A stretch of 47,736 bases of DNA from a virus, in IMG/VR virus record IMGVR_UViG_3300045988_059397. One strand, 5' to 3'. The notes beneath the pieces are model-generated. The model saw nothing but the letters and a program-made list of their open reading frames with translations, was not told the DNA's origin and ran no database searches. Of this stretch, positions 1-47,736 are shown piece by piece (positions within the stretch are counted from its first letter, which is position 1; each line of letters opens with the position of its first letter). The translations under genes were made by a program, and so were the position numbers.

Positions 1-119
1 CGACCACCACATGAAGCGAGCCATCGGCCTGTGACCCACGGGCCGCCGCCACGGCCAGCAGGACGCCCGCCAAGGCGGCCGGGCACGCGAGGGAAGCCAA
101 CACCCGCGCACAAAAAAGA
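1..119. repeat. Terminal direct repeat, copy 1 (identical to 47618..47736). Marks an assembly overlap of a circular or circularly permuted genome.
   Basis: Bases 1-119 (cgaccaccacatgaagcgagcc...cgcacaaaaaaga) recur verbatim as the last 119 bases. The repeat carries the 3' end of CDS 46998..47651 (stop codon at 32-34 = 47649-47651). Confidence 0.9.
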
Positions 120-340
120 CGCGGCACGCGGCCTCACAGAGGCCACCACGGCCACGCAGCGCGGCCGAAGGTACTGTGACGCACCCCTGACGCCTGCGGT
201 GCTGGCGAGCCCAAAAAACGCGCAGACTCCAAAAAGTTTTTCCGGGCCGTTTCGCTTCGCCCGGGGGCCTGCGCCGATCATTTTCCTGACCTCACGAAAA
301 TGGTGGGGGCACGGCAGCGCGACAGAAAGGAGGGGACGCC

Positions 341-910
341 ATGCCGAACACCAACACTAAGCTCGTCGACAGCAAGACCATCGCGGCCCTGTTCGAGCTG
401 ACGCCCCGCCGCATCCAGCAGCTCACCAAGGAGGGCATCATCACGGCCACCAAGGAGGGCAACGCCAACCGCTACGACCTGCTGCCGACGATCCAGAAGT
501 ACATCAGATACCTGACGGCCAAGGCCAATGGCCGGGAGCCGTCCAAAAAGGACGCCGAGATCGAAGGGCGCCGGCTCGAGGCCGAGGCCGACCTCAAGCG
601 CAGCAAGGCAGACATCGCCGCGCTCCAGCTCAAGGAGCTCGAGGGCACCATGCACCGCAGCGAGGATGTCGAGGCCGTCATGACCGATCTCGTGTATAGC
701 ATCAGGTCGATGCTCGTGGCGCTGCCCGGGCGTCTGGCCGTGGATGTCTCCAGCGCGGCCACCGCTGCGGAAGCGTCCGACATCATCCGCGCCGAGGTCT
801 ACAAGATCCTCGAGGAGCTGGCCGGCTATAAATACGATCCCGAGGTCTATGCGCGGCGGGTAAGGGATCGGGAGGGATGGAGCGAGCTCTCCGATGACGC
901 GGACGACTAA
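341..910 (+). CDS. terS: Terminase small subunit (Nu1-like, N-terminal HTH)
   Basis: 189 aa. N-terminal HTH-like 'IAALFELTPRRIQQLTKEGII' followed by a coiled-coil. ATG preceded by GAAAGGAGG. Overlaps the start of the GpA-type large terminase. Confidence 0.75.
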   Translation: MPNTNTKLVDSKTIAALFELTPRRIQQLTKEGIITATKEGNANRYDLLPTIQKYIRYLTAKANGREPSKKDAEIEGRRLEAEADLKRSKADIAALQLKELEGTMHRSEDVEAVMTDLVYSIRSMLVALPGRLAVDVSSAATAAEASDIIRAEVYKILEELAGYKYDPEVYARRVRDREGWSELSDDADD

Positions 911-2816
911 GAAGGCCGCCGCGAAGCTCAACGCCGCCATCTCGGGGGCGATCAAACGCTTCGCCCCGCCTGAGAGCCTGACCGTGGACGAGTGGGCCGA
1001 CAAGCACCGCCGCCTCTCCCCCGAAAGCTCGGCCGAGGCAGGCCCGTGGCGCACCAAGCGCACCCCGTACCTCGAGGAGCCCATGCGGGCCTTCACGGAT
1101 CCGAAGGTGCACAAGATCGTCATGGTCGCCGCGTCGCAGGTCGGCAAGTCGGAGCTCGAGCTCAACATCATCGGCTACATCATCGACCAAGACCCCGGCA
1201 GCATCCTCTATGTGCACCCGACCATCGACGACGCCAGAAAGTTCAGCCGGTTGCGCGTCGCCCCCATGATCCGGGACAGCAAGCCCCTGAAGGCAAAGGT
1301 GCACGATGTCAAAGCCAAGGACAGCGGCAACACCATCCTCCAGAAGTCTTTCCCGGGCGGTATGCTCACGCTGACCGGCTCCAACAGCGCCTCGGCGCTG
1401 GCATCCACCCCCGCACGCTACATCATCGGCGACGAGCGTGACCGCTGGGCCACGAGTGCCGGCACCGAGGGCGACCCGTGGGCGCTGGCCGAGGCCCGGC
1501 AGGCGACCTTTTACAACGCCAAGGCCGTCGAGGTCTCGACCCCGACCATCAAGGGCGCCAGCAACATCGAGACCAGCTTCTACCAAGGCACACAGGAACG
1601 CTGGTGCCACCGCTGCCCCGAGTGCGGGGAGTACAGCGAGATCGTGTTCGACGCCATCCACTTCGAGCCCGAGGCCAAGCGCGTGCGCGGCAAAAAGGTC
1701 TGGAGCCTGAAGGGCGGCGTCTCGTGGGCCTGTCCCGCCTGCGGCTGCCTGATCCCCGAGGAGACCATGCGACGGCAGCCGGCCAAGTGGATCGCAGAAA
1801 ACCCCGACGCCTACAAGAAGGGCGTCCGCTCGTTCTGGCTCAACGCCTTCAGCTCCCCGTGGACACCATGGGAGAAGATCGTCCTCAAGTTCCTCGACGC
1901 CAAGAACGACCCGCAGCGGCTCAAGGTGGTCTACAACACCCTGCTCGGCCAGCTATGGGAGGATCGCGGCGACCTCGAGGACGAGGACACCATGCTCGCT
2001 CGCCGTGAGGACTACGGCACACGCCCGGATGGCACCCCCGTGGAGCTGCCCGACGGCGTGCTGGTGCTCACCTGCGGCGTGGACACACAGGACAACCGCC
2101 TCGAGTACGAGGTCGTCGGCCACGGCAAGTACGGCGAAAACTGGGGCATAGTCAAGGGCTACATCATGGGCCGGCCGGACACCCCCGAGGTCTGGCAGCG
2201 GCTCGACGATGTCGTCGACCATGTCTACAAGTTCAAGAACGGCCGGGGCCTGAAGATCTCCATCACCTGCGTCGACTCCGGCGGCCACTTCACCCAAGAG
2301 GTGTATGAGGCGTGCCGGGCCCGACAGGGCAAGCGCGTGTTTGCCATCAAGGGCAAGGGCGGCGACGGGATCCCCTACGTCTCCCCGCCGACTAAGGTGC
2401 CGATCCGGGACAACAAGAAGATCACCTGCTGGCTCTACACCATCGGCGTCGACGCCGGCAAGGCTGCCATCATGGCCGGCCTGAAGGTGCAGGAGCCCGG
2501 CCCGAAATATTCCCATTTCAACCGGCACCCCGACGCCGGCTACGACCTCAACTACTTCAACGGCCTGCTCTCCGAGAAGCTGGTGCTCACCAGCACCCGA
2601 AGGGGCGACCGCTGGGCGTGGGAGAAGCTGCCCGGCCACAACCGCAACGAGGCCCTCGACTGCCGGGACTATGCCAACGCCGGCCTCAAGATCATCAACC
2701 CCGACATGGACGCAGTCGAGCGCCGCCTGCGCGGCCTCGAGGAGCAGCCAAAACCGGCGCCGCAGCGACGGGCGCGCACCAAGCGCAGCAGCTCCAGCGC
2801 CTTCGACGACTGGTAA
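894..2816 (+). CDS. terL: Terminase large subunit, lambda GpA family
   Basis: 640 aa. P-loop-like 'AASQVGKSE' and zinc-ribbon 'CPECG...CPACG'. Size and Nu1-A-W-portal gene order match lambda-type packaging modules. Confidence 0.85.
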   Translation: MTRTTKKAAAKLNAAISGAIKRFAPPESLTVDEWADKHRRLSPESSAEAGPWRTKRTPYLEEPMRAFTDPKVHKIVMVAASQVGKSELELNIIGYIIDQDPGSILYVHPTIDDARKFSRLRVAPMIRDSKPLKAKVHDVKAKDSGNTILQKSFPGGMLTLTGSNSASALASTPARYIIGDERDRWATSAGTEGDPWALAEARQATFYNAKAVEVSTPTIKGASNIETSFYQGTQERWCHRCPECGEYSEIVFDAIHFEPEAKRVRGKKVWSLKGGVSWACPACGCLIPEETMRRQPAKWIAENPDAYKKGVRSFWLNAFSSPWTPWEKIVLKFLDAKNDPQRLKVVYNTLLGQLWEDRGDLEDEDTMLARREDYGTRPDGTPVELPDGVLVLTCGVDTQDNRLEYEVVGHGKYGENWGIVKGYIMGRPDTPEVWQRLDDVVDHVYKFKNGRGLKISITCVDSGGHFTQEVYEACRARQGKRVFAIKGKGGDGIPYVSPPTKVPIRDNKKITCWLYTIGVDAGKAAIMAGLKVQEPGPKYSHFNRHPDAGYDLNYFNGLLSEKLVLTSTRRGDRWAWEKLPGHNRNEALDCRDYANAGLKIINPDMDAVERRLRGLEEQPKPAPQRRARTKRSSSSAFDDW

Positions 2817-2831
2817 GGAGGACACGACCAC

Positions 2832-3095
2832 ATGAAAACGCGCAAGACCATCGAGATCGAGCTCACCGGCAAGCGGGAGCGGCTCGAGCTCTACCTGAAG
2901 CGGGAGGCCGAAATGCTGAGCGGCGGCGTGCAGAGCTATGGCATCGGATCCCGCAACCTGTCCCGCTACAACACCGACCTCGCCGCCATCCGGGCGGCCA
3001 TCAAGGAGCTCGAGGACGACATCGCAGCCCTCGAGGCCCTACTCAACGGGCAGCGCCCCCGCAAAGCCGTGGGCGTCGTCCCCCGTGACTGGTGA
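2832..3095 (+). CDS. gpW-like head-tail joining protein
   Basis: 87 aa helical protein between GpA terminase and portal, which is the lambda gpW position. C-terminal '...RPRKAVGVVPRDW'. Confidence 0.6.
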   Translation: MKTRKTIEIELTGKRERLELYLKREAEMLSGGVQSYGIGSRNLSRYNTDLAAIRAAIKELEDDIAALEALLNGQRPRKAVGVVPRDW

Positions 3096-3098
3096 AAG

Positions 3099-3120
3099 AA
3101 GCCCCGAAAGGGGCTTTTTT
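3099..3120 (+). terminator. Rho-independent terminator-like hairpin between gpW-like gene and portal
   Basis: aaGCCCCgaaaGGGGCtttttt: 5-7 bp GC stem, GAAA loop, T6 run. Confidence 0.6.
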
Positions 3121-3185
3121 CATAGGCCGACGCCGGGAGTTTTCGCTCCTTTTCTCCCGGCGCCGGCCATTTTTACCTGAAGGAG

Positions 3186-4856
3186 GTGAGCACCATCAGC
3201 AGACGAAAGAACAGAAGCCGACCGCAGAGCGGCCGGCAGAGCCCCCGCCCCGTGAACAAGGGCTACGGCGACGCCGGCGCGAGCTGGCACAAGCGGTCGA
3301 CCAAGGGCTTCAGGGCCTTCAGTGGCAGCCCCAAGGAGGACATCGACGCCCACAACTGGACGCTCCGGCAGAGAGCCCGGATGCTCTACATGGCCGCACC
3401 CATCGCCACCTCGGCCATCCGCACCAACCGCACCAACGTGGTCGGCATCGGGCTCCAGCTCAAGAGCCGGATCGACCGGGAGGCGCTCGGCATGACACAG
3501 GAGGCCGCGGACGCATGGCAGGCGCAGGCCGAGCGCGAGTTCAACCTGTGGGCCAACAATAAAAGGGCGTGCGACGCCACCGGCGTCAATAACTTCGCAG
3601 CCATGCAGCAGCTCGCCCTCGCCTCGTGGCTGGTCAGCGGCGACGTGTTCGCAGTCGTCAAGCAGTACGACCCGACGCCCCTCATGCCATACTCGCTGCG
3701 CATCCACCTGATCGAGGCCGACCGCGTGGCAACCCCGACGAGCTCCGGCATCGTCACCCCCATGCTGCTGACCACCGGCAAGGCGGCCAACGGCAACACC
3801 ATCTTCGACGGCGTCGAGGTGGACGGCAACGGCCAGATCGCCGCCTACCACATCCGCAGCACCTACCCCTTCGAGCTGGGCACAGCGGCGACCAAGTGGG
3901 CCCGCGTGGAGGCATACGGCCGGCGCACAGGGCTCCCGAACATCCTGCACATCATGGAGAGCGAGCGCCCGGATCAGTACAGAGGCGTCAGCTACCTCGC
4001 GCAGGTCATCGAGCCCCTGCTCCAGCTCCGGCGCTACACCGAGAGCGAGCTGACCGCGGCCGTCGTGGAGAGCTTTTTCACGGCCTTCATTAAGACCGAG
4101 GCCGGCGCCGGCGACAACCCGTTCAACGAGGTGGGGAGCAGCCTGCCGGAAGTGAGCCGGGATCCCAACGAGTACGAGATGGGCCCGGGGCAGATCAACA
4201 TCATGGAGCCCGGCGAGGATGTCACCTTTGCCGACCCCAAGCGACCGGCCAGCGGCTTCGACAGCTTCCTGCGCGCCATCTGCGAGCAGGTGGGCGCAGC
4301 CCTCGAGATCCCGGCCGACCTGCTCCTCAAGGCGTTCAACAGCTCGTACAGCGCCAGCCGCGCCGCCCTGCTGGAGGCGTGGAAAGCCTTCCGCATGAGG
4401 CGCAAGTGGTTTGTCGATGACTTCTGCACCCCCATCTATGAGATCTTCATCGCCGAGGCCGTGGCCCGCGGACGCATCAGCGCCCCGGGCTTTTTCGCTG
4501 ACCCGGCAACCCGGGCGGCCTACCTCGGCGCCGAGTGGATCGGCCCCTCGCAGGGGCAGCTCGACCCGACTAAGGAGATCACGGCCGAGATCCTCGCCAT
4601 CGGCGAGGGCATCACCACCCGCGAGCAGGCCACGATCCGGCTCAACGGCGGCCAGTGGGACGCCAACATCGACCAGCTCGCCCGGGAAAACGAGAAGCTG
4701 CGGGCGGCTCAGGGAGACACCGGCAGCACCGGCGACTCCGGCGGCACATCAGTGGCCGGCGCATCCCTCTCGGCTGCCGTGCGGCGCGCTGCCATCGTCG
4801 CCGAGGTGGAAAAGACCATCAAGGAAGGAGACAAGGACAAGCATGAAAACGAGTAA
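3186..4856 (+). CDS. Portal protein (lambda gpB family)
   Basis: 556 aa ORF following gpW. Typical lambda-family portal length and position. The GTG start directly abuts GGAGG, so the exact start is uncertain. Confidence 0.8.
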   Translation: MSTISRRKNRSRPQSGRQSPRPVNKGYGDAGASWHKRSTKGFRAFSGSPKEDIDAHNWTLRQRARMLYMAAPIATSAIRTNRTNVVGIGLQLKSRIDREALGMTQEAADAWQAQAEREFNLWANNKRACDATGVNNFAAMQQLALASWLVSGDVFAVVKQYDPTPLMPYSLRIHLIEADRVATPTSSGIVTPMLLTTGKAANGNTIFDGVEVDGNGQIAAYHIRSTYPFELGTAATKWARVEAYGRRTGLPNILHIMESERPDQYRGVSYLAQVIEPLLQLRRYTESELTAAVVESFFTAFIKTEAGAGDNPFNEVGSSLPEVSRDPNEYEMGPGQINIMEPGEDVTFADPKRPASGFDSFLRAICEQVGAALEIPADLLLKAFNSSYSASRAALLEAWKAFRMRRKWFVDDFCTPIYEIFIAEAVARGRISAPGFFADPATRAAYLGAEWIGPSQGQLDPTKEITAEILAIGEGITTREQATIRLNGGQWDANIDQLARENEKLRAAQGDTGSTGDSGGTSVAGASLSAAVRRAAIVAEVEKTIKEGDKDKHENE

Positions 4857-6051
4857 CACCCCGCGCCTGTGCGCCGGGCCGCAGGTCGTCCAGCAGACGC
4901 CGACGAAGTTCTGGAACATCGCCAGCGTCGGCGAGGACTCGGGCGAGATCGTCCTCTATGGCGATGTCGTCGCCCGTCAGCCTGTGGACTGGTGGACGGG
5001 TGAGCCCGAGCCCGGCCTCTATATCGCTCCCGAGAGCTTCATGGAGGATCTCGCGGCCGTCAAGGGCAAGAGCAACATCACCATCAAGATCAACAGCACC
5101 GGCGGCGACCTCTACACCGGCATCGCCATCCACAACGCCATCAAGGGCCTGAGCGGCCACAAGGTCGTCATCGTGGATGGCATCGCAGCCAGCGCGGCCA
5201 GCGTCATCGCCTGCGCCGGCGACGAGGTGCAGGTCTACCCCGGCAGCATGGTCATGATCCACGGCGTCGCGGGCCTGCTGATGGACTACTACACCCTCGC
5301 AGACCTGAAGAAGCTCCAGAAGGACTTCGACGCCAGCGAGCGGGCCATCGCGGAGATCTACCACGCCAAGACCGGGATCGCGGTCGAACAGCTCCGCACC
5401 ATGATGACCCGCGAGACATGGATGGTCGGGCAGGAAGCCATCGACAACGGCTTCGCCGACACCCTGCTCGAGGGCGACGGCCCTGATGTCAGTGTGAGCG
5501 CCGACAAGCAGGTGCTCCTCGTGGCCGGCATCCGGCACAACATCAAGGGGCTGCATAATGTCCCGAGCACGATCCGCATCAACAGCATCCACGCCGCCCC
5601 GGCGGCTGGAAATAAGCCGACCGGGAACGGCGGCGAAAACAGAAAGGAAGATAAGCCCATGACTCTCGAGGAAATGAGAGCACAGCACCCCGACCTCGTC
5701 GCTCAGATCGAGCAGCAGGCCGTCGCAAATGCCATCGCGCAGGAGCGGGCCCGCATCGAGGCCATCGACAGCATCGCCGCCAGCGTGGGCGACGCTCAGC
5801 TCGTCAGGGACGCCAAGTACGGCGAGAACACCTGCACCGCTGAGCAGCTCGCGCTCAAGGCTATGCAGAAGCAGGCGGCCCTCGGCGCCAAGCACCTGAA
5901 GGACGCCGCCAACGACAACGCCGAGTCCGGCGCCGCCGATGTCGGAGCCGCCCCCAACGGAGGCGAGGAAGGCAGCGAGGCCGACGACAAGGCCAAGGTC
6001 GACGCCATCGTCGGCATCTACAACACCACCAAGAACGGAGGTAAGAAGTAA
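4843..6051 (+). CDS. Head maturation protease (ClpP/S49-like) with C-terminal scaffold-like region (lambda gpC/Nu3 position)
   Basis: ATG at 4843 after AAGGAAGGAG, in frame with ORF 4411..6051. 'INSTGGDLYTGIAIHNAI...VDGIAASAASVIACAG...MVMIHG' is ClpP-type. The Ala/Glu-rich helical C-terminus is scaffold-like. Confidence 0.8.
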   Translation: MKTSNTPRLCAGPQVVQQTPTKFWNIASVGEDSGEIVLYGDVVARQPVDWWTGEPEPGLYIAPESFMEDLAAVKGKSNITIKINSTGGDLYTGIAIHNAIKGLSGHKVVIVDGIAASAASVIACAGDEVQVYPGSMVMIHGVAGLLMDYYTLADLKKLQKDFDASERAIAEIYHAKTGIAVEQLRTMMTRETWMVGQEAIDNGFADTLLEGDGPDVSVSADKQVLLVAGIRHNIKGLHNVPSTIRINSIHAAPAAGNKPTGNGGENRKEDKPMTLEEMRAQHPDLVAQIEQQAVANAIAQERARIEAIDSIAASVGDAQLVRDAKYGENTCTAEQLALKAMQKQAALGAKHLKDAANDNAESGAADVGAAPNGGEEGSEADDKAKVDAIVGIYNTTKNGGKK

Positions 6052-6428
6052 TGAGCAAGAGACTGGATGAAAACCTCGGCACCGTCGGCTATGACGGGCT
6101 GATCGTCACAAATGAGCCTGTTGCGGACGTTGTGACCGTGACCCTCGCCGCATCTCAGGGCGTACTCGCTCGCGGCACCGTCATCACTGGCGCGGCCGGC
6201 GGCGAGCTGTCTGCGGCCGCTGCGGCCCTCGTGGCGACCAACGCCGTCTACATCCTCGCAGACGAGACCGACACCGGCACCGGCGCCGCTGTCACCGCCA
6301 CGGCATACCGCACCGGGCACTTCGCCCGGAACAAGCTGTCCACCGACGGCTCCTACACCCTCGTCGCAGCCGACGAGGAGATCATGCGCAACGCCGGCAT
6401 CCTGCTGAGCGACGCGCTGGACTACTAA
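6051..6428 (+). CDS. Head decoration protein (gpD-like)
   Basis: 125 aa between protease and major capsid. 'YILADETDT...TAYRTGHF' resembles the decoration-protein family; position is as in lambda. Confidence 0.65.
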   Translation: MSKRLDENLGTVGYDGLIVTNEPVADVVTVTLAASQGVLARGTVITGAAGGELSAAAAALVATNAVYILADETDTGTGAAVTATAYRTGHFARNKLSTDGSYTLVAADEEIMRNAGILLSDALDY

Positions 6429-6446
6429 GAGAAGGAGGACAAGATC

Positions 6447-7517
6447 ATGCCTTTTAACTTCTACGACACCCACACGCTGCTCATGGCCGTCCAGCAGCTC
6501 ATCCCTGCGACGACCTTCCTGCGTGACAGATACTTCCCGACCAACGACGCGACCGACATCTTCGCCACCGAGGATGTGCTGGTGGAGTACCGCGACGGCA
6601 CCCGCAAGCTCGCACCCTTCGTGGCCCCCCGCAAGGGAGGCGTCACCATCCTGCGCAAGGGCTACACCATGGAGCGTTATACCCCGCCCTTCGTGGCTCC
6701 CCGTCGCACCCTGACCCTCGACGAGCTGCGCAAGCGCGGCTTTGGTGAGGCCCTGTACTCTCAGCTCACCCCTGAGCAGCGCCAGCAGGTACTCATCATG
6801 CGTGACGCTGACGAGCTGGGCGACCTCATTACCAACCGTGAGGAGGCCATGGCCGCCGAGACCATGCTGACCAACGGCTGCATCATGAAGCACATCGCCG
6901 ACGACGCCGACAAGAGCGACGAGATGGAGATCCGCTTCTACTCCGAGGGCACCAACCCCGCCACCTACACCCCGACGATCAAGTGGGACGCAGAAGGCGC
7001 CAAGATCCGCGCCGACCTCGGCGCGATGGCCCGTATGCTGACCAGACGCGGCCTGCGTGCTGCTGACCTCGTGTGCTCCCCGGACGTGGCCGACGCCATC
7101 GTCGAGGATCCCGACATCAAGGAAATGCTCGACAACCGCCGCTACGAGCTGGGCTCTGTGGCCCCCGAGGAGCTGGCGCCGGGCGCTGCCATCATGGCCC
7201 GCCTGAACATCAACGGCCGCATCATCAGCGTGATCTCCTACGACGAGACCTACACCGACGACGACGGCAACGATCAGCTCTACATCCCGAGCGGCAAGTG
7301 CATACTCACCGCCCCTGCTGCTGGCCGTACCTGCTACGGCGCCGTCTCTCAGGTGGAGCAGGCCGACGGCGAGTTCCACACTTACGCCGGCCGCCGCGTG
7401 CCGAAATATGTGTCCAGCGCCGAGGGCAACACCCGCACGCTGACCATCTCCAGCCGCCCGCTGCTGATCCCTAACAACAAAAACCCGTGGATCGTTGCCG
7501 ACGTACTGGGGGAATAA
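6447..7517 (+). CDS. Major capsid protein (lambda gpE family)
   Basis: 356 aa. N-terminal 'FYDTHTLLMAVQQLIPATTFLRDRYFP' is typical of the capsid E family. Follows the decoration gene. Confidence 0.85.
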   Translation: MPFNFYDTHTLLMAVQQLIPATTFLRDRYFPTNDATDIFATEDVLVEYRDGTRKLAPFVAPRKGGVTILRKGYTMERYTPPFVAPRRTLTLDELRKRGFGEALYSQLTPEQRQQVLIMRDADELGDLITNREEAMAAETMLTNGCIMKHIADDADKSDEMEIRFYSEGTNPATYTPTIKWDAEGAKIRADLGAMARMLTRRGLRAADLVCSPDVADAIVEDPDIKEMLDNRRYELGSVAPEELAPGAAIMARLNINGRIISVISYDETYTDDDGNDQLYIPSGKCILTAPAAGRTCYGAVSQVEQADGEFHTYAGRRVPKYVSSAEGNTRTLTISSRPLLIPNNKNPWIVADVLGE

Positions 7518-7581
7518 CGCCCCCTGTTGACACCGCTGCGGTCGGCAGGGGGACGGTCGGCGCAGCCATTGTAGGAAAGGA

Positions 7582-7983
7582 GTGACAAACATGGCTTACA
7601 CACCTACCGAGTGGAAAGACGGCGACATCATCACCGCCGAAAGACTGAACAAGCTCGAGGCCGGCGTGCAAAACGAGCAGGTCGGGCCGCAAGGCCCCAA
7701 GGGAGACACCGGGGCAACCGGCCCCCAAGGCCCCAAGGGAGACACCGGAGAAACCGGCCCGCAGGGCCCCAAGGGGGACACCGGAGAAACTGGCCCGCGG
7801 GGCCCCGCCGGAGCGGACGGCGCCAAGGGCGATACCGGCGCAACCGGGCCCGCTGGAGCAGACGGGAAGTCTGTTAAGAGCATCACCCTCACCGCAGACG
7901 GCACCGGGAAAGTGACCGGCGGTACGGCCACGCTGACGGACGACTCCACCGTGCCGATCACCGTGACAACCGCCACCGCCTAA
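7582..7983 (+). CDS. Collagen-like (Gly-X-Y) repeat protein
   Basis: 133 aa with an uninterrupted G-X-Y run '[63 protein letters not shown]'. Confidence 0.85.
7684..7791 (+). repeat. Three tandem 36-bp units encoding [10 protein letters not shown](A/E)T
   Basis: Units at 7684-7719, 7720-7755 and 7756-7791 are near-identical at the DNA level. Confidence 0.85.
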
Positions 7984-8005
7984 GACCAAGGAAAGGAGCA
8001 CGAAT

Positions 8006-8431
8006 ATGATCCAGATCATCGCGGGCACCTTCGGCTATTACAACGGCCGCAAGGTCGTCCCCATCACTAACGCGGACGGGCCTCAGAAGTTCGACCCCGA
8101 GCTCGAGGCCCGTCTGGTCAAGAAAGGCGTCGCCAAGTATGTCGACGAGCAGCCCGTGGCCCCCGCCCCGGCCGCAAAGCCGGAGCAGGAGCCCGAGACT
8201 GTACCCGAGACCGGCGACGCGCCCGCCGCTCCTGAGTACGACGAGGACATGAAGCTCGACGAGCTGAAGGAAGTGGCGGCCGCCTACGGCGTGGACGCCT
8301 ATGCCATGCGCAAGAAGGCCGATGTCATCGCCGCCATCGAGGAGGCGAAGGCGGCGGCCAACGAGGCCGACGACGACCAGACCGGCGACAATGAGGAGCC
8401 CCCTCAGATCGGCGCCGCGGATCCCGTCTAA
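8006..8431 (+). CDS. Hypothetical virion-module protein with Pro/Glu-rich linker and HeH/Rho-N-like C-terminal motif
   Basis: 141 aa. 'MKLDELKEVAAAYGVDAYAMRKKADVIAAIEE' resembles SAP/HeH/Rho_N helices. Good RBS (AAAGGAGC). Confidence 0.45.
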   Translation: MIQIIAGTFGYYNGRKVVPITNADGPQKFDPELEARLVKKGVAKYVDEQPVAPAPAAKPEQEPETVPETGDAPAAPEYDEDMKLDELKEVAAAYGVDAYAMRKKADVIAAIEEAKAAANEADDDQTGDNEEPPQIGAADPV

Positions 8432-8754
8432 TGGCCTTCGACTTCAAGAAAATGGTCGCTGACGACCGCCGCCTCGTGTTCCTCAACCTCGCCGAGTTCG
8501 GCGAGGAGCACAAGGTCGACGGCAAGACCATCACCGTCGTGCTGGATGACAACGCCCTGAAGGAACGCCAAGGGGGGCAAGAGCTGGGCGTGGCAGAGTC
8601 GTCCCTCATGCTGTATGCAGCAGTCGAGGATCTGCCGCCCCGGCGCCCGGCGGGCGAAGGGCTCAACATCGACGGCCGCGAGTATATCGTCAACGACTGG
8701 AGCGAGGACATGGGCGTCGCCACCATCGCGCTCGGCCAGACCGTGACCATGTAA
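8431..8754 (+). CDS. Putative head-tail connector / head completion protein
   Basis: 107 aa, translationally coupled (TAATG) and lying between the head and tail modules. Call is by position only. Confidence 0.4.
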   Translation: MAFDFKKMVADDRRLVFLNLAEFGEEHKVDGKTITVVLDDNALKERQGGQELGVAESSLMLYAAVEDLPPRRPAGEGLNIDGREYIVNDWSEDMGVATIALGQTVTM

Positions 8755-8767
8755 AGGAGGTGCAGCC

Positions 8768-9385
8768 GTGTCCATAGTCAACAGCATCGAGACCGTCCGG
8801 GAGTGGCTGGGCTCCACCGTCTGCCCGATGGTGCAGCTCAAGCTCCCAGACGACAGCGCGACCGACGCCTCCTACCCCTACAAGCTGGTCAACCCGACCG
8901 CGTTCTCGCTTTTCGTCCCGTCGAAGGACAGATTGCCCCCAAAGGTGCCGGCCCCCATCCCCTCGGTCTGCGTGCAGATCGTGGAGGGCACCGACAGCCT
9001 GACCATGAGCTCGAGGAGCATCAAGATCCGGCTTTGCTTCTCTGCGTGGGATCCCGGCTACCACGGGCGCGACATCTTCAAACCGAAAAACGACGGCAGC
9101 GGCGCATACGTCCAGTGGCAAAACGAGGAGGCCGCGGCCTTCTTCGAGAAAAACGGCGAGGGCTGGCGCGACGCATGGAATTTTGTGGACACGGCCCTCC
9201 GTATGATCGAGAACGCCGAGTACATCGGCCCGCTGCGCGTCATGAAGGAGGACGGCATCACCTTCGGCCCTGTGTCTGAGCAGGACGCCGTCCCGGACTT
9301 CTACCCCTACTGGTTCGCGTGGGTGGAGTTTTCTGCCGAGGAGCCCCTGACACGCACGCCGAAGGACTACCAACACCTGCTTTAA
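8768..9385 (+). CDS. Hypothetical structural protein (neck / tail-completion position)
   Basis: 205 aa. GTG start 6 nt after AAAGGAGGTG. Immediately upstream of the sheath gene. Confidence 0.4.
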   Translation: MSIVNSIETVREWLGSTVCPMVQLKLPDDSATDASYPYKLVNPTAFSLFVPSKDRLPPKVPAPIPSVCVQIVEGTDSLTMSSRSIKIRLCFSAWDPGYHGRDIFKPKNDGSGAYVQWQNEEAAAFFEKNGEGWRDAWNFVDTALRMIENAEYIGPLRVMKEDGITFGPVSEQDAVPDFYPYWFAWVEFSAEEPLTRTPKDYQHLL

Positions 9386-9432
9386 GGGCAGCCGGCCGGC
9401 TGCTCTAATTTTATGCAAAGGAGGAAAAGCAG

Positions 9433-10986
9433 ATGGCAAACGAATACCTCTACGGCGCATACGGCCACATCGGCGAGACTGTGGCACAGAGCGCCGTGCA
9501 GGCGGGCACCACGCCGGTCTATATCGGCACGGCACCCGTCAACCTCGTGCGCGGCTTCGCAGACGCCGGCGTCATCAACGAGCCGATCAAGCTCAGCAAC
9601 ATGATCGACGCGCAGCGCAAGCTCGGCTATGCGGCCGACTGGGGCACCTTTACGCTCTGCGAGGTCATGAACGCGCACTTCAACAACACCCTCGGGAACA
9701 TCGGCCCCATCTACGTCATCAACGTCCTCGACCCGTCTGCGGGCAAGCACCGCAAGGCGACCGAGACCACCCAGGAGCTTTCTTTCACGGGCGGCCGGGC
9801 CGAGTTTGCGAGCTCCACCATCATCCTCGACACCATGACCATCGCCAAGAGCGATGGCGGCGACTACGCCGAGGGCACCGACTACGCTGTGGACTATAAC
9901 TTCACCAAGGGCACCGTCATCATCACCAGCCTGATCGCGGACTCCCCGCTCACCGGCACCCTGACGGCCAGCTTCTACGAGGTGGACGACAGCGCCATCG
10001 AGGACGACGACATCATCGGCGGCGTGACGGCCGGCGGCGAGTACAGCGGCCTGAGTTCCATCGCGCTGCTCTACCCCGAGCAGTTCGCGGTCTGCAACCT
10101 GATTGCCGCCCCCGGATGGAGCCATAGCCCGGCGGTCTACAACGCTATGCTCACCGCGAGCCAGAAGATCAACGGCCACTGGGACGCCTTCGTCGTGGCT
10201 GATCTGCCCCTTGTGAGCGGATCCTCTGCGGTCGGGCAGGCCGAGGTCGACGAGGCGCAGGTCGGTGCCACGGCGGTCGACACCATCGAGAAGGCCATCG
10301 CGTGGAAGAAAAGCAACGCCTTCGACAACGAGAGATCCAAGGTCTACTGGCCGCAGGGCATCGACAACCTCGGCAACGTCTACCATCTGAGCACGCTGGC
10401 CGTGGTCGAGCTCATGCGGGCCGACTTCAGCCACAACAGCGTGCCGATGGAGACCTGCGGCAACAAGGCGATCCCCATCATCAAGCAGTATTTTGGGGCC
10501 AACGCCACCAACCGCGGCTTCAGCCAGCAGGAGGGCAAGGAGCTGACGCAGAACGGCATCAGCACGGCCGTCGCATGGGGCGGCGAGTGGGTGCTGTGGG
10601 GCGACCACACCGCCGCCTACACCTACGGCGCCGACGTGGATCCCCGGGCGATCTTCGACGTGTCCATGCGTATGCTCATGCACATCACCAACGACTTCCA
10701 GAGGGAGTGGAGCCCGCGCATCGACGAGCCCATGACCCGGGCGCTCAAGGACGAGATCATCAACCGCGAGCAGGAGAAGCTCGACGGGTATGTCAGCATG
10801 GGCGCGCTGCTGGGCGAGCCGCAGATCGTGTTCCTCGAGAGCGAGAACAGCACCACCGACATCATGAACGGCGACTTCCGCTGGGACATCGCCGTCACCC
10901 CGACCCCGCCCCTCAAGTCTGCGAGCGTGTACGTCGCATACACCGACGCCGGCTTCTCTGTCTACTACGAAGGAGGTGACGAGTAA
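9433..10986 (+). CDS. Contractile tail sheath protein
   Basis: 517 aa. N-terminus 'YGAYGHIGETVAQSAVQAGTTPVYIGTAPVNL' is typical of sheath proteins. Followed by the tube gene. Confidence 0.85.
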   Translation: MANEYLYGAYGHIGETVAQSAVQAGTTPVYIGTAPVNLVRGFADAGVINEPIKLSNMIDAQRKLGYAADWGTFTLCEVMNAHFNNTLGNIGPIYVINVLDPSAGKHRKATETTQELSFTGGRAEFASSTIILDTMTIAKSDGGDYAEGTDYAVDYNFTKGTVIITSLIADSPLTGTLTASFYEVDDSAIEDDDIIGGVTAGGEYSGLSSIALLYPEQFAVCNLIAAPGWSHSPAVYNAMLTASQKINGHWDAFVVADLPLVSGSSAVGQAEVDEAQVGATAVDTIEKAIAWKKSNAFDNERSKVYWPQGIDNLGNVYHLSTLAVVELMRADFSHNSVPMETCGNKAIPIIKQYFGANATNRGFSQQEGKELTQNGISTAVAWGGEWVLWGDHTAAYTYGADVDPRAIFDVSMRMLMHITNDFQREWSPRIDEPMTRALKDEIINREQEKLDGYVSMGALLGEPQIVFLESENSTTDIMNGDFRWDIAVTPTPPLKSASVYVAYTDAGFSVYYEGGDE

Positions 10987-11498
10987 TGGCAAATCTGTGG
11001 CTTGACCTGAAGGGCCCCGTCCTCGCCGACACCGTGTACATCAACGGCGTCCTCGTCGCCAAGGACGTGACCATCACCCTGCCGGCCGTCACCCATGTGA
11101 CCGCCGATTATAAGGCGATGGGCACCTACACCGCACCCATGACCGGCCAGATCGAAGGCATGGAGGCCGCCATCACCAAGATCGGCATCGACAAGGGACT
11201 GCGCTCCATGGTGCAGCTCGAGAGCAAGACGCTGGAGGTCAGATGGGCGCAGGATGTCAAGTACGCCGACGGCTCCACCAAGACTGAAGGCTGCAAGGCG
11301 TTCATGCGCTGCGTCCCGAAGCTGATCCCGGGCCTGTCCGTGGATCCGGGCAACCCTTCGGAGAACGAGGTCACGCTGGCCGTGAGCCGCTATCAGGTTT
11401 TCGTCGCCGGAGAGGAGTTCTGCCTGATCGACCAGCTCAACACCATCATGCGCATCGGCGGCGTGGACTACGTCAAAGACCTGCGCAGCGTGCTGTAA
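10986..11498 (+). CDS. Tail tube protein
   Basis: 170 aa, TAATG-coupled to the sheath gene. P2 FII / XkdM-like size and position. Confidence 0.75.
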   Translation: MANLWLDLKGPVLADTVYINGVLVAKDVTITLPAVTHVTADYKAMGTYTAPMTGQIEGMEAAITKIGIDKGLRSMVQLESKTLEVRWAQDVKYADGSTKTEGCKAFMRCVPKLIPGLSVDPGNPSENEVTLAVSRYQVFVAGEEFCLIDQLNTIMRIGGVDYVKDLRSVL

Positions 11499-11506
11499 CA
11501 ACAGAT

Positions 11507-11541
11507 GGGCGCCGCCCGAGGTGGGCGGCGTCCCTCTTTTT
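11507..11541 (+). terminator. Rho-independent terminator after the tube gene
   Basis: gggCGCCGCCCgaggtGGGCGGCGtccctcttttt: 8-bp GC stem followed by a T-rich tail. Confidence 0.65.
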
Positions 11542-11564
11542 ATCAACGAAAGGAGACAACGACC

Positions 11565-11972
11565 ATGGAAAAGCTGACACTCAGCAACCCCATCACCATC
11601 AACGGCAAGAAGGTCAAGACCCTGACCTATGACACCGGCGCGATCACCGTGGGAATGTTCGCCGAGGCCGAGGCGCTGAAACTGCGCGCCACCACCCACA
11701 AGGCGGGCGGCAGCGCCGGCGCCACCGAGCTCGACTACTCCATGCACCTCTACCTCGCTATGATGGCGATCACCGCCGTCAACTCCGACATCGACATCGC
11801 CGACCTCGAGCGCATCAGCGGGCCCGATGTCATGGAGCTGGTGAGGATCGGCCGAAATTTTACCACAACGAGGTCGGGGGCACCCTCCGAGCAAAACGAC
11901 TCGGAGAGCTCGTCCGAGACTACTCCCGAGCCTTCCACATCTCAGTCGGAGAGCTCCGACGGGAACGCCTGA
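11565..11972 (+). CDS. Tail assembly chaperone (gpG / P2 gpE analogue), zero-frame product
   Basis: ATG at 11565 after AAAGGAGAC. 135 aa, acidic C-terminus, directly upstream of the tape measure gene. Confidence 0.7.
   Translation: MEKLTLSNPITINGKKVKTLTYDTGAITVGMFAEAEALKLRATTHKAGGSAGATELDYSMHLYLAMMAITAVNSDIDIADLERISGPDVMELVRIGRNFTTTRSGAPSEQNDSESSSETTPEPSTSQSESSDGNA
11855..11861 (+). promoter_or_regulatory. -1 programmed ribosomal frameshift slippery heptamer A_AAT_TTT
   Basis: The zero frame reads cgA AAT TTT acc (X_XXY_YYZ). The -1 frame stays open from here to the TGA at 12077-12079. Confidence 0.7.
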
Positions 11973-12079
11973 CCGACTTCCTGCTCGAATACTACGAAGC
12001 GGCCGAGGAGGCGAAAAAGCAGCGGGCAAAGATCCCGAAGCCGAGGATCCCCCACATCCGGCCGCATAGGAGGAGGTGA
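11855..12079 (+). CDS. -1 frame extension of the tail chaperone (gpGT / P2 E+E' analogue)
   Basis: -1 frame translation KFYHNEVGGTLRAKRLGELVRDYSRAFHISVGELRRERLTDFLLEYYEAAEEAKKQRAKIPKPRIPHIRPHRRR* has no stops and no ATG of its own, and ends at the tape-measure RBS. Confidence 0.6.
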   Translation, partial: KFYHNEVGGTLRAKRLGELVRDYSRAFHISVGELRRERLTDFLLEYYEAAEEAKKQRAKIPKPRIPHIRPHRRR

Positions 12080-12084
12080 CGCCA

Positions 12085-14196
12085 GTGGCCAAAAATAAAA
12101 TGCTGCAAGCCGTCGTGAGTCTCGCCGGCACCATTGACCCGTCACTCGGCAAGGCGCTGGACGATGTCACCGGCAAGCTGGAAAACGTCAACTGGAAGGC
12201 CGTGGCCGTCGGCGGCGCTGTGGGCGGCATCGCAGTCGCAACAGGCAAGGCGGTCGTGGAGGCCGGGAAGTATCTGGCCGACCTCGGCAACGAGTACAAC
12301 ACGGCCATCAATCAGCTCTCGGCAGCAACCGGGGCGACCGGCGACGAGCTGGACGCGCTCGGTGAAAGCGTCAAGAACATCTACGCCCAAGGGCTCGGCG
12401 ATGACTTCGCCGACGTGGCCGACGGTCTGGCTGCAACGCAGCAGGCCAGCGACCTGACCGGCGAAGCTCTGGAGAGGGCAACCGCCGCCGGCTTCAACCT
12501 GCGGGATGTGTTCGACTACGATGTCAGCGAGAGCGCCCGGGCAGCGTCGGCCCTGATGAAAAACTTCGGCATCGACGCCGAGGAAGCCTACGGCCTGATC
12601 GCCGTGGGCGCGCAGAACGGCGCAGACAAAAACGGCGACCTGCTGGACACCCTGAACGAGTACAGCCCGCAGTTTGCGGCTCTCGGCCTCAGCGCCGACC
12701 AGTTCATCGGCACCCTCGTGGAGGGCGCTGACGCCGGCCTGTTCTCCATCGACAAGGTCGGCGACGCCGTCAAGGAGTTCAACATCAGGGCGAAGGACGG
12801 CAGCGACACGAGCCGGGAAGCCTTCGAGAGCCTCGGCCTTAATGCCGACAAAATGTTCGCAGCCTTCGCCGCAGGTGGAGACACCGCAGAGGCCGCGTTC
12901 TTCGACACCGTCGAGGCCCTCAACAGCATGGACGACCCCCTCGCTCGCAACGCGGCCGGCGTGGCCCTGTTCGGCACACAGTTCGAGGATCTGGAGGCCG
13001 GCGTGCTGCCGGTGCTGGCGAGTATCGAGACCGCAGCCTACGACGGCGCGGCCGCTCTCCAGCAGATCAACGACGTGAAATACAACGACCTCGGCAGCGC
13101 CTTCGAGGCGATCAAGAGGTCGGCCGAGGTCTCGCTGCTGCCGATGGCGTCCATGATCGCCAACACCCTGACGGCTCTGGCGCCGATCCTGCGGGAGACC
13201 TTCGAGGCCATCGCCCCGGTCATTACTGATACCCTCAACACCTGTATGCCGTTTGTGCAGCAGTTCCTCGTCGGAATGGGCGAGGCACTCCAGACCGTGC
13301 TCCCTATGGTCTCGCAACTGGCTGCGGGCCTGCTTCCACTACTGGGGCAGCTCGTGTCGGCCTTCCTGCCGCCGCTCCTCGAGCTGGCGCAGCAGCTACT
13401 CCCGCCACTCATGCAGATCGTGCAGGCCATCCTCCCGCCCATCGTGAGCATCCTGACCTCGATCCTGCCAATGCTGACGCAGATCATCTCGACGATCCTG
13501 CCCGTCCTGACCAGCCTGATCTCGGCCCTGCTGCCGGTCATCACCCCGCTGCTCGAGGTCGCGCTTCAGATCGTCAACAGCGTCATCATGCCCCTCGTGC
13601 CGCCCCTTATGCAGGTGGTCGAGGCGCTGCTGCCGCCCCTGATGTCGCTGCTCAATGCCATCATGCCGATCCTGAGCCCCCTGCTGGGGCTGCTTCAGCC
13701 CATCGCATCCGTGCTCGGCACCATCGCCAACGTCATCGGCAAGATCGTGAGCTTCGGCGCGGGTGTCATCAACAGCATCGCCGGCCTGTTCGGCGGGGGT
13801 GGAGGCGGCGGCGCTTCCGGCTTTGCAACCGGCGGCTTCACAAGCGGCCCGTCCATCGCGGGCGAGGATCCGCGCTACCCGACCGAGGCCGTCATCAGCT
13901 TTAACCCTGCTTATAGGGCGCAAAACCTGTCCTACTGGGCCCGCGCCGGTGAAATGCTCGGCGCTATGGACGAGGGCAGCTATGAGCCCATCAGTTCCGG
14001 CTCTGGTACGTCCGTGGTCTACGACCTGAGCGGCCTGTCCTTCAGCCCCAAAATCGAGATCCAAGGCGACACCGACGAGGACGCCCTGATCCGAAAGCTG
14101 CGGGATCTGGAGCCGGAGTTCATCGACTTCATCCTCGAAGCACTCGCAAGAAGGGAGGGCGGCGCCTATGTCACAGCGGATAGTCGGCTATATTGA
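12085..14196 (+). CDS. Tail tape measure protein
   Basis: About 703 aa. Long helical/hydrophobic repeats 'LPPLLELAQQLLPPLMQIVQAILPPIVSIL...'. GTG at 12085 lies 8 nt after AGGAGGAGG; the ORF is open from 12076. Confidence 0.85.
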   Translation: MAKNKMLQAVVSLAGTIDPSLGKALDDVTGKLENVNWKAVAVGGAVGGIAVATGKAVVEAGKYLADLGNEYNTAINQLSAATGATGDELDALGESVKNIYAQGLGDDFADVADGLAATQQASDLTGEALERATAAGFNLRDVFDYDVSESARAASALMKNFGIDAEEAYGLIAVGAQNGADKNGDLLDTLNEYSPQFAALGLSADQFIGTLVEGADAGLFSIDKVGDAVKEFNIRAKDGSDTSREAFESLGLNADKMFAAFAAGGDTAEAAFFDTVEALNSMDDPLARNAAGVALFGTQFEDLEAGVLPVLASIETAAYDGAAALQQINDVKYNDLGSAFEAIKRSAEVSLLPMASMIANTLTALAPILRETFEAIAPVITDTLNTCMPFVQQFLVGMGEALQTVLPMVSQLAAGLLPLLGQLVSAFLPPLLELAQQLLPPLMQIVQAILPPIVSILTSILPMLTQIISTILPVLTSLISALLPVITPLLEVALQIVNSVIMPLVPPLMQVVEALLPPLMSLLNAIMPILSPLLGLLQPIASVLGTIANVIGKIVSFGAGVINSIAGLFGGGGGGGASGFATGGFTSGPSIAGEDPRYPTEAVISFNPAYRAQNLSYWARAGEMLGAMDEGSYEPISSGSGTSVVYDLSGLSFSPKIEIQGDTDEDALIRKLRDLEPEFIDFILEALARREGGAYVTADSRLY

Positions 14197-14392
14197 TTAC
14201 ACCGCGCAAGGCGGCGACACCTTCGACAGCATCGCGCTGGCAGCCTATAACGAGGAGCGGATGGCGAGCACCATCATCGACGCCAACCGCGACCTCTGCG
14301 ACGTGCTGATCTTCGAGGGCGGCGAGGCCGTGCGGATCCCCATCGTCGAGACCGTGGAGACGCCCGACACCCTGCCGCCTTGGAGGAGGTGA
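14168..14392 (+). CDS. LysM-like tail protein (P2 gpX / XkdP analogue)
   Basis: 74 aa. 'YTAQGGDTFDSIALAAYNEE...' is a LysM-like motif. Follows the tape measure gene. Confidence 0.65.
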   Translation: MSQRIVGYIDYTAQGGDTFDSIALAAYNEERMASTIIDANRDLCDVLIFEGGEAVRIPIVETVETPDTLPPWRR

Positions 14393-14401
14393 GCCTGCCC
14401 T

Positions 14402-15322
14402 GTGAAAATCATCTACGAGGGGACGGACATCTACCCCGAGATCAGCGTCCACCGCTGCTACCACGATATGTACGCAGACAAGCAGAGCGACGAGCTGCTG
14501 CTCAAACTCAACGACACCCGGGAGCTGTGGGACAGGTGGAGCCCCAAGAAGGGCGACACCATCGCCGTCGAGGACGGCGCCGCCAAGACGGGCAAGATGT
14601 TCGTCGAGAGCGTCGTCCCCGAGTCCGGCCTCATAACCCTGCGGGCCTACTCGGCCCCGCAATCCACCAAGGACAAGAGGAGCAAGTCGTGGGAAAAGGT
14701 CAAGTTTCTGCAACTGATCCAAGAGATCGCCGGCCGGCACGGCCTCACGGTCGAGACCTACGGCATCACCGACCAGACCTACGACTACGTCGAGCAGAAC
14801 AACCTCCCCGACTTCGCTTTTCTTCAGGCACGCTGCACCCTCGAGGGCGCGGCTTTTTTAGTCTATGACGGCAAGCTGGTCGTCTACGACGAGGTATACA
14901 TGGAGGGCCAGCAGCCCGTCGACACCATCACCATCACGCCGGCCAACGACTTCGAGTACCGGGACGAGGGCGCCTACGCCTACGGCTCGGCCGAGGCCGT
15001 CAACGGCGGTCTGACCGGCACCTTCTCGGCGCCGGCCGGGGGCGACAAGGTGCTGCGCAAGATCCTCCCCTTCCGCATGACCGACCAAGCAGAGGCCGAC
15101 CGCTTCGCCAAGGGCCTGCTCCGGGACGCCAACAAAGAGGCGACCGTCGCAACGCTCTGGACGGGGACGCTGCTGCGCGAGTACGCGGCGGGCTCCGTGG
15201 TGACGCTCTCCACCGAGGGCGTCGCCTCGTGGGACGGCACGGCCTTCGTGAGCCGGATCCGGCGCGACTACGTCAAGACCCGGAGCAAGCTCTATCTGCG
15301 CAAGCCTCTGGAGGGATATTGA
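14402..15322 (+). CDS. Baseplate hub / late-control gpD-like protein (XkdQ analogue)
   Basis: 306 aa with position and size as P2 gpD / XkdQ. GTG start. Confidence 0.55.
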   Translation: MKIIYEGTDIYPEISVHRCYHDMYADKQSDELLLKLNDTRELWDRWSPKKGDTIAVEDGAAKTGKMFVESVVPESGLITLRAYSAPQSTKDKRSKSWEKVKFLQLIQEIAGRHGLTVETYGITDQTYDYVEQNNLPDFAFLQARCTLEGAAFLVYDGKLVVYDEVYMEGQQPVDTITITPANDFEYRDEGAYAYGSAEAVNGGLTGTFSAPAGGDKVLRKILPFRMTDQAEADRFAKGLLRDANKEATVATLWTGTLLREYAAGSVVTLSTEGVASWDGTAFVSRIRRDYVKTRSKLYLRKPLEGY

Positions 15323-15324
15323 CC

Positions 15325-15735
15325 ATGCCAAACAGCAACACCCAAATGATCCAAAAGGGCAAGATCTCGAGCATCGAGGGCGAGCCCGACAGAAACGGCG
15401 ACAAGACCACGGCCCGGGTGCTCCCGAGCACCGCCGACAGCCTCGTCACGAGGCCGCTGACGATCCCGTGGTATCTGCGCGGGGACATGGGAAACCTGAG
15501 CCCCGGCGTCGAAGTCGCCTACGCTATGTTCGAGGACGGCACCGGCCTGATCCTCTCCCGCATGGACGGGGAGTGGCCCGGCATCGTCCCCGGCGACATC
15601 ACCATCAAGAAGGGCGCGCTCACCGTGCAGGACAAGGGCGTCAGCGTACCGTCGGCCGATGTCACGGCCAGCGGCATCAGCCTGACCAGTCACACCCACA
15701 CCGCACCGCACGGAGAGACAACCGGCCCGCACTAA
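15325..15735 (+). CDS. Baseplate central spike (gpV/gp5-like OB-fold) protein
   Basis: ATG at 15325 (MPNSNTQMIQKGKISSIEG...). C-terminal 'SLTSHTHTAPHGETTGPH' is an apex-like His motif. Confidence 0.6.
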   Translation: MPNSNTQMIQKGKISSIEGEPDRNGDKTTARVLPSTADSLVTRPLTIPWYLRGDMGNLSPGVEVAYAMFEDGTGLILSRMDGEWPGIVPGDITIKKGALTVQDKGVSVPSADVTASGISLTSHTHTAPHGETTGPH

Positions 15736-15753
15736 GGAAGGAGGCCGAGCATC

Positions 15754-16305
15754 ATGTCCGTCATGGCATCGTGGAACGGCAAGACATGGGGCGTCTCCCC
15801 CGAGCGGATCGCCGCCCTGAATGGCGTCTCGGCCAGCGTGGAGCTGGACACCGAGAACAGCGACGACAAGGCGGGATCCCCGGCCACCAAGACCAAGGCG
15901 CTCAAGCTCCAGAGCATGAGCTTCGACTTCGATCTCGGCGTCGCCGTGGGCTGCGATGTCCGCGGCGAGTACGAGTCGTGGACGGCGCTGGTGGGCCAGT
16001 ACGCCCCCTTCTACCTCGGCGGCACGCGCTTCGGCCCGGCCAACCTTCAGCTCACTGGTGTGAGCCTCGGCGACACGACGGTCGACAACTTCGGCCGGAT
16101 CCTCAAGGGCAAGATCACCATCAACCTGACGGAGTTCGCTGAGGAGGCCAGCAGCAAGAAGGCGACCGCCGGCAGCTCCAACGGGGGCAGCTCGTCCCCG
16201 GCTGGAGTCTCCACCGGCGTCGGCCCGCGCCTGAGCGCCATCACCGTCGGCGCATCCAGCAGCGACAAAGCCGCAAAGAAACCCAACAACACCCAACTGA
16301 CCTAA
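15754..16305 (+). CDS. Baseplate/tail-associated protein, function unclear
   Basis: 183 aa with a Ser/Gly/Ala-rich C-terminus, between the spike and the gp25-like gene. Confidence 0.4.
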   Translation: MSVMASWNGKTWGVSPERIAALNGVSASVELDTENSDDKAGSPATKTKALKLQSMSFDFDLGVAVGCDVRGEYESWTALVGQYAPFYLGGTRFGPANLQLTGVSLGDTTVDNFGRILKGKITINLTEFAEEASSKKATAGSSNGGSSSPAGVSTGVGPRLSAITVGASSSDKAAKKPNNTQLT

Positions 16306-16319
16306 AGCGAGGTGATCCC

Positions 16320-16595
16320 ATGAAAGCAAGCGGCAACGCAGCGCCCGAGACCTGCGTGCAAAACCTCCTAAAGACCATCCGCGGCGAGGTGCCATACGAG
16401 CGCATCAAGGGGATCGATCGCACCCTGATCGACAAGCCGAGCGGGACGGCCGCCAACGATCTGGCCGCCGACGTGGAGTTCGTCGTGGAAACCTACGAGC
16501 CCCGCGTGCGCCTGAGCTCGTCCGATCTGGTCGCGCTGGTCGCGCAGACCGGCGACTTCGAGCTGCGGGCCAGCATTGACAACAACACACTCTGA
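16320..16595 (+). CDS. Baseplate wedge protein, gpW/gp25-like
   Basis: 91 aa. 'NLLKTIRGEVPYERIKGID' resembles the GPW_gp25 family. Immediately before the J-like gene. Confidence 0.65.
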   Translation: MKASGNAAPETCVQNLLKTIRGEVPYERIKGIDRTLIDKPSGTAANDLAADVEFVVETYEPRVRLSSSDLVALVAQTGDFELRASIDNNTL

Positions 16596-16609
16596 AGGAG
16601 GTGAACAGC

Positions 16610-18001
16610 ATGAGCGACGAGACCAACACCTACGGCGACGACATCCACCTCACCACCACCGACGCGACGACCATCTACAACACCCTGATCGCTGCGCTCG
16701 AAAAGGGCGCCGGCGAGCCTCTGTACCCCGGCGACGAGCGCCGGATCTTCGGCGAGGGGCTCGTGGCCGTGTTCGTCGCCCTCTACAACAGCCTCGACGA
16801 CACCGGGCGGCAGACCCTTCTCCGCTATGCGCGGGGCGAGGTGCTTGACGCTATCGGCGAGCGGCTGGATGTCCACCGGCTGGAAGGATCCCCGGCAAAG
16901 ACGACCATGCGCTTCTCCGTGAGCACGCCGCAGCCCAACAACATCATCATCCCGAAGTGGACGAAGGTGACGCCGGACAGCGACCACTACTTTGCCACCG
17001 ACGAGATCGCCGTCCTTCAGGCCGGCGCCTACTCTGTGGAGATCCCGACCTCGGCCGTCAGCAACGGCACCGAGTACAACGGGTACGCCCCGGGCACCAT
17101 CACCACCCTCGTCGACCTGATCCCCTACATCGAGAGCGTCACCAACATCACAGCGACGGCCGGCGGCGACGACGGCGAGCCATACACCGAGGAAGGCGAC
17201 AACCGGCTGCGCGAGCGCATCCGGCTGGCGCCGGCGTCCCGGTCTACGGCCGGGCCGGAACAGGCTTACATCTACTGGGCCATGACGGCCGACAGCTCCA
17301 TCACCGACGCCCGGGCCGTCAGCGAGACGGAAACCATCAGCCGCACCCTCGCGGTCTACGACGGCCACGCCTTCATCGGCGGCGGCCGGCTGCTGCCGGA
17401 CACCCTGATCGTCAAGGAGCACGGGGAGAGCACGGCCGGCGTGGAGGACACCGACTACACTGTGGACTACACCGACGACCTGCTGACCATCGAGCTCAAG
17501 GGCGCCCTCGCGGACGCCACGAGCCTCGACATCACCATCACCCGCACCCTCGAGGGCTGCGTCAAGATCGTCCCCCTGCTGGAGGGCGGCGCCGTCCCCG
17601 ACGAGAGCATCCTCGAGAAGGTGCTGGAGGCGTGCAACGCCTCGGACATCCGGCCGCTCACCGACGTGGTCACGGCCGTGGCGCCCGAGGTCATCACCTA
17701 CGACATCGAGATCGTCTACTACACCACCCCCGAGACAGAGGCCGAGGTCGTCGCCAACGTGGAAGGCACCGGCGGCGCCATCGACCGATACAACGAGTGG
17801 CAGGTGGGCGCGCTGGGCCGGGACATCAACCCCGACCAGCTCCGCAAGCGGATCCTCTGCCCGTCGTGGGGCGAAAACCTGACCGGCGCCTTCCGCGTGG
17901 ACGTGACCAAGCCGGTCTACACACCCGTCAACGACACACAGGTCGCCAAGTTCAGCGGGCACCTGACTGTCAGCCATAAGACAGAGAGCGAGGTGGTCTA
18001 A
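16610..18001 (+). CDS. Baseplate J-like protein
   Basis: About 463 aa. ATG at 16610 lies 8 nt after AAGGAGG. Canonical gp25-J-I order. Confidence 0.75.
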   Translation: MSDETNTYGDDIHLTTTDATTIYNTLIAALEKGAGEPLYPGDERRIFGEGLVAVFVALYNSLDDTGRQTLLRYARGEVLDAIGERLDVHRLEGSPAKTTMRFSVSTPQPNNIIIPKWTKVTPDSDHYFATDEIAVLQAGAYSVEIPTSAVSNGTEYNGYAPGTITTLVDLIPYIESVTNITATAGGDDGEPYTEEGDNRLRERIRLAPASRSTAGPEQAYIYWAMTADSSITDARAVSETETISRTLAVYDGHAFIGGGRLLPDTLIVKEHGESTAGVEDTDYTVDYTDDLLTIELKGALADATSLDITITRTLEGCVKIVPLLEGGAVPDESILEKVLEACNASDIRPLTDVVTAVAPEVITYDIEIVYYTTPETEAEVVANVEGTGGAIDRYNEWQVGALGRDINPDQLRKRILCPSWGENLTGAFRVDVTKPVYTPVNDTQVAKFSGHLTVSHKTESEVV

Positions 18002-18649
18002 ATGCGACTCAGCGAAGTCGAGATGATCAAGCTCCTGCCCTCGTGGATGGCGCAGGACGGCGCCGACCGCGGGCTGGCCGCCGGCTGCGACACCCTATCC
18101 CGGGACGCCTTCGCCCGCCTGAAGCTGCTGAGCAGGTGGGACAAGATCGACCAGCTCAGCGAGGCCGAGCTGGACGAGATGGCGTGGGAGCTGAACATCC
18201 AGTGGTATGACAGCACCGCACCCATCGAGACCAAGCGGGCCGTCATCCGAAACAGCGATCGCGTCTATGCCAAGCTCGGCACCCCCTACGCCGTGGCGCA
18301 GATCATCGCCGACTACTTCGGCACCGGCGAGGTCAGGGAGTGGTATCAGTACAGCGGCAAGCCCTATCACTTCAAAGTGCTGAGCGACAACCCGGGACTC
18401 GTCAACGAAAACCTCGACCTGTTCCTCTCGCTGCTGCGCACCGTGAAGCGGCGCAGCGCATGGCTCGACGCGATCCTGATCTGCCTGACCGGCGAGATGT
18501 TCCTTTATGCCGGGATGGCCGTGCGAGAGCACGGCGAGGAGCGGCACGTCATGGGGACGGACGAGATCCACCTCTACCACGGGGCCGTCGTCCACGACAA
18601 CAACCGGGAGACCGTCACCATCGGCACCAGCGTCCTCGCTTCAGACTAA
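18002..18649 (+). CDS. Tail protein I-like (P2 gpI / XkdU position)
   Basis: 215 aa. 'LLPSWMAQD...LDEMAWELNIQWYD...' is typical of the P2 gpI family. Confidence 0.65.
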   Translation: MRLSEVEMIKLLPSWMAQDGADRGLAAGCDTLSRDAFARLKLLSRWDKIDQLSEAELDEMAWELNIQWYDSTAPIETKRAVIRNSDRVYAKLGTPYAVAQIIADYFGTGEVREWYQYSGKPYHFKVLSDNPGLVNENLDLFLSLLRTVKRRSAWLDAILICLTGEMFLYAGMAVREHGEERHVMGTDEIHLYHGAVVHDNNRETVTIGTSVLASD

Positions 18650-18664
18650 GGAAAGGAGAAAGAC

Positions 18665-19414
18665 ATGGCCGCATTTATCAACAACGACATCACCGCCGCG
18701 GGCCTTCTCGTTCTGGCGAAGGGCGTGGCGGGCCAGCAGATCAACTACACCAAGATCGTCCTCGGCGACGGCTACCTCGAGGAGGGCCAGACGCCCCGCT
18801 CCCTCACCGGCGTGGTCAGCCCGAAGGCGACCATCGACATCACCAAATGCGTCGTGAACGGCGACGGCACCGTCACCGTGGGCGGCGTGTTCACCAACGA
18901 CCAGACCAACGACGGCTTTTACTACCGCGAGCTCGGCCTCTATGCGGACGATCCCGACGAGGACGTAGGCGAGGTGCTGTACTGCTACGGCAACTGCGGC
19001 GACCTCGCCGAGTGGATCCCGCCGACCGGCGGCGCCACCATCGTCGAGAAAACCATCGACATCGTCACCGCCATCGGCACGGCCACCAACGTGACCGCCT
19101 ACATCCCCGCGGACGCCTACGCCACCAAGGAGGACTACGAAAACTACAAGGCCATCGCCCTCGCGGCGCAGGCCACGGCCAATCAGGCCATCCTCCTCGC
19201 GCAGCAGGCGGTCGAGATCGCGCAGCAGGCCGCGGCCGCCGTGATCGACCTGAGCAACGTCGTCCAGCAGAACACCAGCAAGATCACGACCCTGTGGGAC
19301 GCTGTGTTCGGCGACATCACGACCAACCCCTTCCAGATCACTTTTGCCAATCTGGACGGCATCACCCTCACCTCTGGCGTCTGGAACGCTACGCTTCAGC
19401 GCCTCGAGTGCTAA
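18665..19414 (+). CDS. Tail fibre protein (tail-collar-type N-terminal domain plus coiled coil)
   Basis: 249 aa. 'ITAAGLLVLAKGVAGQQINYTKIVLGDG...FYYRELGLYADD' resembles the fibre N-terminal domain. Ala/Gln-rich coiled coil in the C-terminal half. Confidence 0.65.
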   Translation: MAAFINNDITAAGLLVLAKGVAGQQINYTKIVLGDGYLEEGQTPRSLTGVVSPKATIDITKCVVNGDGTVTVGGVFTNDQTNDGFYYRELGLYADDPDEDVGEVLYCYGNCGDLAEWIPPTGGATIVEKTIDIVTAIGTATNVTAYIPADAYATKEDYENYKAIALAAQATANQAILLAQQAVEIAQQAAAAVIDLSNVVQQNTSKITTLWDAVFGDITTNPFQITFANLDGITLTSGVWNATLQRLEC

Positions 19415-19417
19415 GCC

Positions 19418-19672
19418 ATGGACGGCTACGGCTACACGCCGATCCCGCCCGCAGAGGCGTCCTGCATCATCGCGCACCTGTTTGTCGAGCTGGCGCCGCC
19501 CTGCTCATGCTGCAAGCGTGAGGACGGCGTGATCGTCATTCAGGGCACCGCCTACGACGGCACCGGCGCGAGGATCACCATCAAAGGGGAGGAGGTGAGG
19601 TACTACGGCAAGCAACGGACACTCGCGGCCATACGAGCGGGCCAATGTAGGCCGCCCGCCCTTCGGCCGTGA
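19418..19672 (+). CDS. Hypothetical Cys-containing small protein
   Basis: 84 aa ORF with a weak RBS, filling the gap between the fibre gene and avd. Confidence 0.3.
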   Translation: MDGYGYTPIPPAEASCIIAHLFVELAPPCSCCKREDGVIVIQGTAYDGTGARITIKGEEVRYYGKQRTLAAIRAGQCRPPALRP

Positions 19673-19685
19673 AAAGCTCCCGGAG

Positions 19686-20084
19686 ATGCAGGTCATCAGC
19701 GACGCCAAGGAGCTCGAGAAGCACACCTACATCAAGACGCGCAACCCGAACATCTTCCCCAAGAAGGAACGGCTCGGGCTGGCGCAACGGATGATGAACG
19801 AGGCCAGCGACCTCGTCGCCGACCTGATGGAAGCCAACGACCTGCTCCTGACAGACCCGCAGGAGCGGGAGCTGCGATACCGGGCGCAACGCTCGGCCCT
19901 GCGCAACTGCCGGAAACTGATCCACCACATCGAGCTCGCCCATGAGATCCTCAGCGGGCTCGGCGACGACGCCTTTGCACACTGGTCGCGGATGGCGGCC
20001 GGCGTCAAAAATCAGACCGCTAAATGGTACAAATCCGATAAAGAAAGGGCCGCCAAGATGGACGCGCAGGCGCGTCATCAATAG
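19686..20084 (+). CDS. avd: DGR accessory variability determinant (Avd-like four-helix-bundle protein)
   Basis: 132 aa, basic and all-helical. Lies immediately 5' of the template repeat and the RT, which is the position and size typical of Avd. Confidence 0.7.
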   Translation: MQVISDAKELEKHTYIKTRNPNIFPKKERLGLAQRMMNEASDLVADLMEANDLLLTDPQERELRYRAQRSALRNCRKLIHHIELAHEILSGLGDDAFAHWSRMAAGVKNQTAKWYKSDKERAAKMDAQARHQ

Positions 20085-20114
20085 GCAGCCCGTGGGGTAC
20101 GCCTTGTTTTTTCG

Positions 20115-20209
20115 TGCCGGGTCGGCCAACAACGCCCGCAACGTCAATTCCGACGGCACGCTGAACAGGAACAACGCCTACAACGGCAACAACGGCCTGC
20201 GCCCCGCTT
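20115..20209 (+). repeat. DGR template repeat (TR)
   Basis: 95 nt collinear with VR1 (22181-22275); its 3' 79 nt are collinear with VR2 (32323-32401). Contains 24 adenines, mostly as in-frame AAC x9, AAT and AGG. Ends in GC-rich GGCCTGCGCCCCGCTT. Confidence 0.9.
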
Positions 20210-20232
20210 CGATGGATAGCCCGACTTATTAA

Positions 20233-20250
20233 CCGGCCGGAGACGGCCGG
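20233..20250 (+). ncRNA. GC hairpin in the TR-RT spacer (candidate structural element of the DGR RNA)
   Basis: CCGGCCGgagaCGGCCGG: 7-bp stem with a GAGA tetraloop, 24 nt after the TR end. Confidence 0.4.
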
Positions 20251-20403
20251 CGAACACTGCGCACCATCATCCAAGGAAGGCGTATCCCTCCCGCACCCGG
20301 CGCCGTATGACCGGCCCGGCCATGGGTAAACACAGGACTGCCGATGCTCCCGGCGGCGCACGCAAAGCGTGGCCGGAGCTGCCGACGGCAGAGATTTTTT
20401 CGC

Positions 20404-21666
20404 ATGGAGAACATCGTCAACAGCTTCAACTCGCTATACAAAGCATACCGCAAGACCCGCTGCGGGAAGCGGGACAACCCCACGGCCATGCGCTACCGCA
20501 TGGAGGCCATCGAGCGCACGGCCGACCTCTCTGACCGCCTCCAGCGGCGCGAGTACACCTTCGGGCCCTACTATCCCTTCAAGGTGTACGAGCCGAAGGA
20601 GCGGCTCGTCCTTGCCATAGACTTCGAGGGCAAAGTCGTCCAGCACTCGCTCTGCGACAACGTCCTCGAGCCCGTATTCTCCCGGCGCTTTATCCGGGAC
20701 AACTATGCGGGGCAGATCAGCAAAGGCACCCACGACGGCCTCGACCGTCTGGCCGGCGCCATGCGCCACTACTTTTTCAGCCGGAAGGCAGCAGACGATG
20801 AGGCCCGGCGGGCCGCCGGCCTGCCATACCGGCCGATGGAGGAGTGGGACTACGCCGAGGGCTGGGTGCTGAAAGGTGACTTTTCCAAGTTCTTTTACAC
20901 CCTGCTGCACGCCGTCTGCTTCGAGAAGGCCCGCAAGGCTCTGGCCTTCCTGTCTGACGAGGAGCTGATCGACTTCGTCGAGTGGCTGCTCTGGATCGTC
21001 ATCGACAGCACGCCAGACCCCGGGATCCCAATCGGCAACCAGTCGAGCCAACTGCTCGCCCTGCTCTATCTGGACGACTTCGACCACTGGCTGCGGGATG
21101 ACCTCGGCCTCGTCTATGGCCGTTACATGGACGACTTCTACATCATCAGCAGCGACAAGCTGCTGCTCCGGGAGATCCTCAAGCGGATCGAGGAGTACAT
21201 CAAGCCGCTGGGCCTGCGCCTGAACGGCAAGACGCAGATCTTCCCGCTCAAGAATGGCATCGACTTCCTCGGCTTCCACACCTACCTCACGAGCACCGGC
21301 AAGGTGGTCAGAAAGGTGAGGGCCAAGAGCATCGACAACATGAAGCGGAAGATCCGCAAGTTCCGCGGCCTCGTGGACAGGGGCAAGATGACGCTCGAGA
21401 GCGTGAGCCAATCCTACGCAAGCTGGACGGGCCACATCTCGCACGGCAACACCTACCACCTACGGCAGAACATGGACGCCTATTTCTTCGCATACTTCCC
21501 GGAGCTAAAACCTACCGAAAGGAGACAAGACTCATGCCTCAAACCCTTGGAAGCCTTGCCAACAAGGCAAAAATCAAGTTCGGCAGCCTCTACGGCGCGC
21601 CGATCATCTGGATCAAGGCCGACAAAAACCACGCCGGCTACCCCTCCAACAGCGTCACCCTCGTGA
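20404..21666 (+). CDS. DGR reverse transcriptase
   Basis: Starts at MENIVNSFNSLYKAY. Carries the DGR-specific 'IGNQSSQ' motif and the catalytic 'YMDD'. The 3' end overlaps the target gene by 133 nt. Confidence 0.9.
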   Translation: MENIVNSFNSLYKAYRKTRCGKRDNPTAMRYRMEAIERTADLSDRLQRREYTFGPYYPFKVYEPKERLVLAIDFEGKVVQHSLCDNVLEPVFSRRFIRDNYAGQISKGTHDGLDRLAGAMRHYFFSRKAADDEARRAAGLPYRPMEEWDYAEGWVLKGDFSKFFYTLLHAVCFEKARKALAFLSDEELIDFVEWLLWIVIDSTPDPGIPIGNQSSQLLALLYLDDFDHWLRDDLGLVYGRYMDDFYIISSDKLLLREILKRIEEYIKPLGLRLNGKTQIFPLKNGIDFLGFHTYLTSTGKVVRKVRAKSIDNMKRKIRKFRGLVDRGKMTLESVSQSYASWTGHISHGNTYHLRQNMDAYFFAYFPELKPTERRQDSCLKPLEALPTRQKSSSAASTARRSSGSRPTKTTPATPPTASPS

Positions 21667-23237
21667 CCAACCAGATCATCAAGCTGCTGTGCTTCGACGC
21701 GATGGAGCCGGCCAACGGCAACAGCGACCGCCGAAACTACGGCAATAACCGCTACATCTACTCCAACCTGCGCCAGTGGCTCAACAGCGACAAGGGCGCG
21801 GGCCAGTGGTACACCGCGCAGCACTCGGCGGATCAGGCTCCCGACTCGTCCCACGTCTGGAGCGGCTACAACCCCTACAACACCATCGCCGGCTTCCTCA
21901 ACGGCTTCACGGCCAACGAGCGGGCCGCCCTGCTCGCCACCACCATCACCGTCGGCAAGAGCTCCACGGACGGCGGCGGGACGGAGACCTGTGTGGACAA
22001 GGTTTTCCCCCTGTCCTGCACCGAGGTCAACCTCTCGGGCGACCATGTGTGCGGCAACAAGCTGGCGATATTCAGCGACAACTCCAGCCGCATCGCTACC
22101 GTCTCGGCCTCGGCCGCTGCCAACTCCAACTACGATGTCGACGCCAATCAGGCGTGGTACTACTGGCTGCGGGACGCCTATGCCGGGTCGGCCGTCAGCG
22201 CCCGCCGCGTCTTTTCCGACGGCACGCTGTACTGGGACCGCGCCTACGACGGCAGCTTCGGCCTGCGCCCCGCTTGTAATCTGTCCTCTGATCTCCTGGT
22301 CTCCGACACCACCGACTCGGACGGCTGCTACACAATCGTCTACAACCAGCCGCCCACGGCCCCCGGCACCATCACTGTCCCGAGCGAGGTCATCGGCGGC
22401 GAAAACCTGAGCATCTCGTGGGGACAGTCGACCGATCCCGACGGCAACCTCTCCGGCTACAAGCTGGAGCGCAAGGTGGACGACGGCACATGGGCGCAGA
22501 TTTACAGCGGCAGCTCCCGGAGCTACACCGACTCCATCACCTACGGATGGACGAGCGTGCAGTACCGCGTCAAGGCATACGACTCGGCCGGGGCCGAGAG
22601 CGCCTACACCACCAGCGCCGTGCGCACCGTCACCAACAACCGGCCGCCCGTCATCAGCGGCAGCGACACCGACCTCGGCAGCTTCACCACCACGCCGCCA
22701 TCCTACGAGTACACCGTCACCGACGCCGACGGCCATCAGGTCACGGTCGTGGAGAAGCTGGACACCACCACGCTGCGCACCTACACGGCCACCCTCGGCG
22801 ACACCAACGAGCTCGAGATCACGGCCGACCAGTGGCTCAAGCTGCTGAACGGCGACCACACCCTGACCATCACCGCCACCGACGCCAAGAACGAGAGCAC
22901 CGTGCGCACCCTGTCCTTCGACAAGGCCATGCACTCGGTCGAGTTCGAGCAGACCGTGGCGATGGCGGCCGACGATATGCCGACCAAGGCCCTCGTCAAT
23001 ATTCAGGGCAGCTTCCCGACCGGCAGCACCCTTCAGGTCTGGATCTGCAACAACGGCAACGACGCCGAGCCCACATGGGAGGACATCACCACCAAGGCCC
23101 TGACCAGCCAGAAGCACTTTTTCACCAACCAGACCAAGACCGCCGCAAGCTGGGGCGTGAAGATCAAGGTCAAGCTCCTGCGCGGCTCGGCCGAGGGCGA
23201 CTGCTACATCCAGTCGGTCGGCGGCAACTTCGCATAA
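21534..23237 (+). CDS. DGR target protein 1: N-terminal variable ligand-binding domain plus FN3/Ig-like domains (putative receptor-binding or tail-fibre protein)
   Basis: 567 aa with a strong RBS (AAAGGAGAC). VR1 encodes aa 217-248 ('AGSAVSARRVFSDGTLYWDRAYDGSFGLRPAC'). FN3-like 'PPTAPGTITVP...LSISWGQSTDPDGNLSGYKLERKVDDGTWAQIY' follows. Confidence 0.85.
   Translation: MPQTLGSLANKAKIKFGSLYGAPIIWIKADKNHAGYPSNSVTLVTNQIIKLLCFDAMEPANGNSDRRNYGNNRYIYSNLRQWLNSDKGAGQWYTAQHSADQAPDSSHVWSGYNPYNTIAGFLNGFTANERAALLATTITVGKSSTDGGGTETCVDKVFPLSCTEVNLSGDHVCGNKLAIFSDNSSRIATVSASAAANSNYDVDANQAWYYWLRDAYAGSAVSARRVFSDGTLYWDRAYDGSFGLRPACNLSSDLLVSDTTDSDGCYTIVYNQPPTAPGTITVPSEVIGGENLSISWGQSTDPDGNLSGYKLERKVDDGTWAQIYSGSSRSYTDSITYGWTSVQYRVKAYDSAGAESAYTTSAVRTVTNNRPPVISGSDTDLGSFTTTPPSYEYTVTDADGHQVTVVEKLDTTTLRTYTATLGDTNELEITADQWLKLLNGDHTLTITATDAKNESTVRTLSFDKAMHSVEFEQTVAMAADDMPTKALVNIQGSFPTGSTLQVWICNNGNDAEPTWEDITTKALTSQKHFFTNQTKTAASWGVKIKVKLLRGSAEGDCYIQSVGGNFA
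22181..22275 (+). repeat. DGR variable repeat 1 (VR1)
   Basis: 79/95 identical to the TR. All 16 mismatches lie at TR adenines: 20128, 29, 32, 40, 41, 46, 47, 64, 67, 70, 73, 74, 82, 89, 91, 92. Confidence 0.9.
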
Positions 23238-23270
23238 ACCAACACCCCAAGACCAGAAAGGAGGAGCAGC

Positions 23271-23435
23271 ATGGTCTACTTCATGGAACACAGCATCAAA
23301 GCCATCCACGAGAAGGAGCAGGCCGCCGTCGGCGGCGGGGGCGGCACCTCTCCCGAGGACAAGGAGCGGATCACCAAGCTCGAGGACGAGCTCGATGACC
23401 TGTCCGGCGCAATCGAGAGGGGGCTGACCACATGA
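23271..23435 (+). CDS. Small hypothetical protein (54 aa, below the ORF-track cutoff)
   Basis: ATG 6 nt after AAAGGAGGAG. MVYFMEHSIKAIHEKEQAAVGGGGGTSPEDKERITKLEDELDDLSGAIERGLTT. ATGA overlap with the next gene. Confidence 0.5.
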   Translation: MVYFMEHSIKAIHEKEQAAVGGGGGTSPEDKERITKLEDELDDLSGAIERGLTT

Positions 23436-24184
23436 GCAACAAGTACAGCGGCCTCGAGGCAGCCCTGCGCAGCGCCCGCATGACCTTCGTGAGCGAGGCC
23501 AACGCCGGCGACCGCACCGGCACCGAGATCATCGCCTGCGAGGATCTGCTGCCGGCGTGGACGAAGGCCGGCCCCAAGGGGGACGGCAGCCACGAGGTCG
23601 GCGAAGCCTGCACCCACGACGGGCAGAGCTGGCGCTGCTGCCAAGCCCACAACACCAACAACAACCCGGACATCGAGCCGGGCAATAGCCCCGCACAGTG
23701 GGCCCCGTATCATACCACCGACCCGACCAAGGCCAAGGCGTTCATCCAGCCAACGGGCGCCCACGACGCCTACATGAAGGGCGAGTGCTGCCTGTGGACG
23801 GATGGCAAGGTCTACCGCTCCATCATGGAAACGGCCAACGCATACAGCCCGGCGGCCTACCCGCAAGGCTGGGAGGAAGTGACCGCCGCAGGTGATCCCG
23901 GCACGACCCCGGAACCGGGCACAGAGCCGGAACCAGAAACACCCACGGAGCCCGGCACAGAGCAGGAACCGGGGCAAGATCCTGAAACCGGCGGCGAGGA
24001 GACGGGAGAAACCGTCCCGGCCTTCGTCCAGCCTACCGGCGCGCATGACGCCTACCAAACCGGCGACCGCGTGACCTACAACGGCCAGATCTACGAGAGC
24101 ACCATCGACAACAACGTCTGGTCGCCGGACACCTACCCGCAGGGCTGGGAGGTCGTCGAGGTCGAGGATGGAGGTGCAGCATGA
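23432..24184 (+). CDS. Carbohydrate-binding protein with three CBM5/12-like repeats
   Basis: 250 aa. Repeated 'QPTGAHDAY(M/Q)(K/T)G(E/D)...Y...W(S)P..YPQGWE(E/V)V' motifs separated by a Pro/Glu/Thr linker. Confidence 0.6.
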   Translation: MSNKYSGLEAALRSARMTFVSEANAGDRTGTEIIACEDLLPAWTKAGPKGDGSHEVGEACTHDGQSWRCCQAHNTNNNPDIEPGNSPAQWAPYHTTDPTKAKAFIQPTGAHDAYMKGECCLWTDGKVYRSIMETANAYSPAAYPQGWEEVTAAGDPGTTPEPGTEPEPETPTEPGTEQEPGQDPETGGEETGETVPAFVQPTGAHDAYQTGDRVTYNGQIYESTIDNNVWSPDTYPQGWEVVEVEDGGAA

Positions 24185-24501
24185 TCCAGCTTGACATCGG
24201 GCAGCTCGTGGCCCTCATGGGGATCCCGTCGGCCATCACGGGCCTGTGCTTCTGGATGATCCAGAGGCAGCTCTCCAAGAGGGACGCAGAGCTCGACCGG
24301 CGCGACGCCGCCCGGGAGAGAAACGAGGTGCTGCTCGTGCGCAGCGTGGGGGCCGCCATCGCACTCGGCGAGGCCACGGCCACCGCACTGAAGAACGGCC
24401 ACGCCAACGGAGAGACCGAGGCGGCCCTCCAGTACGCGCAGAAGATCAAACACGAGCAGAAGGACTTCCTCACCGAGCAGGGCATCCACGCGATCTACTG
24501 A
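24181..24501 (+). CDS. Small membrane protein (one N-terminal TM helix); possible holin or holin accessory
   Basis: 106 aa. 'LVALMGIPSAITGLCFWMI' is a TM segment. First gene of the lysis cluster. Confidence 0.45.
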   Translation: MIQLDIGQLVALMGIPSAITGLCFWMIQRQLSKRDAELDRRDAARERNEVLLVRSVGAAIALGEATATALKNGHANGETEAALQYAQKIKHEQKDFLTEQGIHAIY

Positions 24502-24515
24502 GGGAGGTGACACCC

Positions 24516-24848
24516 ATGGGAAGATACCGGCGCAAGCGGGAGGCCAAGGTCCGACGCAGGCCGTGGGAGTTCTCGAAGAAGCTGGCGGCGTGGGCCGTCC
24601 TCGTCGCAACTGCCGCGGCCGTGGCGTCCTATGTGCTGGCCTTCCGCGATCAGCAGACCGCCAGCGATGTCACGACCACCATCTTCACGGCCTGCATCGG
24701 CTACCTCGTGAGCTATGCGGCCAAGTCGGCCACCGAGAAGATCAGCCGCAACCGGCACGGCCTCGACGCTGATGGCAACCCCATCAGCGGGGCCGGCGTC
24801 GGAGAGTACACCACCACAACCACATCAGACAAGGAGGCAAAAGGATGA
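24516..24848 (+). CDS. Two-TM membrane protein (possible holin/antiholin)
   Basis: ATG at 24516 after GGGAGGTG. 'LAAWAVLVATAAAVASYVLAF' and 'TTIFTACIGYLVSYAA' are hydrophobic segments. Confidence 0.45.
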   Translation: MGRYRRKREAKVRRRPWEFSKKLAAWAVLVATAAAVASYVLAFRDQQTASDVTTTIFTACIGYLVSYAAKSATEKISRNRHGLDADGNPISGAGVGEYTTTTTSDKEAKG

Positions 24849-25159
24849 ACATGATCGACATCACCCCCATCGTCAACGCCGTCATCGCGCTGCTCGCCGC
24901 AGGCGTCAGCGTGTTCCTGATCCCGTGGATCAAGAGCAAGACCACCGACGCGCAGCGCAAGGAGCTGCTCGAGTGGGTCAAGATCGGCGTCGCCGCAGCC
25001 GAGCAGCTCTATGAGGGGCAGGGCCGCGGCGAGGAAAAGAAGAAGTACGTCCTCGAGTTCCTCGCGTCCATGGGCTTCACCGTGGACGAGGAGGCCGTCA
25101 ACGCGGCCATCGAGGCGGCAGTCAACCAGCTCAACGGCGGCAACCTGCCGCTCGAATAA
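24845..25159 (+). CDS. Holin, LL-H-like family
   Basis: 104 aa. N-terminal TM 'IVNAVIALLAAGVSVFLIPWI', then 'VKIGVAAAEQLY...KKKYVLEFL...AIEAAVNQL', typical of LL-H-type holins. Confidence 0.65.
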   Translation: MNMIDITPIVNAVIALLAAGVSVFLIPWIKSKTTDAQRKELLEWVKIGVAAAEQLYEGQGRGEEKKKYVLEFLASMGFTVDEEAVNAAIEAAVNQLNGGNLPLE

Positions 25160-25167
25160 CCAGCAAA

Positions 25168-25198
25168 GGGCGGGCCAACACGGCCCGCCCTTCATTTT
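25168..25198 (+). terminator. Rho-independent terminator after the holin gene
   Basis: GGGCGGGCCaacacGGCCCGCCCttcatttt: 9-bp GC stem. Confidence 0.7.
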
Positions 25199-25217
25199 GC
25201 AAAGGAGGCACAAAGAC

Positions 25218-25415
25218 ATGAGCGAGAACAAAAAGCCCGCGCTGAATATGCGCTACTACAACGGAGAGATCGACGACGACCTTCCCTACACCGGCGTGCT
25301 CAACTACGACGAGGAGACCGGCCTGATCTACGACGAGGACGGCGATGTCGTGGATGAAAAGACCCTTGACGCCATGCTCGACGGTGACGGAAAGGGGGAT
25401 GACGAGGATGAGTAA
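25218..25415 (+). CDS. Small acidic hypothetical protein
   Basis: 65 aa. ATG 8 nt after AAAGGAGG. Asp/Glu-rich. Confidence 0.5.
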   Translation: MSENKKPALNMRYYNGEIDDDLPYTGVLNYDEETGLIYDEDGDVVDEKTLDAMLDGDGKGDDEDE

Positions 25416-26403
25416 CAGCACTCTGATCTCCTACACCAAGCTCAGCCCCAACCACTCGGGCAAGCGCACCAAAAAGATCGACACCATCACGATCCACTGT
25501 ATGGCCGGCCAGCTCTCCGTCGAGAGCTGCGGCGCTCTGTTTGCTAAGAGCAGCCGGCAGGCGTCCAGCAACTACGGCATCGGCCCCGACGGCCGCATCG
25601 CCCTCTATGTGGACGAGAGCAACCGCTCGTGGTGCACGTCGTCCAACGCCAACGACCAGCGTGCCGTCACCATCGAGGTCGCCAGCGACGCGACGCACCC
25701 CTACGCCGTCAGAGATAAGGCATACGACGCGCTGCTGGATCTCGTGACCGACATCTGCAAGCGCAACGGCATCAAGAAGCTCGTCTGGTCTACCAGCAAA
25801 AACAACCGCGTCGGCCACCTGAACGGCTGCAACATGACAGTGCACCGGGACTATGCGGCGAAAGCCTGCCCGGGCGACTACCTCTACAACCTGCAAGACG
25901 AGATCGCGGCCGAAGTCAACCGTCAGCTCGGCTCCGGCAGCAGCACACCCTCCACCGGGGGAACCACCGGCAGCGCCGCCGACATCAAGGTCGGCGACGT
26001 GGTGGAGTTTACCGGCTCCAAGCACTACGTCAGCGCCACGGCCACGAGCGCGTCGAGCTGCAAGCCCGGCAAGGCTAAGGTCACGGCCATCGCCAAGGGC
26101 AAGGCGCACCCCTACCACCTGATCGCCGTATCCGGCGGCGGCTCCACCGTGTACGGGTGGACGGACGCGGCAGACATCAAGACCAGCAGCAGCTCTACGG
26201 CCACCTCGTACCTCGTGAAGGTGACGACCGACGTGCTGAACATCCGCAAGGGCCCCGGCACCAACTACGGCACCAACGGGGACATCCGCGACAAGGGCGT
26301 CTACACCATCGTCGCCGAGAGCGACGGGCCCGGGGCCTCCAAGTGGGGCAAGCTCAAGAGCGGGGCCGGCTGGATCTCGCTGGACTACGCCAAGAAGGTC
26401 TAA
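25408..26403 (+). CDS. Endolysin: N-acetylmuramoyl-L-alanine amidase (amidase_2/PGRP-type) plus SH3-like cell-wall-binding repeats
   Basis: 331 aa. 'IDTITIHCMAG...SSNYGIGPDGRI...DQRAVTIEV...HRDYAAKACPG' are amidase_2 motifs. The C-terminal half has two SH3b-like segments ('LNIRKGPGTNYG...WGKL..GAGWISLDY'). Confidence 0.85.
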   Translation: MSNSTLISYTKLSPNHSGKRTKKIDTITIHCMAGQLSVESCGALFAKSSRQASSNYGIGPDGRIALYVDESNRSWCTSSNANDQRAVTIEVASDATHPYAVRDKAYDALLDLVTDICKRNGIKKLVWSTSKNNRVGHLNGCNMTVHRDYAAKACPGDYLYNLQDEIAAEVNRQLGSGSSTPSTGGTTGSAADIKVGDVVEFTGSKHYVSATATSASSCKPGKAKVTAIAKGKAHPYHLIAVSGGGSTVYGWTDAADIKTSSSSTATSYLVKVTTDVLNIRKGPGTNYGTNGDIRDKGVYTIVAESDGPGASKWGKLKSGAGWISLDYAKKV

Positions 26404-26472
26404 TTGTGCAACTTGCCACCGGCGCGGCGCGGATCGGCGCCGGCCAGAAGCTCTGAAACCGTCAGAACGCAC

Positions 26473-26512
26473 AAAAAGAGCCCGCTCGGGAGTGATCCCG
26501 GGCGGGCTTTTT
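26473..26512. terminator. Bidirectional rho-independent terminator between the convergent endolysin and TM2 genes
   Basis: aaaaaGAGCCCGCTCGGGAgtgaTCCCGGGCGGGCTttttt: 13-bp stem flanked by an A-run and a T-run. Confidence 0.8.
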
Positions 26513-26524
26513 CTGTTTATGCAC

Positions 26525-27034
26525 TCATTCCTCTGTGGCGTCGTCCTCTGCTGGATCCTCGCCGCCATCGCTCTGCGCCGCCTCAGCAGCGGCCAGCTCG
26601 GCCTCGGTCGGGTGGAAGCGGACAACATAGCCGTTGACATCATAGAAGCCGCCGAGGGCGACCGTGAAGATGTCCACGATCCAACCGATCCCGAAGAAGC
26701 CAGCCGTCAGCGTCCAGATGACCCCGGTGCCAATCTTCCCCACATAGTAGCGGTGCACACCGAGCACCCCGAGGAAAATGCACAACGGCAGGACGACCGC
26801 TTTGCTTTTCGGTGAGGTGGGGCGCTGTGCTGCCGGCACGCTGGCCGGCCGGCCGCCACTGGTCGTGTACGACAGGCCCGTGCCGGGCACTCCGACGGTC
26901 GTGTGGCTTTTCCCGGTCGTGCTGACTGTGTGCTTCAGGCCCTTCGGGCCGAAGGTGACGCTCGCGCTCTTTTTATTCAAGTTCACACGGACGCCGGGAG
27001 CGATCTTAATACTGCGCCGGAAACGTAAACCCAT
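26525..27034 (-). CDS. DUF4236-like plus TM2-domain membrane protein (moron; the only convincing minus-strand gene)
   Basis: 169 aa. N-terminus 'MGLRFRRSIKIAPGVRVNLNKKSASVTFG' is DUF4236-like. 'LCIFLGVLGVHRYYVGKIGTGVIWTLTAGFFGIGWIVD' is a TM2 motif. RBS AAAAGGAGG on the minus strand. Confidence 0.75.
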   Translation of the reverse strand: MGLRFRRSIKIAPGVRVNLNKKSASVTFGPKGLKHTVSTTGKSHTTVGVPGTGLSYTTSGGRPASVPAAQRPTSPKSKAVVLPLCIFLGVLGVHRYYVGKIGTGVIWTLTAGFFGIGWIVDIFTVALGGFYDVNGYVVRFHPTEAELAAAEAAQSDGGEDPAEDDATEE

Positions 27035-27092
27035 TGAAAAAACCTCCTTTTCGTCTGTCCTATTGCGTTTTTTAGTATTTAGTCATCTTTGG

Positions 27093-27104
27093 GATAATAT
27101 TATC
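27093..27104. promoter_or_regulatory. Perfect 12-bp palindrome GATAATATTATC in the divergent AT-rich intergenic region (candidate operator or overlapping -10 boxes)
   Basis: Read directly from the sequence. Lies between the divergent genes 26525..27034(-) and 27178..27420(+). Confidence 0.4.
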
Positions 27105-27177
27105 ACGGGCGGCGTGTTATTGTCAACTTGCACTACCCATCTTTGGCATAAGTGACAGAAAAGGAGGCGGCGCGTAT

Positions 27178-27420
27178 TTGAAAATATACAGGCCAGAAGG
27201 CCGGTGCAATATCTCAGGCGAGCGCGTCCGCGCAGCCAGAGAGCGGGCCGGCATCTCGCAGGAGCGCCTCGCGTACAAGATCCAGATCGCGGGGCTCGAC
27301 ATCACGCAGAAGGCCATCAGCAGGATCGAGACCGGCGACCGCATTGTCGCCGACTATGAGCTCGAGTACCTCGCCGACGCCCTCGGCGTGACCATCTACT
27401 ACCTGCTCGGAAAAGAATGA
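27178..27420 (+). CDS. XRE-family HTH transcriptional regulator
   Basis: 80 aa, TTG start 10 nt after AAAGGAGG. 'ERVRAARERAGISQERLAYKI...QKAISRIETGDR' is an HTH_3-type motif. Confidence 0.7.
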   Translation: MKIYRPEGRCNISGERVRAARERAGISQERLAYKIQIAGLDITQKAISRIETGDRIVADYELEYLADALGVTIYYLLGKE

Positions 27421-27421
27421 A

Positions 27422-27457
27422 AGCAGCGCAGCCAGAGCGGCCGCGCTGCTTTTCTCT
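27422..27457 (+). terminator. Terminator-like hairpin after the first XRE gene
   Basis: AGCAGCGC...GCGCTGCT followed by tttctctt. Confidence 0.5.
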
Positions 27458-27468
27458 TGTCTCCCCTC

Positions 27469-27497
27469 TTGACTTTATACAACAAATGTTGTATAGT
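27469..27497 (+). promoter_or_regulatory. Sigma-70-type promoter (TTGACT-17 nt-TATAGT) with an embedded 9-bp inverted repeat operator (27476-27495)
   Basis: TTGACT at 27469-74 and TATAGT at 27492-97. TATACAACAaaTGTTGTATA spans the spacer and the -10 box. Confidence 0.65.
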
Positions 27498-27531
27498 AAA
27501 GACACACGAAACAAAAGGGGAGGCGCTCAAC

Positions 27532-27783
27532 ATGGAAACGATCACCACCGGGAAACGCCTGAAGGCGCTGCGAGAGGATCGCGGCCTGTCTCAGTCGCAG
27601 CTCGCCAAGAAGGCCGACATCAACAGCCGAGTGCTCCAGACCTACGAGCAAGACGACAGAGACATCGCGGGGGCGAAGCTGAAAACGCTCCTCAAGGTCT
27701 GCGTCGCTCTGGAGTGCCGGCTCGAGGACATCGTCACAGACGACGAGACGCTGGCACTGATCGCGGCATACAACAGGCGATGA
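27532..27783 (+). CDS. XRE-family HTH regulator (Cro/CI-like)
   Basis: 83 aa. 'GKRLKALREDRGLSQSQLAKKADINSRVLQTYEQ' is an HTH motif. ATG after AAAGGGGAGG. Confidence 0.75.
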   Translation: METITTGKRLKALREDRGLSQSQLAKKADINSRVLQTYEQDDRDIAGAKLKTLLKVCVALECRLEDIVTDDETLALIAAYNRR

Positions 27784-27788
27784 CAACG

Positions 27789-27816
27789 AAGGGCGGCCAG
27801 CCGGCCGCCCTTTTTT
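27789..27816 (+). terminator. Rho-independent terminator
   Basis: aaGGGCGGCCagccGGCCGCCCtttttt. Confidence 0.8.
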
Positions 27817-27837
27817 CTATTTCACGGAGGGATCACC

Positions 27838-28887
27838 ATGGGGAAACACTTCAGCCACCTGACACCAACGCAGCGCACGCAGATCGACGCCTTCAGGCGC
27901 GCCGGCATGAAGGTCGTGGACATCGCCAAGGAGGTCGGCGTCCATTACACCACCATCTACCGGGAGCTCAAGCGGTGCACCTATGAACACCTGAACAGCG
28001 ACTACACGACCGAGATCCGATACAACCCCGACGGGGCGCAGGCTCGGTATGAGGCCAACCTGCGGGCGAAGGGCCCGGAGCTGAAGATCGGCAACGACTA
28101 CGAGCTCGCCGACTACCTGATCGGCAAGATCCGGGACGAGAAGTACAGCCCCGAGGCAGCCATCGGAGAGGCCGAGGTCTGCGGCTGGCCCTTCCGGGTG
28201 CATATCTGCGCGAGCACGGCCTACAACTACATCCGGGCCGAGATCTTCGGCGACGATCTCACCGTGGAAATGCTGCCGCAGCATGGCAAGCGCCGCCGGA
28301 AGCCCGAGCGGCCAGAGGGCAGCATCCCCCGCAAGCCGGCCGGCAAGAGCATAGAAAAGCGGCCGGAGATCGTCGACACGCGCACGACCTTCGGCCACTG
28401 GGAGATGGACAGCCTCGAGAGCGGCAAGGGCTTCAAGCGGACGTGGCTCATGCTGACCGAGCGCAAGACCCGCCGGGAGATCATCGTCCCCATGAAGGAC
28501 AAGACCAGCGAGAGCGTCGTCCGGGCCCTGAACGGCATCGAGCGGAAGCTGGGCGCCCTGTTCCCCCGGATCTTCGTGACCATCACCTGCGACAACGGCA
28601 CCGAGTTCGCAGACGCCGATGGCATCGAAAGCAAGCGCCGCGGGAAGGGCAAGCGCACGACCGTCTACTACTGCCACCCGTACACCCCGAGCGAGCGCGG
28701 CACCAATGAAAACCAAAACGGACTGATCCGGCGACTCGTCCCGAAGGGGACAGACCTCGCCACCCTCTCGCCCCAAGAGGTAAAGGCCGCCGAGGCATGG
28801 CTCAACAGCTACCCCCGCAAAATGTTCGGTTTTCTGTGCTCCGAGCAGCTTTTCAGGGAGGAGCTGGCCCTCATTCTGGCCCGCTGA
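27838..28887 (+). CDS. IS30-family DDE transposase/integrase
   Basis: 349 aa. N-terminal HTH 'LTPTQRTQIDAFRRAGMKVVDIAKEVGVHYTTIYRELKR'. DDE core with 'HWEMDS', 'TCDNGTEF' and 'YYCHPYTPSERGTNENQNGLIRR', typical of IS30. Confidence 0.85.
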   Translation: MGKHFSHLTPTQRTQIDAFRRAGMKVVDIAKEVGVHYTTIYRELKRCTYEHLNSDYTTEIRYNPDGAQARYEANLRAKGPELKIGNDYELADYLIGKIRDEKYSPEAAIGEAEVCGWPFRVHICASTAYNYIRAEIFGDDLTVEMLPQHGKRRRKPERPEGSIPRKPAGKSIEKRPEIVDTRTTFGHWEMDSLESGKGFKRTWLMLTERKTRREIIVPMKDKTSESVVRALNGIERKLGALFPRIFVTITCDNGTEFADADGIESKRRGKGKRTTVYYCHPYTPSERGTNENQNGLIRRLVPKGTDLATLSPQEVKAAEAWLNSYPRKMFGFLCSEQLFREELALILAR

Positions 28888-28918
28888 AAAATTTTTTAGA
28901 CTTTTTTAGCATTTACCC

Positions 28919-28947
28919 TTGACAAACGGCAACGCCCTCTGTATTAT
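28919..28947 (+). promoter_or_regulatory. Near-consensus sigma-70 promoter (TTGACA-17 nt-TATTAT)
   Basis: TTGACA at 28919-24 and TATTAT at 28942-47, in an AT-rich spacer after the transposase gene. Confidence 0.6.
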
Positions 28948-28950
28948 TAA

Positions 28951-28993
28951 ATGCACAGAGACTCAACTGAGTCGCCTGTGCATTTTTCTTTTT
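28951..28993 (+). terminator. Strong hairpin plus U-tract immediately downstream of the promoter
   Basis: ATGCACAGaGACTCAacTGAGTCgcCTGTGCAT followed by ttttcttttt. Confidence 0.65.
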
Positions 28994-29015
28994 ATATCGA
29001 CCCCATAAGACGGAG

Positions 29016-29282
29016 GTGAGACCGACGGGAAAATACCGCTACCTGACCTTCGAGGACAGGAAGAAGATCGAGGCGTGGCACCTGATCGGAGACCGGCCGG
29101 CCGACATCGCGGCCCGCCTCTCCGTCCACTACACCACGATCTACAAGGAGCTCCAGCGCGGCGCGACCGGCGAGCTGGACGCAAACCAGCGCGAGGGGTA
29201 CAGCGCAGAGCTGGCCGAGAGGCGGCTCCGCGAGAGCTTCAAGCGCAGGGGAAAGAAATCGGTCGCAACCCTCGCACAGTAG
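29016..29282 (+). CDS. Stand-alone IS30-type N-terminal HTH protein (truncated paralog of the transposase DNA-binding region)
   Basis: 88 aa. 'YLTFEDRKKIEAWHLIGDRPADIAARLSVHYTTIYKELQRG' parallels aa 6-46 of the transposase. No DDE domain. The GTG start abuts GGAGG, so the start is uncertain. Confidence 0.55.
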   Translation: MRPTGKYRYLTFEDRKKIEAWHLIGDRPADIAARLSVHYTTIYKELQRGATGELDANQREGYSAELAERRLRESFKRRGKKSVATLAQ

Positions 29283-29482
29283 CCAAGAACACCCGGCACC
29301 GCCGGGCCGAAGAAAGGAGATGGCCCCATGAAACAGACGAACACGACCCCGACGCTGAAGATGGACAAGCTGCGCGCCTGCGCTGCTTCCTGATCGCCGC
29401 CGGCGGCCGTGTTTTTCGTTTTCAGGGAGCCAAGCCAAGCACCCCGGCCGAGGCCGGGCCAAGACGAAAGGAGCAAAACACC

Positions 29483-30067
29483 ATGATGATCGAAGAATTT
29501 GAGCAGCGCACCGGCTACTTCCCCTCCTCTGCCGAATACAAGGCCATCGAGGCCGCCTACATGGAGTTCGATGGAGACAAGGACGAGTTCTGCAAGGCGT
29601 ACAAGAAAAACGCCAACGGCATCGCCGAGCGCATCCGGCGGGAAGTCAATGCAGCAGCCTTCAAGGAAAGCCGCCAGCACACCGCAGACCTGACTCGCCG
29701 CGACATCGAGATCGAGCGACTGAAGAAGCAGCTCGAGCGAGAGCAGGAGTGGAAGCCATACGAGGACGCTGACGCCGTCAGCCAAGCGGACTACGACGAG
29801 CTCGCCACCTCGGGCGGCACGGACAAGATGACCGACGACGAGGCCAAGGCCCTCCTCTACAACTGGTACGGCTTCGCAAAGGAGATGGTCGTGATCCTGC
29901 GCACCGCTCCCATCTACGAGATCAACCGGCACCGCCAACTCAGGGAAGTCGGAGCGGTTGATCGTGCCCCCCTCTACAATTCCACCGACTGGAATTACAT
30001 CCGCTTTACCTGCGGCCGCATGAGCTACGAGCTCTACAACGACACCCTGCGGCCGTGCGCGAGCTGA
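29483..30067 (+). CDS. Hypothetical early protein
   Basis: 194 aa. ATG 8 nt after AAAGGAGC. Coding-type codon bias. Confidence 0.55.
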   Translation: MMIEEFEQRTGYFPSSAEYKAIEAAYMEFDGDKDEFCKAYKKNANGIAERIRREVNAAAFKESRQHTADLTRRDIEIERLKKQLEREQEWKPYEDADAVSQADYDELATSGGTDKMTDDEAKALLYNWYGFAKEMVVILRTAPIYEINRHRQLREVGAVDRAPLYNSTDWNYIRFTCGRMSYELYNDTLRPCAS

Positions 30068-30080
30068 GGAGGTGAGAAAA

Positions 30081-30635
30081 GTGAAGCAAGGCATCACCAT
30101 CACCCGAGAATATGACCACCACGACCGGCCGGTCGTCAGGATCACCAAGAGACGCGGGAAGCTGACCCTCGAGGAGGTCAGCGACCTGCTCCGCACCGAG
30201 GGATGGGGCGAGTGGAACGGCTACTACGCCATCGTCCTCAACTGTTCAGAGGGAACGCTCGGCGGCAACGGCCTCTACGGCTACGAGGAGCCGAAGGGCG
30301 ACGCCCTCGACCTCTACCCGCTCGAAAACTTCGGTGACTGCCCCGTCTGCGGGCAAATGACCCCGCCATTTCAATACTGCCCCAACTGTGGAGCGAGCTG
30401 GAAGGAGATGGACGACACCGTCGAGAAGCGTCTCGCCGCTATGCGGGAGGAGACGGAGCGGGAGATCCGCAAGCCGTCGCTCACGCCGGAGGCCCGTGTA
30501 GCGTGGTACTGGTCGTACATCGGCGCCGTGGATATGGCCCATCAGCTCGAGTTCATAACCGACGCCCGCCGGCTCGAGCTGTATGACGAGGTCAAGCGCC
30601 TCAAGCCTGTGAGGAAGGAGGCCGACCATGACTGA
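30081..30635 (+). CDS. Hypothetical protein with zinc-ribbon (CPVCG...CPNCG)
   Basis: GTG at 30081 lies 8 nt after GAGGAGG; the ORF is open from 30072. Confidence 0.5.
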   Translation: MKQGITITREYDHHDRPVVRITKRRGKLTLEEVSDLLRTEGWGEWNGYYAIVLNCSEGTLGGNGLYGYEEPKGDALDLYPLENFGDCPVCGQMTPPFQYCPNCGASWKEMDDTVEKRLAAMREETEREIRKPSLTPEARVAWYWSYIGAVDMAHQLEFITDARRLELYDEVKRLKPVRKEADHD

Positions 30636-30900
30636 CGGCTTCAAGTTCGACACCTCTCTGCTCTGCCGGGCCTCGTTCCCGGCCGAGCTGGAGGAAGACG
30701 GCGGCCGCTGCATCGTGGAGGTGACGGTCTACCGGCTGAACGCCGTGGCCGTCCACACCTTCCTGATGGACGGGCCCGAGCCGCTGCTGCGGCACCTCGG
30801 GCTCTCCGAGGCTGACACCTACATCACCAAGCACGACATCGACGACCTCGTCACGGTCGTCCGCATCATCAGAGAGGAGGCACCAGCATGGCAGCATTGA
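30628..30900 (+). CDS. Hypothetical protein
   Basis: 90 aa. ATG after AAGGAGG, overlapping the preceding stop. Confidence 0.5.
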   Translation: MTDGFKFDTSLLCRASFPAELEEDGGRCIVEVTVYRLNAVAVHTFLMDGPEPLLRHLGLSEADTYITKHDIDDLVTVVRIIREEAPAWQH

Positions 30901-31730
30901 AAGAAATCGCCCGGGAGTACGCCAGCGAGATCCGCGACGGGATCGGCTGGGTAATCGTCTACCGCACCGGCCGCTCGTGGCACGCCCTGACCGTCTGGAG
31001 CGACCTCAGCAACAACGAGTGGGAGACCGACGACATCAACGACTCTCTCGAGGCCCTGCGCCTCGACCCCCGGGCCGTGGCCCTGAACGGCTACTACCTC
31101 GGCCACTTCGGCGACATGACCATCGAGGACATCGCCGCCGGCATCCGCTACCACTACGAGCGCGGCACCAACGCGCTCGCAGATGATGACATCCTCACAC
31201 AGGCCCGGGCCGACATCGAGGCGGCCCGGAAGCAGGCCGCCGAGGCCGGGCTTCCCTTCAGCGAGCGTCTGGTGGATGGCCCGGAGGACGAGCTCAACCC
31301 CTACATATACGACGGCAGCATGACCGCCGAGGACTACAACGCCATGCAGCAGGCCAGAGACACCCACGCCGCCCTCGTCGAGGTTGTGACCGACCACTAC
31401 CCAAACGCCGACGAGGAGGCCATCGAGCGCATCGCAGAGGCCGCCAGCAGCATGAAGCTCAGCCCGGAGGCCGTGCAGCGGATCCTCGACGCCTTCGACA
31501 GGATCACGGAAACCATCAAGGATCTCTGTGAGTGGGCCGCTCAGACCATCAGGACGCTCGCGGACTTCTTCACCGAGACGCTCGGCGACTTCATGCTGCG
31601 TCGGGCCCCGCCCAAGTGGCGCCACTACGCCCTCCACGCGAAGCGGGCCCGCGTCCGCAAGAAATACCGCAACCGCATCCGGCGGGCCTTCTTCGCTGCG
31701 CTGGCTTCGGAAGGGGGTGGAAGCTCGTGA
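30888..31730 (+). CDS. Hypothetical protein (acidic N-terminal region, basic C-terminus)
   Basis: 280 aa ORF with RBS GAGAGGAGG. Confidence 0.5.
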   Translation: MAALKEIAREYASEIRDGIGWVIVYRTGRSWHALTVWSDLSNNEWETDDINDSLEALRLDPRAVALNGYYLGHFGDMTIEDIAAGIRYHYERGTNALADDDILTQARADIEAARKQAAEAGLPFSERLVDGPEDELNPYIYDGSMTAEDYNAMQQARDTHAALVEVVTDHYPNADEEAIERIAEAASSMKLSPEAVQRILDAFDRITETIKDLCEWAAQTIRTLADFFTETLGDFMLRRAPPKWRHYALHAKRARVRKKYRNRIRRAFFAALASEGGGSS

Positions 31731-31906
31731 AGTTCAAGTGCGTCGGCTGCGGGCTTTACTGGAATGTGAGCGTATACCAGCAGATCCCCCGCGGCGGCTA
31801 CATCTGCCCGCATTGTGAGAGCCGGCTGCGCGCCGGCGAGACATTACCCAACCAGCGGCCCGGCCAGAACGACCGGCCGCAGACAACGAAAGGAGCAAAA
31901 CCATGA
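31727..31906 (+). CDS. Small zinc-ribbon protein
   Basis: 59 aa. GTGA start/stop overlap. 'CVGCG...CPHCE'. Confidence 0.4.
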   Translation: MKFKCVGCGLYWNVSVYQQIPRGGYICPHCESRLRAGETLPNQRPGQNDRPQTTKGAKP

Positions 31907-32601
31907 AGAAAGCCCTCAAGGCCGCCGCCCGCGGCACCATCTTCCCCTATGCTGGCGAGAAATGGGTCGCGCTGGAGCACGAAGCCAGCGGCCGCACCCT
32001 CTGTCTGCGCCTCGACCTGATCCCAAACAAGCCCTTTGACGAGAACAACTGCAACAACTTCGCAACCTCCAGCAGCAAAGAGTGGATGAACGGCCCCTAC
32101 CTCGACAACCTGATCGACGCCGTAAAGGGCCCGCACGCCTTCCTCACCACCGAGCTCGACCTGACGGCCGACGACGGCCTGAAGGACTACGGCACCTGCA
32201 CCGTCACCATCTTCTCGCTGACCGTTGACCAGTACCGGCGCAACCGCGATGTCATCCCCAACGCGGACGACTGGTGGTGGCTCTCTACCGCATACAGCAC
32301 CGAGGCCAATGGGTACGAGCATAGCGCCCGCAGCGTCTATTCCGACGGCACGCTGTACTGGGACGGCGCCTACCACGGCGACCGCGGCCTGCGCCCCGCT
32401 TGCTATCTGGACTCCGATCTCCTGATCTCCGTCGACAGCGAGGACACCGGCATCGGCCCGCAGGAGGCCGGCACCATCGTCGCGGAGCTGGTCGAGCAGT
32501 TCGGCGGCTCCTACGCCACCGGGGAGCAGTTCGCGGCCGAGGTCTCTTTCCTGCTCGGGAAGCTGCGGGCCATCCGGGAGAAGGAGGCGGCCCATGAGTA
32601 A
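31903..32601 (+). CDS. DGR target protein 2: stand-alone paralog of the variable domain of target 1
   Basis: 232 aa. VR2 encodes aa 141-167 ('SARSVYSDGTLYWDGAYHGDRGLRPAC'). Shares with target 1 the '(L/M)N(G/S)', 'FSL(T/S)' and 'WW(W)L' landmarks and the post-VR 'L(D/S)SDLL(I/V)S' motif. No obvious signal peptide. Confidence 0.8.
   Translation: MKKALKAAARGTIFPYAGEKWVALEHEASGRTLCLRLDLIPNKPFDENNCNNFATSSSKEWMNGPYLDNLIDAVKGPHAFLTTELDLTADDGLKDYGTCTVTIFSLTVDQYRRNRDVIPNADDWWWLSTAYSTEANGYEHSARSVYSDGTLYWDGAYHGDRGLRPACYLDSDLLISVDSEDTGIGPQEAGTIVAELVEQFGGSYATGEQFAAEVSFLLGKLRAIREKEAAHE
32323..32401 (+). repeat. DGR variable repeat 2 (VR2), remote from the RT
   Basis: 67/79 identical to TR 20131-20209. 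All 12 mismatches lie at TR adenines: 20132, 41, 46, 64, 67, 70, 73, 74, 82, 88, 91, 92. Confidence 0.9.
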
Positions 32602-33304
32602 CCTCTCCAGCCTGCTCGACCGCTACAAGGCCCTCGTCATTTTCGACACGGAGACCAGCGGCCTCAACCCGGGAGACAACCAGATCATCGAGCTCGCGGC
32701 GCTGCGTGTGGAGCGCACACAGACCGGGGCCCTGCGGATCGCTGGCAAGATGGACACCTTCATCAAGCTGCCAGAGGGTGAGAAGCTCCCCGAGAACATC
32801 GTCACCCTCACCGGGATCACCGACCGGCTGCTGGAGGCTGAGGGCGTGCAGAGTGGCACGGCCGTCAGCCGCTTCCTCAAGCTGGTCAAGCCCGGCCCTG
32901 TGCTGATGGTAGCCCACAACGCGCAGTTTGACGCTTGTTTTCTGCGGGAGCTGCTGCGGGGCTTCAATCCCGGGCACCTCGACTGGCTGGACAGCCTGAC
33001 GGTCTACAAAGACCGGCGCGCCTACCCTCACAAGCTCGCCAACGCGATCATCGCCTACGAGCTCGAGGACAAGGTGCAGAACAGCCACCGAGCCATCGAC
33101 GACGTGCTCGCCCTGTTCGAGGTGCTGAAGGCCATGGACGAGGAACGGGACGACCTCGGCAGCTATGTCAACCTGTTCGGCTATAACCCCAAGTACGGCG
33201 TCAGCGGCCGCCGGATCACCGGCGTGCGCTATGAGCCGCAGGGCTTCAACAAGAGCATCACGCGCCCCGAGCAGACGCTCCCGGCCCGGATGTCACGGAG
33301 GTGA
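32594..33304 (+). CDS. DnaQ-like DEDDh 3'-5' exonuclease
   Basis: 236 aa. ExoI 'VIFDTETSGL', ExoII 'MVAHNAQFDACFL', ExoIII 'HRAIDDVLA'. Confidence 0.8.
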   Translation: MSNLSSLLDRYKALVIFDTETSGLNPGDNQIIELAALRVERTQTGALRIAGKMDTFIKLPEGEKLPENIVTLTGITDRLLEAEGVQSGTAVSRFLKLVKPGPVLMVAHNAQFDACFLRELLRGFNPGHLDWLDSLTVYKDRRAYPHKLANAIIAYELEDKVQNSHRAIDDVLALFEVLKAMDEERDDLGSYVNLFGYNPKYGVSGRRITGVRYEPQGFNKSITRPEQTLPARMSRR

Positions 33305-33309
33305 AGAAC

Positions 33310-33576
33310 ATGGCCCCGGCCATCACCATCACGAGCGAGGAGCTGCGCGAGCGTGTCGAGGAGCACCTCGGACACTGGATCCCCGACAGCCTGTGGGAAC
33401 GCTCCGAGCCCTATGCCCGCAGGAAGCTCGACCTCTGCCGTGAGCGCAGCCCGGAGATCGACTACTACAACGACGAGTACCTCGTCCTGCTGACCGCCGA
33501 CACCGTCAGGGAGACCGCGTTCAGCGACTTCACAATCGCAGCCTGCGAGGCCCTCATGACGGCCCGGGGCCAGTGA
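33310..33576 (+). CDS. Hypothetical protein
   Basis: 88 aa. ATG 8 nt after GGAGG. Confidence 0.45.
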   Translation: MAPAITITSEELRERVEEHLGHWIPDSLWERSEPYARRKLDLCRERSPEIDYYNDEYLVLLTADTVRETAFSDFTIAACEALMTARGQ

Positions 33577-33588
33577 AAGGAGAAAACC

Positions 33589-34272
33589 ATGGAAGCAACA
33601 AAAGAAAGGGCCGCCCGACGCGACCGGGCGACCCCTGCGAGAACATCCGGCAGCTCGCCAGCGCACGGATCCCGCACCCAAAGTATAACACGCCGCCGGC
33701 GCCGTGCCAAGGCCCGGATCCGGCAGGCGGCCGTCCTTTTGACGGCTGCTGTCATCGTGGCCGGCATCGGCACAGTCATCTCGACCATCGCCGGAGGCCG
33801 TGAAAATACCACGGAGCTCCCGGAGCCGACCGCAGAGCAACCGGCGGTCGTCGTCACGACGCCCGCAGCGAGTACGCAGACGCCGGAGCCGTCCGAGGCA
33901 CTCGTCCGCTTCTACCTCAGCGCCAGTGAGCGCGACACCGTGGAGCGTGTCGTCATGGCCGAGTCTGGCGGCGAGAGCTTCGAGGGGCAAATGCTGGTCG
34001 CTCAGTGTATTCTCAACGCCGCCGAGAAGGAGGGCGTGCAGCCCTCTGAGGCCGTCGTGATTTACAGCTACACCAGCAACCGCCCCGACCCCACGCAGAG
34101 CGTCAAGGACGCCGTCGCGGCCGTATTTGACCGTGGCGAGGTCGCCATCGACGCCCCCGTCATGTACTTCTACAACCCCGCCCTCGTGACGAGCGACTGG
34201 CATGAGAGCCAGATCTTCGTCGCAGAGGTCGGCGGCCACCGCTTTTTCGCAGAAAGGAGCCCGGCAGCATGA
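33589..34272 (+). CDS. Membrane-anchored cell-wall hydrolase (SleB/Hydrolase_2-like)
   Basis: 227 aa. Basic N-terminus, TM 'AAVLLTAAVIVAGIGTVISTIAG', Pro/Thr linker. 'VERVVMAESGGESFEGQMLVAQCILNAA' is a SleB-type motif. Confidence 0.6.
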   Translation: MEATKERAARRDRATPARTSGSSPAHGSRTQSITRRRRRAKARIRQAAVLLTAAVIVAGIGTVISTIAGGRENTTELPEPTAEQPAVVVTTPAASTQTPEPSEALVRFYLSASERDTVERVVMAESGGESFEGQMLVAQCILNAAEKEGVQPSEAVVIYSYTSNRPDPTQSVKDAVAAVFDRGEVAIDAPVMYFYNPALVTSDWHESQIFVAEVGGHRFFAERSPAA

Positions 34273-34948
34273 TCCAGCCCAACACCGTCATCACCGGCGA
34301 CAGCCTGACTGTGCTGCGCAGCATGGACGACGAGAGCGTCGACATGGTCATCACTGACCCGCCCTACGGCATCGACTACCAGAGCGGGCGCAAAGAAAAG
34401 GAGCGCCGACTCGCAAAGATCAAAAACGACAAGGCCCCGTTCATCTGGTGGATCTACGACGCCGCCAGAGTCGTGAAACGCGGGGGGGGGTACTTTGCTT
34501 CGCAAGATGGGATGTGCAGCAGACCTTCATGGACGCCCTGCGGCTCGCCGGCCTGACAGTCAAGTCGGTGATCGTGTGGGATAAGAAGGCGCACGGCATG
34601 GGAGACCTCAAGGGCTCCTTTGCCCCGCGCTATGAGGTCATCATCTTCGCCACCAAGGGCCGCTTCGAGCTGCCCGGGAAGCGGCCGGACGACCTGATCG
34701 CCTGCGCCAAGGTCGGCAACCAAAACCTCACACACCCTAACGAGAAGCCCGTCGAGCTGCTTGAACAGCTCATAGAGGCGACCACCACGCCGGGCGCCCT
34801 GATCCTCGACCCTTTCGCCGGCAGCGGCTCCACGCTCGTCGCTGCGGCCAAAACGGGGCGCAAGTACATCGGGATCGAGATAGACGAACATTACAGCCAC
34901 CTCGCGGCCACACGGGCCGCGGAGTACCAGAAAGGAGAAACCGCATGA
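34269..34948 (+). pseudogene. N6/N4 DNA methyltransferase (DPPY type) interrupted by a frameshift at a G9 tract
   Basis: The N-terminal part (34269..34556) has 'VITDPPYG'. The C-terminal part (frame of 34448..34948) has 'HPNEKPVELLEQLI...DPFAGSGST'. The two frames join cleanly if the tract is G10. Confidence 0.8.
34482..34490 (+). repeat. Poly-G homopolymer (G9) at the frameshift point of methyltransferase 1
   Basis: aaacgcGGGGGGGGGtactttgc. Confidence 0.95.
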
Positions 34949-35577
34949 GCGACAAAACCACCGCGGCTATCGCCGCAGAGCAGCAAGCAGCCGAGGAAGC
35001 CTCGGCAGCTACGGCCGATATGCTGCCGGCCATCACCCTCGACGAGCTGGAGCAGGTCGACCTCGGATCCGTGGCTCAGGACGAGCGCGCCCCCTTCAGG
35101 ATCACCGACGACCGCTGCGCTGACTGGGCCATCCGCAAGATCGCCGAGGAGCGCAGCGAGTACAACCGCCTGAAGGAGCTGGCCGACCAGCAGAAGGCGG
35201 CCATCGAGGAGAAGGTCGAAGCCGCCCGCCGGCGCATGGAGAACGGCACCGCTTTCCTGACCTCCTGCCTCGCCGACTTCTTCAACACCGTGCCCCACAA
35301 GACCACCAAGACGACCGAGAAATACCGGCTTCTCTCCGGCACCCTGACCCTCAAGAAGGGCACCGTCAAGGCCACGGTCGACGACTCCAAGCTGGTGCCG
35401 TGGCTGCGCGAAAACGGCTACGGCGACCTCGTCAAGGTCGAGGAGTCGGCCAAGTGGGGCGAGCTGAAGAAGCTTCTCGCCTACACCGGCGAGATCGCCA
35501 CCATCCAGAGCACCGGCGAGATCGTGGAGGGCGTCACGGCCTACGAGACCCCGGCCACCTTCACGGTCGACATCTAA
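34945..35577 (+). CDS. Gam-like / Gp157-like host-nuclease inhibitor
   Basis: 210 aa. 'FRITDDRCADWAIRKIAEERSEYNRLKELADQQKAAIEEKV' is a coiled-coil typical of this family. Upstream of ERF and SSB. Confidence 0.5.
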   Translation: MSDKTTAAIAAEQQAAEEASAATADMLPAITLDELEQVDLGSVAQDERAPFRITDDRCADWAIRKIAEERSEYNRLKELADQQKAAIEEKVEAARRRMENGTAFLTSCLADFFNTVPHKTTKTTEKYRLLSGTLTLKKGTVKATVDDSKLVPWLRENGYGDLVKVEESAKWGELKKLLAYTGEIATIQSTGEIVEGVTAYETPATFTVDI

Positions 35578-35589
35578 AGGAGGTGCCAC

Positions 35590-36390
35590 ATGGCAACTGA
35601 GACCAAAAAGCCGGAGGCGGCCGCTGCTGCGGCCCCTCCCATCGAGGCCCGCTGTCTGACGCTCCGGCAGAAGCTCGTGGAAATGCGAAAAGCCTGCCCG
35701 GAGATCGTCAAGAAGAAGCACAGCGAAGGCGTCAAATACAAGTACGCCAAGATCTACGACGTGTGGGAGAAAATCACCCCCATCATGAACGAGCTCGGCG
35801 TCGACTTCGAGGTCATCGGCGAGAAGGCCACGCGCTACGCCGAGAACGGCGACCCGGTCTACTGGATCACCATGCAGACCAAGACCTACAACGGCGACAA
35901 GCTCATGTTCCTCTACGAGGCCGACCTGACGATCCGCTGGATCAACCTCGACAACGACGACGAGACGCTGGAGGCAGTCGTCCACGCCCTCGGCTGGAAC
36001 GACGACCCGGCCAAGGCCAAGGGGGCCGCCCACACCTATGCCCTGAAATACTACCTGTTCGAGAAGTTCAGCATCGACCAAGGTGAGGACGACCCCGACA
36101 ACAGCGACTTCGGCGCGCAGAGTAAAGGCCCCGGGGGCGGCTCTGGCGGCTCCAGACAGGGCCAGCAGCGTCAGGGGCAGGGCTCCGGCCGCCTGTCCGA
36201 GGCACAGCTCAGCCGCCTCTACAAGAAGGCAGAGGCCGCCGGCATGACCAAGGAGCGCACCATCGCCCGGATACTCGAGAAGTACAAGAAGCAGGATCCG
36301 GCCACCCTGACCCGGCAGGAGTACGACGAGATCTGCAACTCCCTCGACGCTGCTGCCGCGCAGCATAACCAGCAAGGAGGTCAAGGCTGA
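35590..36390 (+). CDS. ERF-family single-strand annealing protein
   Basis: 266 aa. 'GVKYKYAKIYDVWEKITPIMNELGV' and 'GAAHTYALKYYLFEKF' are ERF-like. Gly/Gln-rich linker. Confidence 0.6.
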   Translation: MATETKKPEAAAAAAPPIEARCLTLRQKLVEMRKACPEIVKKKHSEGVKYKYAKIYDVWEKITPIMNELGVDFEVIGEKATRYAENGDPVYWITMQTKTYNGDKLMFLYEADLTIRWINLDNDDETLEAVVHALGWNDDPAKAKGAAHTYALKYYLFEKFSIDQGEDDPDNSDFGAQSKGPGGGSGGSRQGQQRQGQGSGRLSEAQLSRLYKKAEAAGMTKERTIARILEKYKKQDPATLTRQEYDEICNSLDAAAAQHNQQGGQG

Positions 36391-36818
36391 TGTATAACCA
36401 CACAGGACTGCAAGGGCGGCTGACGGCCGACCCTGAGCTCAGACACACCCCGAGCGGCGTGGCGATCACCAGCTTCCGGCTCGCCAGCGACACCGGCCGC
36501 AAGACCAAGGACGGCCAGAAGATCACCAACTTCATCGACTGCGTCGCGTGGCGTGCGCAGGCCGAGTTCGTCAGCAAGTACCTCACCAAGGGCCGGCTCG
36601 TCCTCGTGGAGGGCGAGCTCACCAGCCGCAACTACGAGGACAAGGACGGCAACCACCGCAAGGCCACCGAGATCACCGTCTCCTCTGTCCACTTCTGCGA
36701 CAGCAAGAAGGACGGGGCAGGCGCCGGCCATCAGGACACCGGCGGCGACTTCGCCGACTACCCGGACAGCTCCGGCGACTTCACCGAGGTGGACGACAAT
36801 GGAGATTTGCCATTCTGA
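36390..36818 (+). CDS. ssb: Single-stranded DNA-binding protein
   Basis: 142 aa. OB-fold 'LQGRLTADPELRHTPSGVAITSFRLA'. Acidic tail ending 'DDNGDLPF'. Confidence 0.9.
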   Translation: MYNHTGLQGRLTADPELRHTPSGVAITSFRLASDTGRKTKDGQKITNFIDCVAWRAQAEFVSKYLTKGRLVLVEGELTSRNYEDKDGNHRKATEITVSSVHFCDSKKDGAGAGHQDTGGDFADYPDSSGDFTEVDDNGDLPF

Positions 36819-36892
36819 ACGACCGCCGGGCGACCGGCGGCCGACCGAAAACGAGCCAAAGACACGCGACCGCATAAAAGGAGGTGACGACC

Positions 36893-37756
36893 GTGGCATG
36901 GCTTCAAGTGCACCAAACACTCAAAGACCACCGCAAACTCTTTGACGCAGCCGACGAGCTCGAGATCACCCCGCCGCACATGATGGGGCTGCTCGTGTCC
37001 TTCTGGCTGTGGGCCCTCGATAACGCCCCCAAGGGAGACCTCGCCGGCATCACCCCGCGCATGATCGCCCGGGCGGCACAGTGGGACGGAGAGCCCGAAA
37101 AGCTGGCCGAGACGCTGATCCGGGCCGGCTGGATCGACGAAAACGAGGACGGCACCCTCGAGATCCACGACTGGTACGAGTACGCCGGCAAGCTGATCGA
37201 CCAACGGCAAGCCGAGAAAGAACGGTCGGCCCGCCGCCGTGCTGCCGCCGCTTCGTCCTCGGACGATACGCCGGACGACCAGACGCCGACCGCCGGACAA
37301 CCGCCGGACGCCACGCCAACGACCGGCGGCAAGAGTAGAGTAGACCAGAGTAGAGAAAAGAAAGGGAGAGTAACACCCCCTACCCCCTCAGACGAGGGGG
37401 ATGGCGCGGGGAAGAAGTCGCCCATCGAGGTCAGGTTTGACGAGTTCTGGAACGCCTACCCCAAGAAAGTCGGCAAGCAGTACGCCCTCAAGGCGTGGAG
37501 GAAGATCAAGCCGACGGCCGAGCTGCATGAGGCCATCATGCAGGCCGTCAACGCCCAGAAGCACTCCGAACAGTGGCGCCGGGACAATGGCCGCTTTATC
37601 CCCAACCCGGCCACATGGCTCAACGGCGGCTACTGGGAGAACGGCGAGGAGGTGAGCACAGGTGAAGGCTATCAGCGAGATCCTCAGCGGGATGCAGACG
37701 CCGGCCGAAACTGGGGCAAGGGCTTCAAGCCGGCAGACGACGACGGAGACCAGTGA
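36893..37756 (+). CDS. Replisome organiser / replication initiation protein
   Basis: GTG at 36893 lies 8 nt after AAAGGAGG. N-terminus 'WLQVHQTLKDHRKL' is replisome-organiser-like. C-terminus 'FDEFWNAYPKKVGK..A.KAW...IPNPATWLNGGYWEN' is a motif common in phage replication proteins. Confidence 0.6.
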   Translation: MAWLQVHQTLKDHRKLFDAADELEITPPHMMGLLVSFWLWALDNAPKGDLAGITPRMIARAAQWDGEPEKLAETLIRAGWIDENEDGTLEIHDWYEYAGKLIDQRQAEKERSARRRAAAASSSDDTPDDQTPTAGQPPDATPTTGGKSRVDQSREKKGRVTPPTPSDEGDGAGKKSPIEVRFDEFWNAYPKKVGKQYALKAWRKIKPTAELHEAIMQAVNAQKHSEQWRRDNGRFIPNPATWLNGGYWENGEEVSTGEGYQRDPQRDADAGRNWGKGFKPADDDGDQ

Positions 37757-38639
37757 CGACGGCGACCGCTGGATCTGGAGCAGCGACGAGCGCGTCGCCG
37801 ACCTGCCAGACACCCCGGATCCTGTCCCCTGCGAGTTCTGCGGGGCCATGCGCTACCACAAGGGCTTCAAGTTCGGCGACCGCATCATCTGGCCGCCCTA
37901 CGGGGCCGAGAGGTGCACCTGCCCGCAGGCTGTGAAAGCCTACGAGGAGGAAAAGGCCGCCAAGGCTGCCGAGGAGGAGGCCCGGCGCAAGGCCGAGGCC
38001 GAGCGCAAAATGCGGGAGCGCATCAACCGCATCATCGGCGAGTCGGGCATGGGCGACCGCTTCCTGCGGCGCACCTTCGACACCTTCCAGCTCACCGACG
38101 ACAACCGGCGCGCAGCCGCAGCGGCCCGCAGGTATGCCGACAGCTTCGACACCCTGCTCCCCCGGCCCGGGGCTCCCGAGCCCGGCCGAAACGGCCTGTT
38201 TATAGCTGGCCCGCCGGGCACCGGCAAGACACACCTCGCCGCAGCCATCGCCAACCACCTGATCGCGCAGGGCCGGCCGGTCGTCTGCATGACCATGATC
38301 GACCTGCTGGAGCGCATCAAGCGCACATTCTCCAAGCGCGACACCGACGAGGGAGGCGTGCTGAAGATCTACAAGACCGTCCCGCTGCTCGTCATCGACG
38401 ACATCGGCAAGGAGCCGCCGACCGAGTGGGCGATCTCCACGGTCTACAACATCATCAACGGCCGCTATGAGGCATACCTGCCGACCATAGTGACCACCAA
38501 CTACGACACCGAGGCCCTGATCGAGCGCATGACACCCCGGGAAACCCGGGACGACATGACCGCCCGGGCCACCATCGACCGGCTCATGGAAATGTGCAGG
38601 GCCATCACCCTCACCGGCCAGAGCTGGCGCAGCAGGTGA
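37662..38639 (+). CDS. DnaC/IstB-like AAA+ helicase loader
   Basis: 325 aa. Walker A 'GPPGTGKTHLAAAI', Walker B 'LLVIDDIGKE'. Confidence 0.8.
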   Translation: MKAISEILSGMQTPAETGARASSRQTTTETSDDGDRWIWSSDERVADLPDTPDPVPCEFCGAMRYHKGFKFGDRIIWPPYGAERCTCPQAVKAYEEEKAAKAAEEEARRKAEAERKMRERINRIIGESGMGDRFLRRTFDTFQLTDDNRRAAAAARRYADSFDTLLPRPGAPEPGRNGLFIAGPPGTGKTHLAAAIANHLIAQGRPVVCMTMIDLLERIKRTFSKRDTDEGGVLKIYKTVPLLVIDDIGKEPPTEWAISTVYNIINGRYEAYLPTIVTTNYDTEALIERMTPRETRDDMTARATIDRLMEMCRAITLTGQSWRSR

Positions 38640-39130
38640 TCGAGATCAAGCCCACGACGCTGAAGCAGGCCAACGCCTATGTCGAGGCCGTGCACCGCCA
38701 CCATGGCAGAGTCGTCGGGCACAAGTGGAGCCTCGCAGCCTTCAAGGACGGCCGCCTCTGTGGCGTCGCAATCGTGGGGCGCCCGACCGGCCGCCGGCTG
38801 GATGACGGCAACACCCTCGAGGTGACACGCCTCTGCACCGATGGAACGAGGAACGCCTGCTCGGCCCTATATGCCGCCTGTGCCCGCCGGGCGAGGCGCG
38901 AGGGCTACGGCAAGATCATCACCTTCACGCTCCAGAGTGAGCCCGGGACAAGCCTGAAGGCAGCGGGCTGGACGCTGGAGGCCGAGAAGGCTGGAAAGCC
39001 AAGGTGGAACAAGCAGAGATACGCAGGAAGGCCGACGCAGCTCTCACTCTTTCCAGAGAAGCAACCGCCGGCCGAGTACAAGAAGCGATGGGCCAAAGTG
39101 CTCACGCATAAGGAGGACATAACCACATGA
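38636..39130 (+). CDS. GNAT-fold-like (XF1762-type) phage protein
   Basis: GTGA overlap start. 'ANAYVEAVHRHHG...LCGVAIVGRP...LEVTRLCTDG' fits the pattern seen in this phage family. The ORF is open from 38594. Confidence 0.4.
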   Translation: MIEIKPTTLKQANAYVEAVHRHHGRVVGHKWSLAAFKDGRLCGVAIVGRPTGRRLDDGNTLEVTRLCTDGTRNACSALYAACARRARREGYGKIITFTLQSEPGTSLKAAGWTLEAEKAGKPRWNKQRYAGRPTQLSLFPEKQPPAEYKKRWAKVLTHKEDITT

Positions 39131-39648
39131 AAAAGGTCTACATCTGCTCCCCGTGCCGCGGGGACTACGAGAACAACATCCAGCGGGCCAAGGAGTTCAG
39201 CCGGGCTGCCGTGGAGCGCGGCTGCATCCCCATCACCCCGCACATCTACCTCACGCAGTTCATGGACGACACTGTCCCGGCCGAGCGCGAGCTGGGCCTG
39301 AGCATCGGCCGCGAGCTGGTGCTCATGTGCGACGAGCTGTGGGCCTTCGGCCTCGACTGCCCGACCGCCGGCATGGCCGCCGAGATCGAGCTGGCCCGGG
39401 AGCGCGGGATCCCCGTGCTCAACGGCTTCAAGGCCATCAGCGAGATCCCCGAGACCGAGAAGCAGGACGAGGATCCGCAGGACGCCGGCAGCGTCATCAT
39501 CCGGGTGCCGGCCTTCCGAGCGATGGCCCGCTGCAACGAGCACCTCAACCACGGGCCCATCAGCGTCGAGCTGGACGGCCGGATCATCTTCGACCTCGCT
39601 AAGCGTCTGAAGGAAAACCCGGGCAGCCGGCTCGAGATCGGCGGGTGA
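39127..39648 (+). CDS. Nucleoside 2-deoxyribosyltransferase-like (DUF4406-type) protein
   Basis: 173 aa. 'KVYICSP.RG...' N-terminus and 'CDELWAFG...AGMAAEIELARERGIPV' fit that fold family. Confidence 0.45.
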   Translation: MKKVYICSPCRGDYENNIQRAKEFSRAAVERGCIPITPHIYLTQFMDDTVPAERELGLSIGRELVLMCDELWAFGLDCPTAGMAAEIELARERGIPVLNGFKAISEIPETEKQDEDPQDAGSVIIRVPAFRAMARCNEHLNHGPISVELDGRIIFDLAKRLKENPGSRLEIGG

Positions 39649-40331
39649 TTGCCATGGCAGACAACCCCAAGAAAAACGCCGAGGGCTACAATGACCCGAC
39701 GCCCTACGAGGCCGAGAAGCACATCCGGGCGCAGATCCGCGGCAAACAGGCCCGGCTCGCCGGCAGCTACTTCGAGGCGATGATCTCCGGCTCCTGCGAC
39801 TACTACCTCGACCGGGGGCTCGCCAAGATTGAAAAGACGCCGGAGCCCATGAAGCCCCTCGGGCCGAAAAACTACAAGGGCCAGTTCCTCGCCTGCTACA
39901 CCAAGCAGGCCCAGCCGGACTACAAGGGCACCCTCAAGGGAGGCCGGGCCGTCGTGTTCGAGGCCAAGCACACCGACGACGACCGCATCGAGTACAACCG
40001 CCTGACCAAGGAGCAACGGGACGACCTCGAACACCACCACAAGCTCGGCGCCGTTGCCTTCGTCCTTGTGTCCATGAGCCTGACCGAGTGCTTCCGCATC
40101 CCGTGGCCCGTCTGGCGGGATATGGCCGCCACCTATGGCCGCAAGTACATGACCCGCGACGAGCTGCTGCCCTACAAGGTGCCGGTCGTGGCCGGCTTCG
40201 TGAAGTTCCTCGACAAGCTGCCGCCGGAGGCCATCACCGTGAAAGACCTGAGCCCCGAGGAGCTCGAGCGTCTGAAGCAGATGATCCGAGAGCAGCCGAG
40301 CACCATCATCGTCGGGGAGGTGCAGCCATGA
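39645..40331 (+). CDS. RecU-like Holliday junction resolvase
   Basis: 228 aa. 'PDYKGTLKGGRAVVFEAKHT...LTKEQRDDLEHHHKLGAVAFVLV' matches the RecU catalytic core pattern. Confidence 0.6.
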   Translation: MIAMADNPKKNAEGYNDPTPYEAEKHIRAQIRGKQARLAGSYFEAMISGSCDYYLDRGLAKIEKTPEPMKPLGPKNYKGQFLACYTKQAQPDYKGTLKGGRAVVFEAKHTDDDRIEYNRLTKEQRDDLEHHHKLGAVAFVLVSMSLTECFRIPWPVWRDMAATYGRKYMTRDELLPYKVPVVAGFVKFLDKLPPEAITVKDLSPEELERLKQMIREQPSTIIVGEVQP

Positions 40332-40938
40332 TCCCGCTCCCCGACAAGAAGTACAGCATCATCTACGCCGACCCGCCGTGGAGCTACCAGAACAGGGGCA
40401 CCCGGGCGGCCGCCTCGAAGCACTACGGCACCATGACCGTCGAGGAGCTCAAGAAAATGGGCGTCGGAGCTGCGGGGGGGGTATTGCTAACAGCGACTGC
40501 GCCCTCTTTATGTGGGCGACCTTCCCCATGCTGCGTGAAGCCCTCGAGGTAATCGAGGCGTGGGGCTTCACCTACAAGACCGTCGCCTTCAACTGGGTAA
40601 AACAGAACAAGACCGGCGCCGGCCTGTTTTGGGGCCTCGGCAACTGGACGCGCAGCAACTCGGAGATCTGCCTGCTCGCCGTGAAGGGCAAGCCGAAGCG
40701 CATAAGCGCCAGCGTGCACAGCGTCATCCTCTCGCCCGTCCAGCAGCACAGCCGCAAGCCGGCCGAGGCTCGTGACAGGATCGTCGAGCTGATGGGCGAC
40801 CTGCCCCGGATCGAGCTTTTCGCCAGAGAGGCGGCTCCCGGATGGGACGCATGGGGAGACGAAGCCCCGGCACCCGACGCCAGAAAGGAGGAAACCGATG
40901 GACAGAACGACCCGGGAGACCCGGCGCCAGAGCTATGA
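40328..40938 (+). pseudogene. MT-A70-family adenine DNA methyltransferase interrupted by a frameshift at a G8 tract
   Basis: The N-terminal part has 'IIYADPPWSY'. The downstream frame (40378..40938) has 'DCALFMWATFPML...GFTYKTVAFNWVK...HSRKP'. The frames join cleanly if the tract is G9. Confidence 0.8.
40474..40481 (+). repeat. Poly-G homopolymer (G8) at the frameshift point of methyltransferase 2
   Basis: gagctgcGGGGGGGGtattgc. Confidence 0.95.
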
Positions 40939-41269
40939 CGCCGTCCTCCCAAAGAGGGAGAAACGCTGCCGGCTGATCCTCGAGACCCTCGGGGCCCGGG
41001 AGATGACCGCCAGCGAGATCACCGAGGAGCTCGTCGCCGCCGGCGAGATCCCGTACTTCAACCGCAACTATGTGGCCCCACGCCTCACCGAGATGAAGCA
41101 GATGGGGATCCTCAAGACGGTCGGCCGCAGGAAGGCCACCCGCTCGGACGCCACCGAGGCCGTGTGGGCCCGGGTGCATACCGCAGCGGCAGACCAGACC
41201 GCGGCCGCGCCGGCCGACAATCCCGCTACCGGGCCGGAGCAGATGACGCTCCTCGGCCCCGGGGCCTGA
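40898..41269 (+). CDS. Winged-helix (MarR-like) DNA-binding protein
   Basis: 123 aa. 'ILETLGAREMTASEITEEL...VAPRLTEMKQMGILKTVG'. Confidence 0.5.
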   Translation: MDRTTRETRRQSYDAVLPKREKRCRLILETLGAREMTASEITEELVAAGEIPYFNRNYVAPRLTEMKQMGILKTVGRRKATRSDATEAVWARVHTAAADQTAAAPADNPATGPEQMTLLGPGA

Positions 41270-41288
41270 CAGAAAGGAGAGCAACCCC

Positions 41289-41654
41289 ATGAACGAAAAC
41301 CGCGACAGCATCATGCGCATGGCCCACGGCGCCTTCGAGGAGCGCGTCGACTATGAGATGGACAAGGTGATCCAGAACATCCTCGACCCCAACACCAAGG
41401 CCACCGCCAAGCGCAAGATCACCCTCACCATCGAGCTGACGCCCGACGACGAGCGCCGGCAGATCCAAGTCTCGGTGACGGCCAAGAGCACCCTCGCCGC
41501 CACCAACCCGGTCGCCACCTCGCTCTATGTCACCGGCGACGGCAACGGCGAGCTCGTCGTGGCTGAGATGGTGCCGCAGGTGCCCGGGCAGATGAACATG
41601 GACGGCACGCAGCAGGAAGCCCCGAAGCTGCTCAAGCTCGTCACCCACGCATAA
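41289..41654 (+). CDS. Hypothetical protein
   Basis: 121 aa, RBS AAAGGAGAG. Confidence 0.5.
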   Translation: MNENRDSIMRMAHGAFEERVDYEMDKVIQNILDPNTKATAKRKITLTIELTPDDERRQIQVSVTAKSTLAATNPVATSLYVTGDGNGELVVAEMVPQVPGQMNMDGTQQEAPKLLKLVTHA

Positions 41655-41689
41655 GCGCATAAATATTCATATACAAGGAGGACAACACC

Positions 41690-42403
41690 ATGCTCGCCAA
41701 AATGATCGACAAAATCGTCAGCCTGAAGGAGACCAAAACCTTCGAGATCGGCGGCCAGACCTACACGGACGGCCACCTCACCCGGATCCAGCCCCACGTC
41801 GACCGCCCCGAGGCCATCAGCGTCAGCGGCCTCGACGGCGTCTGCAAGCTGATCCGCACCGAGCTGGAGAAGGTCGGCACGACCGTCATGGTGCAGGCCA
41901 AGAGCTACAAGAGCGTCGAGGTCATGACCACCTACCTGCCTGACTTCTCCCGCAATATCCTCTACCGCGCCGAGGCAGACGCCCCGGGCATTTACACCGG
42001 CTTCCGCAGCCGCGAGGTCGCTCTGATCGAGCTGCGCAGCCTGTTCATCCCCAACGAGGGCACGGCCTACCTGCTCGACCTGCTCGGCCGGATGACCGAC
42101 GAGAAAAGCGTCAGCACCAACGACAACGGCGTCACGCAGACCGTGGAGGCCCGGCAGGGCGTGGCTCTCAATGCTCTGGTCGAGGTGAAGCCCCGCGTCC
42201 TGCTGCGGCCCTTCCGCACTTTCCTCGAGGTGGAGCAGCCCGAGAGCGAGTTCCTGCTGCGCGTGCACCCCGAGGAGGGCATCGGCTTTTTCGAGGCCGA
42301 CGGCGGGATCTGGAAGCTCGAGGCCAAGAAGAACATCGCCGACTACTTCAACACCAACCTCGCCGACCTGATCGAGGCCGGAAAGGTCGTCATCATGCAG
42401 TAA
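41690..42403 (+). CDS. Hypothetical protein
   Basis: 237 aa, RBS CAAGGAGG. Confidence 0.5.
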   Translation: MLAKMIDKIVSLKETKTFEIGGQTYTDGHLTRIQPHVDRPEAISVSGLDGVCKLIRTELEKVGTTVMVQAKSYKSVEVMTTYLPDFSRNILYRAEADAPGIYTGFRSREVALIELRSLFIPNEGTAYLLDLLGRMTDEKSVSTNDNGVTQTVEARQGVALNALVEVKPRVLLRPFRTFLEVEQPESEFLLRVHPEEGIGFFEADGGIWKLEAKKNIADYFNTNLADLIEAGKVVIMQ

Positions 42404-42458
42404 GGACACCGGCCGGGCGGGCTGCGGCCCGCTCGGCCCTCCAGAAAGGAGCAAGCAC

Positions 42459-42728
42459 ATGGAACGCATGACCCATGAAAGGGCCAACGGCATCAAGACT
42501 GGCTACTGGAGCCCCGCCACCAAGGAGACGCTCGTGCAGCGCCTCGCTGCCTACGAAAACACCGGCCTCGAGCCGTGGGAGATCGGCCCGGCCATCGAGA
42601 AGGCTGCGAAGGACGCCGAAACCGCGACCGCGACCAAGATGGCCGAGTGCATCGCCGGCGGCATCAAGGACACGGTCGAAGCGATCCACCGAGATCCTGA
42701 TGGATTTTTCAAAGGAGGCGCCAGATGA
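42459..42728 (+). CDS. Hypothetical protein
   Basis: 89 aa, RBS GAAAGGAGC. Confidence 0.45.
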   Translation: MERMTHERANGIKTGYWSPATKETLVQRLAAYENTGLEPWEIGPAIEKAAKDAETATATKMAECIAGGIKDTVEAIHRDPDGFFKGGAR

Positions 42729-43552
42729 AAGACTACAAGACCCTCACCCGTGAGAAGGTCGACGTCGAACCCGGGGCCGCCCGCTATATGGGCGAGACCC
42801 ACATGATGGAGGACTGGAGCGACAAGATGATCGACCTCGTCCTCAACGGGCCGACCCTCAACGGCTTCAAGAAGGACGAGCTCCGGGCCATGCTGCGCCA
42901 GACCTATGCGGCCCTGAAGCAGTACGAGCAGATCGGCCCCATGGCCTCGCCCTACATGAACGACCCGTCGGCCATCGTGGCCCGGGCCTTCGCCGAGCTC
43001 TACCCCGGCATCGACTACCACGCGCAGTTCGTCCCCGACCTGTGCGACGAGTCGGGCAACAGAGCCTTCGGTCTGACCATCTTCCCCGACGACGGCAGCG
43101 CACCCATCGTCTGCATCTCGGCTGAGGCGCCCATCAGCGCCGCCCCTGAGCTGCTGGCGCACGAGCTGGCCCATGTAGCCACGCCCGAGGACAAAGACCA
43201 CGGCGAGGCATGGCAGACGGCCGAGAAGGCCATCGGCGACAAGTATGACGAGCTGCTCAACTCCATGATCCCCGACGACGATCCGGGCGTACTCGTCCCG
43301 CACGAAGTCGGAGACGGCGGGCTGCTGCTCATGCCGACCCGGGCGCATATCCCGGATCCGCAGCGCGACGACTGGAAGCCTGCCACCTGCCCTATCTGTG
43401 GGGCCGAGTGCTGGGAGACCGAGATCCACCGGCAGGCGCTCGCTGCCGAGCCCGGACTTCGGGCCGTCTGTACCGACTGCGGCCTGCGTGGCGCCGCCGG
43501 CGTCGGACTCGTCGACACCAGCAGCAAAAAGGAGGAAAAAGACCATGAATGA
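42725..43552 (+). CDS. Putative zinc metallopeptidase (HExxH) with C-terminal zinc ribbon
   Basis: 275 aa. 'LLAHELAHVATPEDKDHGEAW' and 'CPICGAECW...CTDCG'. Confidence 0.45.
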   Translation: MKDYKTLTREKVDVEPGAARYMGETHMMEDWSDKMIDLVLNGPTLNGFKKDELRAMLRQTYAALKQYEQIGPMASPYMNDPSAIVARAFAELYPGIDYHAQFVPDLCDESGNRAFGLTIFPDDGSAPIVCISAEAPISAAPELLAHELAHVATPEDKDHGEAWQTAEKAIGDKYDELLNSMIPDDDPGVLVPHEVGDGGLLLMPTRAHIPDPQRDDWKPATCPICGAECWETEIHRQALAAEPGLRAVCTDCGLRGAAGVGLVDTSSKKEEKDHE

Positions 43553-43910
43553 GAACAGAAACAACAGTGGCACCGCGGGCGGGATCGGCTTCTGCGGGCT
43601 GCTGACCATCGCCTTCATCATCCTGAAGCTCACCGGCGTCATCTCATGGAGCTGGCTGTGGGTGCTGGCCCCGATCTGGATCCCCACGGCCATCGTCCTC
43701 GCCGTGCTGCTGGTCGTCCTGATCGTCGTCCTCGTGAAGGAGGGCGTCAAGCAGACCGAGGAGCGCCAGCGCCGGGAGCTGCGCAGCGAAAACATCGACG
43801 AGCAGGCCCGCCGCTACGGTCTCGAGCGCCAGCCCGGGGAGAGCGATCTCGAGCTGAAGAAGCGCATCGCCTTCCTCAAGCAGGCCGAAAGGAGGGCCGG
43901 GCGCAGATGA
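43545..43910 (+). CDS. Small membrane protein (two TM helices) with basic coiled-coil tail
   Basis: ATG at 43545 after AAAAGGAGG. 'GIGFCGLLTIAFIILKL' and 'LWVLAPIWIPTAIVLAVLLVVLIVVLV'. Confidence 0.5.
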   Translation: MNENRNNSGTAGGIGFCGLLTIAFIILKLTGVISWSWLWVLAPIWIPTAIVLAVLLVVLIVVLVKEGVKQTEERQRRELRSENIDEQARRYGLERQPGESDLELKKRIAFLKQAERRAGRR

Positions 43911-44308
43911 TGGACGAAAGAGAACGCCGCGACATTATGCTGCGAGCCATTCACCGCTATGGGGAGGCCGCACAAATCGACATGGCCGTCGAGGAGATGG
44001 CCGAGCTGACCAAAGCCCTCTGCAAGGTCAAACGGGCGACGCCCGGGGCCACCACCACCGCGGCCATCGCCAACGTGATCGAGGAGATCGCGGACGTCCA
44101 GATCATGCTCGACCAGCTCCGGCTCATATTTGCCCGAAGCACCGACGAGGTCGAGGAGGAAAAACTGCGCCGGCTGCTCGGCCGGCTCAACAGCTACGCA
44201 GAGTCCAACCTTCACAAATGGCTGAACGGACAGTACGAGCCGGGGATCTGGAGCCGCACGGTCGACGCCGGAGCTCAGCCCCGCGAAGGAGGTGCCCCGG
44301 ATGAATAA
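43907..44308 (+). CDS. MazG-like nucleotide pyrophosphohydrolase
   Basis: 133 aa. 'MAVEEMAELTKALCK...VIEEIADVQIMLDQL' are EExxE/ExxxD-type MazG helices. ATGA overlap start. Confidence 0.55.
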   Translation: MMDERERRDIMLRAIHRYGEAAQIDMAVEEMAELTKALCKVKRATPGATTTAAIANVIEEIADVQIMLDQLRLIFARSTDEVEEEKLRRLLGRLNSYAESNLHKWLNGQYEPGIWSRTVDAGAQPREGGAPDE

Positions 44309-44636
44309 GGCAACCTGCCGCGGCTGCGGCGCCCCTATCGTGTGGATCAAAACGCCCGCCGGGAAGGCCATGCCGTGCGACCCGGCGCCGGTCTACTACA
44401 AGGCCACGCCGGACGGCAAGGACAAGATCGTCACCACCCGGGGCGAGGTCGTGAGCTGCGAGATCGTCCCCGGGGCCAACGCCACCGACGCCGGATACCG
44501 GCCGCACTGGGCCACCTGCCCGCAGGCCGGAACATTCCGGGCGCCAAAATACAGGAAATTCGACATAAAAGAGCCGAAAGCGAGAACGATTGATACCCCT
44601 CGCTGCACATGGAAAGAAGGCGACTGCCATGAATAA
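44301..44636 (+). CDS. Hypothetical Cys-rich (zinc-binding?) protein
   Basis: ATG 8 nt after GAAGGAGG. 'CRGCGAPIVWIKT...' motif. Confidence 0.45.
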   Translation: MNKATCRGCGAPIVWIKTPAGKAMPCDPAPVYYKATPDGKDKIVTTRGEVVSCEIVPGANATDAGYRPHWATCPQAGTFRAPKYRKFDIKEPKARTIDTPRCTWKEGDCHE

Positions 44637-44883
44637 AGACCAAGCACGCAAGGCGCTGGAGAACGAGCTGCGGATCCGGCCGACCGTGAGAGCAAGCGCG
44701 ATCTTCACCGGCAAGCATGGGAGCATGGGCTTCCACGCAGGCCGCTTCTATGCCGTCACCGTTGTAAAGCGCAAGGGCGAGGTCGTGCTGATCGCTCCAG
44801 ACGACGGCCTCAAGTGCCCCTACTCGTCCCTCGACGCCATGCTCCGAAACTGGCATATACTCCTTGTAATATTCAACAGGTAA
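44629..44883 (+). CDS. Hypothetical protein
   Basis: 84 aa. ATG overlaps the preceding stop region. Confidence 0.4.
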   Translation: MNKDQARKALENELRIRPTVRASAIFTGKHGSMGFHAGRFYAVTVVKRKGEVVLIAPDDGLKCPYSSLDAMLRNWHILLVIFNR

Positions 44884-44895
44884 AGGAGGAAACCG

Positions 44896-46284
44896 ATGGG
44901 AAAAGAGAAACCCCAACCGCAGGCCGGCCCCGAGCTGGCCGAGTATGTCACCACCGCGAAGCCTAAAGCCTACGCCGACGGCGTCCCCGTGTTCTGCGCC
45001 CACGACGCCATCGTCCCGCTGAAGGATCTGCGACCCAACCCGAAAAACCCGAACCAGCACCCACCGGAGCAGATCAAGCTCCTCGCGTCGATTATAAGGG
45101 CCACCGGCTGGCGCGGCCCCATCACCGTCAGCAAGCGCAGCGGCTTCATCGTTAAGGGCCACGGCCGCATGATGGCCGCCGAGCTGGGCGACATGGCCGA
45201 GGCGCCGGTCGACTATCAGGACTACGCCAGCGAGGCCGAGGAGCTGGCCGACCTGACGGCCGACAACCGCATCGCGGAGCTCGCCACCACCAACAACAAG
45301 CTCCTCGCGGAAGTGTTCGCCGACCTCGACACCGGCGAGATCCCGTTCATGCTCTCCGGCTACACCGAGGAGGACTACGGGAACATCGTGACGGCCCTGT
45401 CCGAGGCGCTGCACACCGAGGAGCCCAAGGGCGACCCCGACGCCGAGATCCCGCCACCGGCCGAGCCCGTCACCAAGTACGGCGACCTGTGGATCCTCGG
45501 CCGGCACCGCGTCCTCTGTGGGGACTGCACACACCCCGAGGATCGCGCCCTGCTGCTGGACGGGGCCAAGCCCGAGATCCTGCTGACCGACCCGCCCTAC
45601 TGCTCCGGCGGCCAAAAGGAGGCGCAGAAGTCGACCGGCAGCATCGGCACCGAGCGCAAAGACGGCAAGGCCCCGAAGATCGCCAACGACATCCTCAGCA
45701 CCCGGGGCTACCAAAACCTGATACGGGCGGCCCTCACCGACATCCCGTGCCTCTATGCCTACATCTTCACCGACTGGAGAATGTGGGTGTACCTGTTCGA
45801 CCTCGTCGAGGCTGCCGGCTTCGGCGTCAAGTCGGAGCTCGTATGGGACAAGGGCACGCCGGGCATGGGCGTCGGCTGGCGCTCACAGCATGAGCTCATA
45901 CTGTTCGCCGCCCGGGCCGCCACACACTTCGACGGCCACAAGGGGTACGGCAACGTCCTGAGCGTCTCCCGCTCCGGGAATGAGCTGCACCCAACGCAGA
46001 AGCCGGTCGAGCTGCTGGAGAAGCTCGTCGACAACACGGATTTTGCCCGGGGCGTCTATGACCCCTTCGGCGGCTCCGGCACCACGCTGGCCGCCTGCGA
46101 GGCATACGGCCAGCCCTCCTACACCATGGAGCTGACGCCGGCCTTCACGGATGTCATCGTCAAGCGATACATCAGGATAACAGGAAAACAGAATGTGCGC
46201 TGCGTCCGTCAAGGCCGAGAGCTCTCGCGTGAGGAAATCGCCGGGATCTTCGACCCTGACGAGGAAGGAGGTGGACAGGAGTGA
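44896..46284 (+). CDS. ParB-like nuclease domain fused to an N6/N4 DNA methyltransferase (intact)
   Basis: 462 aa. N-terminus 'IVPLKDLRPNPKNPNQHP...ITVSKRSGFIVKGHGR' is ParB/Srx-like. 'LLTDPPYCSGG' and 'HPTQKPVELLEKLV...DPFGGSGTT' are methylase motifs. Confidence 0.8.
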   Translation: MGKEKPQPQAGPELAEYVTTAKPKAYADGVPVFCAHDAIVPLKDLRPNPKNPNQHPPEQIKLLASIIRATGWRGPITVSKRSGFIVKGHGRMMAAELGDMAEAPVDYQDYASEAEELADLTADNRIAELATTNNKLLAEVFADLDTGEIPFMLSGYTEEDYGNIVTALSEALHTEEPKGDPDAEIPPPAEPVTKYGDLWILGRHRVLCGDCTHPEDRALLLDGAKPEILLTDPPYCSGGQKEAQKSTGSIGTERKDGKAPKIANDILSTRGYQNLIRAALTDIPCLYAYIFTDWRMWVYLFDLVEAAGFGVKSELVWDKGTPGMGVGWRSQHELILFAARAATHFDGHKGYGNVLSVSRSGNELHPTQKPVELLEKLVDNTDFARGVYDPFGGSGTTLAACEAYGQPSYTMELTPAFTDVIVKRYIRITGKQNVRCVRQGRELSREEIAGIFDPDEEGGGQE

Positions 46285-46297
46285 CGCCCTGACCTAA

Positions 46298-46804
46298 ATG
46301 AGCGACAAGCCGATCACTCACGACATCAAGGAGCGGCTCGGGAAGTACACCCGCCTGCTCCGTGAAATAGACAACCAGTACGAGCGCCTCGGCCGCATGG
46401 AGATCTCCATGGCCGCGCCGCCCGGCCCTGACATGACGGGTATGCCCCGGGGCTCCGGCACACCGACCGACCGCACCGGGATGATGGTGCTGCGGAAGAT
46501 GGAGCTCGAGGAGCAGATCGAGGAACGGCTCGCCGAGGAGCGCGAGGAACGCGCCGCCCTCGAGGCGATGATCCGGCAGGTGGAAAACCCTGACGAGCGC
46601 GCCGTGCTGCGGCTGCGCTACTTCGACCGGGCAGACTGGGACGGGATCTGTGCCGTCCTGTTCAGTGATCGGCAGGACTACCTCGAGAGGATAGACAGCT
46701 ACCAGAACAGGACATACAAGGCCCACGGCCGCGCCCTGCTGCGGATGGCCGAGATCCTGAAGGAGACAGAGGCCCCGGCAGTAAAGGGAAGTAAAAGGCA
46801 GTAA
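46298..46804 (+). CDS. Sigma-70 region-4-like putative late-gene transcriptional regulator (ArpU/RinA-type position)
   Basis: 168 aa. 'ERAVLRLRYFDRADWDGICAVLF...RTYKAHGRALLRMAE' resembles a sigma r4 HTH. It is the last gene before the packaging region. Confidence 0.5.
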   Translation: MSDKPITHDIKERLGKYTRLLREIDNQYERLGRMEISMAAPPGPDMTGMPRGSGTPTDRTGMMVLRKMELEEQIEERLAEEREERAALEAMIRQVENPDERAVLRLRYFDRADWDGICAVLFSDRQDYLERIDSYQNRTYKAHGRALLRMAEILKETEAPAVKGSKRQ

Positions 46805-46835
46805 AGGGCAGTAAAATCCATTGAACGGCAGTAGC
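46779..46835 (+). repeat. Helically phased (10-bp period) (C/A)AGTAAA repeats leading into a promoter
   Basis: GTAAA at 46781, 46791, 46801 and 46811, exactly 10 bp apart, with a degenerate GTAGC at 46831. The first three overlap the last codons of CDS 46298..46804. Confidence 0.7.
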
Positions 46836-46850
46836 GCCCTGTGCTACACT
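46821..46850 (+). promoter_or_regulatory. Candidate late promoter (TTGAAC-18 nt-TGcTACACT, extended -10)
   Basis: TTGAAC at 46821-26 and TG at 46842-43, then TACACT at 46845-50. Confidence 0.45.
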
Positions 46851-46933
46851 GTACCATGTCGAAAGACCGCCGGACACCCGGACAACGCCGGGGAGCCGTC
46901 CGACGGACACCCGCCGAACAACGACAGCGAGAA

Positions 46934-46975
46934 AGCCGTCGGGCAACCACAAGAAGCCCGGCGGCTTTTTTCTTT
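46934..46975 (+). terminator. Terminator-like hairpin in the leader upstream of the gpZ-like gene
   Basis: AGCCGTCGGG...CCCGGCGGCT (10 bp including one G-U pair) followed by ttttttctttt. Confidence 0.55.
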
Positions 46976-46997
46976 TCCCCTGAAGGAGGTGACAACC

Positions 46998-47651
46998 ATG
47001 GCGGGCGGCAGCATATCCATCCAGATCGAAAACCTGCGGCAGCTCGTCGCAGACGTGCAGGCCATCGAGGCCGGCGGCCGCAAGTCCATCAGCAGCACTG
47101 TGAAGGACGTGAAGGCCCGGGCCCCCGGCTGGATAGCGCAGGAGGTCACGGCAGTCTACAACATCAAGAAGGGAGAGATCACGCCGTCCAGCGGAGGCAA
47201 GCCGAAGAAGATGGCGGGCAGCATCCGCATCACAGGCGAGACCATCGAGGAGCTCACCCTCGTCTACAAGGGCCGGCTCCTGACCCCTGTGCACTTCGGC
47301 ATGACACCCAAGGCCCCGCCGGCTGGCAGGAGCTACACCCTGAAGGCACAGATCCTCAAGGGCAGCAAGAAGGTCATCGGCCGCTACAAGAACACCCGCA
47401 CCAAGGGCGGGCCATACTCGCAGCGGTCTCACTGGATCCTCATGGGGACAGGCAACACCAAAGCCGACGGCACGAGCTGGATCCCATTCCAGCGCATGAG
47501 CAAGACCCGCACCGACATCCAGAAGATGACCACCATCTCGGTGCCGCAGATGATAACCAGCGACCGCACCAACGAGGCCATCATGCTGAGGCTCAACACC
47601 GAGACGGCCAAGCGCCTCGACCACCACATGAAGCGAGCCATCGGCCTGTGA
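46998..47651 (+). CDS. Minor tail / tail-completion protein (lambda gpZ-like)
   Basis: 217 aa. ATG 8 nt after GAAGGAGG. N-terminus 'ISIQIENLRQLVADVQAIEAGGRKSISSTVKDVKARAPGWIAQEV' parallels the gpZ-type organisation. The ORF is open from 46821, but that extension looks non-coding. Confidence 0.45.
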   Translation: MAGGSISIQIENLRQLVADVQAIEAGGRKSISSTVKDVKARAPGWIAQEVTAVYNIKKGEITPSSGGKPKKMAGSIRITGETIEELTLVYKGRLLTPVHFGMTPKAPPAGRSYTLKAQILKGSKKVIGRYKNTRTKGGPYSQRSHWILMGTGNTKADGTSWIPFQRMSKTRTDIQKMTTISVPQMITSDRTNEAIMLRLNTETAKRLDHHMKRAIGL

Positions 47652-47736
47652 CCCACGGGCCGCCGCCACGGCCAGCAGGACGCCCGCCAAGGCGGCCGGG
47701 CACGCGAGGGAAGCCAACACCCGCGCACAAAAAAGA
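47618..47736. repeat. Terminal direct repeat, copy 2 (identical to 1..119)
   Basis: Verbatim repeat of the first 119 bases. Confidence 0.9.

Follow-up and report, generated by a model that had tools for sequence, protein, structure and literature searches.

A two-target diversity-generating retroelement, probably functional, in an nd4-like temperate phage of gut Clostridia

Introduction

Do a reverse transcriptase (RT) gene, a small basic neighbor and a pair of imperfect direct repeats in a viral genome make up a working diversity-generating retroelement (DGR), and if so, how far does the element extend? The question is raised by IMG/VR record IMGVR_UViG_3300045988_059397, a viral DNA of 47,736 nucleotides that is referred to here in its entirety as the window. 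An earlier note on this DNA had placed a complete DGR of unusual gene order at 19686-23237. Its identification of a DGR stands, as Avd, a template repeat, an RT of the DGR clade, an adenine-mutagenized variable repeat and a lectin-like target are all present; the extent does not, as a second target was omitted. Judging from sequence comparison, this is very probably a functional DGR of a temperate myovirus of gut Clostridia, close to the metagenomic phage nd4. The element is already of a known type, since nd4 and relatives were reported in 2023 with exactly this architecture and the same two hypervariable targets. Its discovery value is therefore small, and its practical value is that of a well-annotated DGR with all parts intact. 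All features described below lie on the plus strand.

Template and variable repeats

The core of the evidence is a 95-nt direct repeat, found by a repeat search of the window, between the template repeat (TR, 20115-20209) and a first variable repeat (VR1, 22181-22275). The two align without gaps at 83% identity, and by our own count all 16 mismatches fall on TR adenines, affecting 16 of the 24 (hypergeometric p = 1.3e-12). This confirms both the collinearity and the adenine-only pattern reported earlier. A GC-rich 16-mer closes both repeats, and a third copy of it at 32386-32401 marks a second variable repeat (VR2, 32325-32401, 77 nt) within the ORF 31903-32601. Here again every mismatch with TR lies on a TR adenine (11/11, p = 2.5e-8). 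Careful realignment, which the earlier note had named as a possible refutation, yields zero mismatches at non-adenine positions in the window, for VR1 and VR2 alike.

TR itself is non-coding, with avd on one side and the RT gene on the other, and the ORF that covers it (19942-20232) is spurious. When TR is read in the frame of the ORF beginning at 21534, its adenines occupy nine AAC codons, one AAT and one AGG, as had been noted, and GAC, ACG and TAC codons as well. A-to-N changes in this frame cannot produce a stop codon. The theoretical protein diversity amounts to 1.1e14; the previous figure of about 10^12 was too low because it left out three single-A codons, all of which are mutated in relatives.

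Could the repeats instead have arisen by duplication of an ordinary protein motif and subsequent point mutation, next to an RT of the group II intron, retron or Abi/DRT kind? In its favor, the products of the two genes that carry VR1 and VR2 have a homologous motif in common around the VR. TR, however, is non-coding and hence no paralogous protein motif, and the chance of an all-adenine set of mismatches is 1e-12 for VR1 and 2.5e-8 for VR2. The remainder of this alternative depends on the RT.

Reverse transcriptase, Avd and gene order

The RT gene (20404-21666) encodes 420 aa from ATG 20404 (MENIV...), which is the most likely start even though the frame is open from 20344. The protein matches PHROG 1423 (E 5e-116, 390 bits, residues 3-378) as well as Pfam RVT_1. 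Its best PDB match is 8ub7_A, the RT of phage BPP-1 (bRT), at E 1.2e-37 over residues 5-358, compared to 1.9e-10 for a group II intron RT. It carries the motifs that had been singled out before, namely IGNQSSQ at residue 210, an instance of the DGR motif I/LGxxxSQ, and YMDD at residue 241. In favor of a non-DGR enzyme, NCBIfam and PADLOC models for group II, Drt3a, retron and UG RTs return E-values of 1e-9 to 1e-26. These matches cover only residues ~150-330, and the NCBIfam scores fall far under the curated cutoffs (group II 80 bits vs 300, Drt3a 49 vs 200, retron 36 vs 235); matches to RT models of defence systems, retrons and group II introns, PADLOC's included, are weak and confined to the catalytic core. 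The E-value for bRT is 27 orders of magnitude better than that of the next solved RT, and Rfam finds neither an intron or retron RNA nor any other family in the window. The placement that the earlier note had called for thus resolves, by profile and PDB matches, to bRT as the nearest solved relative and not to group II intron, retron or Abi/DRT RTs. The probability that such an RT merely neighbors a duplicated motif is negligible.

Immediately ahead of TR lies the gene for the accessory variability determinant (avd, 19686-20084), which specifies a four-helix protein of 132 aa with a pI of 9.3. The earlier description of a basic, helical Avd-like product is upheld by PHROG 3206, 'Avd protein of DGR' (E 9e-27, residues 1-131), and by the predicted fold. 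The AlphaFold2 model consists of four helices (pLDDT 91.6), and Foldseek relates it to the S23-family pentamer bundles 2gsc and 2rld (TM 0.72-0.88). Against the Bordetella phage Avd, 4dwl, the TM-score is 0.70 normalised to the query and 0.83 to the target, with an rmsd of 2.6. A sequence search of the PDB gave no matches, and the score against the NCBIfam Avd model is 16.8 bits, below its cutoff of 80. The position of avd beside TR is that of architecture B, the commonest DGR architecture family (68% of 372 DGRs), within which the position of the target varies; architecture B1 has avd-TR-RT as its core (Wu et al. 2018, PMC5758913).

Contrary to what had been suggested, nothing is unusual about the gene order. 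The target is downstream of the RT in all 37 of 37 relatives, and the same cassette has been published for nd4. The RT ORF does run 133 nt into the first target, as claimed, from the target start at 21534 to its own end at 21666. Of the 37 relatives, 36 have an overlap of 44, 89, 92, 101 or 133 nt, the remaining value of 221 nt being a script outlier. The last 44 codons of the RT, those overlapping target 1, are not conserved, and the frame of the tail differs among relatives. Because its length varies, the RT tail is unconserved and the frames differ, the overlap is incidental, a by-product of stop-poor, GC-rich sequence.

Two DUF6273 targets

Target 1 (21534-23237) is a 'tentaclin'-type protein of 567 aa, preceded by a conserved Shine-Dalgarno sequence, GAAAGGAGA, at 21517-21525. 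An N-terminal DUF6273 domain (Pfam, E 4e-37, residues 39-251) harbors VR1 at codons 217-247 and is followed by ~320 aa of C-terminal domains. The protein matches PHROG 10993 end to end (E 2e-238) and is 78% identical to nd4_tgt1 across all 567/569 residues, the C-terminal 100 aa included. By homology it would share the nd4 tentaclin layout of a DUF6273 lectin domain with the VR, then Ig-like domains, the C-terminal one conserved.

Target 2 (31903-32601) is located 10 kb downstream in the early/replication module and comprises 232 aa with DUF6273 as its only domain (Pfam, E 1e-9; PHROG 9958 end to end, E 3e-68). It is 68% identical to nd4_tgt2 in amino acid sequence, and its gene overlaps that of a downstream DnaQ-like exonuclease by 8 nt. 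VR2 covers codons 141-167. A small second DUF6273 target with a VR near its 3' end, served by the same TR, is thus found here as in nd4. The AlphaFold2 model of target 2 reached a pLDDT of only 39 and gave no confirmation of a lectin fold for the targets. By homology to the BPP-1 system, both proteins would presumably act in receptor binding, and target 2 is taken as a virion receptor-binding protein by Baykov et al. (2023, PMC10743442).

It is conceivable, if rather unlikely, that target 2 is instead a hypervariable binding protein that acts inside the cell or is otherwise non-structural. This reading is suggested by its location in the replication module, a translation that shows no signal-peptide-like N-terminus when read by eye without a predictor, a helical C-terminal tail and diversification as strong as that of target 1, which belongs to the tail module. 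If true, the protein might be aimed at variable host or competitor factors, for example, and a single TR would supply two functionally unrelated outputs.

Boundary of mutagenesis

The GC-rich 16-mer at the 3' end of TR (20194-20209), which resembles an IMH*, has three exact copies in the window, in TR, VR1 and VR2, versus 0.14 expected by chance. It sets the 3' limit of mutagenesis in all three repeats. The identity between TR and VR1 stops exactly after GGCCTGCGCCCCGCTT, in agreement with the earlier statement that it ends in a GC-rich, IMH-like sequence. The identity of the 16-mer in TR and both VRs leaves the discrimination between donor and recipient unexplained, and this is counted against a functional DGR. 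DGRs with identical IMH and IMH* do exist (Wu et al. 2018, PMC5758913).

One candidate for the distinguishing signal lies just beyond the 16-mer. The 30 nt following VR1 (22276-22305) have a counterpart after VR2 (32402-32431) and are absent from TR: the consensus flanks of VR1 and VR2 agree at 26/30 positions, and either agrees with the TR flank at 10-12 of 48. As a lesser possibility, such an IMH extension may be the actual recipient-recognition signal in DGRs with identical boundary elements. As the flank also codes for a conserved motif, C-x-L-x-S-D-L-L, a role at the DNA level is only a candidate one. A GC-rich inverted repeat was not found after the VRs, the 90 nt around and after each VR end folding with z = +0.62 and +0.13 relative to shuffled sequence. 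Since such a repeat follows the IMH in only 34% of DGRs (PMC5758913), its absence does not bar membership.

RNA around the template repeat

Between TR and the RT gene lies a spacer (Sp) RNA region of 194 nt (20210-20403) for which a series of elements is predicted. GATGG at 20211-20215 would pair with a CCATC strand at 20264-20268, on either side of a GNRA-capped hairpin (20233-20250). Further on, the prediction has two stem-loops, one at 20290-20326 and a long one in the 3' part at 20338-20391, with an A-rich single strand between them (20327-20337). A long-range duplex would bracket TR, with the upstream strand GGGTACGCCTT at 20095-20105 pairing with 20277-20287. In an RNAalifold analysis of 14 relatives, all 11 pairs of this duplex are kept in every sequence, and two of them covary, from C-G to U-A in six sequences and from A-U to G-C in one. 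Sliding the 3' partner by 1-2 columns as a control left zero compensatory pairs, and a shift of +3 left one (3 cells). The hairpin and the long stem-loop each contribute one more covarying pair. The total of four, of which two are in the long-range duplex, is modest, and the sequences are closely related. The alignment of TR plus spacer has a mean column identity of 94%, while the same relatives are ~15% different elsewhere.

The order of elements is the same as in the Sp RNA of BPP-1. Used as an analogy, the avd:Sp duplex of the BPP-1 DGR RNA (bioRxiv 10.1101/2023.10.23.563531) makes the TR-bracketing duplex a candidate counterpart of the 'cPRT Stop' duplex. Specific functions for the individual spacer elements, and cis-priming from the spacer, may be carried over from BPP-1 in the same manner.

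In the mechanism that we propose, an RNA would be transcribed over ~20 nt upstream of TR, TR and the 194-nt spacer, and would fold around a complex of RT and Avd. The RT would then copy TR into cDNA, misincorporating opposite template adenines, and the cDNA would replace the homologous VR in either of two genes, VR1 in that of the adjacent 567-aa tentaclin-type protein or VR2 in that of the 232-aa protein at 10 kb distance. In either gene, replacement would be bounded 3' by the shared GC-rich 16-mer and 5' by the point at which homology to TR runs out (95 nt for VR1, 77 nt for VR2). The outcome would be a DUF6273 lectin-like domain with up to ~1e14 stop-free variants of its exposed face.

Diversification among relatives

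Comparing genomes reveals diversifying VRs alongside a constant TR. Pairs of TR and VR1 from the same contig were retrieved from public viral contigs by an anchor outside the variable part (n=39). They differ at 580/961 TR-adenine sites (60%) and at 54/2744 other sites (2%). VR2 is hypervariable at the same columns as VR1, with a mean column entropy of 1.54 bits at TR-adenine columns versus 0.19 bits elsewhere. Among relatives, 64/67 VR1 copies and 110/115 VR2 copies are distinct; therefore, the DGR family is active.

An alternative is that this particular copy is a fossil, with recognisable parts that no longer diversify and VR differences that record only past activity. There is precedent for silence, as related DGRs of Faecalibacterium phages were without read variation when sampled (PMC11792537). 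Furthermore, the TR of a relative in Lachnoclostridium sp. An14 has lost several adenines, indicating that decay does occur in the family. Here, however, the ORFs of avd, the RT and the two targets are intact, and the YMDD and IGNQSSQ motifs are present. All 24 TR adenines are kept, seven other loci examined have an identical TR, and the spacer is conserved. Between the window and its closest relatives, divergence is 1.6-3.0% over the 2.7 kb of RT plus target 1 but 16-22% inside VR1, a roughly tenfold excess. A fossil is thus quite improbable, and a functional DGR is the reading retained below.

Relation to known systems

The closest described counterpart is the two-target DGR of phage nd4 (Baykov et al. 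2023, Int J Mol Sci 24:17324, PMC10743442; GenBank OR777945.1). The same cassette is reported there for nd4 and >50 nd4-like genomes, with A-to-N variation in VR1 and VR2 over 54 genomes, and one nd4-like prophage of ~85% identity resides in Flavonifractor plautii. The order avd, TR, RT, target1 is shared, as are a target2 that lies ~10 kb downstream and next to the gene of a DnaQ-like exonuclease, the GC-rich 16-mer that ends the repeats and the small, sheathed myovirus backbone. In nucleotides, nd4 is 84.6% identical to the window over 98% of the cassette. The TRs differ at few positions, nd4 having AAC ACC GAT and 25 adenines where the TR here has AAT TCC GAC and 24. The RT/target1 overlap is 92 nt in nd4 versus 133 nt here, and the RT tails differ. 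The nd4 paper is without an analysis of the spacer RNA elements described above.

The prototype DGR of BPP-1 (mtd-avd-TR-brt) has in common with this element the avd-TR-RT core, the Avd fold, a homologous RT (E 1e-37), adenine-specific mutagenesis, AAC-rich TR codons and a GC-rich 3' boundary element. Further features in common, predicted ones here, are a spacer hairpin just after TR, a long 3' stem-loop and a long-range duplex that joins the spacer to a segment upstream of TR. In BPP-1 the target is upstream of avd, whereas here it is downstream of the RT, and there are two targets, one of them non-adjacent. The BPP-1 VR sits at the C-terminus of its protein, Mtd, whereas VR1 is internal, in the N-terminal domain of a DUF6273 protein. 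[quoted passage not shown]

The Faecalibacterium phages Mushu, Lelie, CP11, Roos and Pioen (PMC5883640, PMC11792537), like the phage described here, are temperate and associated with gut Clostridia. Their DGRs likewise target DUF6273 proteins whose VR occupies the C-terminal end of the domain, and in Lelie and CP11 alike a large DUF6273 target is accompanied by a small one. The large ones have been described as 'Hoc-like', with lectin plus Ig-like domains (PMC5883640, PMC11792537). Indeed, the C-terminal part of target 1 has ~76% nucleotide similarity to the Hoc-like gene of Mushu over 120 nt. Beyond this stretch there is no extended nucleotide similarity, and the backbones of the Faecalibacterium phages are different.

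The phage that hosts the DGR, a temperate one of gut Clostridia, is very widespread, and its exact terminase protein occurs on contigs of cultured isolates. Such isolates would allow experiments on the ligands of both lectin-like proteins, on whether target 2 belongs to the virion, and on how donor and recipient are told apart.

Template and variable repeats

A repeat search of the window recovers a 95-nt direct repeat at 20115-20209 and 22181-22275, the template repeat (TR) and first variable repeat (VR1) of what is a genuine diversity-generating retroelement (DGR). Compared without gaps, the two copies lose identity abruptly at both ends and differ at 16 positions, every one an adenine in TR, using 16 of its 24 adenines (hypergeometric p = 1.3e-12 for 16 mismatches all falling on 24 adenines among 95 positions). 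Read in the frame of the 567-aa target gene (target 1, ORF 21534-23237), the TR adenines fall in nine AAC codons, one AAT and one AGG, together with the single-A codons GAC, ACG and TAC. No A-to-N change in the VR1 frame can reach a stop codon, and the theoretical protein diversity is 1.1e14. The features listed in the earlier note, from the collinear repeat with adenine-only mismatches and stop-proof codons to the reverse transcriptase motifs and a 133-nt gene overlap, are all found in the window; its figure of about 1e12 protein variants is too low because three single-A codons had been omitted.

The reverse transcriptase and Avd

The reverse transcriptase (RT, 20404-21666) carries the IGNQSSQ and YMDD motifs ascribed to it and matches PHROG 1423 (E 5e-116, residues 3-378) as well as Pfam RVT_1. 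Its best relative of solved structure is the RT of the prototype DGR, that of Bordetella phage BPP-1 (8ub7_A, E 1.2e-37, in two stretches within residues 5-358), followed by a group II intron RT at E 1.9e-10, which agrees with the original reading of the enzyme as a DGR RT. Entries 8ub7-8ube, which have a sequence in common with 8ub7_A, are confirmed as DGR ribonucleoprotein structures. A defence RT was considered and rejected, as the NCBIfam and PADLOC models for group II, retron, Drt and Abi RTs match the catalytic core only, with scores far under their cutoffs.

The gene preceding TR (19686-20084) encodes a basic protein of 132 aa (pI 9.3) that matches PHROG 3206, 'Avd protein of DGR' (E 9e-27). 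Its AlphaFold2 model (pLDDT 91.6) has four helices and can be superposed on Bordetella Avd 4dwl (target-normalised TM 0.83) as well as on two pentameric bundles of the S23 family, 2gsc and 2rld. A sequence search of the PDB gave no meaningful match and the NCBIfam Avd model scores far under its cutoff, so it is the PHROG profile and the predicted fold that identify the protein and sustain the suggestion of a helical Avd-like gene.

A second target

The 16-mer that ends the repeat, GGCCTGCGCCCCGCTT, has a third copy at 32386-32401, where 0.14 occurrences are expected by chance. The 77 nt ending at this copy (VR2, 32325-32401) match TR 20133-20209, a stretch that includes 20 of the TR adenines, with 11 mismatches, 11/11 at TR adenines (p = 2.5e-8), and lie inside a 232-aa ORF, 31903-32601 (target 2). 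Two targets thus belong to the DGR, target 1 next to it and target 2 lying 10 kb downstream; the extent first proposed for the element, 19686-23237, rightly took in the former and missed the latter.

Both targets carry Pfam DUF6273, with the VR at the C-terminal end of that domain in each, and target 1 has about 320 more residues beyond the domain. Over their whole lengths, target 1 aligns with PHROG 10993 ('Hoc-like head decoration', E 2e-238) and target 2 with PHROG 9958. The AlphaFold2 model of target 2 is unusable (pLDDT 39); its input alignment consisted of the 30 homologues listed, each at least 88% identical. Target 2 sits among early and replication genes (neighbours 30888-34948) rather than structural ones. 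Its gene shares 8 nt with that of a DnaQ-like exonuclease (32594-33304), and further downstream lie genes for a SleB-type cell-wall hydrolase (33589-34272) and a DNA methyltransferase. Given this location, target 2 is possibly not a component of the virion.

Activity among relatives

VR1 copies were collected from IMG/VR with the invariant 3' flank as the sole anchor, so that nothing is presupposed about the variable part. Of 67 copies, 64 are distinct. Where TR and VR1 come from the same fetched locus (39 pairs), differences occur at 580 of 961 TR-adenine sites and at 54 of 2744 other sites, three aberrant pairs accounting for many of the 54. The pattern that the earlier note proposed to seek by read mapping is here seen across genomes rather than reads, as a concentration of variation on TR adenines. 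Seven loci have a TR identical to that of the window, and the closest relatives diverge from it by 1.6-3.0% over the 2.7 kb of RT and target 1 and by 16-22% inside VR1. With the same flank-anchored approach, 110 of 115 VR2 copies are distinct; TR-adenine columns have a mean entropy of 1.54 bits, other columns 0.19 bits. Judged from these comparisons, the DGR of the window is very probably active.

The few variable non-A columns of VR2 match lineage differences in TR itself. Across loci L001-L074, a three-codon patch equivalent to 20144-20155 reads AAT TCC GAC, AAC ACC GAT, AGG AAC GAT or AAC TCT GAC according to lineage, while the rest of TR is invariant; lineages therefore differ in the number of diversifiable positions (24-25 adenines). 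The TR copy of Lachnoclostridium sp. An14 (L074 4345-4439, minus strand, NZ_NFLE01000004.1), followed by a normal TR-type spacer, shows about eight A-to-N changes relative to the TRs of relatives, such as AAC to CTC, AGG to TGG and AAC to GAC. They are unlike the changes in An14's own VR1, and the An14 RT is identical to the window's at 423 of 430 residues. Mutagenesis or conversion thus seems to have affected the template here, a change that would erode its diversifying capacity.

Gene order and kinship with known elements

While the reading of the element as a genuine DGR stands, the description of its avd-TR-RT-target order as unusual does not. The avd-TR-RT series forms the core of architecture B1, and the B family is the most frequent of all (68% of 372 DGRs); target position varies within it, and targets that are not adjacent to the DGR but lie within the same prophage are common (PMC5758913). 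Target 1 is downstream of RT in 37/37 relatives examined, in which a conserved Shine-Dalgarno sequence, GAAAGGAGA, precedes it (n = 37). The closest annotated phage, nd4 (OR777945.1; 84.6% identity over 98% of the cassette), shares the gene order and also has a second target beside an exonuclease gene, its target 1 and target 2 proteins being 78% and 68% identical to those of the window.

The RT ORF ends at 21666 and that of target 1 begins at 21534, giving the 133-nt overlap remarked on before. An overlap is present in all 37 relatives. A frameshift signal and a functional RT extension were considered as readings of it, but it measures 44, 89, 92, 101 or 133 nt in 36 of them (one script outlier gives 221), and the RT tail beyond the conserved ...FPELKP runs in different reading frames in different lineages. 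Both readings were rejected on these grounds, and the overlap is taken as a by-product of stop-poor, GC-rich sequence.

Lectin-type targets with an internal VR were rare in a 2018 survey (Wu et al. 2018, PMC5758913); this placement of the VR defines the 'tentaclin' family, described in 2023 (PMC10743442). Baykov et al. 2023 described nd4 and nd12, named the target 1 proteins tentaclins, built models in which both targets are lectin-fold domains and the VR forms a surface beta-hairpin, documented A-to-N variation of VR1 and VR2 over 54 nd4-like genomes, and reported an nd4-like prophage in Flavonifractor plautii at about 85% identity (PMC10743442). Faecalibacterium phages Lelie and CP11 are reported to have comparable pairs, one DUF6273 target large and one small (PMC11792537). 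The element of the window thus adds one more member to a published family, its TR being slightly different. Added here are its second target, comparative evidence of activity for both VRs without bias from the variable part, the incidental nature of the RT/target overlap, a covariation-supported model of the spacer RNA and a candidate recipient-specific flank.

Spacer RNA and boundary elements

Relatives whose coding DNA differs by about 15% are more alike in the non-coding stretch that begins 20 nt 5' of TR and runs up to the start codon of RT, where column identity averages 94%. RNAalifold, run on 14 sequences, predicts a long-range 11-bp duplex between GGGTACGCCTT (20095-20105, just upstream of TR) and AAGGCGTATCC (20277-20287, in the spacer), kept in 14/14 with two covarying pairs. 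It also predicts a GNRA-capped hairpin 24 nt past TR (20233-20250), a stem-loop at 20290-20326 with an A-rich single strand after it, and a long stem-loop at 20338-20391; the hairpin and the long stem-loop each have one covarying pair. When the 3' partner was slid by 1 or 2 columns, compensatory changes were absent; one pair (3 cells) appeared at +3.

In the cryo-EM structure of the BPP-1 DGR RNA, TR is followed by a stem-loop that binds Avd; there are then a template:primer duplex, a 'cPRT Stop' duplex in which an upstream segment pairs with the spacer, a short stem-loop bearing adenosines and a stem-loop that binds RT. The same elements are predicted in 207 of 278 Avd-containing DGRs (bioRxiv 10.1101/2023.10.23.563531). 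The elements predicted in the window come in matching order, and by analogy we infer that they may play the corresponding roles. A hairpin and T-run just ahead of the RT start (20379-20391) were considered as a terminator and rejected as a conserved one, being missing in nd4, where these bases form part of the covarying long stem. A gathering-threshold Rfam scan of the whole window returned no family, and ARAGORN found no tRNA or tmRNA in it.

Mutagenesis reaches no further 3' than the GC-rich 16-mer, which is identical in TR, VR1 and VR2. Past it, TR is wholly divergent, and the flanks of VR1 (22276-22305) and VR2 match each other at 26 of 30 positions. This shared flank could be a signal that marks recipients, though it also encodes a conserved motif. 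Identical 3' boundary elements of VR and TR (IMH and IMH*) are known, and the IMH at internal VRs is under coding constraint (Wu et al. 2018, PMC5758913). A cruciform, hairpin or inverted repeat was looked for after VR1 and VR2 and none was found; the inverted repeat is also absent in two thirds of DGRs (Wu et al. 2018, PMC5758913).

Phage genome and hosts

The window, a 47,736-bp JGI/IMG contig, looks like a whole phage genome, with these genes, all on the plus strand, in the following order: small and large terminase, portal and capsid, then tail sheath, tape measure, baseplate and tail fibre. After these come the DGR cassette (avd, TR, RT, target 1), a CBM5/12 protein, holin, endolysin and an rve-type integrase, and finally an early/replication module of target 2, DnaQ-like exonuclease, methyltransferases, Erf, replication initiator and DnaC-like loader. 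In prophages at loci L075-L079 the window's right-end genes (methyltransferase, DUF1492) directly precede the small terminase, and the window is therefore read as a complete, permuted phage copy. The exact large terminase protein (894-2816), named 'MULTISPECIES [Clostridia]', appears in 3054 index blocks, with Butyricicoccus pullicaecorum 1.2 among its recorded sources, and is found on bacterial contigs as long as 816 kb; the phage is accordingly temperate and very widespread. It is found in several genera, and related prophages with this TR occur in a Christensenellales MAG and in Lachnoclostridium sp. An14.

The next gene after target 1, bar a 54-aa ORF, lies at 23432-24184. Its 250-aa product matches carbohydrate-binding module (CBM) family 5/12 in two separate places and has a linker rich in Pro, Glu and Thr that contains short tandem repeats (23894-23986); there is also an internal direct repeat (23737-23784 and 24019-24066). 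The product may be a further adhesion protein at the close of the tail module. Between the lysis and early modules are a minus-strand gene with DUF4236 and TM2 domains (26525-27034) and an HTH_38/rve 'transposase' (27838-28887), which is probably the prophage integrase, and this region is likely to be that of lysogeny and attachment.

Public annotations of the Avd and RT relatives are misleading. An Avd 91% identical to that of the window goes under the name 'sugar ABC transporter ATP-binding protein [Flavonifractor plautii]', one protein that clusters with the RT at 90% identity is called 'MatK/TrnK amino terminal region', and the nd4 record annotates a spurious ORF across TR as a hypothetical protein.

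Follow-up and report, generated by a model that had tools for sequence, protein, structure and literature searches.

The window analyzed here, a 47,736-nucleotide stretch of viral DNA (IMG/VR record IMGVR_UViG_3300045988_059397), carries on its plus strand a 232-aa gene at positions 31903-32601 (ORF232, hereafter target2 or tgt2), whose product is a stand-alone protein of the DUF6273/C-type-lectin fold, extended at the C-terminus by a linker and two helices. The product matches Pfam DUF6273 (E = 1.2e-9) and, over its full length, phrog_9958 (E = 2.9e-68). As had been predicted from the sequence, the gene lies between a 59-aa zinc-ribbon ORF (31727-31906, plus strand; treble-clef zinc-finger matches, phrog_6107), which is also annotated as a 59-aa gene in a relative (L161), and a gene for a DEDD/DnaQ-like 3'-5' exonuclease (32594-33304, plus strand; RNase_T, E = 1.5e-21; NCBIfam PolC/DnaQ exonuclease-domain matches). 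The zinc-ribbon stop codon overlaps the tgt2 start codon (ATGA, 31903-31906), the exonuclease start overlaps the tgt2 end by 8 nt, and an AGGAG Shine-Dalgarno sequence stands 9 nt 5' of the tgt2 start codon.

An AF2 model of tgt2 has an overall pLDDT of 88, with 10-residue block means of 93-98 (residues 1-170) and 81 (residues 171-180); the helices at 186-200 and 207-231 have pLDDT values of 40-72. The lectin-like fold stands alone at residues 1-176, in agreement with the proposed stand-alone domain. Alignments with homologs of 30-45% identity, in which the C-terminal tail is not conserved, end near residue 180. The best Foldseek matches of the model were DUF6273 domains, and weaker ones were DUF1566 proteins and proteins named receptor-binding or tail-collar. 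Among PDB entries, Foldseek gave a single strong match, to the T. ramosa IgA peptidase (9qa6) at its N-terminal DUF6273 domain, and classical C-type lectins (CD94/NKG2A) scored weakly; the IgA-peptidase paper states no role for the DUF6273 domain of ThomasA. In agreement with the original prediction, which saw no obvious signal peptide, we found neither a hydrophobic N-terminus nor a transmembrane segment (maximal 19-residue Kyte-Doolittle mean, 0.54). Conserved cysteines, which would be a clue to extracellular location, were absent across the tgt2 family. Cys occurs at residue 157 in 16 of 80 sequences. PADLOC and NCBIfam searches returned no match for tgt2.

A DGR cassette and its first target

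The window encodes one DGR, all on the plus strand. The gene for the accessory protein Avd (19686-20084; phrog_3206 'Avd protein of DGR', E = 9e-27) is followed by the template repeat (TR; 20115-20209), whose 24 adenines are mostly in AAC codons, and by the reverse transcriptase (RT) gene (20344-21666; RVT_1; phrog_1423, E = 6e-116). The RT has the motifs of the DGR clade (I/LGxxxSQ and YxDD) as IGNQSSQ (residue 230) and YMDD (residue 261), and an Avd is encoded next to the TR. An inverted repeat in the TR-RT spacer (20233-20250) forms a hairpin of 7 GC-rich base pairs with a GAGA loop, a possible DGR RNA element. It was the only clear local feature of the TR-spacer RNA, whose folding was not significant (z = -1.45).

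Target1, at 21534-23237, is a tentaclin with an N-terminal DUF6273 domain (E = 3.6e-37) plus Ig/Fn3 domains, and it matches phrog_10993 ('Hoc-like head decoration') over its full length. Its variable repeat, VR1 (22181-22275), differs from TR 20115-20209 at 16 of 94 positions, all of them adenines in the TR. We also considered whether ORF232 is itself a tentaclin, and rejected this identity: it has no Ig/Fn3 domain, DUF6273 is its sole match, and it consists of one globular domain plus helices.

VR2 is a remote copy of the TR that differs at adenines

The second variable repeat, VR2, lies within tgt2 at 32323-32401 (plus strand) and encodes residues 141-166, which in the AF2 model form a beta-hairpin (strands 141-145 and 151-155) plus the loop after it. 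The predicted match to the TR was reproduced in full: over 79 nt, VR2 and TR 20131-20209 have 12 mismatches, each at an adenine of the TR, and the reading frame of the repeat agrees with the AAC/AAT/AGG codons. The stretch has 22 adenines, so that the chance of 12 random mismatches all falling on A is about 1.5e-8. Non-A mismatches, named in the original prediction as evidence that would count against a DGR target, did not appear on realignment. VR2 is indeed remote from the cassette: the TR is 12.2 kb away, and 10.7 kb separate VR2 from the end of the RT gene. Just 5' of position 32323, 10 of 16 positions mismatch the TR, one of those 10 at an adenine. Because homology to the TR decays at this point, VR2 is 5'-truncated relative to VR1, as had been noted.

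At its 3' end, the repeat closes with an A-free, GC-rich block of 16 nt, GGCCTGCGCCCCGCTT (32386-32401, plus strand), which is identical in TR, VR1 and VR2 and showed no variation in any copy found. The next 30 nt (32402-32431, plus strand) are identical to the VR1 flank (22276-22305) at 24 of 30 positions, whereas the flanks of VR1 and VR2 agree with the TR flank at only 6-7 of 30. Synonymous-site heterozygosity is about 0 at tgt2 codons 168-175, whereas the rest of the gene, apart from the TR-homogenized VR, has values of 0.10-0.28. The asymmetric 3' end of a DGR is thus present, with a common GC-rich block and then a VR-specific putative IMH that differs from the IMH* of the TR. Given its identity to the VR1 flank and its synonymous constraint, the segment at 32402-32431 is a candidate IMH or target-recognition element. 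An inverted-repeat search revealed no BPP-1-type GC hairpin or cruciform within about 100 nt 3' of VR2 or VR1; to our knowledge, such a downstream hairpin is not universal among DGRs.

VR2 is diversified across relatives

We surveyed the tgt2 family among 156 IMG/VR matches, from which 80 distinct contigs were retrieved; the closest IMG/VR relatives of the window's phage are 85-93% identical. Among 80 distinct homologs and 99 distinct VR2 sequences, variation in VR2 was limited to TR-A-templated codons. Residues templated by AAC carry 9-12 different amino acids, flanking residues are invariant, and the hypervariable positions are residues 144, 146, 147, 152-155, 157, 158, 160 and 161. Similarly, when 15 members were taken from each of two 90%-identity protein clusters (sizes 1544 and 290), VR columns held up to 8-9 residues and other columns at most 3. 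VR2 is hypervariable and not invariant, as a fossil repeat would be.

In the 14 genomes whose own TR is known, VR2 differs from that TR at 174 A sites and 10 non-A sites, 8 of the latter in two recombinant contigs. At non-A sites, VR2 follows the TR haplotype of its own genome in 12 of the 14, across at least five TR haplotypes. The other two (contigs 086723 and 051226) carry the TR variant of another lineage at these sites, which means that rewriting of VR2 after cassette recombination is not rapid. Synonymous heterozygosity is 0.02 at the non-A codons of VR2 and 0.28 immediately upstream, the pattern that repeated copying of the TR would produce. These two contigs, together with the 5' truncation, would fit a fossil duplicate of the VR1 domain that the DGR no longer rewrites. 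Tracking of the own TR, the 9-12 amino acids per templated position between invariant flanks, and the low synonymous heterozygosity contradict such a fossil, and we regard it as very improbable. A chimera assembled from mis-joined VR1 or TR reads, for which one could cite the 16-30 nt stretches common to the repeats and a contig (L035) whose VR2 has a VR1-type 3' flank, is excluded for practical purposes by recurrence in independent assemblies, since the gene with its own 5' and 3' context is found in 156 IMG/VR matches, in more than 1000 protein clusters of public data, in phage nd4 from GenBank, and in the genomes of bacterial isolates (Butyricicoccus pullicaecorum, Flavonifractor sp. and an Oscillospiraceae bacterium).

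VR1 and VR2 of the window differ from each other at 8 positions, all at A sites, and have 7 identical substitutions in common, including TAC-TGG-GAC. The original prediction offered common descent by duplication as one source of the latter. Duplication is not needed, because the residues concerned are frequent in the population (W153, for example, occurs in 45 of 80 sequences). VR1 and VR2 from one genome are slightly more alike than chance, with a similarity above the between-genome level (n = 19, permutation p ~0.001; within-lineage test, p ~0.006-0.009). This similarity can equally be explained by VR1-VR2 gene conversion; L035 is either an instance of it or a chimeric assembly. Judged from the genomes compared, between-genome hypervariability and concerted evolution with the own TR show that diversification of VR2 is ongoing. 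Taken together, hypervariability and tracking of the own TR support the view that VR2 is a genuine remote second target of a single DGR, diversified independently of VR1.

A model for diversification of tgt2

We conclude, with a probability of about 93%, that VR2 is the variable repeat of the second, trans-acting target of a single phage DGR, an ortholog of tgt2 of the nd4-like gut myoviruses, and that the product is a small soluble DUF6273 lectin-fold protein encoded in an early operon. This conclusion builds on the demonstrated TR-VR2 relation, fold, and genomic context with its conservation. The nd4-like phages are temperate, with hosts among the Oscillospirales. In DGRs, an RT-Avd complex reverse-transcribes TR RNA with adenine-specific misincorporation, and the cDNA replaces the VR. 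By analogy, TR RNA of this phage would be converted by RT-Avd to adenine-mutated cDNA that replaces VR2. The invariant, GC-rich 3' end and the VR-specific 3' flank common to VR2 and VR1 would guide homing. In this way, about 11 positions of the surface beta-hairpin and loop (residues 141-166) would be continually re-randomized, and this independently of VR1.

Small DGR targets lie in early regions in the contexts examined

The neighborhood of tgt2 reads LPD15, zinc ribbon, tgt2, RNase_T, Gam, ERF, SSB, DnaC-like protein and RecU; a cell-wall hydrolase is also encoded in the early region of the window (33589-34272). A sigma-70-like promoter, TTGACA-17-TATTAT (28919-28947, plus strand; a consensus match only), is the candidate early promoter of this operon, and no strong plus-strand terminator was found between it and position 36000. 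The gene order and the neighboring recombination and replication genes bear out the original placement of tgt2 inside an early/replication operon. From gene order and consensus promoter and terminator scans, tgt2 is apparently co-transcribed with that operon and would be expressed early.

This position is conserved and recurs for small DUF6273 DGR targets of several Clostridia phage genera that are not related to one another. The 10 independent contexts examined come from at least five phage groups, and in all of them the small target lies in an early/DNA-metabolism region and never among tail genes; comparable positions were seen in L161, L202, L206, L207, L208, L209, Brigit, Toutatis/Lelie and nd12. 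In FP_Brigit, about 41 kb separate the VR of gp06 from the TR, and gp06 is the third gene behind a promoter with a 12/12 consensus match, next to the immunity region; its product also has a C-terminal acidic linker plus helix. In L202 and L208, the small target lies downstream of divergent repressor genes. The Brigit description consulted does not mention the VR of gp06, and the nd4 paper (PMC10743442), from which the words 'replication', 'early' and 'exonuclease' are absent, leaves the module position of tgt2 unmentioned. The early-operon position of small DGR targets is a comparative pattern that the literature we found on them does not discuss. Position alone shows neither the timing of expression nor the absence of tgt2 from the virion.

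Possible functions of the tgt2 product

We lean slightly toward a soluble, early-made binder outside the virion over a virion-attached, Mtd-like receptor binder. Such a non-virion binder, intracellular or released on lysis, could serve counter-defense, superinfection exclusion or receptor masking, and we give it somewhat less than even odds. The idea is kept alive by the conserved early-operon position. It also accords with the overlap of tgt2 with both neighbors in the window, the location of Brigit gp06 near the immunity region and of the L202 and L208 targets behind divergent repressors, the lack of a signal peptide or transmembrane segment, and cysteines that are not conserved in the family. 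Intracellular DGR-diversified C-lec sensors are described in bacteria (PMC10907252). Against this, tgt2 has no effector or partner domain and no match to defense-system models, and the order of genes does not amount to expression data. The hydrolase at 33589-34272 also weighs on this side, because an early region that encodes a cell-wall enzyme is not purely intracellular in function. In addition, Tyr-to-Cys changes are frequent in the VR, and the stabilizing disulfide proposed for them would fit an extracellular protein (PMC10743442).

Baykov et al. suggested, as a guess, that nd4_tgt2 is an Mtd-like receptor binder (PMC10743442). A tgt2 encoded outside the structural module would then be attached to the virion, with its C-terminal helices docking to the tail or to tentaclin, which we consider plausible but the less probable of the two. 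Tgt2 has the C-lec fold and the TR in common with the virion adhesin tentaclin (PMC10743442), it has the weaker structural matches to proteins named receptor-binding or tail-collar, and a common ligand would fit the within-genome similarity of VR1 and VR2. The acidic linker and helix recur in Brigit gp06, but confidence in the modeled C-terminal tail of tgt2 is low, and homologs of 30-45% identity do not conserve it. Gene conversion, of which L035 may be an example, can equally account for the VR similarity, and all 10 contexts place the small target in early/DNA-metabolism regions, never with tail genes. Tgt2 also has neither an N-terminal attachment or trimerization module nor a tail-module position next to the DGR.

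Extending the non-virion alternative to the whole class is more doubtful: the small stand-alone DUF6273 DGR targets might be a conserved class of hypervariable binders in Clostridia phages, expressed early and possibly in lysogens, that act outside the virion, in the infected cell or on release, perhaps by neutralizing variable host defense or surface-exclusion factors or by masking receptors.

Taken alone, the window contributes a further member to a family of two-target phage DGRs that has already been published. The added value is the comparative pattern of a small lectin-fold target in an early recombination/replication operon in at least five phage groups. If expression and function correspond to this position, diversification by phage DGRs extends beyond receptor-binding virion proteins. 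If tgt2 acts outside the virion, a single template would serve a DGR-diversified non-structural protein paired with a DGR-diversified virion adhesin. Whether the position has this meaning can be tested directly in the cultivable lysogens that are available (Butyricicoccus pullicaecorum DSM 23266, and Faecalibacterium strains with Brigit, Toutatis or Lelie).

Comparison with known systems

The original prediction held that a diversified early-expressed, possibly intracellular binder would be a new use of DGRs. The element itself is not new: DGRs with these two targets were reported in 2023 from phages closely related to that of the window. On sequence and synteny, the VR2 gene is an ortholog of the published target2/nd4_tgt2 of phage nd4 (Baykov et al. 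2023, Int J Mol Sci 24:17324; PMC10743442), described as a stand-alone C-type-lectin/DUF6273 protein in which a surface beta-hairpin carries the VR. nd4_tgt2 (GenBank OR777945, WRQ08026.1) is 68% identical to the window's tgt2 over the full length and fully syntenic, with a zinc ribbon upstream, an exonuclease downstream, and an Avd-TR-RT-tentaclin cassette about 10-12 kb away. Both phages have a DUF6273-only target with short C-terminal helices and a VR2 that is shorter than VR1 and hypervariable across relatives; a single DUF6273 domain, a VR hairpin and tentaclin as first target place ORF232 in the nd4_tgt2 family. The two are sister lineages with distinct TR haplotypes, ..AATTCCGAC.. in the window and ..AACACCGAT.. 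in nd4.

Mtd of Bordetella phage BPP-1 resembles tgt2 in its C-type-lectin fold, C-terminal VR, A-specific diversification and IMH-type 3' asymmetry. Mtd has 381 aa and is trimeric on tail fibers, and its gene lies directly next to avd-TR-brt in the tail module. Mtd is anchored by an N-terminal beta-prism and beta-sandwich, both of which ORF232 lacks, and its VR is a loop where that of nd4_tgt2 is a hairpin (PMC10743442). We found no sequence-level match of ORF232 to Mtd.

Toutatisvirus, a different phage genus, has a remote small DUF6273-only target similar to that of the window (FP_Toutatis gp24/Lelie orf58; Egorov et al. bioRxiv 10.1101/2024.10.15.618418; PMC11792537). This core gene is 31% identical to tgt2, carries a second VR at the C-terminus of the domain, 17.5 kb from the TR, and is likewise accompanied by a Hoc-like/tentaclin target that adjoins the RT. 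It lies among methyltransferase, replication-initiator and antiterminator genes, and its immediate neighbors differ from those in the window. The analogous remote small DUF6273 target is reported for Lelie/CP11, and no read-level VR variation was seen in Lelie cultures (PMC11792537).

Finally, prophages in Clostridia MAGs (L187-L198) have cassettes of the form [small DUF6273 target(s)]-Avd-TR-RT, with targets 25-38% and RTs 39-43% identical to those of the window. Two tandem target genes are present in 9 of 10 loci, and A-only C-terminal VRs (7-14 A-site mismatches) occur in all 10, in both tandem copies in 8. Unlike in the window, these targets adjoin the RT in cis and no tentaclin was seen next to the RT; in L188, the whole cassette lies between an SSB gene and a terminase gene.

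A new member of a two-target DGR system

The closest GenBank record to the window, phage nd4 (OR777945), shows full synteny with it and encodes a protein 68% identical to tgt2, the 232-aa DUF6273 protein of ORF 31903-32601. Exactly this two-target system of a diversity-generating retroelement (DGR) was described for nd4 by Baykov et al. 2023 (PMC10743442). We take the window tgt2 to be a new member of that described system, with a probability of about 0.93.

An exact 119-nt direct repeat occupies the two ends of the window (1-119 and 47618-47736; 47,736 bp, 64.4% GC), indicating a complete phage genome, circular or terminally redundant, of ~47.6 kb (about 47,617 bp). The + strand carries every major gene, beginning with a block for terminase, head, sheath, tail and baseplate. 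The DGR that comes after it consists of Avd (19686-20084), the template repeat (TR, 20115-20209), a reverse transcriptase (RT, 20344-21666) with the hallmark IGNQSSQ and YMDD motifs, and a 567-aa DUF6273 and Ig-domain protein (tentaclin, 21534-23237). A CBM_5_12 protein and an amidase endolysin (25345-26403) are encoded after tentaclin; 3' of the latter lie a strong terminator (26475) and then a minus-strand TM2 gene. A promoter-like site (28919-28947) lies 5' of a long + strand operon encoding, in order, LPD15, a 59-aa zinc ribbon, tgt2, a DEDD exonuclease, a SleB-like hydrolase, Mu Gam, ERF, SSB, a DnaC-like loader, RecU and methyltransferases.

Three further features of the genome were noted. 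An IS30-family DDE recombinase/transposase (27838-28887; NCBIfam, 222 bits) keeps its genomic position in nd12 as well as in relatives, a prophage/host junction is seen beside its homologue at one relative's locus (L161), and it is probably the phage's integrase. The hydrolase of the early replication operon (33589-34272) is a SleB/Hydrolase_2-type cell-wall enzyme; the early region of phage Toutatis encodes a 3D-domain protein. A 133-aa ORF (7582-7983), just downstream of a 356-aa ORF of capsid-protein size (6447-7517), encodes a collagen-like G-X-Y tract at 7683-7867 that repeats every 36 nt.

VR2 is diversified from the template repeat

Over 79 positions, TR 20131-20209 and the variable repeat of tgt2 (VR2, 32323-32401) show 12 mismatches, each at a TR adenine (hypergeometric chance ~1.5e-8), and realignment gave no non-A mismatch. 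VR1 (22181-22275), the repeat inside tentaclin, differs from the TR at 16 of 94 positions, every one an A. The two VRs differ from each other at 8 positions, all A sites, and have 7 substitutions in common. Homology to the TR is lost upstream of 32323, where 10 of 16 positions mismatch, mostly at non-A sites, and VR2 is therefore 5'-truncated. The ORF overlaps both neighbouring genes and has an AGGAG ribosome-binding site; neither a signal peptide nor a TM segment was found in its protein. The original prediction had described the A-only mismatches, the VR1/VR2 counts, the truncation and the missing signal peptide, and each was reproduced here.

An IMG/VR scan yielded 156 relatives, and 80 loci were examined. 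Among 80 distinct homologues, residues 144, 146, 147, 152-155, 157, 158, 160 and 161 were hypervariable, most with 9-12 amino acids each and entropy up to 3.3 bits, while A142, R143, V145, G149, A156, G159 and G162-C167 were invariant. Nucleotide variation in 99 distinct VR2 sequences fell at the TR-A sites and in a short block where the TRs of the lineages are themselves unlike; at least five TR haplotypes exist (e.g. ..AATTCCGACGGCACGCT.., ..AGGAACGATGGCACGCT.., ..AACACCGATGGCACTCT..). At non-A positions VR2 carried its own genome's TR haplotype in 12 of the 14 genomes with TR, VR1 and VR2 all known. In the exceptions, contigs 086723 (L021/L082) and 051226 (L094), the VRs depart from their own TR at non-A sites and match another lineage's haplotype; these look like recombinant DGR cassettes with targets not yet re-homed. 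Mismatches totalled 174 at A sites versus 10 at non-A sites for VR2, and 200 versus 9 for VR1. Synonymous heterozygosity was 0.02 at non-A codons in VR2 versus 0.28 just upstream, as expected if the TR repeatedly overwrites them. In two 90%-identity protein clusters (sizes 1544 and 290; 15 members examined per cluster), the number of residues per column reached 8-9 within the VR and no more than 3 elsewhere. Judged from these sequence comparisons, VR2 is an active DGR target. A fossil VR2, invariant among relatives, is contradicted by this hypervariability and by its tracking of its own genome's TR.

At another locus (L035 3427-3551, IMGVR_UViG_3300014955_000038), VR2 has a VR2-type 5' flank and a VR1-type 3' flank (GTAATCTGTCCTCT), and the TR is only ~4 kb downstream; this reflects either an assembly chimera or gene conversion from VR1 to VR2 accompanied by rearrangement.

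Candidate recognition elements

Adenine is absent from the final 16 nt of the repeat (GGCCTGCGCCCCGCTT), which TR, VR1 and VR2 share unchanged. In the next 30 nt, VR1 and VR2 are identical at 24 of 30 positions, versus 6-7 of 30 with the TR; the 60 nt 5' of the two VRs match at 18 positions. Codons 168-175 of tgt2 show almost no synonymous variation among lineages 65-93% identical in protein. This VR-specific 3' flank has the features expected of an IMH-type target-recognition element, and we infer that role for it. A BPP-1-type hairpin was looked for 3' of VR1 and VR2 and found after neither. The TR-RT spacer contains a perfect GC hairpin (20233-20250) with a 7-bp stem and a GAGA loop; nd4 keeps it with small changes, and it may belong to the DGR RNA.

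Structure of tgt2

The sole Pfam match of tgt2 was DUF6273, over its C-terminal half; its PHROGs match, the uncharacterised phrog_9958, spans the whole protein. An AlphaFold2 model (alignment of 71 diverse homologues) reached pLDDT 88; over residues 1-170 the means of 10-residue blocks were 93-98, and the block 171-180 averaged 81. VR2 maps to strands 141-145 and 151-155 and the loop after them; residues 177-232, an acidic linker and two helices, were modelled with low confidence. The best PDB match was the DUF6273 N-terminal domain of Thomasclavelia ramosa IgA peptidase (9qa6, E 8e-8), and C-type lectins scored weakly. A viral structure library returned DUF6273 proteins and, more weakly, DUF1566, receptor-binding and tail-collar proteins.

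Genomic position of the small target

The words "replication", "early" and "exonuclease" are absent from Baykov et al. (PMC10743442), and because gene position is undiscussed there, we surveyed contexts. Close relatives, including prophages of Butyricicoccus pullicaecorum DSM 23266, a Flavonifractor sp. and an Oscillospiraceae isolate, retained the order LPD15, zinc ribbon, tgt2, exonuclease, hydrolase, Gam, ERF, SSB. In the Butyricicoccus prophage (L162 10692-11400), the exonuclease 3' of tgt2 matches as two overlapping pieces, suggesting a frameshift, and ~1.7 kb is inserted ahead of the hydrolase gene.

Among homologues at 34-46% identity, those in L202 and L206 have a divergent repressor upstream and an adjoining RNase_T exonuclease, the L207 gene has methylases and a VRR_NUC nuclease around it, the L208 gene follows an HTH_3/ImmA pair and is surrounded by methylases and RecU, and the L209 gene follows a PAPS-reductase-like gene. 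In phages Toutatis and Lelie, the gene is amid methyltransferase, prohibitin, replication-initiator and antiterminator genes. FP_Brigit gp06 (NC_047909.1 3948-4559; L203/L205), a 203-aa small DUF6273 protein of the early operon, is the third gene after a promoter that matches the consensus at 12/12 positions and adjoins the immunity region, and just precedes two exonucleases and RecT. Its 56-nt VR (4390-4445) has 6 mismatches, all adenines, to a TR ~41 kb away; the original Brigit description mentions the Hoc-like target alone. In ten more distant Clostridia MAG prophage loci (L187-L198), Avd-TR-RT is directly preceded by small DUF6273 genes: nine loci have two in tandem and L187 has one. A-only VRs occur in all ten, in both tandem copies of eight. 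The cassette lies between SSB and terminase in L188; in some of these loci it is beside SSB, between replication genes and terminase.

None of the contexts surveyed had a small target amid tail genes. The placement of tgt2 inside an early/replication module, as originally predicted, is genuine; it is conserved in the surveyed relatives and undiscussed in the published accounts cited here.

Virion or non-virion binder

Given the identification of tgt2 (0.93), on which both readings are conditional, a non-virion early binder is a real possibility, a little short of an even chance: the early-operon position is conserved, and the protein has neither an attachment module nor an export signal. Defence-system models gave no match to tgt2. 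A virion-attached receptor binder is more doubtful, though still a serious contender. It would fit the fold and template that tgt2 has in common with tentaclin, and the likeness of VR1 and VR2 within a genome: A-site identity averaged 8.5/18 within versus 7.0/18 between genomes in a small sample of 19, mostly metagenome assemblies (window, L001, L004-L006, L011, L013, L014, L018, L021, L023, L035, L065, L070, L078, L080, L097, L126 and contig 004194; permutation p ~0.001, within-lineage p ~0.006-0.009), with shared states frequently clustered in unbroken blocks. Only occasional coincidences were reported by Baykov et al. (PMC10743442). The excess could equally arise from occasional VR1-VR2 gene conversion; the L035 VR2 has a VR1-type flank. 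On present evidence the early-module placement is a lead, not yet a new use of the DGR system, and is worth an experiment.

Comparison with published systems

In nd4 (PMC10743442), target1 is "tentaclin", with a C-lec domain and Ig domains, and nd4_tgt2 (target2) is a 234-aa protein with a DUF6273-only C-lec domain between short helices and a surface hairpin that bears the VR. VR2, with 21 mutable adenines, is the shorter of the two repeats; both targets occur in 39 of 54 nd4-like genomes, and an Mtd-like action was proposed for tgt2. The original prediction had raised the prospect of a new use of the DGR; tgt2 belongs to a described system, and the headline novelty claim therefore fails. Analogues are also published: Egorov et al. 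(bioRxiv 2024) described a remote VR in a core DUF6273 gene of Toutatisvirus, 17.5 kb from the TR, and "small DGR target proteins" with DUF6273 were reported for the Faecalibacterium prophages Lelie, in which read-level variation was not seen, and CP11 (PMC11792537).
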